A DNA stretch of 32,000 bases. Source: Candidatus Saccharimonadota bacterium. GTDB taxonomy: Bacteria; Patescibacteriota; Microgenomatia; UBA1406; GWC2-37-13. Below the pieces are notes generated by a model. It was not told the origin of the DNA. It saw nothing but the letters and a program-made list of their open reading frames with translations, and searched no databases. Made by a program: the position numbers and the translations under genes. Positions 1 through 32,000 of this stretch are shown here, one piece after another (position 1 is the first letter of the stretch; each line of letters starts with the position of its first letter). The DNA lies in assembly GCA_016432445.1 (NCBI GenBank), contig CP066689.1, positions 630,001-662,000 of the forward strand, given 5' to 3'.

Positions 1-1
1 A

Positions 2-541
2 CAACCTAAATATGCAGTGCCGTTAGATAAGGCGATTGCTCCCTACCGAAGTCCATTTTATCAAGATGCCGGAGAACGTAACCTTATTCGCACTCTGTTC
101 TTAAATCAGATTAAAGAGGAAAAATATTCACAACCTTCTGTAAAACCCTATTCTGCATTACTTAATATTGCTGAGAGTGGAGGTTTAGGGGGTTATACTC
201 ATCCGACGAAGTTAATAACGTATATTCTTGAATCCCCTGATTTCTGTGATAAATTTGGCGCACTTAGTGAAAATGAGTCGGGTAAACGACATATCCTTAC
301 TGTTGCTGCAGCTAAAGAAATGGGAAGGTTGTATAGGCTTCGTTCCGCTGCCACTTATGAAGTTTTTGGTGCAAGAATAGATAAAGAACAAGAAATACAA
401 AGATACACTGAAGAAATAAAGATGCTATCAAGCTTTATAGATAACTTAAGTTTAACAGAAAGTCCTGGTAGTCCTCCGGAAGGCAATCGATTACCTTGGC
501 CAGATAGGGGATTGCCTTCAGCAGAGACAAATAGACATTGA
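2..541 (+). CDS. hypothetical protein, C-terminal part (frame is open to the window edge)
   Basis: The frame of ORF 17..541 has no stop back to position 2, so it probably continues upstream. I recognise no motif. It looks more GC-rich than most of the window. Confidence 0.45.
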   Translation, partial: QPKYAVPLDKAIAPYRSPFYQDAGERNLIRTLFLNQIKEEKYSQPSVKPYSALLNIAESGGLGGYTHPTKLITYILESPDFCDKFGALSENESGKRHILTVAAAKEMGRLYRLRSAATYEVFGARIDKEQEIQRYTEEIKMLSSFIDNLSLTESPGSPPEGNRLPWPDRGLPSAETNRH

Positions 542-551
542 TTATTTCATC

Positions 552-580
552 TTGACATTTGAATTTGGGGGAGGTAGAAT
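552..580 (+). promoter_or_regulatory. sigma70-like promoter (TTGACA-17 nt-TAGAAT) upstream of the tRNA-Ala/23S unit
   Basis: TTGACA at 552-557, a 17-nt spacer, and TAGAAT at 575-580, in an intergenic region directly after the stop of the first ORF. Confidence 0.5.
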
Positions 581-724
581 ATCTCTACATGATGAATCTT
601 ATTTCATGATGTAGCACTGGACGCAGCATCACTGCACTCCTATCAGCTTCATCTACCAAAGCCAGTGAATAAACCAAATAAATAGACCTTGTATCGCGGT
701 TTTATTTCGGTTAAAATAGATTCT

Positions 725-754
725 CCCAGAGTGGAAACACTTGGGTCTTTTTTT
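725..754 (+). terminator. terminator-like hairpin with GAAA loop followed by a T-run, 27 nt before tRNA-Ala
   Basis: CCCAGAGTG-GAAA-CACTTGGG (one bulged A, one G-U pair), followed by TCTTTTTTT. Confidence 0.35.
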
Positions 755-780
755 CGCACTTTTAAAATTTTCACTGGACT

Positions 781-854
781 GGGCTCGTAGTTCAGTTGGC
801 TAGAACATCGCATTTGCAATGCGAAGGTCACCGGTTCGATCCCGGTCGAGTCCA
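781..854 (+). tRNA. tRNA-Ala (anticodon UGC)
   Basis: Cloverleaf folded by hand. Acceptor is GGGCTCG/CGAGTCC with the G3-U70 alanine identity pair, anticodon loop TTTGCAA, T-loop TTCGATC. CCA is not encoded. Confidence 0.95.
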
Positions 855-1221
855 CCCTTCGTCCACGAGCTTACGCTCGGGATTTTGGAGTGGCACAGAC
901 ACAACAAAGTGGGGCTAAAATAGTCGGCAAACTATAGTCAGCAGACAACAGAATTAATTTCCGTTGACTGTTGACTGTAGACTATCGACTATATATGTAC
1001 TTTGACAATCAGGAGTAAGGTAACAATTGAAAGGTATAAAATAATACATCTTTTTTTGAATAACTAGAGAGATGGGAGAGTAATGCCAATGGTGGATGCC
1101 TTGGCAGTTTGAACCGAAGAAGGACGCGTGTTTAAGCGCGATATCAACGGTGAGTCCTTAAACAGACATTACAAGCCGTTGGTTTCCGAATGGGATAACC
1201 CCATTCCGAGCAATCGGAATG

Positions 1222-1245
1222 ATCAGGTACCGTCTGGTACCTGAT
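1222..1245 (+). repeat. GGTACC-GTCT-GGTACC hairpin copy 1 (inside 23S)
   Basis: ATCAGGTACC GTCT GGTACCTGAT, a perfect 10-bp stem. Confidence 0.8.
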
Positions 1246-1298
1246 GGGAACCCGGGGAACTGAAACATCTAAGTACCCGGAGGAATATAAATCATATG

Positions 1299-1344
1299 AT
1301 CCTTCGATTTCACTCAGGATCATCCTGAGCGAGGTCGAACGGAT
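1299..1344 (+). other. ~45-nt helical insertion in 23S domain I relative to E. coli
   Basis: It lies between the conserved AAATCA and GAGATTCC-CAGTAGCGGCGAGCGAA strings. ATCCTTCGA pairs with TCGAACGGAT, enclosing CTCAGGA-TCA-TCCTGAG. Confidence 0.6.
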
Positions 1345-1387
1345 GAGATTCCGTCAGTAGCGGCGAGCGAACGCGGAACAGTCTAAA

Positions 1388-1493
1388 TCCCTCTTCGCTT
1401 TTTACTGCGTAAAAAGCTACGATGGGACAGGCCCATTTAATATGAGACTGTGTCCCTACCGGAGATTACTACGAAGTAGTAAGCGGAGGGGGA
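1388..1493 (+). repeat. structured ~105-nt 23S insertion element, copy A
   Basis: Basal stem is TCCCTCTTCGC...GCGGAGGGGGA. Internal hairpins are TTTTTAC-TGC-GTAAAAA, GGGACA...TGTCCC and TTACTAC-GAA-GTAGTAA. It shares end sequences and architecture with 2360-2470. Confidence 0.65.
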
Positions 1494-1678
1494 GGTTGCG
1501 GGAGCTGCAATGTGTCCTTGATTTTTATAGGAGAATGTTCTGGAAAGAACAGTCATAGAAGGTGACAACCCTGTATTCGAAATAAAAATCGGGACTAGCG
1601 GATTTCCCAAGTACCACGAGGCACGGCAAACCTTGTGGGAAGCTGGGTCGGTCACGATCCAAGACTAAACATTCAAAC

Positions 1679-1719
<41 letters not shown>

Positions 1720-1777
1720 TCCCCCAGTGCGGGGAGTGAAATAGAACCTGAATCCATTGGCTAACAAACAGACAAAG

Positions 1778-1799
1778 CCAGGTACCGTCTGGTACCTGG
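1778..1799 (+). repeat. GGTACC-GTCT-GGTACC hairpin copy 2 (inside 23S, helix-25 region)
   Basis: CCAGGTACC GTCT GGTACCTGG, a perfect 9-bp stem. Confidence 0.8.
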
Positions 1800-2359
1800 T
1801 ACTGTCGTGCCTATTGAAGAATGAGTCAGCGAGTCCCCGCTTTGTGTTTGCTTAATCCATTATTTTGGAGGAGGCATAGGGAAACCAAGTGCGAAAAGCG
1901 CGTTTATACATAGCGGGGGACCCGAAACTGGGTGAGCTAACCATGAGCAGGATGAACCCCGATGAAAGTCGGGGGAAGGTCCGAACCCGTTGCAGGTGAA
2001 ATTGCATGGGACGACTTGTGGTTAGGGGTAATATGCCTATCGAACCCAGAGATAGCTGGTTCTCCCCGAAATATATTTAGGTATAGCCTCTATGATTAAA
2101 ATCCTGGGGTAGAGCTACTGGATGGTCTTGGTGCGCGTAAGCGTATCAAAATCAACCAAACTCCGAATACAGGATGTACACATAGGGAGTCAGATCTGCC
2201 CGGATAATCGGGTGTGGTCGAAAGGGAAACAACCCGGACTCTCGTCTAAGGTTCCTAAATGATTATTAAGTGGCAAAGGCCGTTTCATTTCCAATACAGC
2301 AGGGAGGTTGGCTCAGAAGCAGCCATCCTTTAAAGAGTGCGTAACAGCTCACCTGAATA

Positions 2360-2470
2360 TCCCCCTTCGCTCCTTGCTTCGCAACGGAGCTACGGTAGGG
2401 ACAAGTTCCCTTAACTTGTAAGGGATGCTTGCTCCTCCGAAGCTCTTTACGGAGTAAAGAGCGGAGGGGA
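2360..2470 (+). repeat. structured ~110-nt 23S insertion element, copy B (helix-45 region)
   Basis: It is inserted between AGCTCACCTGAATA and GATGGAGCGCCGAAAATG, where E. coli has AGCTCACTGGTCGAGTCGGCCTGCGCGGAAGATG. Basal stem is CCCCCTTCGC...GCGGAGGGG. A shared GCTACGGTAGGGACA block is present, plus a terminal hairpin GCTCTTTAC-GGA-GTAAAGAGC. Confidence 0.65.
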
Positions 2471-2713
2471 GGAGATGGAGCGCCGAAAATGATTCGGATC
2501 TAAATAATCTACCGAAGACAGAGATACTTGCCCTCTGGGCAAGTGTGGTAGGGGAGCGTTCTTACTGCAATGAAGCTCAACTGTAAGGTTGGGTGAAGTG
2601 GTAGGAAGTGAGAATGCTGACATAAGTAGTGACTCTTCCGATGAAAACTCGGAATGCCGAAAGTTCAAGGTTTCCTCAGCAACGTCAATCGACTGAGGGT
2701 TAGTCGGATCTAA

Positions 2714-2735
2714 GGGAGTACCGTCTGGTACCCCC
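2714..2735 (+). repeat. GGTACC-GTCT-GGTACC hairpin copy 3 (inside 23S)
   Basis: GGGAGTACC GTCT GGTACCCCC, with one A-C mismatch in the stem. Confidence 0.75.
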
Positions 2736-3739
2736 GATGTACAAGCAGTTAATATTCTGCTACCTAGTATTACGCGTTATTACTTTACTGATGACGAAGT
2801 TTGAATAAAGAGGCCTTCTATATGAGGGTTTAAGTTGTAAGTCTTTACCGCAAGGTTTAGGAAAGCAACGAATACGATCTGCAGTAATGCGGAGAGCTTT
2901 TGATTTTAAGTTTCCGGGAAAAATCAGTAAAGGAGTGTGATATTAGTCCGTACCGCAAACCGACACAGGTGATCTGGTCGAGAAGACCAAGGCAGACGGG
3001 TAATGGTAGTTTAAGGAACTCGGCAAAAAAGCTGAGCGTAAGCTTTGCAACATGCTCTGACCCGCTTAGCGGGTTTTCAACAAAAGTTTGTCAACCGACT
3101 GTTTAGCAAAAACTCAGGCTCCTGCAAACCTGTAAAAGGGATATATAGGAGCTGAAACCTGTCCGGTACTGGTAAGTTAATCGTTGAGGCTGAAGTATTT
3201 AAGCAATTAGATACCAGGTTTTGGCGCAAGCTCCAGTGAACGACAGCTCTAACCCTGAGAGTTCTAAGGTAGCGTAGCCCCTTGCCGGGTAAGTTCCGGC
3301 CCGCATGAAAGGTTTAACGAGTTGACAACTGTCTTGAACTACTGCCCGACGAACTTGAAATGGCTGTGAAGATGCGGCCTACCTGCACATGGACAAGAAG
3401 ACCCCGGGAGCTTTACTGAAACTTGATATTGGCGAGGAGGAATTAACTGTTGAGAGTAGGAGGGAGTAGGCCATTGGCCTACAACGATGAAACACCTCTC
3501 TTTGATTTTTTCTCACCTTACCCCGCCTTGGCGAGGGACAGTGTTAGGTGGTCAGTTTAACTGGGGCGGTTTCCTCCAAAAAGGTAACGGAGGAGCGCAA
3601 AGGTCAGCTTATTCCGGATAGAAATCGGAATGTAAGTGTAAACGCAAAAGCTGGCTTAACTGTGAGGATGACTATCCGAGCAGATGCGAAAGCAGGCGTT
3701 AGTGATCCCCCATCCCGACGTGATTTTCGGGAGGGGCTT

Positions 3740-3772
<33 letters not shown>

Positions 3773-3808
3773 GGTCTCGCCCGAGAGTTCACATCGACGG
3801 CGAGGTTC

Positions 3809-3839
<31 letters not shown>

Positions 3840-3853
3840 AGCTGAAGTAGGTT

Positions 3854-4708
<855 letters not shown>

Positions 4709-5016
4709 TCGGACTCTATCCTGTGCAGGCGATTGGATTTTTGAAGGGGTTTTTCCACAGTACGAGAGGACCTGGAAGAGGAGATCCCTGGTCTACCGGT
4801 TGTCCCAAAAGGGCATCGCCGGGTAGCTATATCTCTACCTGATAAGCACTGAAAGCATCTCAAGTGCGAAGCAGACCCTAAGATTAGAAATCCCTATAGT
4901 CCACCAGTAGACCACTGGTTTGATAGGTGCTAGATGTAAGCTCTGCAAGGAGTTTAGTCGAGGCATACTAATGGACGATCTCCCATCTCTTTAGTTAGTT
5001 ATAATGAAGATTTATA

Positions 5017-5832
5017 TTATTCGAAACCTAAAAAACTCTTTAATCCCTCCTTTTCAACGTTATTTCTTTTAGCTATAAACTCAATAAGCTTATCATGCTC
5101 TTGGTAAATAAACGAAAACTCATCGTTCTTCGGCAACGGTGCAAGGCTTAATACTCTAATTAGCCCGGAATCTATACCTTCAATACTGCATTTATCACTA
5201 ATTAGAGAAAAAACTGTGGACATGTAATCTTCCGTTGCATCCTCAATATCCTCCGTAACTGTTCTATTATCGGCTTCACATGAATTAGTTACATTCAAAG
5301 ATTGGTCACATTCATAATCATCTGAAGAAGACATACCGGATGCAATTTCAAAATTTCTTTGAGAATGAAGGTATAATGTAAAATAAAATTGTGACCTTAC
5401 TTCCTGTGTTTCCGTATCTTCTTGCGATCTGAAGGCTTTCAATTCATTGCTGTCATCCCGCAACCAAACTGCTATATTGCGATAAAAATCTGCAGTTGCC
5501 TGAAAATAGCGACTTCTTAATTTTTCATTGTCTTTTGGAATTTGATCAATGTCAATTATAGGTGTGTGATAAAACATATGAAACTGTATCCAATAAAATA
5601 GATCTTCTGATGTCGCTTTTGCAGCTAAATTTGTAAATTTGATAGCGTCAAAAGTGGTAATACTTGGGATAGATTTATAATCTGACAGAAGACCTGTTAA
5701 GATAGAAGAATCATACTTTAAGCGGTCTATTTGACTGTAATCATTTTCTTTTTTGCACCATGGAACACTACCAACTGTAGGTTCAAGAACCATCAACTCT
5801 TGAGACATCCCTCTATGTAATTCGGGCTTCAT
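5017..5832 (-). CDS. hypothetical protein (271 aa, acidic C-terminal half)
   Basis: A long ORF convergent on the 23S 3' end. No motif recognised. Confidence 0.55.
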   Translation of the reverse strand: MKPELHRGMSQELMVLEPTVGSVPWCKKENDYSQIDRLKYDSSILTGLLSDYKSIPSITTFDAIKFTNLAAKATSEDLFYWIQFHMFYHTPIIDIDQIPKDNEKLRSRYFQATADFYRNIAVWLRDDSNELKAFRSQEDTETQEVRSQFYFTLYLHSQRNFEIASGMSSSDDYECDQSLNVTNSCEADNRTVTEDIEDATEDYMSTVFSLISDKCSIEGIDSGLIRVLSLAPLPKNDEFSFIYQEHDKLIEFIAKRNNVEKEGLKSFLGFE

Positions 5833-5957
5833 ATATTTATTAAAATTATAACCGTATTCTTAAATTGAGTTAACTTTAATATTCTATCATTATTATAGGT
5901 CGATATCAAATTATCAGCGATTGCCGCAGGTGAATAAATCATGTACTATGATTACAT

Positions 5958-6446
5958 ATGATTGTGCTTGCTATAGACCCAGGAATTGAAAAAGTAGGGT
6001 ATTCGTATTTCGAGAAGAAAACCAATGGATTAGCTACTTTTAAGTACATATCTTCAGGCGTTGTTAAAACTTCAAAAAAAGAATTCATACAAGATAGGAT
6101 ATTTAGTGTCTACAATGAATTAAAAACACTAACTAATAAAATTAAGCCCGATTTGATTGTTTTTGAACAACTCTTTTTCTTCAAGAATGCCAAGACAATA
6201 GTTAAGGTTTGCCAGGCTCAAGGAGTAATTCTACTCCTTGCTTCGCAGGAAAAAATTCAAGTTAAAACGCTTACTCCACTGCAAATAAAACAAATAATTA
6301 CGGGCTATGGAAACGCAGATAAAAAATCCGTGCAAAAAATGCTCCCATTACTTTTAAAAGAGAAGATCGAGTTTAAAGAAGATGATCAGTCTGATGCGGT
6401 GGCTTGCGGCTTGGCTTATTGCTATTTAAATGAAAAGCTTATATAG
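5958..6446 (+). CDS. ruvC: crossover junction endodeoxyribonuclease RuvC
   Basis: IVLAIDPGIEKVGY at the N-terminus, VFEQLFF, GYGNADKKSVQKM, and DDQSDAVACGLAY, with the typical size of 162 aa. Confidence 0.9.
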   Translation: MIVLAIDPGIEKVGYSYFEKKTNGLATFKYISSGVVKTSKKEFIQDRIFSVYNELKTLTNKIKPDLIVFEQLFFFKNAKTIVKVCQAQGVILLLASQEKIQVKTLTPLQIKQIITGYGNADKKSVQKMLPLLLKEKIEFKEDDQSDAVACGLAYCYLNEKLI

Positions 6447-6458
6447 TTTAATATTATA

Positions 6459-8087
6459 ATGAAATCAGTAATTCTTATCGTTCTTGATGGATTTGGCATT
6501 GGTCCTGCAAGCCCTGGCAATGCTATTTTCTTAGCCACCCCCACCAACCTCAACACCTATCTTTATCGTTATCCAAATACTACACTGAAAGCTTCAGGAG
6601 AAGAAGTAGGACTTCCACATGGAGAGGTTGGGAATACAGAAGTCGGTCATATTAATCTTGGTGCTGGAAGAATAATTTATCAAGACTTACCTCGAATCAA
6701 CATGAGTATTGCCGACGGAACTTTTTCAAAAAATAAAGTTTTTTTAAAAGTTATTGAACATCTCGCTCAAACTAAAGGTAAACTCCATTTGCTTGGATTA
6801 ATTGGCAACGGATCAGTACATTCAAGTATTGACCACCTTTATGCCTTACTCAATCTTGCCAAAGAGTCCCGCCTTAAAGATGTTTATATCCACGCTATAA
6901 CTGATGGAAGAGATTCTCCTCCAAAGTCTGCCCAGGAAATACTCATACAGTTTGAAGAAAAAGTGAAACAGCTTGGAATAGGAAGAGTTAGCAGTGTAAT
7001 GGGCCGCTACTTTGCAATGGATCGTGATCGCCGTTGGGAAAGAACGGAGAAAGCTTATTTATGTTTAGCAAAAGGAGTTGGACAAAAGGCTAGCTCAGTT
7101 CGAGAAGCTCTTGAATTTTCTTACAGGCAGGAGAAAACTGATGAGTTTATTGAACCTACTCTTATACTAGATGCCTCTCAGAACCCAGTGCTTATTGATC
7201 AAGGCGATGCCGTAATATTTTTTAATTTCAGAATTGATAGACCGCGTCAACTAACCAAGGCTTTTGTTTTAGATGATTTTGAGAATAAAGCTAATGTCTC
7301 AACTTCATTTGATCCTTACGAAGTTAAATATTCTAAATCACATTTAGCTAAACCTGACGAAAATGTGGCTAGCCCATTTAATCGTGGAAATAAGATTGCT
7401 AATTTGTTATTTGTAACAATGACTGAGTATGAGAAAAATTTACCTGTCGAGATTGCTTTTCCTCAAATTATTGTGTCCATGCCTTTAGGCAGAGTCATCT
7501 CAAACTATAATCTTGCGCAACTGAGGATGAGCGAATCAGAGAAAGAAAGGTTTGTAACATATTATTTCAATGGACAAAGAGATCTATCTTTTCCGCTCGA
7601 AGACCATCAAATTATTCCTTCTCCAAAAGTAGCTACATATGACCTGAGACCGGAAATGTCGGCTATTGAGCTAACTGAAGCGCTTATGACCAACATAAAA
7701 AAAAACCAATATAAATTTATTCTCGTTAATTTTGCTAACCCTGATATGGTTGGACATACTGGAAGTATTGAGGCAACTGTAAAAGCCATAAAAACTGTCG
7801 ATGAGTGTGTTGGAAAAATTGTTAATCTTGCACTGGAATTAAATATGACTGTTTTTATAACCGGCGATCATGGAAACGCAGAACAAAAAATTAATCCTAA
7901 GACTGGCGATATCTCAACAGAACATACAGATAATCCTGTACCTTTTTTCGCTATAAGTAATGATCTTGAAAAGAAATATAGACGTCTGCAAAGCGGGATT
8001 TTAGCTGATGTTGCACCAACAATCTTAACTGAGATGGATATCCCTAAGCCGGAGGAAATGACAGGCAGGAATTTGCTGGAAGGCTAA
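6459..8087 (+). CDS. gpmI: 2,3-bisphosphoglycerate-independent phosphoglycerate mutase
   Basis: ILIVLDGFGI, GNTEVGHINLGAGRIIYQDL, ITDGRDSPP, NFANPDMVGHTG and ITGDHGNAE. Confidence 0.92.
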   Translation: MKSVILIVLDGFGIGPASPGNAIFLATPTNLNTYLYRYPNTTLKASGEEVGLPHGEVGNTEVGHINLGAGRIIYQDLPRINMSIADGTFSKNKVFLKVIEHLAQTKGKLHLLGLIGNGSVHSSIDHLYALLNLAKESRLKDVYIHAITDGRDSPPKSAQEILIQFEEKVKQLGIGRVSSVMGRYFAMDRDRRWERTEKAYLCLAKGVGQKASSVREALEFSYRQEKTDEFIEPTLILDASQNPVLIDQGDAVIFFNFRIDRPRQLTKAFVLDDFENKANVSTSFDPYEVKYSKSHLAKPDENVASPFNRGNKIANLLFVTMTEYEKNLPVEIAFPQIIVSMPLGRVISNYNLAQLRMSESEKERFVTYYFNGQRDLSFPLEDHQIIPSPKVATYDLRPEMSAIELTEALMTNIKKNQYKFILVNFANPDMVGHTGSIEATVKAIKTVDECVGKIVNLALELNMTVFITGDHGNAEQKINPKTGDISTEHTDNPVPFFAISNDLEKKYRRLQSGILADVAPTILTEMDIPKPEEMTGRNLLEG

Positions 8088-8116
8088 CTAAGATTTGAAA
8101 TTTTAGATATAAAATC

Positions 8117-9016
8117 TTAATTTGCTCCTATCTTCTGAAGTATTTTTGCCGCATATATTGCTCCATTTTCCATTGCTGAAGTAATATTTCTGGACTTGAA
8201 AAATTCTGCAATAAAACCAGCCGTATAGGCATCACCGGATCCGGTTGTATCAACTATTTTGGGTACATCAATCGCTTTTTGAAAAAAAACTTTATTGCTC
8301 TGATAGGCGAAACTTCCATTTTTTCCATCAGTGACAACGAGTATTTTGTTTTGCAAAGAAGGAAAGTAAAAATCAACAATGTTCTTATGAAAAAGGACTT
8401 CTTCATAAGGTTTTTTAACAAGCTCAGCAAATTCATGACCATTAACGAAAAGAACGGTAGTTTTTTGAATGATTTCTTCTAATTCTTCATTAGATCGTTT
8501 GCAGTCTTTTTTGCCTAAATTCACGAAAGCTAGGATATCCTTGCTCTCACATTCAACGAGAACTTTAAGCTTGTCTTCTAATGCACTAGCAATAAAAATT
8601 GCTTTGGTTCTGCCAAGAATTTCGTAATCTCGTTTATTTTCAAACAAATTATGGTTGGCGTTTTGAAAATTGATGATTGTCTTCTCACCATTGTCTGTAA
8701 GCAAAATTGCAGATATATTATAATAATGCTCTTTTATCCTACAGTAAAAGTCAGATACGGAATTCTTATGAAGTGCGCTTTTTATAAAATGCTTGAAATC
8801 GTTGTTTCCAATAGCCGCTACCAATGATGCTCTTAGGCCATTTTTTTGGGCTCCTATGGCTACATTAACAGCTCCTCCTCCTAGTCCTTCGTGAAAGTAA
8901 TCAGTGAAATACTTTCCTCCGTAAGCTAACTGAAAACGATTGTCGGCAATAGTCAGAGAATCTCCCTTAAAATAAAGGTCTACACTAATAGATCCTAGGG
9001 TTATGAGGTCATACAT
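8117..9016 (-). CDS. PfkB-family carbohydrate kinase (ribokinase-like)
   Basis: GGGAVNVAIGAQKNGL and the C-terminal DTTGSGDAYTAGF motif. I moved the start to the ATG at 9016 (MYDLITLGSISVD), because the longer ORF to 9121 overlaps the divergent holA-like gene. Confidence 0.8.
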   Translation of the reverse strand: MYDLITLGSISVDLYFKGDSLTIADNRFQLAYGGKYFTDYFHEGLGGGAVNVAIGAQKNGLRASLVAAIGNNDFKHFIKSALHKNSVSDFYCRIKEHYYNISAILLTDNGEKTIINFQNANHNLFENKRDYEILGRTKAIFIASALEDKLKVLVECESKDILAFVNLGKKDCKRSNEELEEIIQKTTVLFVNGHEFAELVKKPYEEVLFHKNIVDFYFPSLQNKILVVTDGKNGSFAYQSNKVFFQKAIDVPKIVDTTGSGDAYTAGFIAEFFKSRNITSAMENGAIYAAKILQKIGAN

Positions 9017-9043
9017 GATTTTATTATACGATATAATATTTAC

Positions 9044-9730
9044 ATGATAACAATCATTTGCGGGGAAGATACGGTAGCTTCCAGAAATTATTTTCAAGAG
9101 CTTAAAAATAAGTATAGTCAAAAAGGATTTGAAATTAAAGATATTGCTTCAAAAGATATTCCCGAGGCGATTAAATCTGATCAGACAGTCAGTCTTTTTA
9201 GCTCAAAAATTATTTTTTTTATAGCAAATCTTAACTCATTTTTATCCAAATCCGCTAATAAAGAGCTTTTAGAAACTTTTGAGGATTTAGCAAAATCTAA
9301 AGACGTAGAAATTGTCGATTGGGAAGAAGATAAAGGATTGCGCGATATTAAGATAGCTAGGCTTGGAAAACTAAAAGAATTTAAGCCACAAAAAAATATT
9401 TTTCAGCTTCTGGACGCTTTATGTCCTGGCAATAAAACAAAATTTATAGAATTGCTTAATACCGTTTCAGAAAAAAGCGAAGACTTGTTTATATTTACAA
9501 TGCTAGCGCGTCATACAAGATCGCTAATACTTGCGCACATTGGAGAATTCACCAGCAAAATTCAATTATGGCAAAAGGGAAAGCTTGTTAGCCAGACAAG
9601 ACGCTGGCAGATTGAAAAACTTCTGGCTTTTTATGAAGGGTTATTCCGAATAGATCTATCAACAAAAACAAGCTCTAACGTCTATGGAATTAAACATTCA
9701 ATTGAAATATTAGCTTGTTACTATTTATAA
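9044..9730 (+). CDS. holA: DNA polymerase III delta subunit-like protein (short)
   Basis: The N-terminal IICGEDTVASRNYFQELK resembles the HolA (L)YGEE..L start. The protein is helical, and 228 aa is short for HolA. The assignment is tentative. Confidence 0.45.
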   Translation: MITIICGEDTVASRNYFQELKNKYSQKGFEIKDIASKDIPEAIKSDQTVSLFSSKIIFFIANLNSFLSKSANKELLETFEDLAKSKDVEIVDWEEDKGLRDIKIARLGKLKEFKPQKNIFQLLDALCPGNKTKFIELLNTVSEKSEDLFIFTMLARHTRSLILAHIGEFTSKIQLWQKGKLVSQTRRWQIEKLLAFYEGLFRIDLSTKTSSNVYGIKHSIEILACYYL

Positions 9731-9740
9731 TAGTCACAAT

Positions 9741-11174
9741 ATGACAAATAATAACTTTTCTAAACAAGTTCCGGATAATGTTTTTAGAGGCTATGATTTG
9801 CGAGGATTAGTCGGATCAGAACTTGATGAAGAAAGGGTTTCTATACTAGGCAAAACCTATGCCACCTGGCTTATTCAGCGAAGAATTCATGACTGCGTGG
9901 TTGGATTTGACTGCCGTACGTCCAGCCCAATTTTTAGAGACATTGTAGTCAAGTCTTTAACTGAAGCCGGAATCACAGTCTACGATATTGGTATGACACT
10001 CTCGCAGGTCTGTTATTTTGCACAATATTATTTTCGTACAAGAGGAATGATCATGATCACCGCCTCTCACAATCCAAAAGAATATAACGGATTTAAGTTC
10101 AGTACAGGCTTTTCGGAAACAATGCTGACTGAAGATATTCAGGAATTCAAAGATTTAGCAAAATCGCGTAGTTTTATTACTCGAGGACAAAAAGGGCAAC
10201 GCATTCAAAAAGATATTAAGGAAGATTACATTATTGATATTCTTCGCCATTCCGATCTAATAAGAAAGTTTAAGGTAGTAATTGATGCCTGCGCCGCTAC
10301 AGCCGGTATTATTATTCCTGATCTACTGAGAAAGGCCGGCTGCGAGGTTGTTGAACAAAACACTAAGCCCGACGGTAACTTTCCGGTGGGGACACCAGAT
10401 CCAACTGAGCGAGAAGTACAAGAAAGACTGGCCAGAAGGGTAGTTGAAGAAAAAGCAGATATCGGTTTCTCTTATGATGCTGACGGTGACCGAATAGGAG
10501 TTGTTGATGAGAAAGGAAATCTCATCTGGAATGATACCTTAATATCCTTATACGCCAAAGATATATTAACCAATCTGCCAGGTTCAAAAATAGTTTTTAA
10601 TACGCTCTGCTCAAAGCAGGTAGAGGAAGTTGTTCGAGGGGCAGGCGGTATTCCTATAATCTGGAAAACTGGCCACTCCTTTATAAAAGCCAAAGTAAGA
10701 GAAGAAAGAGCTCCTTTTGGCGGAGAGTTGAGCGGCCACTTTTATTTTGTTGACAATTTCTACGGACATGACGACGGAGCTATAGCTTCTTTAAGGCTTT
10801 TATCATTCTTAACAAAGGAAAATAAATCGCTCTCACAAGCAATTGCCAAGCTCCCCGTATACTACTCGAGCCCTGAAATTAAAGTAGGGTGCGCTGATAA
10901 TATTAAATTTCAGCTAGTCAACGATAAAATAGGAATTGACATAAAAAAAATGTATCCTAATGCATCGTTTGTAGAAATTGATGGCGTAAGAATGGATACA
11001 GATAATGAAATGCTTATTGTAAGAGCTTCACAAAATGGTCCTTATCTGACAGTAAAGTTTGAAGGAAGAGATGAAAACGGATATAATAAATTAAAAAATC
11101 AGGTAAATGAAATTTTGCATAAATACTCTGAGATTGATTTTAAATCGGGCGTCAATACCAAAGCTCTTGATTAA
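9741..11174 (+). CDS. phosphoglucomutase/phosphomannomutase family protein (alpha-D-phosphohexomutase)
   Basis: Active-site loop TASHNPKEYNGFK, metal loop FSYDADGDRIGVVD, and sugar loop GGELSGHFYF. Confidence 0.9.
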   Translation: MTNNNFSKQVPDNVFRGYDLRGLVGSELDEERVSILGKTYATWLIQRRIHDCVVGFDCRTSSPIFRDIVVKSLTEAGITVYDIGMTLSQVCYFAQYYFRTRGMIMITASHNPKEYNGFKFSTGFSETMLTEDIQEFKDLAKSRSFITRGQKGQRIQKDIKEDYIIDILRHSDLIRKFKVVIDACAATAGIIIPDLLRKAGCEVVEQNTKPDGNFPVGTPDPTEREVQERLARRVVEEKADIGFSYDADGDRIGVVDEKGNLIWNDTLISLYAKDILTNLPGSKIVFNTLCSKQVEEVVRGAGGIPIIWKTGHSFIKAKVREERAPFGGELSGHFYFVDNFYGHDDGAIASLRLLSFLTKENKSLSQAIAKLPVYYSSPEIKVGCADNIKFQLVNDKIGIDIKKMYPNASFVEIDGVRMDTDNEMLIVRASQNGPYLTVKFEGRDENGYNKLKNQVNEILHKYSEIDFKSGVNTKALD

Positions 11175-11189
11175 ATAACTAAATTAAAT

Positions 11190-12854
11190 ATGGATGATAC
11201 TGATTTGCTTGCGGCCGGAGCAGGAATAAAACAAACAGATTCAAGTGCTGAAGAAGAAAACGAGATTGTACTTTCACCAAATACTAATGCTTTGCTTGAA
11301 AGTTTACGTCATATTAAACCTCGCGCTACACCAGATGAACTTTCAAAATTAACAGTATCACAGACTGTCTCACTGCTTGCTATAGCTTATGAAAAAATAA
11401 GAAATGCTGTGGAGTATAGAGAAGATCATTTAGTTCTAAGAGCTGCTATTGAACGAATTTTAAAAAGGCGTTTAGCTTTAAATCCAGGTGGAATTGGAGA
11501 GGCGGAAAATCTTTTAAGGGAACTTACTTGGGCAAGATATTTTCCAAATGAAAGTTTGGGCGATAGTGATATCGACACTGTCCAAAATATAATTAATAAA
11601 TATTTAAAAATTAAGTTAAATCTCCTTGATGCTAAGAAAAAAGAAACTCAGATTTATCTTTTTCAATTTATTTTTGACCTTTTAACATGTGAAATCGAGG
11701 AAAACCTAAATCCTGATTCTGCATTAAAAAGTTCAATATTTACTTACTTTATATTTCAGACTTTAAAAGAAAAGATTAAAGTAGAAGGATTGGCTGATGA
11801 AAAAAAAGATGCTTTCTTCCTTGTTGCCCTTGACAAGGCTTATATAAAAAGCGATTCACCCTATCTGCGCTATCACTTATTCTCAACATTCTACCAACCC
11901 TTATCAAAAGCCGATGAGCGCAATACGGATAAACTTGTGCCCGATCTTCCTGAAATATTTAAAAAAATTGACTCAATGATTAGCAATCCTTACGTTGATA
12001 GCTTAACTAAGTTTGTAAAAAAGCAACTGCCTCCTTTTTTAATATTATTCTCTTTGCTAGTAAAGAAAAGACGTGAAGCAGCTGAAATACTTAAGAGTAA
12101 AAAAAATCTCTGGCAAAATGTAGAAAGCATATGCAGTGAAAAATATAAAGAGATTGGCAACAGACTGCGCAACTTGGCCATTAGAAGTTTGATCTACATT
12201 TTTATCACCAAAATGATTCTAGCTCTGATTCTTGAGTACCCAACCTCACTTTTTATTTATGGAGAAGTAAGTAAATTAAGTATTGCTATTAACACTTTAT
12301 TCCCTCCTATTTTAATGCTAGTCATTGTATTATTCTTCAAACTCCCAACAGAGGAAAATACGAAAAATATATTTAAAAGAATTGTGGATATCATCGACCT
12401 TAATCCAATATTTGAGACGCATATCTCTTTTTTAAGAAAAAAAAGCGCACCCAAAAAAGAAATCCTTGCTTTTATATTTACAGTTGTTTATACCTTAACA
12501 TTCTTCTTTACTTTTTATTTACTCAACCTTATGCTCTCATTTTTAAACTTCAACTTAATAAGTAAATTAATATTTGTTTTTTTTATAAGTGTAATCTCGT
12601 TTTTTGCTTACCGACTAAAAACTGTCACTAATGAATATAAACTGCGCGAGAAAGAGAGCGTACTGACTCCCATTTTTGATTTCTTTTTTATTCCAGTACT
12701 TGCTGCAGGTAAGTTTTTTAGCAAAGAGCTTGGTCGTCTTAATATTTTTATAGTAATTTTTGATTTTATAATTGAAGCTCCTTTTAAACTTATTATTGAA
12801 ATTTTTGAGGAATGGATAAAGTTTGTTAGAGCTAGAAAAGAAGAGATTGTTTAA
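11190..12854 (+). CDS. hypothetical multi-pass membrane protein (soluble helical N-terminal ~330 aa, about 5-6 TM segments in the C-terminal part)
   Basis: A long ORF with hydrophobic stretches in the C-terminal third. No catalytic motif recognised. Confidence 0.6.
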   Translation: MDDTDLLAAGAGIKQTDSSAEEENEIVLSPNTNALLESLRHIKPRATPDELSKLTVSQTVSLLAIAYEKIRNAVEYREDHLVLRAAIERILKRRLALNPGGIGEAENLLRELTWARYFPNESLGDSDIDTVQNIINKYLKIKLNLLDAKKKETQIYLFQFIFDLLTCEIEENLNPDSALKSSIFTYFIFQTLKEKIKVEGLADEKKDAFFLVALDKAYIKSDSPYLRYHLFSTFYQPLSKADERNTDKLVPDLPEIFKKIDSMISNPYVDSLTKFVKKQLPPFLILFSLLVKKRREAAEILKSKKNLWQNVESICSEKYKEIGNRLRNLAIRSLIYIFITKMILALILEYPTSLFIYGEVSKLSIAINTLFPPILMLVIVLFFKLPTEENTKNIFKRIVDIIDLNPIFETHISFLRKKSAPKKEILAFIFTVVYTLTFFFTFYLLNLMLSFLNFNLISKLIFVFFISVISFFAYRLKTVTNEYKLREKESVLTPIFDFFFIPVLAAGKFFSKELGRLNIFIVIFDFIIEAPFKLIIEIFEEWIKFVRARKEEIV

Positions 12855-13206
12855 CTATTGCCATCAGTTCAGAGATATCAAAAGGTTTAGATAAAAAGCC
12901 ATCTGCATTAATCTCTTTAGCAATTTCTTCAGTATTAGAGAGTGCTGATATAAGAATAATCGGTATTTTTGAAGTTTTCTTTTCACTACGAAGTAGTACT
13001 GCCACATCTCTGCCATCAATTCCAGACATCCAAACATCAAGCAATATTAAGTCCGGCTTTAATTTTTTTACAATTTTTACGATATTAAATCCATTATTAA
13101 TTACAGTTGTCTTATATCCGCCATCCTGCAAAATAATTTTTATTACTTCGGATATGCCTAAATCATCATCAATTATTAAGATATGTTTTCCTATATTCGT
13201 TTCCAT
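12832..13206 (-). CDS. response regulator, receiver domain only (CheY-like)
   Basis: ILIIDDD, DLILLDVWMSGIDG, PIILISA and SKPFD. At 124 aa there is no output domain. Confidence 0.9.
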   Translation of the reverse strand: METNIGKHILIIDDDLGISEVIKIILQDGGYKTTVINNGFNIVKIVKKLKPDLILLDVWMSGIDGRDVAVLLRSEKKTSKIPIILISALSNTEEIAKEINADGFLSKPFDISELMAIVKQSLLF

Positions 13207-14812
13207 ATTTGTTATCTGGATTTTTAATTTTTAATTCTTTGCTTTTAGCAGGTAAAGTAATTACAAACTTCGATCCAGCACCTTCCTTACTTTTTACGAG
13301 AATTTTACCTTTATGATGCTTGATTATTTCTGAAGAAATGTGTAATCCTAATCCCATTCCTTCAAATCTTTCTCCTTTGTTGGGTATCCGATAAAATTTG
13401 CCAAAAATTTTTTTGGTCTCCTGAGCAGGTATACCAATCCCAAAGTCCTTCACTTCAATTGTAATTTCATCCTGATTGCAGGATTCTTTAATTATAATCT
13501 TGTCGGCTTTTGGAGAGTATTTAATGGCATTAGTAATAATGTTGTTTAAAACCTGTCTTATCCGATAACGATCCCCGTAAAACATACATCCTGCTTTTCC
13601 TTCAATGATGATTTTATGCGTCGAAGTCGCAGCCTGAATATCCTCAGTTGTTTCTTTAACTAGCTCATTCACCTCAAAATTTTTGTAAATGTACTCAATT
13701 TTCCCGGATTGCATTTTTGATACATCCATCAGATCATTAATCAGTCCTTTCAACCGATTAACTTGAAACGCCATTTTATTCAGATATAAAATAACTGAAG
13801 GATTATCATTTTTTGAAAGTATTTTTTGTAATAATTGAGTGAAGGCCTTGATTGTAGTTACCGGAGTTTTAAGCTCGTGACTGGCTGTACCTATAAACTC
13901 ATCTTTTACTCTATCAAGCTGTTTTTGTTCATTAATGCTGATTCTTAGCTTATCTTCTATTTTTTTTCTCCTGGTAATATCATTGAAATACACAGACAAA
14001 CCTTCTGACGAAGGATAAGCATGAATTTCAAAATATTTCTTAAGAGGCGAGTAATATTTTTCAAAAATTATTGGTTCCTTAGTGGCAACAGCTCTAAAAT
14101 ATTTCTGATAAAACTCAGAGTCAATGATCTCCGGGAACTCATCCCAAACACTTTTACCGATTATGTTTTGTCTACCGATCTCAAGCAGGTTTTCCGCTTG
14201 TTTATTGTAGTAAACAAATTTACCATCATTATCTAAAGCAAAAAAAGCATCAGTTATGCTTTCCAGAATATTGGTTATTTTTTTATTAAGCGCTTCAAGC
14301 TTTTCTTTATCCTCCCTCCATAAATCAAGATTTTTTTCGGCTTCCTCATCAACAGTCTTATATATCTTAATCTCTTCTGACAACCTACTGGCTTCATCAT
14401 CTGCGGCATGGAGCCACTTTTGCTGTAAATTAATAAGGATATTAATTATTATTCCTTCTGTAAAAATCAGTAAGCCTACAAAAACGTGATCGCTTGAGAT
14501 ATTAGATAAAGCTAGCTTTGGATTAATAAAAAAATAAACTGTTGTTAATGCTGATAAAAAAGCTGCAATAAAACCTGCTCTAAAACCACTGTACCAGCTG
14601 CTAAATACAACTGGCAGTATGCTTAATAAATATGGAGAAAGAACAAGTTCTTTAATGGGTTTTAACAAAAAATTAACCACTAAAATAAAACTGATGCTCA
14701 GTAAAGCAATGCTTAACTCAATAAAAATTGAATTAGAATGACTCAGATACTCAGGAATAGAAAACTTCCTTTGTATGTTTTGATTCCAGGATTGAATATT
14801 AGGCAATAACAT
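13169..14812 (-). CDS. sensor histidine kinase (KdpD-type membrane domain, PAS, HisKA, HATPase)
   Basis: H-box ASHELKTPVTTIKAF, N/G boxes NNIITNAIKYSP and DFGIGIP...GLGL, and an N-terminal multi-TM region. Its 3' end overlaps the regulator start by 38 nt. Confidence 0.9.
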   Translation of the reverse strand: MLLPNIQSWNQNIQRKFSIPEYLSHSNSIFIELSIALLSISFILVVNFLLKPIKELVLSPYLLSILPVVFSSWYSGFRAGFIAAFLSALTTVYFFINPKLALSNISSDHVFVGLLIFTEGIIINILINLQQKWLHAADDEASRLSEEIKIYKTVDEEAEKNLDLWREDKEKLEALNKKITNILESITDAFFALDNDGKFVYYNKQAENLLEIGRQNIIGKSVWDEFPEIIDSEFYQKYFRAVATKEPIIFEKYYSPLKKYFEIHAYPSSEGLSVYFNDITRRKKIEDKLRISINEQKQLDRVKDEFIGTASHELKTPVTTIKAFTQLLQKILSKNDNPSVILYLNKMAFQVNRLKGLINDLMDVSKMQSGKIEYIYKNFEVNELVKETTEDIQAATSTHKIIIEGKAGCMFYGDRYRIRQVLNNIITNAIKYSPKADKIIIKESCNQDEITIEVKDFGIGIPAQETKKIFGKFYRIPNKGERFEGMGLGLHISSEIIKHHKGKILVKSKEGAGSKFVITLPAKSKELKIKNPDNKYGNEYRKTYLNN

Positions 14813-14895
14813 TAATAATTAAGAAGTTAAAGTACAAATGTAAAAGAAAGATAATTAAAACGTAAGAATTATGTAAGAATTAAGAATATTGGAAA

Positions 14896-15969
14896 TTAGA
14901 TACATTTCTGATACAATGCTTGCACTAAATTGTCAGCTCGCGCCAGATGTTTTTGCCTACCGACATAAAAAATCCCGGCTAGCTGCTGTTTTATCTCTTC
15001 AGTAACTTTGATTAACACGATTCCCAGATCAAACTGTCCATAGACTACAACTGAGTTTAGAGGAGCAAAGAAAACAGCTGGTAAGGCTAAAAGATCTTCT
15101 TCGCCTTTAATTAATATTTGATTCTTTTTATCTTCATAAATCATCCTTTTTATTCGGGATCTTAAAAACGAAGTAGTTTTATAATTAAGGCTTCCAGGCT
15201 TGTTTGTTAAACGATTTTTGAATTTAATAAGTTTTTTTTCGGATACTAAAGATTTACGCTTTGATCGCAAATCGATAATAGTTAAATCCGGCGTTAATCC
15301 CATTTTTTTTAAACTCGCGCTGATAATATCACCAACACTAATGACCATTACCGGCTTAAGTTTTTTAATTTCATTAATTGCCACCTGGGCAGTTTCTAAC
15401 AAGGATTTATTTTTTTGATAAACAACAAAACCCAAAGGTCTTCTGAGATCTTTACGTAATGATTCAGTTATCACAATATTTTTTCGTCTTTTAAAAACCT
15501 GAAAATATGGATCACCATGACGATTCATTAACCCAGCTCTTATCTTTGATGATCTGATGACTTTTGCCCCTTTTCCTTTGATAAGCGGAACTTCAATGAT
15601 TTTTAAGTCAGGCAGTAAGTTCTTTTTTCTTAACTTGTTAATTTTTATTGCGTTTTTTTTAGTTTCTTTAGTCACAATAATTGCTTCCAACTTTTTGTCT
15701 TCCAGAGCTATTCCATAGGCATCATGAAGAGAAATAATTTTAGATTTAGTATAGAAACTCCTTAGTTTTAAATAGTTTTCCAGCTCGGACTTTCTTACCT
15801 CAAAAGGTAATATCTGACCTGAAAGCAACTTATTTTGAATAAAATCATCCACCGTCAAGGCAATAATCACCTTATCCGCTATTTTAAAGGCAAAATCAAT
15901 TATGGAGATGTGACCTTTGTGCAATCTATCAAATGTCCCACCTAAAGCAACATAACTAAATTTACTCAT
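14896..15969 (-). CDS. fusion of archaeal-type phosphopantetheine adenylyltransferase (N) and a DUF359 / GTP-dependent dephospho-CoA kinase-like domain (C)
   Basis: The N-terminus has VALGGTFDRLHKGH, the cytidylyltransferase (T/H)xGH signature, plus ISSKIR-like SSKIRAG. The C-terminus shows the pattern L..PLG, VGD, PDLTIID...KR, NKPGSL, and KGEEDLLALPAVFFAPLNSVVVYGQ as I recall for DUF359. Confidence 0.7.
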   Translation of the reverse strand: MSKFSYVALGGTFDRLHKGHISIIDFAFKIADKVIIALTVDDFIQNKLLSGQILPFEVRKSELENYLKLRSFYTKSKIISLHDAYGIALEDKKLEAIIVTKETKKNAIKINKLRKKNLLPDLKIIEVPLIKGKGAKVIRSSKIRAGLMNRHGDPYFQVFKRRKNIVITESLRKDLRRPLGFVVYQKNKSLLETAQVAINEIKKLKPVMVISVGDIISASLKKMGLTPDLTIIDLRSKRKSLVSEKKLIKFKNRLTNKPGSLNYKTTSFLRSRIKRMIYEDKKNQILIKGEEDLLALPAVFFAPLNSVVVYGQFDLGIVLIKVTEEIKQQLAGIFYVGRQKHLARADNLVQALYQKCI

Positions 15970-16041
15970 AAGGATTTTATTTTAACATTTGAATCCATAA
16001 AAAAGCCCCTCCTGCTTTAATTATATAAGTGAAGCGAAAAA

Positions 16042-17457
16042 TCATTTCTTCTTTATTGAAAGATCCCTAAGAGAAAACTCATTGCAGAGAGTTCTTATAG
16101 CATTGTCTACCTGATACTCCTCAATTCCAAAGGTCATACTAATTCCACCGAAAGGATAATTTAAGGCAGCTTTTTTAATTCCCGCACGTGCAAGAGCAGC
16201 CGTAGCTCTAGCTTCAACCTCCATAGAGTTATCTTTTATCCCCTCTCCAACGACACAAACTGCTCCAAGATTACCTGTAACATCCAATCTATCAGGATCG
16301 ATTTCGCTTTGAATCTCATTCAAAGTTTCATCTAATGTTCCGTTGTATTTTCCACTTAACATAATCGATAGGGAATCTTTTTGAGTAGGATCGTATTCGT
16401 AACTTATTTTGTGTTTCCTAAATATTTCTAAAATTCTAGCACCAACTCCATATTCGTCGTTTATCCCAAATTTTCGAATGTCAACTGCCAAATAACCTTT
16501 TTTTCCGGCAATACCCAACACTCTTTCTGTCGGATCAACCACCCTAGTCTTAGTTACCATCGTACCATGATAATTAGGATCAAGAGGATTGATGCCCTTC
16601 CCCGCAAAACTGCTTTTAACATCAAGAGGTATTCCTTGTCTATATATAGGACCAACCGTATCCTTGTTAACTACCTCGGCCCCACCAATACCAATCTCCC
16701 GCGCTTCATCGTAAGTTATATTTGAAATAAATTTTGCATCTTCAACTAATATGGGGTCAGTCGCTCGCATCCCATTTAATTTTTTCCATATTTCGATCAA
16801 TCTTGCATCAATTCCTCTACCAACTATAGATAAAGACACATCTGAACCACCTCTCTCAAACGTAACAACGTTTCCATCTTCATCTTCTGCATAATAACCA
16901 GGAATAACATTTTTAACATTTGATGTAAGAGCAGACCTGATAATTTCGTAGGAAACCGGACTTATTTCACCATTATTTTTCGTTTTGATCAAATCAACGG
17001 CATCATAAAATTTTCCGCCTATAAAATAGGCGAAAATTTGAGCGCTAACCCACTCTCCGCGAGACATAGTCCATTGTCTTGACCGTCCTCCCTCTATTCC
17101 TTCAAGAACAACGTTAAGCAAATCTGGAACTAAAGGACAACCTAAATCCAGCCCTATTTGAGTAAATCGTCTATCAATCTGGTCAAACACCTTTCGATGA
17201 ACTTTATTTCTCCTTTCAAATTCACTAGCTTTGGTAAAAATATCAAAAGTATCTCTAAGTAGATTAGTAATTTTGTCTGAATTCCCATCTTTTCCAGGAG
17301 CCGAAAGAATTACAGATTGACGATATAATTGCTCTCCTGTCGTTATGCTTATTGGATCGACAAACATTATGTCTGCTGCCATCCTAAATCCTCCTGCATT
17401 AGCAACAGAATCTCCGCCAAATTTTGATGCAATCAGACCTCTCTCATGATTTCCCAT
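16042..17457 (-). CDS. aspartate kinase family protein (amino acid kinase fold plus C-terminal ACT-like region)
   Basis: KFGGDSVA at the N-terminus, ERGGSDVSLSIV resembling the RGGSD motif, and a C-terminal region of ACT-like length. 471 aa. Confidence 0.65.
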   Translation of the reverse strand: MGNHERGLIASKFGGDSVANAGGFRMAADIMFVDPISITTGEQLYRQSVILSAPGKDGNSDKITNLLRDTFDIFTKASEFERRNKVHRKVFDQIDRRFTQIGLDLGCPLVPDLLNVVLEGIEGGRSRQWTMSRGEWVSAQIFAYFIGGKFYDAVDLIKTKNNGEISPVSYEIIRSALTSNVKNVIPGYYAEDEDGNVVTFERGGSDVSLSIVGRGIDARLIEIWKKLNGMRATDPILVEDAKFISNITYDEAREIGIGGAEVVNKDTVGPIYRQGIPLDVKSSFAGKGINPLDPNYHGTMVTKTRVVDPTERVLGIAGKKGYLAVDIRKFGINDEYGVGARILEIFRKHKISYEYDPTQKDSLSIMLSGKYNGTLDETLNEIQSEIDPDRLDVTGNLGAVCVVGEGIKDNSMEVEARATAALARAGIKKAALNYPFGGISMTFGIEEYQVDNAIRTLCNEFSLRDLSIKKK

Positions 17458-17479
17458 AATGATTAATCACTCATAAACT

Positions 17480-17502
17480 AAAAAAGCCCTCTTATGAGGG
17501 CT
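17480..17502 (-). terminator. intrinsic terminator / attenuator immediately upstream of the aspartate kinase start codon
   Basis: The minus strand reads AGCCCTC-ATAA-GAGGGCT followed by TTTTTT, 20 nt before the ATG at 17457. Confidence 0.7.
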
Positions 17503-17529
17503 TATTTTGGCTACTCTTAATTTAAATGC

Positions 17530-17598
17530 TTACCAAGATAAGACCCTCTTAGAGAGTCTTTCTTTGGTTTTTTTTGCCTTTAAATTCCCAGATAACAT
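17530..17598 (-). CDS. candidate Lys-rich leader peptide MLSGNLKAKKTKERLSKRVLSW
   Basis: ATG at 17598 and TAA at 17532-17530, translated by hand. It sits between a consensus-like promoter and the terminator, and it overlaps alternative pairing segments. Confidence 0.5.
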   Translation of the reverse strand: MLSGNLKAKKTKERLSKRVLSW

Positions 17599-17610
17599 AT
17601 CTAAATATCA

Positions 17611-17638
17611 ATATTAGCAATATAAATTTATTTGTCAA
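17611..17638 (-). promoter_or_regulatory. sigma70-like promoter (TTGACA-16 nt-TAATAT) for the aspartate kinase leader
   Basis: On the minus strand, TTGACA is at 17638-17633 and TAATAT at 17616-17611. Confidence 0.55.
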
Positions 17639-17681
17639 GGCCATTCAACCTACGAGGTTGCCAACGGACTGTTGGGAAGGC

Positions 17682-18617
17682 TTATCTGAGAATACTTTTC
17701 AGATTGTCGAGACTTTCGGAATCGTAAATTGAAATAGGTAAAATTTGTTTATTGAATTTTTTTAATACATTTATTTTTTGATCAAGCTCGACCTTAACCG
17801 ACAAATCCTTTTTAGTCAAAAGAATAATTTGTTCTTTTTCTAGTAAGGCGGAGTTAAATCTCTCCAGCTCGGAATTTACAATATTATAGTCTGCCTCAAC
17901 ATCTGCAGAGTCTGAAGCAATGCAGTGAAATATCAAACTGACTTTTTCAATATGTTTTAAAAATTTCACCCCTAAACCTTTGCCTTGAGATGCACCTTCT
18001 ATAAGGCCTGGGATATCACCAATGATTTTTCCGTTGAAAGCTCCAAGGTTTGGTTCCAGTGTTGTAAAAGGATAAGAGGCTGTTTTAACATTAGCGGCTG
18101 TTAATACATTTAGTAAACTGCTTTTACCGGCGTTTGGCAGACCAATCAAACCATAATCAGCAATTAATCTCATGATAACTTTATATTGCTTTTCCTGACC
18201 TTCAAAACCCGGTTCCCACTCACGGGGCACCTGATGTGTTGATGTTTTAAAAGCATTATTTCCTCTCCCACCATCTCCGCCTTTGCTTAGCAAAACCTTA
18301 TTTTCGTCCATAAGTTCTACTGAACTTCCGGTTGAGAGATCGGTTAAAACAGTTCCCAAAGGAAACTTAAGAGTAAGGTCGCTGCCGCTTATACCCGTCT
18401 TTCTATAACTTCCGCCTGGTTTTCCATTATCAGCCTTATAGGATTTCTTTTCAGCATATTTATTAAGATTAGGAATTTGCTGATCAACGATTGCAAAAAC
18501 ATTTCCGCCTGATCCGCCATCGCCTCCGTCAGGACCTTTTTTCATTGGGTAGAAAGATACGACCCCGTTTCCACCGTTTCCACCTTTAACTATTATTTCA
18601 ACTTCATCAATAAACAT
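17682..18617 (-). CDS. obg: GTPase Obg (short form without a C-terminal extension)
   Basis: MFIDEVEIIVKGGNGGNG with glycine-rich Obg-fold repeats, the G1 motif GLPNAGKSSLL and DIPGLIEGA. Confidence 0.92.
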   Translation of the reverse strand: MFIDEVEIIVKGGNGGNGVVSFYPMKKGPDGGDGGSGGNVFAIVDQQIPNLNKYAEKKSYKADNGKPGGSYRKTGISGSDLTLKFPLGTVLTDLSTGSSVELMDENKVLLSKGGDGGRGNNAFKTSTHQVPREWEPGFEGQEKQYKVIMRLIADYGLIGLPNAGKSSLLNVLTAANVKTASYPFTTLEPNLGAFNGKIIGDIPGLIEGASQGKGLGVKFLKHIEKVSLIFHCIASDSADVEADYNIVNSELERFNSALLEKEQIILLTKKDLSVKVELDQKINVLKKFNKQILPISIYDSESLDNLKSILR

Positions 18618-18627
18618 AATAATAAAA

Positions 18628-19104
18628 CTACTTAACTTCTTTAGTTTTTCCTAATTCCTCAGCTTTTTTTCTTACTTCTTCTATACTTAACAGTGAAGTA
18701 TCAACCGATTCACTTGCTAAAATAATTAACCCTTCAATAATTCGTCTCGCTCTAAAAGCTTTGTCTTTCCATAAAAAACTTATTGGCTCCGCATTATTAA
18801 ACTGCATTTTTGCAAAGAAAACATCTGACTCGAGTTGAATTGAATTTATATCCTTTAAAAGAATCTGCACAACTTGTTTAGAATAGAAAAAATTACTATA
18901 GATAATAGAAACCTTTTCTTCATCAATTACTATTGTCACTGGAAAAATATAAAAAGGGAAAACTGTTGTCAGCTGATAAACAACTGTACTTGATCTAAGT
19001 ACAGCGTGTTCCAGTTTATGCAAATTATTACCTGCCTTCTTTTTATCTTCTATTTCTTTTTTTTTGCTATCTTTGTGAAAAGATCTCTTTTTGATCTTTT
19101 TCAT
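18628..19104 (-). CDS. hypothetical protein (basic N-terminus, one or two hydrophobic segments; possibly a bacterial PH-like domain)
   Basis: ORF 10 nt upstream of obg on the same strand. No firm motif. Confidence 0.5.
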   Translation of the reverse strand: MKKIKKRSFHKDSKKKEIEDKKKAGNNLHKLEHAVLRSSTVVYQLTTVFPFYIFPVTIVIDEEKVSIIYSNFFYSKQVVQILLKDINSIQLESDVFFAKMQFNNAEPISFLWKDKAFRARRIIEGLIILASESVDTSLLSIEEVRKKAEELGKTKEVK

Positions 19105-19163
19105 AGATTTATTATATCAATAATATATAATTAACACCATTCTGTTAAGTTAAACCCAAAAAA

Positions 19164-20201
19164 ATGAGAAAAAAAGATTTTATATTTTCATTGAATGAAT
19201 TAAAAAAATATCTTAAGTCTAAAAAAATAGGTCTAAAAAAAATTAATCTCCCAACTGTTAACTTCAAGCAAAACTTTCCACTGCTTATTCCAAAACATTA
19301 CCTACAGCTTGTTGATTGGGATAATCCTGAAGATCCATTAAAGAAAATGGCCGTACCCAATGAAAAAGAATTAGCGGCTAAAGAATACGAGCTTGAAGAT
19401 CCTCTTGGCGAAAAAATGCATACACCGATACCAGGCATCGTTCATCATTATAACAACCGCTGTCTTTTAAACCTAACCACTAACTGTTCACTGCACTGCC
19501 GCTTTTGTTTTCGAAAACATTTGCTTAAGGAAGGTAAGTATATAGAAAATTCCGACTGCATTAAATACATTAAAGAGCATGAAAAGATATGGGAGGTTAT
19601 CTTGTCAGGAGGCGATCCTTTTATGCTAGATAATTATACTCTGTCGGAAGTTTTAATCAATCTTCGTCAGATTAAACACATTAAAATGATCCGATTTCAT
19701 ACGCGTACACCTGTTGTCTATCCTCAACGAATGACTCCAGCTTTGATTAAACTTCTAAATAATGCCCTTCCGTACTCCATTGTTTTTCACATTAATCACC
19801 CTCGAGAAATTTCTAAAGAGTTTATAAAAATTGTCTCGAAACTTAGGAAAAAGACCTCTCTTTTGCTTTCTCAGACAGTACTGATGAAAGATATTAACAA
19901 TGACCCAAAGATATTAGAGGAATTATTCAAAAAATTAGCAGAGATTGGAATTAAACCTTATTATCTGCATCACCCTGATCTTGTCCGCGGCACGCACCAT
20001 TTTCGAGTCAGTATTGAAGACGGAAAAAGAATAATGAAAAAATTACAGGAAAATTTATCGGGTATCTGTTTACCTGAGTATGTGGTTTATTTGCCAAAAG
20101 GAGGCGGCAAGCTTCCGGTCTCCTACCTTAAAAAGATTAGAAATAATCACTATGCCTCCACTAATTCAGACGGTAAGAAACTCATCTACGTTGACTATTG
20201 A
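19164..20201 (+). CDS. KamA-family radical SAM protein (lysine 2,3-aminomutase / EpmB-like)
   Basis: CSLHCRFCFRK is the CxxxCxxC cluster. ILSGGDPFML and the family-like size (345 aa) also fit. Confidence 0.8.
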   Translation: MRKKDFIFSLNELKKYLKSKKIGLKKINLPTVNFKQNFPLLIPKHYLQLVDWDNPEDPLKKMAVPNEKELAAKEYELEDPLGEKMHTPIPGIVHHYNNRCLLNLTTNCSLHCRFCFRKHLLKEGKYIENSDCIKYIKEHEKIWEVILSGGDPFMLDNYTLSEVLINLRQIKHIKMIRFHTRTPVVYPQRMTPALIKLLNNALPYSIVFHINHPREISKEFIKIVSKLRKKTSLLLSQTVLMKDINNDPKILEELFKKLAEIGIKPYYLHHPDLVRGTHHFRVSIEDGKRIMKKLQENLSGICLPEYVVYLPKGGGKLPVSYLKKIRNNHYASTNSDGKKLIYVDY

Positions 20202-20229
20202 CTTTAGATTATTTATGTTATAATTTAGC

Positions 20230-20889
20230 GTGGTAAACAAGAAAAAAAGCCTACAAAAAAATAACACTCCCTCTCCAATTATTGTAAAACTAGAAAAATT
20301 AAAACCACCAAAAAAGTATCTACCTTTAGTCGTTTTAATAATCATCGCTGTACTGTTGGGTTTACTTTTTTATTTTAAAGGATTATTTATAGCGGCTATA
20401 GTCAATGGACAGCCAATCTCACGGCTTGAAGTAATTAAAGAACTTGAAAAACAAGGCGGTCAAAGAACACTTGAGTCTTTAATAACAAAAAATCTGATAT
20501 TGCAGGAAGCCAGAAAGAACAAAATAAATATTTCCAGTAAAGAGCTTGACGAGGAAATAAAAAAAATCGAGTCTCAAGTATCAAAACAAGGTCAAAATTT
20601 AGATCAGCTAATGGCCGCACAAGGAATAACTCGTGACTTGCTGAAAGAGCAGATCCGGGTACAAAAAATTATTGAAAAAATATTAGGAAATAAAATAACA
20701 GTTACTGATAAGGAAGTTGATGATTATATTCAAAATAATAAACAATCGCTTCCTGAAAACCTTCAGGGTGATGAACTAAAGAAAAATATTAAACAGCAGC
20801 TACAACAGCAAAAGTTATCTACAGCGTTCCAGCAATGGATGGAACAGGCAAGAAAAGACGCTAAAATATCCACATTTGTTACTTACTAA
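20230..20889 (+). CDS. SurA N-terminal-domain-like periplasmic chaperone (no PPIase domain), N-terminal TM anchor
   Basis: GTG start and a TM segment. VNGQPISRLEVIKELEKQGGQRTLESLI...LILQEA is typical of SurA_N/PrsA-like proteins. Confidence 0.6.
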   Translation: MVNKKKSLQKNNTPSPIIVKLEKLKPPKKYLPLVVLIIIAVLLGLLFYFKGLFIAAIVNGQPISRLEVIKELEKQGGQRTLESLITKNLILQEARKNKINISSKELDEEIKKIESQVSKQGQNLDQLMAAQGITRDLLKEQIRVQKIIEKILGNKITVTDKEVDDYIQNNKQSLPENLQGDELKKNIKQQLQQQKLSTAFQQWMEQARKDAKISTFVTY

Positions 20890-21013
20890 GTATCTTCTTT
20901 TTATGTTTTTAAGGGTAAGGATTTAAAGAAAGAATGGAGAGGTGGGTGATTGCCCTTATCAATTATCAACCTCTGGAGTTGAAAACGCTGTCAAAACAAT
21001 CCGTATAGCTATT

Positions 21014-21733
21014 TTATAAATTTTTATATCTACGTAGTCTTTCGGGAACAGGCAGTTCTTTCATTGCTAAAAAAGGATCAATGACCGGACTTAATTCCTT
21101 TATTTTCTTGCTTTGTTGTAAATGACTTTTAGGTAATATTGACGGCACAAGCGCTTCTTGTGAACATATATCCACGATTCTTTCTTTCTCATCTTGGTTT
21201 AAGCCAAATTCTAAAATGAATTTTTCAATTCCTATATGATAAGCTTCATGTAATAAACATCCCTCAGGAGTGCGAAAACCCTTTTCCCAATTTCTTCGAT
21301 AATACATGGAAATCGTAGGACCCATTGTAGAACTTAAGCGATAACCTCCACCAATGCCAATCGAACAGGGAGTAATAACTACATTATATTGATCAGGAAT
21401 AAAAAAACCCCAGTCTTGAAGAGGCTGATAAGCCTTTACCCCTTTCTGAAATGTGGGATTACAATTCTGCAATCTTTGGACCTCATCATTGGGATCCCAC
21501 GATTTATACCATTTATCAAAAGTTTTATCAAAATCTTCATCCGATACTTTTCCTTCAAGGTAACTATTAAATTCTGGAGGGCAGGAAAAACCATAATCTT
21601 TTTCTCTCCAGGCGACAACATTATTTCGAACATCTCTACATATTGCCCTGGCTTGAAGAGCATTGGGAATTATTATATTCATTGATGGAGGACCTTTTAC
21701 TTCTTGTGGATTTTTTGGATAAGGCTCTTTCAT
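21014..21733 (-). CDS. hypothetical protein with an HEXXH zinc-metallopeptidase-like motif
   Basis: LLHEAYHIGIE contains HEAYH. No signal peptide is obvious and no family was recognised. Confidence 0.5.
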   Translation of the reverse strand: MKEPYPKNPQEVKGPPSMNIIIPNALQARAICRDVRNNVVAWREKDYGFSCPPEFNSYLEGKVSDEDFDKTFDKWYKSWDPNDEVQRLQNCNPTFQKGVKAYQPLQDWGFFIPDQYNVVITPCSIGIGGGYRLSSTMGPTISMYYRRNWEKGFRTPEGCLLHEAYHIGIEKFILEFGLNQDEKERIVDICSQEALVPSILPKSHLQQSKKIKELSPVIDPFLAMKELPVPERLRRYKNL

Positions 21734-21815
21734 GTTGGTTTAGATTTATAAGTATTTATTATAACTTATTCCGTAATCTTGATATCCTCCTAAAATTTTT
21801 GATATTATCTAATAA

Positions 21816-22433
21816 ATGAATTATTTGCCTGAATTTTTAACAGTTGCGTTGATTGTTTTTTTATCTACTCTCAGCCCTGGCCCGGCTTTTGCTTTAACAA
21901 TCCGCAATAGTCTAAAATATTCCAGAAAAGCGGCTCTTTTTACCGCTTTAGGTTTAGGCCTAGGTATATTCGTTCATGTCGCTAATTCTTTGCTGGGAAT
22001 GGGCCTTCTTATTTCAAAGTCAGAATCACTTTTTTCCATTATCAAATTAGTCGGCGCTACATACTTAATTTATCTAGGATACAAGTCGTTAACGTACAAA
22101 TCTCATAACGAAAATCTGCGCATCATTCAAATCAAGGATATAACAAACCTTAAGGCTTTTGGAATGGGCTTTCTAACCAATGCCACTAATCCAAACGTCC
22201 TTGTCTTCTTTTTAAGTATTTTTACTTTAGTCGTAAGCCGGTCAACTCCTTTTTCTATCAAAGCTCTTTATGGAATAGAAATGGCTTTGGCCGAATTTGT
22301 TTGGTTTGCTTTTCTTGGTACGTTACTTTCTCACAAGCTTATAAAGCAAAGGATTGGACTATACCAGATATATGTCGAAAGACTAATGGGAGTAATTTTA
22401 ATTATTTTAGGTCTAAAAATTGCTTTTTTTTAA
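21816..22433 (+). CDS. LysE/RhtB-family amino acid exporter
   Basis: The N-terminal LSPGPAFALTIRNS motif, about 6 TM segments, and 205 aa. Confidence 0.85.
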   Translation: MNYLPEFLTVALIVFLSTLSPGPAFALTIRNSLKYSRKAALFTALGLGLGIFVHVANSLLGMGLLISKSESLFSIIKLVGATYLIYLGYKSLTYKSHNENLRIIQIKDITNLKAFGMGFLTNATNPNVLVFFLSIFTLVVSRSTPFSIKALYGIEMALAEFVWFAFLGTLLSHKLIKQRIGLYQIYVERLMGVILIILGLKIAFF

Positions 22434-22480
22434 TTTATCCAGCATTTGATTAGCATTATTAAATTTGAAATACTTGATTC

Positions 22481-23161
22481 ATGCAACTTTCTCAAAATCC
22501 CCAATCAGTTCAATCAAATTCATATAATCCCCTTCATTTTTTTTGGTTTTTTCAATATTTAGGAGTATTTCTTATTTTTTTTTCACTCTCTTTAATTAGG
22601 ATTTTAAAAAATCTTTCGATCGAAGGTTTATTCAGTTTGTTTCTATCTTTATGCCTAATCATTTTCTTTTACTTGATTGGAAAAAAATTCAATCTTTTAT
22701 TTAAAGAACACGACCTTCTTGTTGGTAACCTGTTTAATAAACCAACTCTGATTACCGCAAATTCAATTAAGAAAGTATCAATTAGACAGGGTGCTATAGG
22801 AAGAATTCTTGGAATTAATAATTTATATATTCAGTTTCTGCCTACAGAAATTAAAAAAACGCAGCAATATCCGCTCAAATTTTTTGGCCTTCCGATTAAA
22901 GATGCAACAGGTTTACAGTTTCCCATGATCTGGGGTGACCTAATTTGCATTCCTGATATCTCAAAAAAGAATACAGATAAACTAATTAACGATCTTAACA
23001 ATTTAACCGGAGGAAATTTGATTGTAGAAAATACGGGAGTTTCCTATCCTTGGTACAAAACCTTGTCAAAGATATACTACGTTTACGCTTTATTATTTGT
23101 TTTATTAATCTCAATATTGATACTTTCCTTTCTAATAATCGCACTAATTTACCGCAAGTAA
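22481..23161 (+). CDS. hypothetical membrane protein, possible bacterial PH (bPH_2-like) domain
   Basis: TM segments at both ends. IRQGAIGRILGINNLYIQ resembles the bPH_2 core. Confidence 0.5.
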   Translation: MQLSQNPQSVQSNSYNPLHFFWFFQYLGVFLIFFSLSLIRILKNLSIEGLFSLFLSLCLIIFFYLIGKKFNLLFKEHDLLVGNLFNKPTLITANSIKKVSIRQGAIGRILGINNLYIQFLPTEIKKTQQYPLKFFGLPIKDATGLQFPMIWGDLICIPDISKKNTDKLINDLNNLTGGNLIVENTGVSYPWYKTLSKIYYVYALLFVLLISILILSFLIIALIYRK

Positions 23162-23240
23162 TATCCAGAAAGAGTTTATTTAATTTAGAGAATTAAAAAA
23201 AGAATGGAAAAGTAATAGATATAAAGCTTGCCTATAAAAT

Positions 23241-23320
23241 AGGCGGGGCCCGGCCAACCCTGATCAGATCCTGACTTAGTCGGAACTGCTCTACCAATTA
23301 ATCCTAATTTTATCGCCGCT
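23241..23320 (-). pseudogene. tRNA-derived relic (does not fold as a cloverleaf)
   Basis: The minus strand contains TAATTGGTAGAGCAG (D-arm-like) and GGTTGG, plus a GC-rich tail CCGGGCCCCGCC. I could not build an anticodon arm or a T arm. Confidence 0.3.
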
Positions 23321-23329
23321 TTCTAAATG

Positions 23330-23402
23330 TGAGTCCGGAGAGACTCGAACTCTCAACCAATGCCTTAAGAGGGCACTGCTCTGCCAGTTGAGCTACGGAC
23401 CC
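23330..23402 (-). tRNA. tRNA-Lys (anticodon CUU)
   Basis: The minus strand reads GGGTCCG TA GCTC AACTGGCA GAGC A GTGCC CTCTTAA GGCAT TGGTT GAGAG TTCGAGT CTCTC CGGACTC A. Confidence 0.92.
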
Positions 23403-23432
23403 AAATTGACGATAGACTATCGTCTACATTTG

Positions 23433-23504
23433 TGCCCCCGAGAGGAATCGAACCCCTATCACTGGTTCCGAAGACCAGTGCTTTATCCGTTAAGCTACGA
23501 GGGC
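23433..23504 (-). tRNA. tRNA-Arg (anticodon UCG)
   Basis: The minus strand reads GCCCTCG TA GCTT AACGGATA AAGC A CTGGT CTTCGGA ACCAG TGAT AGGGG TTCGATT CCTCT CGGGGGC A. Confidence 0.9.
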
Positions 23505-23548
23505 AAATTTTTGCTCTTTTAGGGGCAAATTATATTATACTATACCTT

Positions 23549-24103
23549 ATGTTTGTTTTAATCAGTTACAGTATTCTAATACTCCTGGAATTAATCTTTG
23601 CTATCTCCCTTTGCATTTATACTCTCTCTCTTTTTTGGTCATCTATTATGGGTTCTCCTTATGTCCCTACAAAAAAGAAAGAATTAATTAACTTTCTAAA
23701 GGAAGCCAGGATTAAAAAAGGGCAAATTTTTTTAGAATTAGGATGTGGCGATGGGCGAGTGGTCAAAACTGCTGTTAAGGAATACGCAGCCAAGGGAATA
23801 GGCATAGATATTAATCCTACTCTTATCTTTTGGGCGAAATTTATCGCTAAATTGACTAAAGTAAGCGGTATAGAATTTAAAGTTCAAAATATTTTTAAAA
23901 CCGACGTTTCAAAAGCTGATTTTATTTATTTATTTCTCATGCCTAAACTTCTAGAAAAGCTAAAAACTAAGTTTGAAGAAGAATCAAAAAAAAATGCCGT
24001 CATTATTTCTCACGGATTTAAAATCCTAGGCTGGGAAAAATATAATTATAAAACCATTGTGAATAAACCTTTCCCTACTTATTACTATAAACTAAGATCC
24101 TAG
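23549..24103 (+). CDS. class I SAM-dependent methyltransferase with an N-terminal TM segment
   Basis: LELGCGDGRV is SAM-binding motif I. I moved the start to the ATG at 23549, because the upstream part of ORF 23432..24103 is antisense to tRNA-Arg. Confidence 0.75.
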   Translation: MFVLISYSILILLELIFAISLCIYTLSLFWSSIMGSPYVPTKKKELINFLKEARIKKGQIFLELGCGDGRVVKTAVKEYAAKGIGIDINPTLIFWAKFIAKLTKVSGIEFKVQNIFKTDVSKADFIYLFLMPKLLEKLKTKFEEESKKNAVIISHGFKILGWEKYNYKTIVNKPFPTYYYKLRS

Positions 24104-24174
24104 ATCCGAGATCTTTGATCTTAGAAAATAAATCTAACATGTAAGATCTAATATCTAAATGTTATATTAATAGT

Positions 24175-24771
24175 ATGGGCAGGAAATTCAGCTTTTATCT
24201 TAGCTTATTTTTAATCGTTTTATTTATTAATTTGAATGCTGCCTTAGCTTTATTTAATCGCGTTAAAAGAGTTGAAGCTGGAAACCGGATTCTTAAAGAA
24301 ATAGAAGAACAGTTTAATTCAGATAGTCAGTTCAGCTACTCATCAGCTCCATTTGTTGCTGGTAATTCTGAAGCTAAAGTAGCTACGGGTGATTCTCGCG
24401 CTAAGAATCTTAAGCATTTTTTCCGTAAATACAACTCAGTTCTTTATGAATATGCCGATTACATTGTAAAAGTTTCTGATAAATATGAGTTTGATTATCG
24501 TCTGCTTCCTGCCATTGCCATGCAGGAGTCCAATCTTTGCAAATATACCCCTGAAAATTCTCATAATTGCTGGGGCTGGGGAATATACGGAGATTTAACA
24601 ACCAAGTTTGAGTCTTATGAAAAGGCTATTGATGCAGTAGCCTTAGGCATTAGAACTCATTATATTGATAAAGGACTCCTAACAGCCAGTGCTATCATGC
24701 AAAAATATACGCCTTCATCAAATGGAAGCTGGGCACGCGGAGTGAATAACGTGTTAGGATGGTTAGAATAA
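24175..24771 (+). CDS. secreted/anchored glucosaminidase-like peptidoglycan hydrolase (paralog 1)
   Basis: An N-terminal TM/signal segment. LLPAIAMQESNLCKY...NCWGWG resembles the glucosaminidase (FlgJ-type) core and the ORF at 26350..26913. Confidence 0.5.
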   Translation: MGRKFSFYLSLFLIVLFINLNAALALFNRVKRVEAGNRILKEIEEQFNSDSQFSYSSAPFVAGNSEAKVATGDSRAKNLKHFFRKYNSVLYEYADYIVKVSDKYEFDYRLLPAIAMQESNLCKYTPENSHNCWGWGIYGDLTTKFESYEKAIDAVALGIRTHYIDKGLLTASAIMQKYTPSSNGSWARGVNNVLGWLE

Positions 24772-24842
24772 GTTATGAGTTATGGGTTTTGGGTTCTAAA
24801 TTCATATCCCAAAATTCAGAACTCACGACCCAGAACTGTTTA

Positions 24843-25460
24843 TTATTGAACTGATCTTGCAGTATTTAATTCCATAGATTGATCGTATAGTGACCCTTTT
24901 TCTTTTCTTCTGGTCAGAAAGGCTGAACCTCTTTTTTTCTTTTTAGTTACAAAAGCCTGCAACCAAGTTCTTGATTCTCCTACCTTAGCTCTTAAGGTTT
25001 TTAAAAGATTTAAAATAAACTGAAGGAATCTTTCATGGTAAATACCAGGCTTCTCAGAAATAGGCTCAATTGAAAGTTTACCGGCATCTTTTACCAAGTC
25101 TGACGTCCCACTACCAACAACTGCCTTAATTTCTTTTGTTAGCTTTTTAACCTCTTCCTGCAAAGCTTGAACTTCCCTTGTAATTGTTACTTGCTCATGA
25201 TAATTGCTGAAATTAAAAACACTGGCTTCAATTTTCTTTTTAGGAGAGATTGTTTTATCCTGATGCTGGTAAGGATTTTCTTCCGTCACATTTTCCTCAT
25301 CAACTCCAAAAAATTTATCAAATATGCCGGTACTTATTTTTCCAAACTCTGAAACAGTTTGTTTAGCCACAGACCCGCTAAATTCACCTAATGTTTCAAG
25401 TGGGTTTTTTTTAGTTAAAGAAGAACTTTTTGTATTTGCACTCTGGCTTTTAGTAGCCAT
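24843..25460 (-). CDS. hypothetical protein (205 aa, Lys-rich, coiled-coil-like middle)
   Basis: ORF 12 nt downstream of tig on the same strand. Confidence 0.55.
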   Translation of the reverse strand: MATKSQSANTKSSSLTKKNPLETLGEFSGSVAKQTVSEFGKISTGIFDKFFGVDEENVTEENPYQHQDKTISPKKKIEASVFNFSNYHEQVTITREVQALQEEVKKLTKEIKAVVGSGTSDLVKDAGKLSIEPISEKPGIYHERFLQFILNLLKTLRAKVGESRTWLQAFVTKKKKRGSAFLTRRKEKGSLYDQSMELNTARSVQ

Positions 25461-25472
25461 AGCCCTATTTTA

Positions 25473-26345
25473 CTACAGGTTGCTTAGGAATTCAAGTGTC
25501 TTTTGTTTGCGCAATATTGTTGCATAAAGATAAGCATTTTCCTGAGCAGCTTTTCTTTCAGCTTCATTTTTAATATTGGAAAATAGCGCATCTAAATCTT
25601 TTTGATCAACTGTTATATCCTCTTTTTCGGCAACTTCGCTTAAAATAAACTCAAGTTTGTAGGTTTCCTCAATTTCCTTCTTAATTTTTTCTTTCATCTG
25701 GTCAATAGTTATTCCTTTTGATTTAAGATAAGATTCTATTGTTAATCCCAGCTTTTGGACATCATCTAAAAGCCTTGCCAGACGGTGGTTAAATTCCTCC
25801 TCAAGTATTAAGTCTGAGATCTCAACCTTTGAGGTTGAAAGAACAGCCGACAAAGCGATGTTTAAGTTCGCTTGATGATTTTCTCCTTCTGAAGGTTTTT
25901 TTTCTTTCTCCGTGTCTTTGCCTGGTACCCAGATATCGGCCTTTTTATTTTTTTCCTTGGCTTCTTTAATGTTTTTTTTGTAATCACCTAATACAACTTC
26001 AGGTTTTTCAGCAAGCAGTATGCTAAACTCCCAGTCTTCATTTTCTTTAGCTTTAACTAAATCTACTTTAGGGGAAACAACAGGCTTAAGATTTTCCTGT
26101 TTAATTATATCTTCGTATAACTTTTGAAGAAGATTTTTTATTAGGTGGTCGTATATTCTTTTCTTGGGAAGATGCTTTTCCGCAATCTGTTTTGGAGCTT
26201 TTCCTTTTCTATAACCTTCAACAGTCAGTTCGTTAAGTAGAGTTAAACTTGACTTCCTATACTCCTCTTTTACCTCATCCCAAGATACTTTTACATCAAC
26301 TTGAAATGTATTCCTAGGTAGTTTTTTTAAAGAGTGTTTAGACAT
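25473..26345 (-). CDS. tig: trigger factor, short form lacking the FKBP PPIase domain
   Basis: An N-terminal ribosome-binding signature EGYRKGKAP, a C-terminal helical arm region, and only 290 aa. Confidence 0.75.
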   Translation of the reverse strand: MSKHSLKKLPRNTFQVDVKVSWDEVKEEYRKSSLTLLNELTVEGYRKGKAPKQIAEKHLPKKRIYDHLIKNLLQKLYEDIIKQENLKPVVSPKVDLVKAKENEDWEFSILLAEKPEVVLGDYKKNIKEAKEKNKKADIWVPGKDTEKEKKPSEGENHQANLNIALSAVLSTSKVEISDLILEEEFNHRLARLLDDVQKLGLTIESYLKSKGITIDQMKEKIKKEIEETYKLEFILSEVAEKEDITVDQKDLDALFSNIKNEAERKAAQENAYLYATILRKQKTLEFLSNL

Positions 26346-26349
26346 GTTT

Positions 26350-26913
26350 TTATAATTCTACACTAACCTGGCTTAAATACAATTGTTCTTTTTCAACCTT
26401 TTCAAACATTTTCTTTATTGACTGCACTCTTTGAGCCCAGGTTGAACTTTCTGAATAGATTGGACCTATCTCTTCTATGCTTACCGCACCTTTATTAAGG
26501 TAATTTTTTCTCAATCCCTTAGCTACAGTATTAATACCTTGATCCCAGTTTTCAAACATAATATAGCCTCCGCCCCACCCAAAGGCATTAAAAGAATCTG
26601 GATAAATAAATCTCCCTAAAGTTGACTCAAGAGTTGCAATAGAAGGCAGTAAATAACAATCCAGCTCGTACTTTTGGCAGGCAGAGATAAAAACATCTAC
26701 TGAATCAATCATTGGTGACTGATACTTCTCAAGGATTTTTTTTATGGCTCTTTTTTGTAAATAGAGATCAGACTGCGAATTACGTAAGTCTTCTATTCCT
26801 TTATTAGAGGATATTATTGTCGCAGAACTTCCGGCTACAGAATCAGCAGTGGCCGGCTTGATTATTACGAAAAGGAATAAGAATATAAAGATGATGAACT
26901 TAATTTTTTCCAT
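26350..26913 (-). CDS. secreted glucosaminidase-like peptidoglycan hydrolase (paralog 2)
   Basis: A signal/TM segment. LLPSIATLESTLGRF...FNAFGWGGG and the downstream KGLRKNYLNKG parallel 24175..24771. Confidence 0.5.
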   Translation of the reverse strand: MEKIKFIIFIFLFLFVIIKPATADSVAGSSATIISSNKGIEDLRNSQSDLYLQKRAIKKILEKYQSPMIDSVDVFISACQKYELDCYLLPSIATLESTLGRFIYPDSFNAFGWGGGYIMFENWDQGINTVAKGLRKNYLNKGAVSIEEIGPIYSESSTWAQRVQSIKKMFEKVEKEQLYLSQVSVEL

Positions 26914-27081
26914 AAAAAAAATCCTAAAGCTTTTCGAACGAAAGTTGAGAAACCTTAGGATCTGGAACGTATTATAGCATAGTCTTATAGGCTTGTCAAG
27001 CGTCTACACTGTAAACCTATAATTATATATTCACGGCTATTTATGGCTAAATTCCGTCGTAAAACCTGGTAAACTAACCTT

Positions 27082-28431
27082 ATGAAACCGTCATTTTGCA
27101 GCTACAGCTTCGGCTGCCGCGTCAATCATGCAGAAAAAGAAGAACTGGATAGGCAGATGATCAAAGCCGGCTATAGCAATACCCCTAATCTCCCCAATAA
27201 CCCCAATCTCCCTAATACCTCTAATATTGTTATCATCAACTCATGCGCCGTAACAACCAAAGCCGAAAGAGAAGTCCGCCAACTGATTTATCAACTTAAA
27301 AGAAAAAATCCCAAACTCAAAATCGTAGTTACCGGCTGCGCCACCACTAATTGGCTAAAGTTAAACAGAAGTTTAAAAGAAGCCGATCTGTTAGTCGATA
27401 ACCAAAATAAAGAATATTTAGTCGAATTAATAGATAAGAAGTTTAGCCATTCAAAAAAAATAAATGTAGAGGACGCAGATCTGCGTCCCGTACAATCGAG
27501 TCATGATCATTATCTTCGCCAGGTACTGTCTAGTACCTGGCTTCGTTCAGGACGCGCGATTATAAAAATCCAAGACGGCTGTCAACGTTTTTGCACCTAC
27601 TGCATTGTTCCTAATTTAAGAGGCAAGCCTAAATCGAAAGCTGTCGACAATATAATAAATGAAATAAACGGACTTAATGAAAACATTAAAGAAGTGATTT
27701 TTACCGCTATAAACACTGAGGCTTTTGGCTTAGATACTGAAGAATCATTAACTGAACTTATCAATAAAACTATTAAACAAACTAAACTCAAAAGAATAAG
27801 TTTTGGATCAATCAACCCCTGGAGCTTAACTGATAATTTCTTTAAATGCTATAAGAAAAATATACAAACTGGAAGAATGGTAAAATACTTTCACGTACCA
27901 ATTCAATCAGGATCAGATAAGATCCTCAGTCTCATGAAAAGAAACTACACTAGAGAATGGCTCTCTGAAGCTCTAGATAAGCTTTGCAAGATAGATCCTT
28001 TAGTTTTCATCGGAACAGATATTATTTTGGGATTTTTAGATGAGACCTGTCGTGATTTTGAGGATACTTATAAGTTTCTTGAAGAATCTCCCATCAGTAA
28101 ATTTCATATTTTCAGGTTTTCTAAAAGAGAACATACAGCAGCTTATTACATGGCTAAAAGACTTAAAGAACCCGATACTCAAACCAAGATTAAAAGAGCT
28201 AAAGCTTTAAGTGATCTTAGCAAAAGAAAATATAATAGTTTTCTTCAAGAACATGTGAACCAAACTTTTTCATGTCTTTTATTGGAGAAAAAAATTGATG
28301 AATTCCACGAGGGACTTCTCAATAACCAAATACCTATTTTAGTTAAATCTGATAATAAAGATATCGCGGAAATAAAAAACGTTAAAATAATCAGGTATAA
28401 AAACGGCCGGTTATTTGGTAAAATAGTTTGA
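27082..28431 (+). CDS. mtaB: MiaB-like tRNA methylthiotransferase (MtaB-type radical SAM)
   Basis: An N-terminal FGCRVNHAE...INSCAVT...TGC cysteine triad and the radical SAM motif IQDGCQRFCTYCIVP. The C-terminal beta-strand region is TRAM-like. Confidence 0.85.
   Translation: MKPSFCSYSFGCRVNHAEKEELDRQMIKAGYSNTPNLPNNPNLPNTSNIVIINSCAVTTKAEREVRQLIYQLKRKNPKLKIVVTGCATTNWLKLNRSLKEADLLVDNQNKEYLVELIDKKFSHSKKINVEDADLRPVQSSHDHYLRQVLSSTWLRSGRAIIKIQDGCQRFCTYCIVPNLRGKPKSKAVDNIINEINGLNENIKEVIFTAINTEAFGLDTEESLTELINKTIKQTKLKRISFGSINPWSLTDNFFKCYKKNIQTGRMVKYFHVPIQSGSDKILSLMKRNYTREWLSEALDKLCKIDPLVFIGTDIILGFLDETCRDFEDTYKFLEESPISKFHIFRFSKREHTAAYYMAKRLKEPDTQTKIKRAKALSDLSKRKYNSFLQEHVNQTFSCLLLEKKIDEFHEGLLNNQIPILVKSDNKDIAEIKNVKIIRYKNGRLFGKIV
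27471..27488. repeat. perfect 18-nt palindrome GGACGCAGATCTGCGTCC inside mtaB
   Basis: Its reverse complement is identical to itself. It lies in a locally GC-rich stretch of an AT-rich gene. Confidence 0.85.
27518..27541 (+). repeat. hairpin copy 4: GCCAGGTACT GTCT AGTACCTGGC inside the mtaB CDS
   Basis: A 10-bp perfect stem with the same loop and flanks as 23S copy 2. It has a compensated C-G to T-A pair change. Confidence 0.8.
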
Positions 28432-28433
28432 GT

Positions 28434-28507
28434 GCGGTCGTAGCTCAACTGGTTAGAGCGTTGCCCTGTCACGGCAAAGGCTGCGGGTTCGAGCCCCGTC
28501 GATCGCG
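28434..28507 (+). tRNA. tRNA-Asp (anticodon GUC)
   Basis: GCGGTCG TA GCTC AACTGGTTA GAGC G TTGCC CTGTCAC GGCAA AGGCT GCGGG TTCGAGC CCCGT CGATCGC G. It starts 3 nt after the mtaB stop codon. Confidence 0.93.
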
Positions 28508-28525
28508 CAAAATAAATAAGTAGAT

Positions 28526-28579
28526 AGAGCGCCGCGCCCTGGCGGGGAGGTTGAGGGTTCAAGTCCCCTTGGCTCCGCA
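28526..28579 (+). pseudogene. tRNA (or tmRNA) 3'-part-like fragment: D-stem 3' strand, degenerate anticodon arm, T-arm, Ala-type acceptor strand
   Basis: AGAGCG...AGGTT GAGGG TTCAAGT CCCCT TGGCTCC GCA. No matching 5' acceptor strand lies upstream, and the anticodon stem cannot be paired. Confidence 0.4.
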
Positions 28580-28706
28580 CTAGAGTCGCTTTTCAAACGG
28601 AGTGAGAATTAGCGACTCTTGTGTCCTCCAGATATCGCTCTTCAACACGACGAGTGAATAACGGTGAGTTAAGTGTTGAAGTAAGATATGGAGGACAAGA
28701 ATATCA

Positions 28707-28727
28707 GGACCCGTAGCTCAGTTGGTT
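28707..28727 (+). pseudogene. tRNA 5'-part-like fragment (acceptor 5' strand plus D stem/loop) abutting tRNA-Val
   Basis: GGACCCG TA GCTC AGTTGGTT, followed directly by the first base of tRNA-Val. Confidence 0.4.
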
Positions 28728-28801
28728 GGACGATTAGCTCAGTTGGCTAGAGCGTCACATTGACATTGTGAAGGTCACAGGTTCAAGTCCTGTATCGTCC
28801 A
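28728..28801 (+). tRNA. tRNA-Val (anticodon GAC)
   Basis: GGACGAT TA GCTC AGTTGGCTA GAGC G TCACA TTGACAT TGTGA AGGTC ACAGG TTCAAGT CCTGT ATCGTCC A. Confidence 0.93.
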
Positions 28802-28864
28802 CAAAATTCGTTGGTTAGTTTTGAGGGAAGATGCGGAGGACGAACTCCTTAAGCCTTTTCAATC

Positions 28865-28893
28865 TTGATTTTTCTTAAATCCCCAGATATAAT
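28865..28893 (+). promoter_or_regulatory. sigma70-like promoter (TTGATT-17 nt-TATAAT) in front of the GC-rich structured region
   Basis: TTGATT at 28865-28870 and TATAAT at 28888-28893. Confidence 0.55.
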
Positions 28894-28899
28894 AACGAG

Positions 28900-29466
28900 A
28901 ATACAGAATATTAAAGTAAGATAAAAGCATATCTTATTCAGATAATCTGTTATTTTTGCACTTTTAAAACTAAAAGGCTAACTTATTGTATTTGCCCTTT
29001 TAGCGAAGAACATAGTAAGAGAAATCCTTCTCTTCTGTGATCTTCGCTACTGATGAAAATCAGTTGAAAGGGCATAAGCGGGGAGAGAAATCTCTAAGGA
29101 GGCTCAATCGAATGACTAAGCACGGGTCATCAGGTGAACGTCGCCGTCGAAGGAGGAGGAGTGACGCAATAAAAGCAACTCAATCGAGGGTTCCCGATCC
29201 TGGCAGTCGATTTGCCACTCCGGATTCTCATGATTTCAGCTTCGGCGGACACTATGGAACCAGTAGTATTCCTGATCAGTCCAGCCTTAGACGCTTCCGC
29301 TAGCTGATTCTACCCCGCATTGTGTGGATCGAAGGGAGTGCTCCCCTTCTTTCCATATATCCATATACGTGATTCACATCTAATAAGTTACCTCACAACC
29401 CAAAGCCGGAAAGTCAGTTTCTCAAGGATTTAGGACGATATTCCAATATCGTCCACCCTTTTTTTG
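28900..29466 (+). ncRNA. candidate large structured non-coding RNA of unknown family (structured core about 28994-29466)
   Basis: It is markedly GC-richer than its flanks, and its only ORF is an implausible Arg-rich 88-aa one. Many nested helices have GAAA and UUCG loops. It has an upstream promoter and a 3' hairpin plus T7. Confidence 0.55.
29434..29466 (+). terminator. hairpin GGACGATATT-CC-AATATCGTCC followed by ACCC and TTTTTTT
   Basis: A 10-bp perfect stem, with the T7 run starting 4 nt after the stem. The stem sequence equals the tRNA-Val acceptor stem. Confidence 0.5.
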
Positions 29467-29636
29467 AGTTTTTAATAACTTTTTTTACTTCCCCGGCTTT
29501 TTTTATGGTCAAAATTATTGTAATAATGCATAATTCAATATCATTATCTAGAGACTATCATCTATAGTCCGTTGACTGTTTCTAGACCCACAGCTCCGAT
29601 CTTGCTTTTAAAAAAATAATTACCTATACTATCTCC

Positions 29637-29789
29637 ATGCGTTATCCTTGGGTTTGTTTGTCAATATGTGGAATCTGGATTGCAACAGTAATCTTAGTTT
29701 CATTCCAAATAGTTGAATCTACCACCATGTTCATCTATGCTTCAGTAACTGTTTTTATTCTTTTTTTATTAGGATTTACTAGAAGCTAA
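29637..29789 (+). CDS. small hydrophobic protein (50 aa, 2 predicted TM): MRYPWVCLSICGIWIATVILVSFQIVESTTMFIYASVTVFILFLLGFTRS
   Basis: Translated by hand; it falls below the ORF-track size cutoff. It shares YPWV...W(I/F)AT...TT(M/I) with the 62-aa ORF at 31302..31490. Confidence 0.4.
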   Translation: MRYPWVCLSICGIWIATVILVSFQIVESTTMFIYASVTVFILFLLGFTRS

Positions 29790-29807
29790 AATTTTAAAAA
29801 TTAACTT

Positions 29808-31298
29808 ATGCTTCGTTTTTTTTACATTCTCTATCTACTGATAAAGTATTTTTTCTTTCTTAGCCTAGGAAAATATAAACTTAAAAAAATTAATAAACCG
29901 AAACTGTTGAGGAGTTTTTTTGAAGAAGCCAGCGGCTCTTTTATTAAGTTTGGACAATTACTCTCGATGAGAGTTGAAATGATTTCTAATGATTATTCTT
30001 TTGAATTATTAAATCTCCTCGACAATCTTAAACCTTTTTCTTACAAACTAGTAGAAAAAATATTTATTGAAGAATTAGGCGCAACTCCCAATAAAATCTT
30101 CAAGACATTTGAGAGTGAACCTTTTGCATCTGCTTCTTTTGGACAAGTGCATGGAGCTAAACTTAAAGATGGCACTGTTGTAGTTGTCAAAGTGTTAAGA
30201 CCTGGAGTTGAATCAAAAGCGAAAATTGATTTTTTGGTTGTTGATTTTCTTGCTTTTATCGCAGATCTCTTTTTCAAGATAGAAGCTTTACCTTGGAAAG
30301 AGTTTGCTAAAGAGTTTAAACAATGGACAAAGCAAGAGTTTGATTATCGGATTGAAGCTTCAAATGGTGAAAGACTTTACAATAATAATGTTAAAAATTC
30401 AAGCATTGTTATACCCAAGATCTATCATCATCTGACGACAAAAAAAATATTAGTTGAAGAATATATGGAAGGACTTCATTTAAGCCGAGTTCTTAAAAGG
30501 TTAAGAGATGGAAGGCTAGACGAAAAAAAACTAAAAAAATTAGGAATTGATTTAAAAAAAGTCCCAAGGATTCTTGTTTCTGAACTTCTTAAACAGTTTT
30601 TTATCGACGGTTTTTTTCATGCTGACCCTCACCCTGGAAATATAATTCTTCTTCAAAACGGTAAAATCGGACTTATTGATTTTGGTATCGTAGGCGGTAA
30701 AGATCCAATGCCCAATATTGATCATTTTATGAAATGGGCTAAAGCCACAGGAGATATGAACTTTGAGGATGCTGCTTTTCATGCTGCAAATTATGCTGGA
30801 GAAGACATAAAAGTAATGATAAGAAGCGCTCTGCCTGCAACTGTTGATCAAAAAGATATTGATGAGTTTACGCATTTACTGGCAGATAATTATGTACAAA
30901 CAGCTAAACATATAATCACTGACAATCTGGAAAATTTAAAGACTTTAAAAAGAGATTACATGACAGTATTTTTACAAGTTATTAAAGCAGGTAATAAATA
31001 TAATGGCAAAGTGCCAAAAGAATTTGTAATTCTAAGCAGAGGTCTCGCTGTTCTTGGTCTTATGGCAAAACTCATGGATAGCGATTTTCGCATTACAGAA
31101 GAACTGAAAAGCTTTTTTCAAACTTACCCGGAAGTAGAACTATTAAAAAATTATGTACCGCCTGCAATTAAAAGAATAAATCGGGAGGTAGCAATAGAGC
31201 GATTAACAAACTGGTTATCATCTCTCTTTGAGGTCGATCCTCAGCTTTATCATCTTGTACAAAAATATTTAAGAAAGTACAATATAGTTGAAACTTAA
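29808..31298 (+). CDS. ABC1/UbiB-family atypical protein kinase
   Basis: FIKFGQLLSMR, ASASFGQVHGAKL, VVKVLRPG, FFHADPHPGNIIL and LIDFGIVG. Confidence 0.88.
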   Translation: MLRFFYILYLLIKYFFFLSLGKYKLKKINKPKLLRSFFEEASGSFIKFGQLLSMRVEMISNDYSFELLNLLDNLKPFSYKLVEKIFIEELGATPNKIFKTFESEPFASASFGQVHGAKLKDGTVVVVKVLRPGVESKAKIDFLVVDFLAFIADLFFKIEALPWKEFAKEFKQWTKQEFDYRIEASNGERLYNNNVKNSSIVIPKIYHHLTTKKILVEEYMEGLHLSRVLKRLRDGRLDEKKLKKLGIDLKKVPRILVSELLKQFFIDGFFHADPHPGNIILLQNGKIGLIDFGIVGGKDPMPNIDHFMKWAKATGDMNFEDAAFHAANYAGEDIKVMIRSALPATVDQKDIDEFTHLLADNYVQTAKHIITDNLENLKTLKRDYMTVFLQVIKAGNKYNGKVPKEFVILSRGLAVLGLMAKLMDSDFRITEELKSFFQTYPEVELLKNYVPPAIKRINREVAIERLTNWLSSLFEVDPQLYHLVQKYLRKYNIVET

Positions 31299-31301
31299 AC
31301 T

Positions 31302-31490
31302 ATGTTAGATAAATTTTTGAATTTTTATACAAAGTATCCGTGGGTTGCAATTATTATACTAGCTCAGTGGTTTGCGACAACCTATATCATCATCAACACA
31401 AATGCTAGTGACAAAACCACCATAATGGGAATAACATTTTTATCAACGGTGCTCTATGCCTATTTTGGCTTCAAAGCTCCCAAAGGATAA
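31302..31490 (+). CDS. small membrane protein (62 aa, 2 TM), paralog of 29637..29789
   Basis: It starts 4 nt after the kinase stop and has a hydrophobic profile and a YPWV motif. Confidence 0.5.
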   Translation: MLDKFLNFYTKYPWVAIIILAQWFATTYIIINTNASDKTTIMGITFLSTVLYAYFGFKAPKG

Positions 31491-31506
31491 ATTGCTGTTA
31501 ATTAAG

Positions 31507-31535
31507 TTGAAAAAAACTATGTTTAATGTTATAAT
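31507..31535 (+). promoter_or_regulatory. sigma70-like promoter (TTGAAA-17 nt-TATAAT) for the thrS leader
   Basis: TTGAAA at 31507-31512 and TATAAT at 31530-31535. Confidence 0.6.
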
Positions 31536-31545
31536 GTATCTGGAA

Positions 31546-31593
31546 ATGAGAAAAATATCAAGTTACGAAACCACTACAACTACTTTCTCCTAA
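31546..31593 (+). CDS. candidate Thr-rich leader peptide MRKISSYETTTTTFS
   Basis: ATG at 31546, five consecutive Thr codons ACC ACT ACA ACT ACT at 31570-31584, and TAA at 31591. It lies between the promoter and the terminator upstream of thrS. Confidence 0.6.
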   Translation: MRKISSYETTTTTFS

Positions 31594-31624
31594 AAGGAGG
31601 GTTAGTGATGTGGTATACATTAAT

Positions 31625-31646
31625 CCTCCGAATAGGAGGTTTTTTT
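31625..31646 (+). terminator. intrinsic terminator / attenuator CCTCC-GAATA-GGAGG plus T7, 40 nt before the thrS ATG
   Basis: A 5-bp GC-rich stem at 31625-31639 and TTTTTTT at 31640-31646. Confidence 0.65.
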
Positions 31647-31685
31647 ATACCTTAAAATTAATTAATAGTTATATATAATAAAAAA

Positions 31686-32000
31686 ATGGAACAAAAGGAA
31701 GAATTAAAAAAAATGAGACATTCTTGCGAGCACGTCTTGCATCAAGCCATGGTGGAACTTTTCCCTGGCTTAAAAAGAGCCATGGGGCCAGCGACAGATG
31801 AGGGATTTTATCTTGATTTCGATTATGACGGAAGAATTTCCGAAGAAGATTTTCCTAAAATTGAAAAAAGGATGCAAGAACTTATAAAAGCCAATTTACC
31901 TATTGTCCGCCAAGAGATCTCTATTGAAAAAGCCAGAGAAATGTTTAAAAATAATCCGTATAAACTGGACTGGGTTGACCAAATTGAAAAAAAAGGTGAA
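31686..32000 (+). CDS. thrS: threonine--tRNA ligase, N-terminal part (starts at the editing/second additional domain; continues past the window)
   Basis: MRHSCEHVLHQAM...GPATDEGFYLDFDY matches the HxxxH...GFYYDF ThrRS/AlaRS SAD signature. The frame is open to position 32000. Confidence 0.85.
   Translation, partial: MEQKEELKKMRHSCEHVLHQAMVELFPGLKRAMGPATDEGFYLDFDYDGRISEEDFPKIEKRMQELIKANLPIVRQEISIEKAREMFKNNPYKLDWVDQIEKKGE

Follow-up and report, generated by a model that had tools for sequence, protein, structure and literature searches.

Leader-peptide attenuation is textbook knowledge for Trp, His, Phe, Leu, Thr and Ile/Val. The thrL leader of Escherichia coli contains 8 Thr and 4 Ile codons, and stalling at these regulatory codons leads to read-through, while thrA encodes aspartokinase I-homoserine dehydrogenase I. 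Likewise, pheM is the leader-peptide attenuator of pheST, and thrS is controlled by translational autorepression in E. coli and by a T-box in Bacillus. Aspartokinase is normally under the lysine riboswitch, which is located upstream of lysC in Firmicutes and Gammaproteobacteria. The lysine gene cluster of Thermus thermophilus is reported to have a leader peptide that serves as an attenuator with tandem Lys sensor codons; if so, there is in principle a precedent for ribosome-mediated attenuation in response to lysine. In mycobacteria, ribosomes stalled on leaderless polycysteine short ORFs remodel the downstream RNA and turn biosynthetic genes on (bioRxiv 10.1101/834739).

Then, could a leader peptide with lysine codons control an aspartokinase gene in the CPR/Patescibacteria? 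In our literature search, neither a lysine-codon leader before aspartokinase nor such an attenuator in CPR/Patescibacteria was found to be described. Here, we analyse a leader of about 120 nt on the minus strand of the closed genome of a Candidatus Roizmanbacteria bacterium (CPR/Patescibacteria), located between obg and a divergent aspartokinase gene within the window, that is, the whole stretch of 32,000 nt under study. The original prediction had interpreted it as an attenuator, and the comparisons below support this interpretation at the level of sequence. In our judgement the element is rather probably a ribosome-mediated (leader-peptide) transcription attenuator that controls the monocistronic aspartokinase gene, and the signal sensed, as judged from codon position, is probably lysine.

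The leader and the aspartokinase gene

The features are listed below in the direction of transcription.

17611..17638, minus strand: leader promoter from a consensus scan, with -35 box TTGACA (17638-17633), 16-nt spacer and TG-extended -10 box TAATAT (17616-17611)
17530..17598, minus strand: leader mini-ORF of 22 codons plus stop, MLSGNLKAKKTKERLSKRVLSW, with ATG at 17598 and TAA at 17532-17530
17519..17586, minus strand: outer stem enclosing helix 1:2, formed between the 5' half of the mini-ORF and the spacer behind its stop (minimum-free-energy fold)
17563..17580, minus strand: putative sensor codons K-A-K-K-T-K (AAG GCA AAA AAA ACC AAA), codons 7-12
17551..17567, minus strand: segment 1, CCAAAGAAAGACUCUCU, 5' arm of helix 1:2 (anti-antiterminator, perhaps doubling as a pause hairpin)
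17533..17548, minus strand: segment 2, GAGGGUCUUAUCUUGG, partner of either segment 1 or segment 3
17496..17510, minus strand: segment 3, CCAAAAUAAGCCCUC, partner of segment 2 (antiterminator, -16.6 kcal/mol) or segment 4
17480..17503, minus strand: intrinsic terminator (3:4), AAGCCCUC-AUAA-GAGGGCUU plus a U-run (U6), ending 23 nt before the aspartokinase ATG
16042..17457, minus strand: divergent aspartokinase with AA_kinase and ACT domains, 471 aa, QQG43889 (annotated as hypothetical), with ATG at 17457

The promoter, the 22-codon ORF, the K-A-K-K-T-K cluster and the terminator AAGCCCTC-ATAA-GAGGGCTT, with its T-run ending at 17480, all lie where the original prediction had placed them. Its three pairing segments (GACTCTC at 17558-17552, GAGGGTCTTAT at 17548-17538 and ATAAGCCCTC at 17505-17496) are present too, but the helices that they form are longer than had been described. 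An A8 run, for which slippage had been raised, is present at 17575-17568, not at 17576-17569 as first given. The run varies in length (A8 in the window versus A5-A6 in the relatives), so slippage was rejected as part of the mechanism.

The leader promoter scores 10/12 in the consensus scan, a match that is by itself not above chance (10 sites versus 11 expected in 3.2 kb). The perfect TTGACA box with a 16-17 nt spacer is kept in all five lineages compared (n = 5), and the TGn extension of the -10 box in four of them. The distance from the -10 box to the mini-ORF ATG is 12 nt in the window and 7-14 nt in the four relatives; the predicted 5'UTR is thus very short, and no Shine-Dalgarno (SD) sequence precedes the ORF. 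For 21 of the 27 genes in the window, a -10-like box is located 4-14 nt before the start codon, while an SD-like motif occurs in 1/27.

The protein encoded behind the leader matches the NCBIfam aspartate-kinase models at up to 4e-78, every match being below the curated cutoff. Its Pfam domains are AA_kinase and ACT_9, and its best solved structure is 3tvi, an aspartokinase (5e-58). The aspartokinase ATG might have had a leaderless promoter of its own, hidden downstream of the terminator, but this was rejected, since no -10-like hexamer is found between terminator and ATG in any of the five lineages. The regulated gene appears to belong to the aspartokinase family, to act in the pathway of the amino acid presumably sensed and to depend on read-through of the terminator.

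A unit with its own promoter and terminator might also be an independent small gene, namely an sRNA of about 120 nt and/or a functional basic peptide of 22-27 aa, unrelated to aspartokinase expression. Trans-acting functions are known from other bacteria both for leader peptides and for attenuator RNAs released by termination (PMC6614838, PMC7298713), and thrS, which also has a leader in the same window, carries its own TATAAT box 6 nt before the ATG, downstream of the terminator of that leader. However, the aspartokinase gene has no such box in 5/5 lineages, and a plain terminator has no use for the 2:3 helix. Moreover, the peptide varies in its N-terminal half among the lineages, and the element is seen only with aspartokinase, being absent where that gene is absent. 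We regard an independent small gene as quite improbable.

Conservation in relatives

The leader was recovered in four deeply diverged relatives (L005, L006, L007 and L172), and the comparative set consists of these four sequences and that of the window. Across the five lineages, the amino acid identity is 59-68% for Obg and 28-44% for aspartokinase, and the nucleotide identity of the leader core is 56-71%. The Obg relatives L168, L169, L170, L171 and L176 have neither aspartokinase nor leader, and L177 is too short to judge. A scan of genome contigs with aspartokinase alone as query yielded nothing; with the 4-sequence alignment, all matches were aspartokinases of the Clostridia type at about 30% identity, and none came from CPR relatives. 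Among the matches listed, the metagenome search with the Obg alignment gave random Obg loci of 39-50% identity. In 492 kb of loci from this search, the covariance model R1 detected no further member, and its best extra matches, L166 and L167, were rejected as plain A-rich terminators. The next-closest aspartokinase clade (P0184; L173-175) belongs to an unrelated organism with GC-rich DNA and has no similar leader.

Could the hairpin simply serve to terminate obg, with the ORF and the segments having arisen by chance in an AT-rich spacer? The original prediction had allowed for this, and no other canonical obg terminator occurs before 17503; the two small hairpins directly after obg were rejected for that role, as their folding is not significant (z = -1.1). 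However, neutral DNA should be randomised between lineages as diverged as these, and yet the leader is conserved in its entirety; its alternative pairings are also significant. Recent transfer of a single sequence is argued against by the divergence of the leader cores given above. In L007, a GC-rich insert separates the leader from obg by about 0.9 kb, and the leader is preceded by a TTGACA promoter of its own. Together with the absence of the element from genomes without aspartokinase, this leaves the obg terminator as an explanation that is hardly credible.

The features noticed in the window alone turn out to be shared, since an ATG mini-ORF kept in frame, with its Lys/Thr block, and segments 1-4 are found in all four relatives. 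The orthologous ORFs have 24-27 codons and are in the same frame as the 22-codon ORF of the window through the K-x-T-K-K block, and the frame is kept in 5/5 lineages although the N-terminal codons are not alignable. By chance this is expected at 0.13-0.19 per sequence, or about 1e-4 as the product; for the other two reading frames across the region, only 1/10 cases are open. As in a classical attenuator, a promoter-proximal short ORF with start and stop precedes the structural gene.

Lysine codons in the mini-ORF

The Lys/Thr blocks of the five leaders are KAKKTKE in the window, KATKK, KKTKK and KETKK, and NKTMKR in L006. Lysine is the sole residue repeated in the critical window of all five (2-4 copies). 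At least three K in five codons are present in four of the five leaders, compared with 5.8% of random mini-ORFs, and at least four K within six codons occur in 1% of the latter, the control being 103 random ATG mini-ORFs of the AT-rich window. A codon cluster for the putative regulatory amino acid is therefore found inside the ORF, as is typical for classical attenuators, and it is weaker in L006, whose block has only two lysines. It should be noted that part of the K block (CCAAAAAA) doubles as the 5' arm of helix 1:2, and RNA pairing could consequently explain some of the AAA codons. A macrolide-type +X+ arrest peptide (K-x-K) was also considered, but L006 does not keep the motif and the gene that follows is a biosynthetic one, and the idea was rejected on these grounds.

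The same blocks bear on the signal. An attenuator could sense general translation capacity or another amino acid (Thr, Met) and not lysine specifically, given that the ACC (Thr) codon is invariant in the block, that L006 reads N-K-T-M-K-R and that any stall within the critical window of about 6 codons would free segment 2. However, only lysine repeats in all five critical windows, and such clusters are rare by chance. In addition, thrS in the same window is preceded by a Thr5 leader at 31507-31646, MRKISSYETTTTTFS, with a terminator and the same architecture, which bears out the earlier claim that this lineage uses the arrangement repeatedly. The clear amino-acid logic of the Thr5 leader suggests, by analogy, that codon-specific sensing is used in this genome. 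We thus consider a signal other than lysine to be distinctly unlikely.

Alternative helices and ribosome positions

The leader folds with z = -3.8 compared with dinucleotide shuffles, and in the window the duplexes 1:2, 2:3 and 3:4 are each better than 500/500 shuffles. The 1:2 duplex of the window (-17.3 kcal/mol) belongs to the RNAalifold consensus. All three helices are found in 5/5 lineages, with 2:3 at -16 to -21 kcal/mol, and in each lineage the terminator, followed by at least six T, is located 16-23 nt before the aspartokinase ATG; that of L007 is weak, at about -6 to -7 kcal/mol. These are the three mutually exclusive helices of a classical attenuator, where 3:4 is the terminator with its U-tract.

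When the segments were swapped between lineages, the cognate combination ranked 4th for 1:2, 2nd for 2:3 and 2nd for 3:4 among 120 permutations. The sequences of the outer stem are not alignable between lineages, yet its cognate pairing ranks 1st of 120. The comparison of cognate with swapped arms supports a probable co-evolution of the helix arms. The inner helix of 2:3 is paired in 96% of cells and shows one compensatory change from A-U to C-G; in L007, segment 2 has GCGGGG for GAGGGG, matched by CCCCGC for CCCCUC in segment 3 and GCGG for GAGG in segment 4. Column-wise covariation is not significant, with 22/500 and 105/500 shuffles reaching the observed scores, because just five sequences make the test underpowered.

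Since the strongest lineage-specific complementarity is in the helices, and the A-rich K block lies partly within helix 1:2, one may ask whether the RNA acts by itself. The long hairpin (outer stem plus 1:2) would then bind a metabolite, a protein or a tRNA, the ORF being incidental, and the lysine riboswitch does commonly control aspartokinase genes in other phyla. However, the Rfam searches of the window leader and the four relatives gave no family at threshold, and a known riboswitch, T-box or known leader family was therefore rejected; the original prediction had allowed for a known riboswitch. The best leader-type scores were 20.5 bits for Phe_leader (cutoff 55) and 20.3 for Trp_leader (cutoff 41), and Thr_leader, His_leader and Leu_leader had no match to the leader at E <= 10. 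The lysine riboswitch (RF00168) was not detected in 17300-17800 at the gathering threshold or at E <= 10, nor in L005, L006, L007 and L172. There is no match to the T-box (RF00230) either, the leader is only about 120 nt, and the N of the UGGN after segment 2, which follows UUGG, varies (U, U, C, A, A), unlike in the acceptor-binding bulge of a T-box. The sequence of the hairpin loops and internal loops is not conserved, and at 35-40 nt the 1:2 hairpin is small for an aptamer. No loop or bulge nucleotide of the leader is conserved in the five-lineage alignment, which together with the lack of Rfam matches argues against a ligand-binding aptamer. The preservation of the ORF frame also speaks against an incidental ORF, and an RNA-only switch seems unlikely to us.

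By geometry, a ribosome whose A site is at the sensor codons covers segment 1 but not segment 2. When a ribosome footprint is imposed on the K codons, constrained folding yields the 2:3 antiterminator in 5/5 lineages, as the original prediction had reasoned for a stall at these codons. Folding without ribosome gives 1:2 in 3/5 lineages, whereas in L172 and L007 the truncated transcript prefers 2:3 even then, and consequently the OFF state there would hinge on folding kinetics. A ribosome at the stop codon had been supposed to mask segment 2. The stop codon is indeed located 0-10 nt past this segment in 5/5 lineages, but in L005, L006 and L172, where the distance is 7-10 nt, only the 3' half of the segment would be covered during termination. 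The geometry of a classical attenuator is thus present, and the stop-codon masking is only partial in these three lineages.

Proposed mechanism

We infer that the ORF is translated, that transcription and translation are coupled and that lysine is the signal. Transcription would begin at the TG-extended TTGACA promoter, with the AUG of the 22-27 codon ORF at the 5' end or a few nt from it. With the AUG in this position, a ribosome could load on it without an SD sequence, as apparently happens for most genes of this genome. If no ribosome is present, or if one has arrived at the stop codon beyond segment 2, this segment would be held by segment 1 or covered by the ribosome; segment 3 would then pair with segment 4, the terminator would form and aspartokinase would be off. 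When charged tRNA-Lys (perhaps tRNA-Thr) is scarce, the ribosome would stall in the K-x-T-K-K block and cover segment 1 and the outer stem. Segment 2 could then pair with segment 3, and RNA polymerase would enter the aspartokinase gene.

A broader view, to which we give about even credence, is that an undescribed family of (near-)leaderless lysine-codon leader peptides gates aspartokinase in a Roizmanbacteria subclade. Together with the Thr5-thrS leader, it would indicate that SD-less CPR/Patescibacteria use coupled transcription-translation and sensory 5'-terminal mini-ORFs as a general way of amino-acid sensing, and that some CPR keep a regulated entry step of the aspartate family (Lys/DAP/Thr). 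If true, the leader adds an amino acid to the known specificities and founds a new leader family, convertible to a covariance model, and at about 120 nt it is also a compact lysine-responsive switch of natural origin. It would also provide direct sequence-level evidence for ribosome-sensed regulation and transcription-translation coupling in ultra-small, largely SD-less leaderless genomes. Finally, a biosynthetic step of the aspartate family would be nutritionally regulated in CPR organisms, which are usually regarded as amino-acid auxotrophs.

Comparison with known systems

The mechanism is most likely of a known kind, while what is most likely new, the reported Thermus leader aside, is the specificity for lysine, aspartokinase as the target and a CPR bacterium as the host. 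Like the leader described here, E. coli thrL (RF00506, upstream of thrA) has a promoter-proximal peptide, the helices 1:2, 2:3 and 3:4, and a terminator before an aspartokinase gene. However, thrL has Thr/Ile codons and an SD sequence, whereas the present leader has repeated Lys codons, no SD sequence and an AUG at or near the 5' end, and the two share no homology in sequence or structure, Thr_leader giving no match even at E = 10. The lysine riboswitch (L-box or LYS element) plays the same logical role, that is, lysine-dependent premature termination before aspartokinase, but it is a five-helix aptamer of about 180 nt that binds lysine directly and has no ORF, unlike the leader here.

For the Thr5-thrS leader, the closest parallel is the E. 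coli pheST leader (pheM) and other attenuators of tRNA-synthetase genes, and classical thrS control is, in contrast, not by a Thr leader peptide. The mycobacterial polycysteine short ORFs are also sensory ORFs that start at the 5' end of the transcript and carry a run of codons for one amino acid, but the codon repeated in the leader here is Lys, and the leader contains a canonical terminator followed by a U-tract. The Thermus lysine leader is reported to belong to an alpha-aminoadipate lysine gene cluster in Deinococcus-Thermus, whereas the present one precedes an aspartokinase gene in the CPR.

Locus and aspartokinase gene

Exact protein matches place the window proteins (QQG43881-QQG43903) on a closed contig of 1.10 Mb in a metagenome-assembled genome of Candidatus Roizmanbacteria (CPR/Microgenomates). 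On the minus strand, a 158-aa ORF is followed by the genes below.

18617-17682, minus strand: obg
224 nt, minus strand: obg-aspartokinase intergenic region
17457-16042, minus strand: AA_kinase + ACT protein of 471 aa, annotated by NCBI as hypothetical
14896-15969, minus strand: fusion of archaeal-type phosphopantetheine adenylyltransferase (PPAT) with DUF359 (GTP-dependent dephospho-CoA kinase)

Aspartate-kinase models match this 471-aa protein from end to end (PRK09034, 4e-78), under the curated cutoffs, and its closest solved structure is the aspartokinase 3tvi (5e-58). Judged by its sequence, it is a divergent aspartokinase-family enzyme; no close homologue was found in the protein index, where the nearest matches are 32-34% identical. 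The PPAT/DUF359 protein, an archaeal-type enzyme fusion in a bacterium, is kept beside obg across these Roizmanbacteria. Within 5 kb of the aspartokinase gene lie a LysE/RhtB-family exporter of the homoserine/threonine efflux subfamily (21816-22433, plus strand, 1e-40) and a KamA-family radical SAM protein (19164-20201, plus strand), lysine 2,3-aminomutase or EpmB-like; a functional tie of these two to the aspartokinase is possible.

A conserved leader before the aspartokinase gene

The intergenic element is best explained as a putative leaderless, or nearly leaderless, leader-peptide transcription attenuator that gates a monocistronic aspartokinase gene. The coordinates of the original prediction all proved correct on re-check, and its helices are present, although they are longer than was proposed.

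17586-17519, minus strand: outer stem around helix 1:2
17567-17551, minus strand: segment 1, forming a 16-bp helix with segment 2
17548-17533, minus strand: segment 2, pairing with segment 1 or segment 3
17510-17496, minus strand: segment 3, also the 5' arm of the terminator
17503-17484, minus strand: terminator (3:4), with U-run to 17480

The 2:3 antiterminator pairs UUGG:CCAA, CUUAU:AUAAG and GAGGG:CCCUC. The fold of the leader beats 200 of 200 shuffles (z = -3.8), and Rfam gave no match at the gathering threshold, with sub-threshold noise only at E <= 10.

Relatives were traced through the genes that follow obg where the Obg proteins are most similar (63-66% identity). Four contigs, L005, L006, L007 and L172, keep the series obg, aspartokinase, Dus (minus strand) and PPAT, while other close relatives (L168, L169, L170, L171 and L176) lack the aspartokinase gene. 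The aspartokinase gene together with its leader thus resembles a cassette that entered the obg-PPAT interval in a single Roizmanbacteria subclade. Where the gene is absent, obg is followed directly by PPAT/DUF359, with overlap, or by unrelated genes; for example, obg leads straight into PPAT in L169 (2501-4439).

Divergence among the five lineages, the window included, is deep, at amino-acid identities of 59-68% for Obg and 28-44% for the unusually fast evolving aspartokinase. Nevertheless, the leader core retains 56-71% nucleotide identity, and this persistence requires, on the sequence comparison, that the leader itself be under selection. Promoter, mini-ORF, three helices and terminator recur in all five. 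The promoter has a perfect TTGACA, a spacer of 16-17 nt and a -10-like hexamer throughout, and is TG-extended in four. The ATG lies 7-14 nt past the -10 box, and this gap is only 7-8 nt in L172 and L005, whose leader ORFs are effectively leaderless. Each leader ORF has 22-27 codons in one common frame across a conserved AAA-ACC-AAR-AAA block.

Leader peptides
Window: MLSGNLKAKKTKERLSKRVLSW
L172: MSFTSSVLKATKKLPQLRGMLLGQK
L006: MGTQVITNKTMKRSSWRVLSWFVR
L007: MISFFIIGVKETKKQSSLRGCLLG
L005: MFSSLQINVKKTKKSSSWRGSFFGVNY

The N-terminal codons are unalignable between lineages. When these codons were shuffled, an in-frame ATG ORF arose by chance at 0.13-0.19 per sequence (product about 1e-4), and of ten cases in the other two frames only one held an ATG ORF. 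The stop codon is found 0-10 nt past segment 2, and the terminator, with a run of at least six T, 16-23 nt upstream of the aspartokinase ATG, in all five lineages. No -10-like box occurs between terminator and ATG in any of them. One rival reading of the element is a small protein or an independent sRNA. Directly after the T-run, four leaders carry TATTAG(T), and the window has TTAGTTTATGAG there; the motif could belong to the region where translation of the aspartokinase initiates, or act as a distal terminator element.

TATTAG(T) motif
L172: 2024-2031
L006: 4316-4323
L007: 2088-2095
L005: 4769-4776

The hairpin might simply be the terminator of obg. However, this reading is contradicted by L007, in which the leader with its own promoter stands about 0.9 kb from obg, behind an insert of 57-62% GC. 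The insert (1187-1900, roughly 0.7-0.9 kb, flanks about 40% GC) contains a 106-aa minus-strand ORF without a Pfam match, and may have a foreign origin or be an assembly chimera.

Alternative helices and ribosome position

Helices 1:2, 2:3 and 3:4 can form in all five lineages, 2:3 at -16 to -21 kcal/mol. Paired cells make up 85% of the terminator-state structure, which has a covariation score reached by 22 of 500 shuffles; in the inner 2:3 helix they make up 96%, with one compensatory change of A-U to C-G and a score reached by 105 of 500 shuffles, both tests being underpowered with five sequences. A swap test, in which duplex energies were computed for all arm combinations across lineages (120 permutations), is more informative here. 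The cognate arms rank 4th (1:2), 2nd (2:3) and 2nd (3:4) of 120, with ties because the arms of the window and L006 are near-identical. For the outer stem, in which the 5' half of the ORF pairs with the spacer past the stop codon and whose sequences are unrelated from one lineage to the next, the cognate arms stand alone in first place of 120 (-58 vs. a mean of -29 kcal/mol). In L007, moreover, GAGGGG of segment 2 is changed to GCGGGG, with matching changes in segment 3 (CUC to CGC) and segment 4 (GAG to GCG). The comparison of five sequences supports the proposed reading, and the element is very probably an attenuator with alternative structures.

A switch made of RNA only is another rival. 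Without a ribosome, 1:2 is predicted to form in three of the five lineages, and L172 and L007 thermodynamically favour 2:3 already. The loops and bulges are unconserved in sequence, which is not expected for a ligand pocket. With a footprint of roughly 29 nt, its A site set over the codons that follow ACC, and the transcript cut before segment 4, the predicted folds give the 2:3 antiterminator in all five, and a footprint on the stop codon loses or weakens 2:3. A ribosome on the mini-ORF is probably the sensor.

As for the signal, lysine makes up 9.8% of residues in the window proteins. In a set of 103 random ATG mini-ORFs (18-30 codons) from the window, three or more K in five codons occur in 5.8% and four or more in six codons in 1%; the window leader has four in six, and four of the five leaders have at least three in five at the same aligned site. 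Part of this A-richness comes from RNA pairing, since CCAAAAAA doubles as the 5' arm of helix 1:2. We lean slightly towards lysine, the competing reading being a sensor of general translation or of Thr/Met.

Probable initiation without a Shine-Dalgarno motif

In 21 of 27 window genes a -10-like hexamer ends 4-14 nt, mostly 6 nt, upstream of the start codon (vs. 32% of random positions), and an SD-like tetramer precedes 1 of 27 (vs. 12.5%). Example starts examined are 9044, 19104, 20230, 21816, 24175 and 25460. Leaderless or very short-leader mRNAs thus appear to be largely the rule in this genome, and a 5'-terminal mini-ORF fits the usual initiation mode.

A probable threonine leader before thrS

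The second attenuator of the same architecture, suspected in the window, is a putative Thr-codon leader before thrS.

31507-31700, plus strand: thrS leader element
31507-31535, plus strand: TG-extended promoter, TTGAAA-17-TATAAT
31546, plus strand: ATG of mini-ORF MRKISSYETTTTTFS*, with five consecutive Thr codons
31625-31646, plus strand: terminator CCTCC-GAATA-GGAGG-T7
31686, plus strand: ATG of thrS (TIGR00418, 5.8e-19)

Alternative hairpins are present here too. Unlike the aspartokinase gene, thrS has its own promoter (TTAAAA-16-TATAAT), which ends 6 nt upstream of the thrS ATG, so that any read-through would come on top of a basal leaderless transcript. Such an unambiguous Thr codon run makes ribosome-mediated attenuation credible in this genome.

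Comparison with known systems

In Thermus, the lysine (aminoadipate) gene cluster is reportedly under the control of a Lys-codon leader (Tsubouchi et al. 2005). Our literature search found neither a lysine leader described for aspartokinase nor any attenuator described in CPR. Neither the window leader nor its four relatives belong to the Rfam leader families, the lysine riboswitch or the T-box. Mycobacteria have leaderless sensory short ORFs for cysteine that act on translation (10.1101/834739); these lack a terminator route, whereas the aspartokinase leader has a terminator. Its proposed mode of action is that of the trp, his and thr leaders, and thrL likewise precedes an aspartokinase gene.

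Follow-up and report, generated by a model that had tools for sequence, protein, structure and literature searches.

A GC-rich, predicted structured unit beside tRNA-Val in a CPR bacterium: a candidate lineage-restricted non-coding RNA at an unstable tRNA locus

CPR bacteria have tiny genomes in which, beyond the universal RNAs, few regulatory or structural RNAs are known. Among the large structured RNAs with which a new candidate can be compared (ROOL, GOLLD, OLE, raiA and HEARO), ROOL and GOLLD commonly adjoin tRNA genes, and single-copy candidates remain 'unnamed' in systematic surveys pending further sequences or expression data. A new large structured RNA in CPR bacteria would, if true, be worth knowing. 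In GC-IGR surveys of 50 bacterial genomes, the majority of long GC-rich intergenic regions proved to be ORFs that had escaped annotation, candidates that ranked low or went unnamed, or mobile or repeat sequence (PMC11109978), an outcome that sets a low prior for any true new RNA class. Here we describe a GC-rich unit that is so far a single-copy candidate only.

The unit occupies positions 28865-29466 of the plus strand, beside tRNA-Val, in the window, by which we mean the whole 32-kb stretch of CPR bacterial DNA that was analysed. Against ~33% GC for the window and ~0.30 for the flanks of the unit, the unit reaches 0.47-0.53 at 29000-29400, as expected from an earlier note on this DNA that had remarked on its GC-richness amid AT-rich surroundings. 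When GC is computed in 300-nt windows along the 32 kb, the unit attains at least 0.46, a level shared only with the 23S rRNA, the tRNA-Ala spacer and the tRNA clusters. The predicted fold of the whole transcript (-189 kcal/mol) has z = -7.9 on the plus strand, where 0 of 100 shuffles are as good, against z = -5.6 on the minus strand; likewise, the closed core (28976-29393) gives -153.4 kcal/mol and z = -6.6 on the plus strand, and -143.4 kcal/mol and z = -4.0 on the minus strand. Over the whole 32 kb, z below -5 in 240-nt windows is reached only by the 23S rRNA and the unit. The earlier description of a discrete, plus-strand, GC-rich segment outside the assigned RNA families is thereby supported. 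The only further copies retrieved, L003-L005, match the window with 100% identity.

Table 1. Features of the GC-rich unit, in window coordinates
Feature	Position	Strand	Remark
Sigma-70-type promoter-like site, TTGATT-17-TATAAT	28865..28893	+	10/12 matches to consensus
AT-rich 5'-terminal hairpin, helices of 5 + 4 + 9 bp	28903..28950	+	pair probabilities 0.94-0.98
Long-range closing helix, 5' strand UAACUUAUUG, pairs with 29381-29390	28979..28988	+	10 bp, probability 0.95
Three-way junction	28993..29074	+	pair probabilities 0.95-1.0
Junction closing helix	28993-29001/29066-29074	+	
Junction long arm	29002-29009/29041-29048, 29011-15/29035-39, 29017-23/29028-34	+	
Junction short arm, CUGAU-GAAA-AUCAG	29050-29063	+	
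Large central domain	29078..29318	+	not significantly stable overall, z = -1.46
AAGGAGG 29096-29102, 9-nt spacer, AUG 29112, 63-codon ORF to UAG 29301-29303	29096..29303	+	judged non-coding
Bulged hairpin, 8 bp + 6 bp, 7-nt loop AGUGCUC	29321..29359	+	probabilities 0.97-0.98
Long-range closing helix, 3' strand UAAUAAGUUA, pairs with 28979-28988	29381..29390	+	
Intrinsic terminator, GGACGAUAU-UCCA-AUAUCGUCC, then ACCC + U7	29433..29466	+	predicted fold

Examination of the ends of the unit reveals possible start and stop signals (Table 1). The upstream site had been described as a near-consensus promoter; its hexamers and spacing stand as given, and its status as a promoter is plausible rather than proven, because promoter-like hexamers are as common here as in shuffled sequence (64 sites in 20 kb against 69.9 in shuffles, with no excess), sites scoring at least 10/12 occurring about once per 2.5 kb in this AT-rich DNA. 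Transcription from it would start near 28900. At the other end, the hairpin of 10 bp with a run of T7 that the earlier note had placed there is present, with 9-10 bp at 29433-29454 and with ACCC before the T7, which ends at 29466. In its stem, 7 bp and the discriminator A are identical to the acceptor stem of the adjoining tRNA-Val.

A terminator in this position could also be the regulated element of a leader or attenuator that acts in cis on the operon downstream, which codes for a small membrane protein, a UbiB-family kinase and thrS-infC-rpmI-rplT-pheST. The unit shares the strand of this operon and lies ~170 nt upstream of its conserved 50-aa ORF and the kinase gene, its terminator could be read through, and aminoacyl-tRNA synthetase genes lie downstream. 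However, the small ORF-kinase operon is kept in relatives without the unit, a second, separate promoter-like site (29506-29534) lies between unit and operon, no T-box or riboswitch model matches, and the predicted folds hold no alternative, antiterminator pairing for the terminator strands; furthermore, to our knowledge, known leaders are all shorter than 565 nt. We thus regard a leader function as very improbable.

The predicted fold between these signals begins with a 5'-terminal hairpin, which like the 10-bp helix that closes the entire core was absent from the earlier note; every robust helix is predicted with a pair probability of 0.9 or more. Inside the closing helix the first domain is a three-way junction composed of a 9-bp closing helix, a long arm of 8+5+7 bp with an AUCC loop and a short arm of 6 bp with a GAAA loop, and its predicted stability is very high (-43.7 kcal/mol, z = -8.9, 0 of 200 shuffles as good). 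The junction and the long-range helices had been proposed before by eye, and both are present in the computed fold at coordinates shifted by 1-2 nt, the 3' strand of the junction closing helix being 29066-29074 and not 29068-29075. The central domain has two closing helices, GCGGGG/CCCCGC (29078-83/29313-18, probability 1.0) and GGAGGC/GCUUCC (29098-103/29293-98, probability 0.97), its 5' half being rich in purines and its 3' half in pyrimidines. For the central region as a whole (29076-29322, 247 nt), 16 of 200 shuffles fold equally well. The 3' part of the unit (z = -4.9) includes the bulged hairpin, also noticed earlier, for which the helices are now 29321-28/29352-59 and 29331-36/29344-49. 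Of the UUCG tetraloop hairpin described before, the letters C(UUCG)G are found at 29240-29245, and they lie outside the minimum-energy fold. The excess of stability is therefore that of the 5' three-way junction, the 3' hairpins and the 10-bp closing helix; in the central 247 nt the structure is not significant, and for that domain the label 'highly structured' fails.

Two further observations concern the sequence of these helices. Pairing in the helices of the junction is Watson-Crick with almost no exception, a regularity that may stem from a recent inverted duplication instead of selection, and to that extent counts against a functional RNA. The similarity between the 5' hairpin and an arm of the junction is at chance level, as is that of a repeated AAGTAAGATA motif.

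The only ORF of at least 60 aa within the unit is an orphan 88-aa frame that reaches back to GUG 29037, and which the earlier note had set aside as an artefact. That note did not mention the perfect AAGGAGG, optimally spaced from the AUG of the inner 63-codon ORF. This arrangement, together with the annotation of the ORF by a gene caller on one public assembly (L005), might point to a small protein gene for a basic, arginine-rich disordered peptide, in which the three-way junction would serve as a regulatory 5' UTR, with long-range pairing that would mask the ribosome-binding site; the AAGGAGG and the AUG indeed both lie within predicted helices, as in translationally repressed mRNAs. Against such a gene, a word search of 5.8 billion proteins returned 0 relatives of the ORF, a full HMMER search of 1.84 billion cluster representatives returned the ORF alone, and there was no match to it in Pfam or PHROGs. 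In codon log-likelihood the ORF scores -20 bits where the real genes of the window score +12.7 +/- 6.7, a shortfall of 5 standard deviations, and its GC at codon positions 1/2/3 (0.52/0.64/0.43) departs from that of native genes (0.44/0.31/0.28), its third-position minimum not being of the native pattern. Moreover, an open frame of this length falls within chance expectation (p = 0.08-0.14 in shuffles). Shine-Dalgarno sequences of the GGAGG type are missing from all 23 genes of the window, which means that the AAGGAGG is not a native start signal, and a near-copy of it, UCGAAGGAGG at 29147-56, is followed by no start codon, which makes the motif part of a purine-rich tract. Together these observations uphold the view of the frame as an artefact and render a small protein gene improbable.

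A search with all covariance models of Rfam 15 (over 1.4 kb and again over 431 nt, with lax filters) gave no match to the unit at the gathering score or at E<=10; what appeared at E<=10 was noise, namely mir-320 (24 bits, with a gathering score of 55.5), GHRLOS, MIR159 and U6atac. By these models the unit does not correspond to RNase P, tmRNA, SRP, 6S or 5S RNA or to group I/II introns, to which the earlier note, too, had been unable to match it. The comparison with ROOL and GOLLD that the earlier note had raised, run together with OLE and raiA, failed to produce a covariance-model match even at E<=10.

It might still be supposed that the unit is a highly diverged tmRNA, RNase P RNA, SRP RNA or 6S RNA missed by the standard models, its ~420-570 nt and closing-helix architecture being comparable with those of RNase P RNA and tmRNA, and tRNA genes being its neighbours. 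Consistent with this, a permuted tmRNA at 28712-29188 is called by ARAGORN once the threshold is relaxed to 80%. This sub-threshold call is rejected because its T-arm is borrowed from the intact tRNA-Val; it also has A-U in place of G3-U70, and its tag, GERNL*, is reported as 'tag not identified'. At the default threshold ARAGORN, with intron-containing tRNAs also searched, finds no tmRNA. Motif inspection led to the rejection of 5S rRNA, SRP RNA and RNase P. For RNase P of types A and B, direct reading shows that CR-I (GGAAAGUCC) and CR-V (ACAGAA..CCGGCUUA) do not occur in the right order; 'CCGGAAAGUC' occurs once in the unit, near its 3' end (29399-29408), without a partner strand. Given that recognisable relatives would be expected of a housekeeping RNA, and that the models are silent, we find a diverged member of these families scarcely credible.

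Relatives of the unit were sought in several collections. Scans of viral contigs and of metagenome contigs with the ORF and other frames as pseudo-proteins, using six back-translated patterns per scan, recovered no relative of the unit, and blastn against phages and plasmids gave no match to it. A single-sequence covariance model of the junction, run against the loci of relatives, recovered itself alone. Among genome contigs, a scan based on the kinase yielded only distant proteins; contigs with kinase homologues of 60-70% identity have no unit upstream, and those with MtaB homologues stop just past the gene. The 22-mer of the tRNA-Val 3' end, scanned against metagenome contigs, proved widespread in unrelated bacteria, and it led to three AT-rich possible relatives (L081, L103 and L131), 0 of which carry the unit. 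As none of these searches found a homologue, no helix is backed by covariation, which counts against a functional RNA.

Relatives with kinases 65-70% identical contain at the corresponding place ~200 nt upstream of the gene only, or unrelated sequence, and homology with a relative's kinase operon starts only at ~29599, leaving the unit outside the conserved block. In L103 (tRNA-Val identical at 74 of 74 positions) and L081 (73 of 74) a protein gene lies directly downstream of the tRNA. The relatives being distant (65-70% amino-acid identity), the absence of the unit from them is weak evidence of empty sites.

The surroundings of the unit bear marks of repeated rearrangement. A decayed copy of tRNA-Asp (28509-28582) and an orphan 5' fragment of a tRNA (28707-28727) precede it, and among relatives we observed displaced tRNA-Val 3' fragments with tandem repeats of the tRNA-Asp 3' end (L131), a GIY-YIG ORF within a tRNA (L017) and a kinase gene truncated by a serine-recombinase element (L138). 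With fragments of tRNAs, acceptor stems that have been replaced and insertions of endonuclease and recombinase genes, the tRNA-Asp/tRNA-Val neighbourhood of this Roizmanbacteria group turns over rapidly, a conclusion that is the more solid by-product of the analysis and against which any lineage-specific sequence at this locus has to be interpreted. Bare 3' halves of the same tRNA-Val sequence occur on many contigs of unrelated bacteria and are consistent with putative att sites. Within the locus itself, a 10-nt repeat of the tRNA-Val 3' end, TATCGTCCAC, is present at 28793-28802 and again at 29447-29456, the far end of the unit, a local alignment equalled in 64 of 1000 shuffles (p ~0.06). The region 29318-29360 and the terminator were also considered as decayed tRNA-Val 3' halves, an idea rejected for want of statistical support.

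In light of these contextual features, the main and serious rival to a functional RNA is that the unit is a functionless remnant of inserted or mobile DNA, a foreign or rearranged piece that an integration, excision or recombination event left next to tRNA-Val, which is decaying without a role, may be transcribed, and whose hairpins would be leftover inverted repeats or terminators. The tRNA debris, the similar turnover in relatives, the equivalent sites without the unit and the tRNA-Val 3'-end copy all accord with this, as do an AAGGAGG-AUG foreign to a host whose genes use no Shine-Dalgarno sequence, the lack of homologues and a central domain that is not significantly structured. On the other hand, no integrase, transposase or terminal inverted repeat was found in or beside the unit, the 10-nt repeat has a chance probability of ~0.06, nothing similar was seen in the phage, plasmid and viral collections, and the GC content of the unit equals that of the rRNA and tRNA of the same genome. 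Random decay would furthermore hardly be expected to spare, all at once, a promoter and terminator in the right places, the 5' hairpin, the helix that closes the core and a junction of such stability. We consider a functionless remnant rather unlikely on balance.

The best single reading, to which we give a probability of roughly 45%, is that the unit specifies a structured non-coding RNA, restricted to this lineage and transcribed on its own, and that it came to the locus by insertion. What we take as established about the unit is its composition, its predicted fold stability, its strand preference, its start and stop signals, the lack of a coding signal, and the fact that neither the known RNA families nor the corresponding places in relatives contain it; its transcription, the formation of the fold in vivo and a function carried by the RNA itself are what we infer. 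The claim of a folded functional RNA made in the earlier note survives as the best reading and is unproven, there being no homologue and the central 250 nt being at chance stability. We propose that the unit may act as a self-contained transcription unit for a non-coding RNA of ~565 nt (~28900-29466, plus strand), which would begin with a protective 5' hairpin and finish at the intrinsic terminator. The 10-bp long-range helix would enclose the body of the RNA (28979-29390) with its three domains: the very stable three-way junction, the purine/pyrimidine-paired central domain and the bulged hairpin. Such an RNA could be stable and act through its fold, for instance as a protein-binding scaffold. 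It would be limited to this lineage, at a tRNA-Asp/tRNA-Val locus that appears to be a hotspot of insertion and rearrangement in this Roizmanbacteria group, and most probably it was inserted there, as opposed to being a housekeeping gene of ancient standing.

That the unit, beyond this, founds a new class among the large structured non-coding RNAs, one of CPR/Microgenomates bacteria, is distinctly doubtful. If it did, the RNA would have ~420 nt and three domains closed by a long-range helix, with two AAGGAGG-like purine tracts in a host without Shine-Dalgarno mRNAs and, at the 3' end, a hairpin repeating the acceptor stem found in the adjoining tRNA-Val; it could then act on the anti-Shine-Dalgarno region of the ribosome or on tRNA-handling enzymes.

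Several known systems invite comparison with the unit. Like the hammerhead ribozyme, its junction has CUGAUGA (29050-56) and GAAA (29066-69) around three helices. Unlike in the hammerhead, CUGAU and AUCAG pair together and the junction is fully paired, the would-be stem II lacks the G10.1-C11.1 pair, and stem I would need a 1-nt bulge beside the core. A hammerhead in the CUGAUGA/GAAA register, for which a U would have to bulge from stem I and stem II would consist of 2 A-U pairs, is therefore rejected, and the hammerhead models of Rfam find no match in the unit. The tmRNA is of similar size, and like the unit it is a structured RNA with a short open frame and a tRNA-acceptor-like helix at its 3' end; in the unit, however, this helix is a local hairpin where tmRNA joins its two ends, A3-U70 stands in place of the G3-U70 of tmRNA, there is no T-arm and no alanine-rich tag, and the tmRNA models are silent. 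With islets integrated at tRNA genes, which are marked by an att-site duplication of the tRNA 3' end, the unit shares a position immediately 3' of a tRNA, divergent composition, absence from the same site in relatives and the short tRNA 3'-end copy at its far end. It differs from them in spanning only ~650 bp, without an integrase or any other gene, in the shortness of its repeat and in having no related mobile element in any collection searched. ROOL, GOLLD, OLE, raiA and HEARO are each known from many covarying representatives, whereas the unit is a single one to which no Rfam 15 model of these RNAs gives a match at E<=10, and no phage context was found for it. Nevertheless, like these RNAs, it is several hundred nt long, multi-domain and GC-rich relative to its surroundings, with start and stop signals of its own and tRNA genes nearby, and its three-domain fold closed by a long-range helix resembles the architecture of functional RNAs.

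The unit, a GC-rich segment between tRNA-Val and the kinase operon, has a GC content of 0.47-0.53 at 29000-29400 against about 0.30 in both flanks, bearing out the earlier note's description of it as richer in GC than its surroundings. In 300-nt windows across the 32 kb, values of at least 0.46 are confined to the 23S rRNA, the tRNA clusters, the tRNA-Ala spacer and the unit, and protein-coding windows never exceed 0.44. The sign of the GC skew flips in the middle of the unit, consistent with a purine-rich 5' half that pairs with a pyrimidine-rich 3' half. The promoter and terminator were both found at the positions claimed (see table). The terminator ranks among the best in 20 kb; the promoter is plausible only, because a promoter-like site as good as this one turns up roughly every 2.5 kb, and promoter-like sites overall are at least as common after shuffling. 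We propose, with a probability of about 0.45, that the unit is a non-coding structured RNA, restricted to its lineage and transcribed independently, which would have reached this tRNA hotspot by insertion. Compared with the bacterial model, the 23S rRNA elsewhere in the window (1068-3964) has inserted stretches of about 50 and 89 nt; the window lacks genes for 5S and 16S rRNA, and the rRNA genes are thus unlinked.

Features of the unit and its neighborhood (window coordinates)
Feature	Position	Remark
MtaB	27082-28431	
tRNA-Asp	28434-28508	intact
Decayed tRNA-Asp copy	28509-28582	directly 3' of intact tRNA-Asp
Two long hairpins	28578-28623 and 28622-28697	between tRNA debris
Orphan tRNA 5' fragment	28707-28727	21 nt, GGACCCGTAGCTCAGTTGGTT
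tRNA-Val	28728-28802	
Unit	28865-29466	
Promoter	28865-28893	TTGATT-17-TATAAT
Terminator	29433-29454	hairpin, plus ACCC and T7
50-aa ORF	29637-29789	conserved, hydrophobic, membrane; just 5' of kinase
UbiB-family kinase	29808-31298	then thrS-infC-rpmI-rplT-pheST

The predicted transcript (about 28900-29466, plus strand) folds at -189 kcal/mol, with z = -7.9 on the plus and -5.6 on the minus strand. In a 240-nt scan of the whole window, noisy at 12 shuffles per window, z < -5 was reached only by the 23S rRNA and the unit. Every helix paired by eye in the earlier note exists, though its coordinates are shifted by 1-2 nt, and the note's label "highly structured" suits the transcript as a whole, the three-way junction (28993-29074; -43.7 kcal/mol, z = -8.9) and the 3' part comprising the bulged hairpin and terminator (z = -4.9), but not the central domain (29076-29322; z = -1.46), which contains the ORF and most of the unit's GC and is folded equally well by 16 of 200 shuffles. 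Two elements had been missed: a 5'-terminal hairpin (28903-28950) just 3' of the inferred start, and a 10-bp long-range helix (28979-88/29381-90; pair probability 0.95) predicted to enclose the whole core as three domains. This closed core is 10 kcal/mol stabler on the plus than on the minus strand (z = -6.6 versus -4.0). Two high-probability hairpins have 7-nt loops that could pair with each other over 5 nt (AGCAC 29119-29123/GUGCU 29338-29342), a candidate kissing-loop contact that is not significant alone.

That the unit might instead be a small protein gene is suggested by a feature unnoticed earlier, an inner 63-codon ORF with a perfect AAGGAGG nine bases 5' of its AUG. However, GGAGG-type Shine-Dalgarno motifs precede none of the 23 genes (long ORFs) in the window, so the host appears not to initiate translation through them, and where the purine motif nearly recurs, 54 nt 3' of AAGGAGG, no start codon comes after it. 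The ORF scores -20 bits in codon log-likelihood, where equally long pieces of real genes score +12.7 +/- 6.7; at codon positions 1/2/3 it has a GC of 0.52/0.64/0.43 versus 0.44/0.31/0.28 in real genes, and an open frame of its length is present in 8-14% of shuffles. It has no match in Pfam or PHROGs and no homologue: searches of 5.8 billion proteins and of 1.84 billion cluster representatives returned just the same ORF, called on one same-strain assembly. Apart from the AAGGAGG-AUG, all the evidence argues against translation, in agreement with the earlier view of the ORF as an artefact, and leaves the protein gene a minor alternative.

Rfam 15, searched with 1.4 kb and with the 431-nt core, gave no match at gathering score, and relaxing the cutoff to E<=10 added only noise, in keeping with the earlier failure to place the unit in a known RNA class; a housekeeping RNA diverged from its family is a minor alternative. 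ARAGORN detected no tmRNA at its default threshold, and a permuted tmRNA called on lowering the threshold to 80% was judged to be false, its T-arm belonging to the intact tRNA-Val and its tag reading GERNL*. The junction holds the hammerhead letters CUGAUGA and GAAA, which base-pair with each other; the hammerhead register, with a stem II of two A-U pairs and a stem I bulged beside the core, was rejected.

No homologue of the unit was recovered by any search of loci, viral, metagenome, phage or plasmid sequences, including the nhmmer and blastn searches suggested earlier (134 fetched loci, 809 kb). A covariance model built from the junction retrieved only itself from the window and 20 of these loci, the phage and plasmid collections held no similar sequence, and translation of the RNA in several frames as pseudo-proteins, yielding six back-translated patterns per scan, gave no match in viral or metagenome contigs. 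Metagenome contigs picked out by the last 22 nt of tRNA-Val belonged mostly to unrelated bacteria; in two AT-rich contigs with an identical or 73/74 identical tRNA-Val, a protein gene lies directly 3'. Three independent same-strain assemblies are 100% identical to the window and hence contribute no variation. The kinase matches at 100% identity an NCBI protein assigned to Candidatus Roizmanbacteria (Microgenomates, CPR), which places the window in that group. The nearest sampled relatives are distant (kinase at most 70% identical, MtaB at most 59%); contigs of the MtaB relatives end just past MtaB, and the kinase genes of relatives have other genes upstream, with spacers of about 200 nt. In one relative (L139), homology with the window begins only at about 29599 (70% nucleotide identity over 29599-29789), which places the unit outside the conserved block and indicates that the 50-aa ORF is a real, conserved gene, probably encoding a small membrane protein as part of the kinase operon. 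A leader of this operon is a further minor reading of the unit.

The neighborhood of the unit is unstable, and relatives display the same kind of turnover. The decayed tRNA-Asp spans the D-arm 3' strand to the 3' end without the 5' acceptor strand, and aligns better to the tRNA-Asp of a relative (L131) than to the adjoining intact gene; the orphan 5' fragment directly adjoins the first base of tRNA-Val. The spacer encompassing both (28509-28727, 219 nt) has a fold z of -4.4. A partial copy of one spacer-hairpin arm is seen at 28817-28841 (80% identity over 25 nt). In L131 (1254-1480 and 2695-3030), tRNA-Val is intact with a replaced acceptor stem (GACTGCT/AGCAGTC), and 3' of it lie a displaced 3' fragment bearing the acceptor found in the window (ATCGTCCA) and a third piece; behind the tRNA-Asp of L131, the final 20 nt of that gene recur as three tandem copies, plus a 64-nt spacer. 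In L017 (5275-5647), a tRNA-Glu-like gene downstream of MtaB has its T-arm interrupted by a small GIY-YIG endonuclease-like ORF and precedes an intact tRNA-Asp, and in L138 (1-7141) the kinase is N-terminally truncated (371 aa) by an inserted element carrying a large serine recombinase, a Replic_Relax protein and an HTH protein.

Seven base pairs plus the discriminator of the unit's terminator hairpin are identical to the tRNA-Val acceptor stem, so that the two ends of a 654-bp interval share a 10-nt direct repeat; this repeat is suggestive only, because an equally good local match occurs in 6% of shuffles. Further tRNA-like pieces inside the unit were not significant. Many of the metagenome contigs L018-L137, from unrelated bacteria of higher GC, carry only the 3' half of the same tRNA-Val preceded by non-tRNA DNA, which would fit elements integrated into tRNA-Val, with these halves as att sites. 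The main rival, less likely in our estimate, takes the unit for a remnant of inserted DNA that has no function.

For the structured RNA that we favor, a comparison is provided by systematic GC-IGR surveys covering 50 bacterial genomes, in which most of 4714 long GC-rich intergenic regions proved to be unannotated ORFs, low-ranking or unnamed candidates, or mobile or repeat sequence, and candidates with very few representatives usually remain unnamed (PMC11109978). This base rate is sobering for the reading of the unit as a new RNA, which for now belongs in the 'unnamed' category of those surveys.

What the first reader, a model, noticed from the sequence alone, without database searches (positions are those of the whole stretch)
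31507..31685. Thr5 leader peptide with a 1:2 / 2:3 / 3:4 attenuator upstream of thrS
About 10 nt after a TTGAAA-17-TATAAT promoter, an ATG opens a 15-codon ORF, MRKISSYETTTTTFS. It has five consecutive Thr codons (31570-31584), reminiscent of E. coli thrL. Mutually exclusive pairings follow. Segment 1, TCTCC (31586-31590), lies in the last codons of the peptide and pairs with segment 2, GGAGG (31596-31600). Segment 2 extended, GGAGGGTTA (31596-31604), pairs with segment 3, TAATCCTCC (31621-31629), giving 9 bp with one G-U as an antiterminator. Segment 3, CCTCC, pairs with segment 4, GGAGG (31635-31639), followed by T7 as the terminator. A ribosome stalled on the Thr codons would cover segment 1 and free 2 to sequester 3, allowing read-through. 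A ribosome reaching the stop codon would cover 2 and let 3:4 terminate. That logic fits a threonyl-tRNA synthetase gene. The known thrS controls are translational operator mimicry (E. coli) and T-box (Firmicutes), so leader-peptide attenuation of thrS, here in a CPR-like genome, would be unusual. The peptide start is nearly leaderless and has no Shine-Dalgarno, like most genes in this window.
Basis: partly seen in the sequence, partly recalled or inferred. Interest (0 to 1): 0.75.

Follow-up and report, generated by a model that had tools for sequence, protein, structure and literature searches.

The report
Threonine leader-peptide attenuator before thrS
A 15-codon upstream gene with five threonine codons, followed by switchable RNA hairpins and a terminator, most likely raises transcription of the threonyl-tRNA synthetase gene in this uncultured CPR bacterium when charged threonine tRNA runs short; the mechanism is classical, but it has not been described for this gene in this lineage, and it recurs in many relatives.

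Summary

**What is there.** Window 31507-31646 carries, in order:
- an extended -10 promoter;
- a near-leaderless 15-codon ORF, MRKISSYETTTTTFS;
- four mutually complementary segments;
- a CCUCC/GGAGG hairpin followed by U7, 47 nt before thrS (thrS-infC-rpmI-rplT-pheST).

**Chance.** No dinucleotide shuffle of the intergenic region out of 20,000 gives a five-codon ACN run.

Eleven distinct relatives (ThrRS 43-79% identical) have a short ORF upstream of thrS with an in-frame run of 3-8 Thr codons, an alternative antiterminator and a terminator. A twelfth, L096, keeps only two Thr codons. The sequences are otherwise unrelated. Folding with a ribosome "parked" on the Thr codons gives the antiterminator. 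Parking it on the stop codon gives the terminator.

**Refinements.**
- Segment 1 includes the Thr codons themselves (ACCAC pairs with GUGGU).
- A second conserved TATAAT sits 7 nt before the thrS ATG, so thrS probably also has its own leaderless promoter.

**Context.** Other CPR relatives carry a T-box-like leader at the same place, and never both types.

**Precedents.** Leaderless leader peptides before synthetase genes are reported in Streptomyces and Deinococcus, so this is a new member of a known kind.

The parts
31507..31535 (+). Promoter P1: -35 TTGAAA (31507-12), 17-nt spacer, TG (31527-28), -10 TATAAT (31530-35)
   Evidence: 11 of 12 consensus positions, with an extended -10. Promoter-like sites lie at the equivalent place in L164, L170, L171, L010, L137 and others, although the sequences differ. 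No transcription start has been mapped.
31546..31593 (+). Leader ORF MRKISSYETTTTTFS* (15 codons plus TAA). Its ATG lies 10 nt after the -10 box, so the 5' UTR is about 2-4 nt (near-leaderless), and there is no SD.
   Evidence: Relatives have ORFs of 11-20 codons that start 4-14 nt after a -10-like hexamer.
31570..31584 (+). Five consecutive Thr codons (ACC ACT ACA ACT ACT): the regulatory codons.
   Evidence: 0 of 20,000 shuffles reproduce the run. Runs of 4 or more ACN codons occur in 8 of 122 thrS upstream regions on the sense strand and in 0 on the antisense strand.
31570..31591 (+). Segment 1: ACCAC (31570-74), ACUA (31579-82), UUCUCCU (31585-91). It overlaps the Thr codons, the last two sense codons and the first base of the stop codon.
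   Evidence: fold of the RNA made before segment 3 is transcribed. The same kind of hairpin forms in all 8 members of the subfamily.
31595..31614 (+). Segment 2: AGGAGGG (31595-601), UAGU (31603-06), GUGGU (31610-14). It pairs either with segment 1, or, as GGAGGGUUAGUG (31596-607), with segment 3.
31618..31629 (+). Segment 3: CAUUAAUCCUCC. It is the 3' strand of the antiterminator (2:3, 12 bp). Its last five bases are the 5' arm of the terminator.
   Evidence: z = -4.8, 0 of 500 shuffles.
31625..31646 (+). Intrinsic terminator: CCUCC GAAUA GGAGG (3:4, -7.7 kcal/mol) followed by U7 (31640-46).
31652..31679 (+). Promoter-like site P2: TTAAAA, 16-nt spacer, TATAAT (31674-79), ending 7 nt before the thrS ATG. 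This is a possible promoter for a leaderless thrS mRNA, and it lies downstream of the terminator.
   Evidence: 10 of 12. TATAAT is conserved 6-9 nt before the thrS ATG in L164, L170, L171, L096 and L010. Many other genes in the window show the same arrangement.
31687..32000 (+). 5' part of thrS (threonyl-tRNA synthetase; it runs off the window end). This is the regulated gene and the first gene of thrS-infC-rpmI-rplT-pheS-pheT.
   Evidence: Pfam domains on source contig L001; homologues.

Best explanation
This is a ribosome-mediated (leader-peptide) transcription attenuator that senses charged tRNA-Thr and controls read-through from promoter P1 into thrS, and probably into the whole thrS-infC-rpmI-rplT-pheST operon.

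Proposed mechanism:
1. RNA polymerase starts a few nucleotides upstream of the ATG at 31546. A ribosome loads on this (near-)leaderless 5' end and translates MRKISSYETTTTTFS.
2. If Thr-tRNA is plentiful, the ribosome runs to the stop codon (31591-93). Its footprint then covers segment 1 and the first bases of segment 2. Segment 3 stays free, pairs with segment 4 (CCUCC/GGAGG), and the U7 tract terminates transcription at about 31646.
3. If nobody translates, segment 1 (including the Thr codons) pairs with segment 2, and 3:4 again terminates.
4. If Thr-tRNA is scarce, the ribosome stalls on the Thr codons, mainly codons 3-5. It holds segment 1 but leaves segment 2 free. The 12-bp 2:3 helix forms before segment 4 is made, and the polymerase reads through.

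A second conserved -10 box, 7 nt before the thrS ATG, probably supplies a basal leaderless thrS mRNA. The attenuator would then add an inducible component on top of that.

What is shown: the sequence elements, their excess over chance, their recurrence in relatives, and the thermodynamic switch in silico. What is inferred: the transcription start, translation of the leader, coupling between ribosome and polymerase, termination efficiency, and translation of thrS from the read-through transcript.
For: **Anatomy.** All elements are present and in the right order.

**Specificity of the Thr run.**
- 0 of 20,000 shuffles give a 5-codon ACN run.
- Across 122 distinct thrS upstream regions, ACN runs of 4 or more codons occur in 8 on the sense strand and 0 on the antisense strand. 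All other families except AAN, TTN (A/T-only), TAN, GAN and GGN occur in 0-1; those five reach 3-23.

**Recurrence with unrelated sequence.** Leader ORFs upstream of thrS:
- L164 (ThrRS 79% identical): MKIFRAVLTTTTTYL*
- L170: MMKLNVFTLTTTTSS*
- L171: MKINFIINCTTTISS*
- L010: MNIDMIQNILTTTTYLL*
- L013: MNLVTTTTTVAL*
- L137: MNLLTTTTTAN*
- L117: MYRVITTTTTTTTPLTR*
- L045: VNRKSFATTTTVSL*
- L033: MNLSVLITTTATIPISWR*
- L122: MKNSLCQTTTVTTSGWSGF*

Each is followed by a hairpin plus U-tract before thrS. The genes further upstream differ between loci (often a tRNA gene), so the element travels with thrS.

**In-silico switch.** With the ribosome footprint masked at the Thr codons, segment 3 is paired before segment 4 exists, and the terminator has 0 pairs in the full-length MFE. 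This holds for most or all Thr positions in WIN, L164, L171, L010, L096, L137, L013, L117, L045 and L122, and for the first two of four in L170. With the mask at the stop codon, the terminator forms in all of them.

**Antiterminator stability.** The 2:3 helix is far more stable than shuffles: z = -4.2 to -6.2, and 0 of 500 shuffles reach it, in WIN, L164, L171 and L096.

**Compensatory changes.** The distal 2:3 helix differs in sequence between loci but stays complementary: UUAGUG/CAUUAA in WIN, GGUAGU/ACUGUC in L171, UUGUUGUUU/AGACAAUAA in L096 (read).

**Segment 1 includes the Thr codons.** The 1:2 hairpin that pairs the Thr codons with a conserved GUGG forms in all 8 subfamily members.

**Leader starts.** Leader ORFs start 4-14 nt after a -10-like hexamer in nearly all loci. 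This fits a genome that lacks SD motifs and has TATAAT 5-9 nt before many ATGs.

**Biological logic.** Relatives without a Thr leader often carry a T-box-like leader, a sensor of tRNA charging, at the same position. The two types never co-occur: 0 of 20 against 23 of 110, Fisher p = 0.014.
Against: - There are no experimental or transcriptomic data. The transcription start, the termination and the translation of the leader are all inferred.
- A conserved TATAAT lies 7 nt before the thrS ATG, downstream of the terminator. thrS may be expressed largely from its own leaderless promoter. In an organism without SD motifs it is unclear how well the internal thrS AUG of a read-through transcript is translated.
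- The P1 -10 box is 10 nt from the ATG, so the leader mRNA may carry a 2-4 nt 5' UTR. That can reduce leaderless initiation.
- In the window and in L096, the ribosome-free full-length MFE is 2:3 nested inside 1:4 (-26.7 kcal/mol), not 1:2 plus 3:4 (about -25). The 'no translation' outcome therefore relies on folding order, or on the 1:4 helix acting as the terminator stem.
- The terminator stem is short: 5 bp, -7.7 kcal/mol.
- In L170 and L013, MFE predictions with the mask on the last Thr codons already give the terminator.
- The element is patchy. The close relative L166 (71%) has no leader at all, and L165 (73%) has a T-box-like leader.
- L096, a clear homologue of the leader, keeps only two Thr codons (I-T-A-T-I).
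Confidence: 0.8

Rival explanations
1. Insulator plus independent promoter. thrS is expressed only from the conserved leaderless promoter P2 (TATAAT 31674-79). The upstream P1-sORF-terminator unit is a separate short transcript that ends at the U7 tract and does not feed thrS. Read-through transcripts, if any, are not translated into ThrRS, because the internal AUG has no SD.
For: P2-like TATAAT is conserved 6-9 nt before the thrS ATG in WIN, L164, L170, L171, L096 and L010. Many genes of the window show the same -10-to-ATG spacing and no SD. That pattern suggests leaderless mRNAs are the usual mode of expression.
Against: This does not explain why the short transcript should encode a Thr-codon run specifically upstream of thrS in many unrelated sequences. 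It also does not explain why an antiterminator that competes with the terminator is conserved and responds to ribosome position. Genes inside operons in this window are translated without an SD or a 5' end, for example the starts at 6459, 9741 and 11190, and infC overlapping thrS. In L013 only 20 nt separate the start of the U-tract from the thrS ATG, which leaves no room for a full promoter.
Confidence: 0.1
2. Translation-independent riboregulator. The Thr-codon run is read directly by the anticodon of uncharged tRNA-Thr (T-box-like), or the hairpin loop (UGUGGU, which contains the Thr anticodon triplets UGU and GGU) is bound by ThrRS as in the E. coli thrS operator. Either binding would stabilise one of the alternative structures without any ribosome.
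For: Related genomes use T-box-like leaders at the same position. The apical loop of the 2:3 helix carries a conserved (U)GUGG, which superficially resembles the T-box GUGGAACC core.
Against: No T-box match even at E <= 10 in the window, and none at E <= 1 in L164, L170 or L171. TGGNACC is absent from all 20 leader-type loci. The base after UGG varies (U, C, U, C, C, U, A), whereas T-box-type relatives always have UGGA, so pairing with a fixed tRNA acceptor end is unlikely. The conserved GUGG is explained more simply as the pairing partner of CCAC in the first Thr codons. Runs of 3-8 in-frame codons, an in-frame ATG placed just after a -10 box and an in-frame stop placed at segments 1/2 are features of a translated ORF, not of a specifier loop. 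No hairpin lies next to the thrS start where an E. coli-type operator would act.
Confidence: 0.05
3. Chance. An AT-rich intergenic region happens to contain a short ORF, a Thr run and a terminator that belongs to the upstream 62-codon ORF (31302-31490).
For: Promoter-like and terminator-like sites are common in AT-rich DNA: 11 promoter-like sites found against 4.2 expected in 1.2 kb. The Rfam Phe_leader match is insignificant (20 bits, E = 0.9).
Against: 0 of 20,000 shuffles reproduce the Thr run. The same architecture recurs in at least 11 independent relatives with different upstream neighbours. The antiterminator has z = -4.8.
Confidence: 0.02

Closest known systems
Classical leader-peptide attenuators of enterobacterial amino-acid operons (trpL, thrL of thrABC, hisL, pheL; Rfam Thr_leader, Phe_leader etc.)
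   Same: A short ORF with a run of cognate regulatory codons lying in segment 1. Four segments with 1:2, 2:3 and 3:4 alternatives. An intrinsic terminator before the structural gene. The decision is set by the position of the ribosome.
   Different: There is no sequence homology: no Rfam leader family reaches significance, and the best is Phe_leader at 20 bits against a gathering score of 55. The leader ORF has no SD and starts 10 nt after the -10 box. The regulated gene is a tRNA synthetase, not a biosynthetic operon. E. coli thrL senses Thr and Ile, whereas this leader has Thr codons only. A second promoter-like box sits between the terminator and the gene.
pheM-pheST attenuator of E. coli, and the trpS/leuS attenuators predicted in Streptomyces (PMC1262725), and His leaders of hisS paralogues in bacilli (PMC2965389)
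   Same: Leader-peptide attenuation applied to an aminoacyl-tRNA synthetase gene, with codons for the cognate amino acid. The window's gene order thrS-infC-rpmI-rplT-pheST matches the E. coli cluster.
   Different: In this contig pheS follows rplT with a 20-nt gap and no Phe leader. The attenuator sits before thrS instead. The lineage is different (CPR).
Leaderless 'thrL' upstream of thrS in Streptomyces lividans TK24 (MKRVRPFLETTPGFVPAR; PMC8079986), and the 14 leaderless leader peptides of Deinococcus deserti upstream of tRNA synthetase and biosynthesis genes (PMC4007540)
   Same: A leaderless short ORF with Thr codons directly upstream of thrS, proposed to attenuate transcription. The leader peptide is translated from a 5'-terminal AUG.
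   Different: The Streptomyces peptide has only two Thr, and the authors found a hairpin but no U-rich tract, so termination was 'not clear'. The CPR element has 3-8 consecutive Thr codons, a canonical terminator, a demonstrable antiterminator, and comparative support from many genomes. No sequence relationship was seen.
T-box leaders of thrS (Firmicutes)
   Same: Same regulated gene, same signal (tRNA-Thr charging) and same output (antitermination at an intrinsic terminator). T-box-like leaders occupy the same position in other CPR relatives.
   Different: There is no Stem I, specifier loop or T-box core in the window. The sensing is done by a translating ribosome rather than by direct tRNA binding.
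E. coli thrS translational operator (tRNA-Thr anticodon-arm mimic bound by ThrRS)
   Same: Feedback control of thrS.
   Different: The E. coli operator acts on translation initiation, next to the SD and AUG of thrS. Here there is no SD and no structured element adjacent to the thrS AUG, and the element ends in a transcription terminator.

Membership tests
Ribosome-mediated (leader-peptide) transcription attenuators (functional class) | A short ORF in the 5' leader with a plausible way to start translation | tested here: met
   15-codon ORF at 31546-31593, 10 nt after an extended -10 box. There is no SD, but the genome uses none (1 of 27 genes), and leader ORFs of relatives start 4-14 nt after -10-like hexamers. 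Translation itself has not been shown.
Ribosome-mediated (leader-peptide) transcription attenuators (functional class) | A cluster of codons for the amino acid related to the regulated gene | tested here: met
   Five consecutive Thr codons upstream of thrS. 0 of 20,000 shuffles reproduce them. Enriched in relatives on the sense strand only.
Ribosome-mediated (leader-peptide) transcription attenuators (functional class) | An intrinsic terminator between the leader ORF and the structural gene | tested here: met
   CCUCCGAAUAGGAGG plus U7 at 31625-46. Equivalent terminators are present in 11 relatives. Termination activity has not been measured.
Ribosome-mediated (leader-peptide) transcription attenuators (functional class) | An antiterminator that is mutually exclusive with the terminator, and an upstream segment that competes with the antiterminator | tested here: met
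   2:3 helix of 12 bp, -15.4 kcal/mol, z = -4.8. 1:2 hairpin of 16 bp. Caveat: 1:4 can coexist with 2:3.
Ribosome-mediated (leader-peptide) transcription attenuators (functional class) | Geometry: a ribosome stalled on the regulatory codons favours the antiterminator, and a ribosome at the stop codon favours the terminator | tested here: met
   Footprint-mask folding. In the window, with the A site on Thr1-5, segment 3 is fully paired before segment 4 is made, and 0 of 5 terminator pairs form. With the A site on the stop codon, 5 of 5 terminator pairs form. Only Thr4 and Thr5 also prevent the 1:4 helix. Ten relatives give the same result.
Ribosome-mediated (leader-peptide) transcription attenuators (functional class) | Read-through responds to the level of charged cognate tRNA | not testable with these tools
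   This needs in vivo or coupled in vitro assays, or metatranscriptomes.
Rfam Thr_leader / other curated leader-peptide RNA families (homology) | A covariance-model match at or near the family's gathering score | tested here: not met
   There is no Thr_leader match at E <= 10. The best leader family is Phe_leader at 20.3 bits against a gathering score of 55, E = 0.9, driven by the CCUCC/GGAGG terminator. The element is not a homologue of the enterobacterial families.
T-box leader (RF00230) | Covariance-model match; T-box core UGGNACC in an antiterminator bulge; a specifier loop | tested here: not met
   There is no T-box match at E <= 10 in window 31300-32000. TGGNACC is absent. By contrast, relatives L121 (38.8 bits, E = 3e-5), L168 (31.5 bits, E = 1e-3) and L109 (E = 0.19) give sub-threshold T-box matches.
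E. coli-type thrS translational operator | Anticodon-arm-like hairpin(s) next to the SD and AUG of thrS that ThrRS can bind | tested here: not met
   The 40 nt between the U-tract and the thrS ATG are A/T-rich, unstructured and contain a -10 box. There is no SD. ThrRS binding is not testable here.

The most novel reading that the evidence does not exclude
CPR/Patescibacteria carry a previously undescribed and widespread class of leaderless Thr leader-peptide attenuators on thrS. These have repeatedly exchanged places with T-box-like leaders, even among genomes whose ThrRS proteins are 73-79% identical to the window's. If so, a 70S ribosome loading on the 5'-terminal AUG of a nascent, SD-less transcript is coupled tightly enough to RNA polymerase to decide termination within about 100 nt in these minimal organisms. 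The design would be a two-promoter one: attenuated P1 plus basal leaderless P2. The same genome may use the scheme at other genes, for example the Lys/Thr-rich sORF and terminator before the aspartokinase-like gene at 17636-17458 on the minus strand.
Probability: 0.5. Interest if true: 0.6.

Novelty: new member of a known kind. Interest (0 to 1): 0.5.

Why it matters
- It would be the first indication I could find of ribosome-mediated attenuation in the Candidate Phyla Radiation. That would imply functional coupling of transcription and translation there. Almost nothing is known about gene regulation in this group, and many of its members lack SD-type initiation.
- It adds a clean, comparatively supported case of a third control mechanism for thrS, beside the E. 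coli operator and the Firmicute T-box.
- It shows the sensor being swapped (leader peptide, T-box-like, or none) between close relatives at one locus. That is a useful natural experiment on how attenuators evolve.
- These 11-20-codon ORFs are not called by gene finders and could be annotated systematically.
- The mechanism itself is textbook, so the surprise for a specialist is moderate.

Tried and rejected
- **Rfam on the region at E <= 10 and on the whole window at gathering.** There was no meaningful family. The weak Phe_leader and RsaF hits are driven by the terminator.
- **A second ORF with a perfect SD.** AAGGAGG, 7 nt, then ATG at 31608, giving MWYTLILRIGGFFIP*, which reads through the terminator. 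I rejected it because the nearest relatives L164 and L171 have stops after 2 codons, and the genome does not use SD motifs.
- **The conserved loop motif UGGN as a T-box-like site for the tRNA acceptor end.** I rejected this because N varies, while T-box-type relatives always have UGGA. The motif is explained instead by pairing with CCAC of the Thr codons.
- **L133** (KTTT plus terminator) looked like a member at first. It has no antiterminator and carries TGGAACC, so I reclassified it as T-box-like.
- **The MAFFT alignment of eight leaders (A1)** is not in structural register, so I did not use the count of structure pairs or RNAalifold on it. Compensatory changes were read per sequence instead.
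- **My first automatic terminator parser** failed on 4-7 loci. I redid those with explicit terminator coordinates.
- **Literature I could not read.** Lopatovskaya et al. 2010 (Mol Biol 44:128), a survey of attenuation of amino-acid and aaRS operons, is not held, so I cannot exclude that it lists thrS attenuators in other phyla. The supplement listing the 14 D. deserti leader peptides is not held either.
- **Variant loci.** L005/L167, L009 and L016 have TTTP* followed by an ACCCC-loop-GGGGU hairpin. L113, L140, L159 and L018 are similar. All have Thr runs but no canonical terminator, and I could not assign them a mechanism.
Full report
**1. What is in the sequence**

Window 31507-31646 contains, in this order:
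- TTGAAA (31507-12), a 17-nt spacer and TG-n-TATAAT (31527-35);
- ten bases later an ATG (31546) opening MRKISSYETTTTTFS*, with five consecutive Thr codons (ACC ACT ACA ACT ACT, 31570-84) and a TAA at 31591-93;
- the terminator CCTCCGAATAGGAGG (31625-39) followed by T7 (31640-46).

The ATG at 31687 opens a threonyl-tRNA synthetase gene. On the source contig, recovered by exact protein look-up, it is 595 aa with tRNA_SAD, tRNA-synt_2b and HGTP_anticodon domains. It is followed by infC (overlapping it), rpmI, rplT, pheS and pheT.

The organism is a CPR/Patescibacteria member. The best ThrRS matches (56-79% identity) come from Parcubacteria, WWE3, Daviesbacteria, Levyibacteriota and Woesebacteria MAGs. 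The window is 36% G+C. Only 1 of 27 genes checked has an SD-like motif within 20 nt of its start. Many have a TATAAT-like hexamer 5-9 nt before the ATG, which is the signature of leaderless mRNAs.

**2. Is it more than chance?**

- No dinucleotide-preserving shuffle of the 196-nt intergenic region (0 of 20,000) contains a 5-codon ACN run, and 0.03% contain a 4-codon run.
- On both strands of the 32-kb window there is only one other ACN run of 4 or more codons.
- The 111-nt leader folds better than shuffles (z = -2.7).
- The antiterminator alone is -15.4 kcal/mol against -5.3 +/- 2.1 for shuffles, and 0 of 500 shuffles reach it.

**3. The comparative test**

I collected 160 thrS loci from GTDB species representatives and JGI metagenomes. 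I added nine more by looking up the closest ThrRS proteins.

Among 122 distinct upstream regions, ACN runs of 4 or more codons occur in 8 on the sense strand and in none on the antisense strand. The other codon families occur in 0-1, apart from AAN, TTN, TAN, GAN and GGN, which reach 3-23.

The Thr runs sit in short ORFs that end 2-12 codons after the run:

| Locus | Leader peptide |
|---|---|
| L164 (ThrRS 79% identical, the closest relative found) | MKIFRAVLTTTTTYL* |
| L170 | MMKLNVFTLTTTTSS* |
| L171 | MKINFIINCTTTISS* |
| L010 | MNIDMIQNILTTTTYLL* |
| L013 | MNLVTTTTTVAL* |
| L137 | MNLLTTTTTAN* |
| L117 | MYRVITTTTTTTTPLTR* |
| L045 | VNRKSFATTTTVSL* |
| L033 | MNLSVLITTTATIPISWR* |
| L122 | MKNSLCQTTTVTTSGWSGF* |

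Each is followed by a hairpin plus U-tract before thrS. Apart from the Thr run the peptides are unrelated. The stems are built from different sequences (CCUCC/GGAGG, CCCCC/GGGGG, CCAGCC/GGCUGG, CCGCUGC/GCAGCGG, GCCCUUCC/GGAGGGGC). The upstream neighbours differ, and in several loci the neighbour is a tRNA gene. The element therefore belongs to thrS, and what is conserved is the architecture. That is the hallmark of leader-peptide attenuators.

L096 is clearly homologous to the window's leader (…ATATTCTCCTAACGGGAGG…) but keeps only I-T-A-T-I.

**4. Structure and switch**

Folding the RNA that exists before segment 3 is transcribed gives one long hairpin in all eight members of the GGAGG subfamily. 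In it the Thr codons themselves pair with a G/U-rich stretch of segment 2. In the window the pairs are:
- ACCAC 31570-74 with GUGGU 31610-14;
- ACUA 31579-82 with UAGU 31603-06;
- UUCUCCU 31585-91 with AGGAGGG 31595-601.

This explains a conserved (U)GUGG in the later 2:3 loop, which I had first suspected of being a T-box relic.

I then masked the ribosome footprint (from the 5' end to 12 nt past the first base of the A-site codon) and refolded.
- With the A site on a Thr codon, segment 3 is fully paired with segment 2 before segment 4 exists, and the terminator has no pairs in the full-length MFE.
- With the A site on the stop codon, segment 2 is covered and the terminator forms.
- The stop-codon result holds in all eleven sequences: the window, L164, L170, L171, L010, L096, L137, L013, L117, L045 and L122. 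The Thr-codon result holds for most or all Thr positions in ten of them, and for the first two of four in L170.
- Without a ribosome, L164, L170, L171, L010, L137, L013, L117, L033 and L045 give 1:2 plus the terminator.
- In the window and L096 the ribosome-free MFE is instead 2:3 nested inside a 1:4 helix that abuts the U-tract (-26.7 against about -25 kcal/mol for 1:2 plus 3:4). That structure would probably still terminate. It means that in the window only stalls on Thr4-5, and partly Thr3, which cover UUCUCCU, fully free segment 4.

The distal part of 2:3 shows changes on both strands between loci: UUAGUG/CAUUAA in the window, GGUAGU/ACUGUC in L171, UUGUUGUUU/AGACAAUAA in L096. I read these. 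I did not compute a formal covariation statistic, because the MAFFT alignment is not in structural register.

**5. Leaderless leader and a second promoter**

In nearly all loci the leader ORF starts 4-14 nt after a -10-like hexamer. Examples are TATAAT plus 6 nt in L010 and L137, TATACT plus 7 nt in L171, TACACT plus 4 nt in L170, and TTGACA-17-TTAACT plus 7 nt before a GTG in L167. So the leader peptide is most likely translated from a (near-)leaderless mRNA, as proposed for leader peptides in Deinococcus deserti and Streptomyces lividans (PMC4007540, PMC8079986).

Unexpectedly, thrS itself also has a perfectly conserved TATAAT 6-9 nt before its ATG, downstream of the terminator. This holds in the window (31674-79), L164, L170, L171, L096 and L010.

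The simplest reading is a two-promoter design. P2 makes a basal leaderless thrS mRNA. P1 plus the attenuator adds transcription when tRNA-Thr charging drops. This is the main open point. Nothing here shows that thrS is translated from the read-through transcript, although operon-internal genes without SD are clearly expressed in this genome.

**6. Relatives with a different sensor**

Several close relatives have no Thr ORF. Instead they have a leader with CTCACCAAC…, GUGGAACC and a terminator. These are L165 (73%), L168, L169, L007, L085, L092, L097, L104, L109, L121, L124 and L146.

Rfam's T-box model matches three of them below its gathering score of 93 bits: L121 at 38.8 bits (E = 3e-5), L168 at 31.5 bits (E = 1e-3) and L109 (E = 0.19).

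The T-box core TGGNACC occurs in 23 of 130 upstream regions on the sense strand against 3 on the antisense strand. It occurs in none of the 20 leader-type or variant loci (Fisher p = 0.014).

L166 (71%) has only a promoter.

So thrS in CPR is preceded by a Thr leader ORF, a T-box-like leader, or nothing, and the state changes between genomes whose ThrRS proteins are 71-79% identical to the window's. Such sensor exchanges are known between Firmicutes and Proteobacteria (PMC2965389).

**7. Comparison with what is known**

The element works like the classical trp/thr/his/phe attenuators. It is not homologous to them.

Leader-peptide attenuation of synthetase genes is known or predicted for:
- pheST in E. 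coli;
- trpS and leuS in Streptomyces (PMC1262725);
- hisS paralogues in bacilli (PMC2965389);
- several synthetase genes in D. deserti (PMC4007540);
- alaS, trpS, leuS and thrS in S. lividans, where the thrS leader has two Thr codons and no clear terminator (PMC8079986).

Six full-text searches found nothing on leader peptides or attenuation in CPR. One potentially relevant survey, Lopatovskaya et al. 2010, could not be read.

I therefore rate this as a new member of a known kind: a clean, well-supported thrS example in a lineage where the mechanism had not been reported.

**8. Verdict**

I give 0.8 probability that this is a Thr-sensing leader-peptide attenuator feeding thrS. The residual doubt concerns how much P1 read-through contributes relative to P2, and the lack of any expression data.

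Noticed in passing
window 31652-31686; also L164, L170, L171, L096, L010 just upstream of thrS: A perfectly conserved TATAAT lies 6-9 nt before the thrS ATG, downstream of the attenuator's terminator. thrS probably has its own leaderless promoter (P2) in addition to the attenuated P1.
   Followed up: partly
whole window (27 gene starts): The genome essentially lacks Shine-Dalgarno motifs (1 of 27 genes). Many genes have a TATAAT-like hexamer 5-9 nt before the ATG, for example the starts at 9044, 18628(-), 20230, 24175 and 24843(-). This suggests widespread leaderless mRNAs in this CPR organism.
   Followed up: partly
L165:300-491, L168:466-600, L121:2213-2426, L109:955-1083, and L007, L085, L092, L097, L104, L124, L146, L169 upstream of thrS: Other CPR relatives carry a short T-box-like leader (CTCACCAAC…, GUGGAACC, terminator) before thrS. 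These score far below Rfam's T-box gathering threshold (24-39 bits against 93). They may be a reduced CPR T-box variant that current models miss. They never co-occur with the Thr leader ORF.
   Followed up: partly
L005:2845-2900 (= L084), L167:~370-450, L009:~2840-2900, L016:~2690-2760; also L113, L140, L159, L018: This is a variant class. A leaderless ORF ends in a Thr run (often …TTTP*), and its last codons and stop codon lie inside a hairpin (ACCCC-loop-GGGGU or GCCCG…CGGGC). There is no canonical U-tract terminator before thrS. The mechanism is unexplained; it might act through Rho or at the level of translation.
   Followed up: no
window 17636-17458, minus strand: Upstream of an aspartokinase-like gene (AA_kinase + ACT, 16042-17457 on the minus strand) lies a similar layout: TTGACA-17-TAATAT, an sORF MLSGNLKAKKTKERLSKRVLSW* (ATG at 17598, with a KAKKTK cluster), a hairpin GACUCUCU/AGAGGGUC, and the terminator AGCCCUCAUAAGAGGGCU plus U6 (17502-17485) 27 nt before the ATG. 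GAGGGU can also pair with GCCCUC. This may be a second, Lys/Thr-sensing leader-peptide attenuator. In mask folding only codons 10-11 (AAA, ACC) disrupt the terminator, and Lys codons are common in AT-rich DNA.
   Followed up: partly
window 31608-31655: A second small ORF (MWYTLILRIGGFFIP*) is preceded by a perfect SD (AAGGAGG, 7 nt, ATG) and reads through the terminator. It is not conserved in the nearest relatives (stops after 2 codons in L164 and L171), so it is probably a by-product of the GGAGG stems.
   Followed up: yes
window 28728-28802 versus L010, L096, L109, L113, L137 (3' end seen in L140): In several relatives a tRNA gene lies directly upstream of the thrS leader; it reads as tRNA-Val(GAC) where the anticodon loop was visible. 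In the window the tRNA-Val(GAC) gene is about 2.7 kb upstream. It is separated from the leader by an ABC1/UbiB-type kinase gene (29808-31298) and two small hydrophobic ORFs, which looks like an insertion into a conserved tRNA-Val/thrS neighbourhood.
   Followed up: no
window 4083-4592: A LAGLIDADG homing-endonuclease ORF (Pfam E = 7e-15) lies 119 nt downstream of the 3' end of the 23S rRNA gene (1068-3964). The 23S gene is preceded by tRNA-Ala. No 16S gene is in the window.
   Followed up: no
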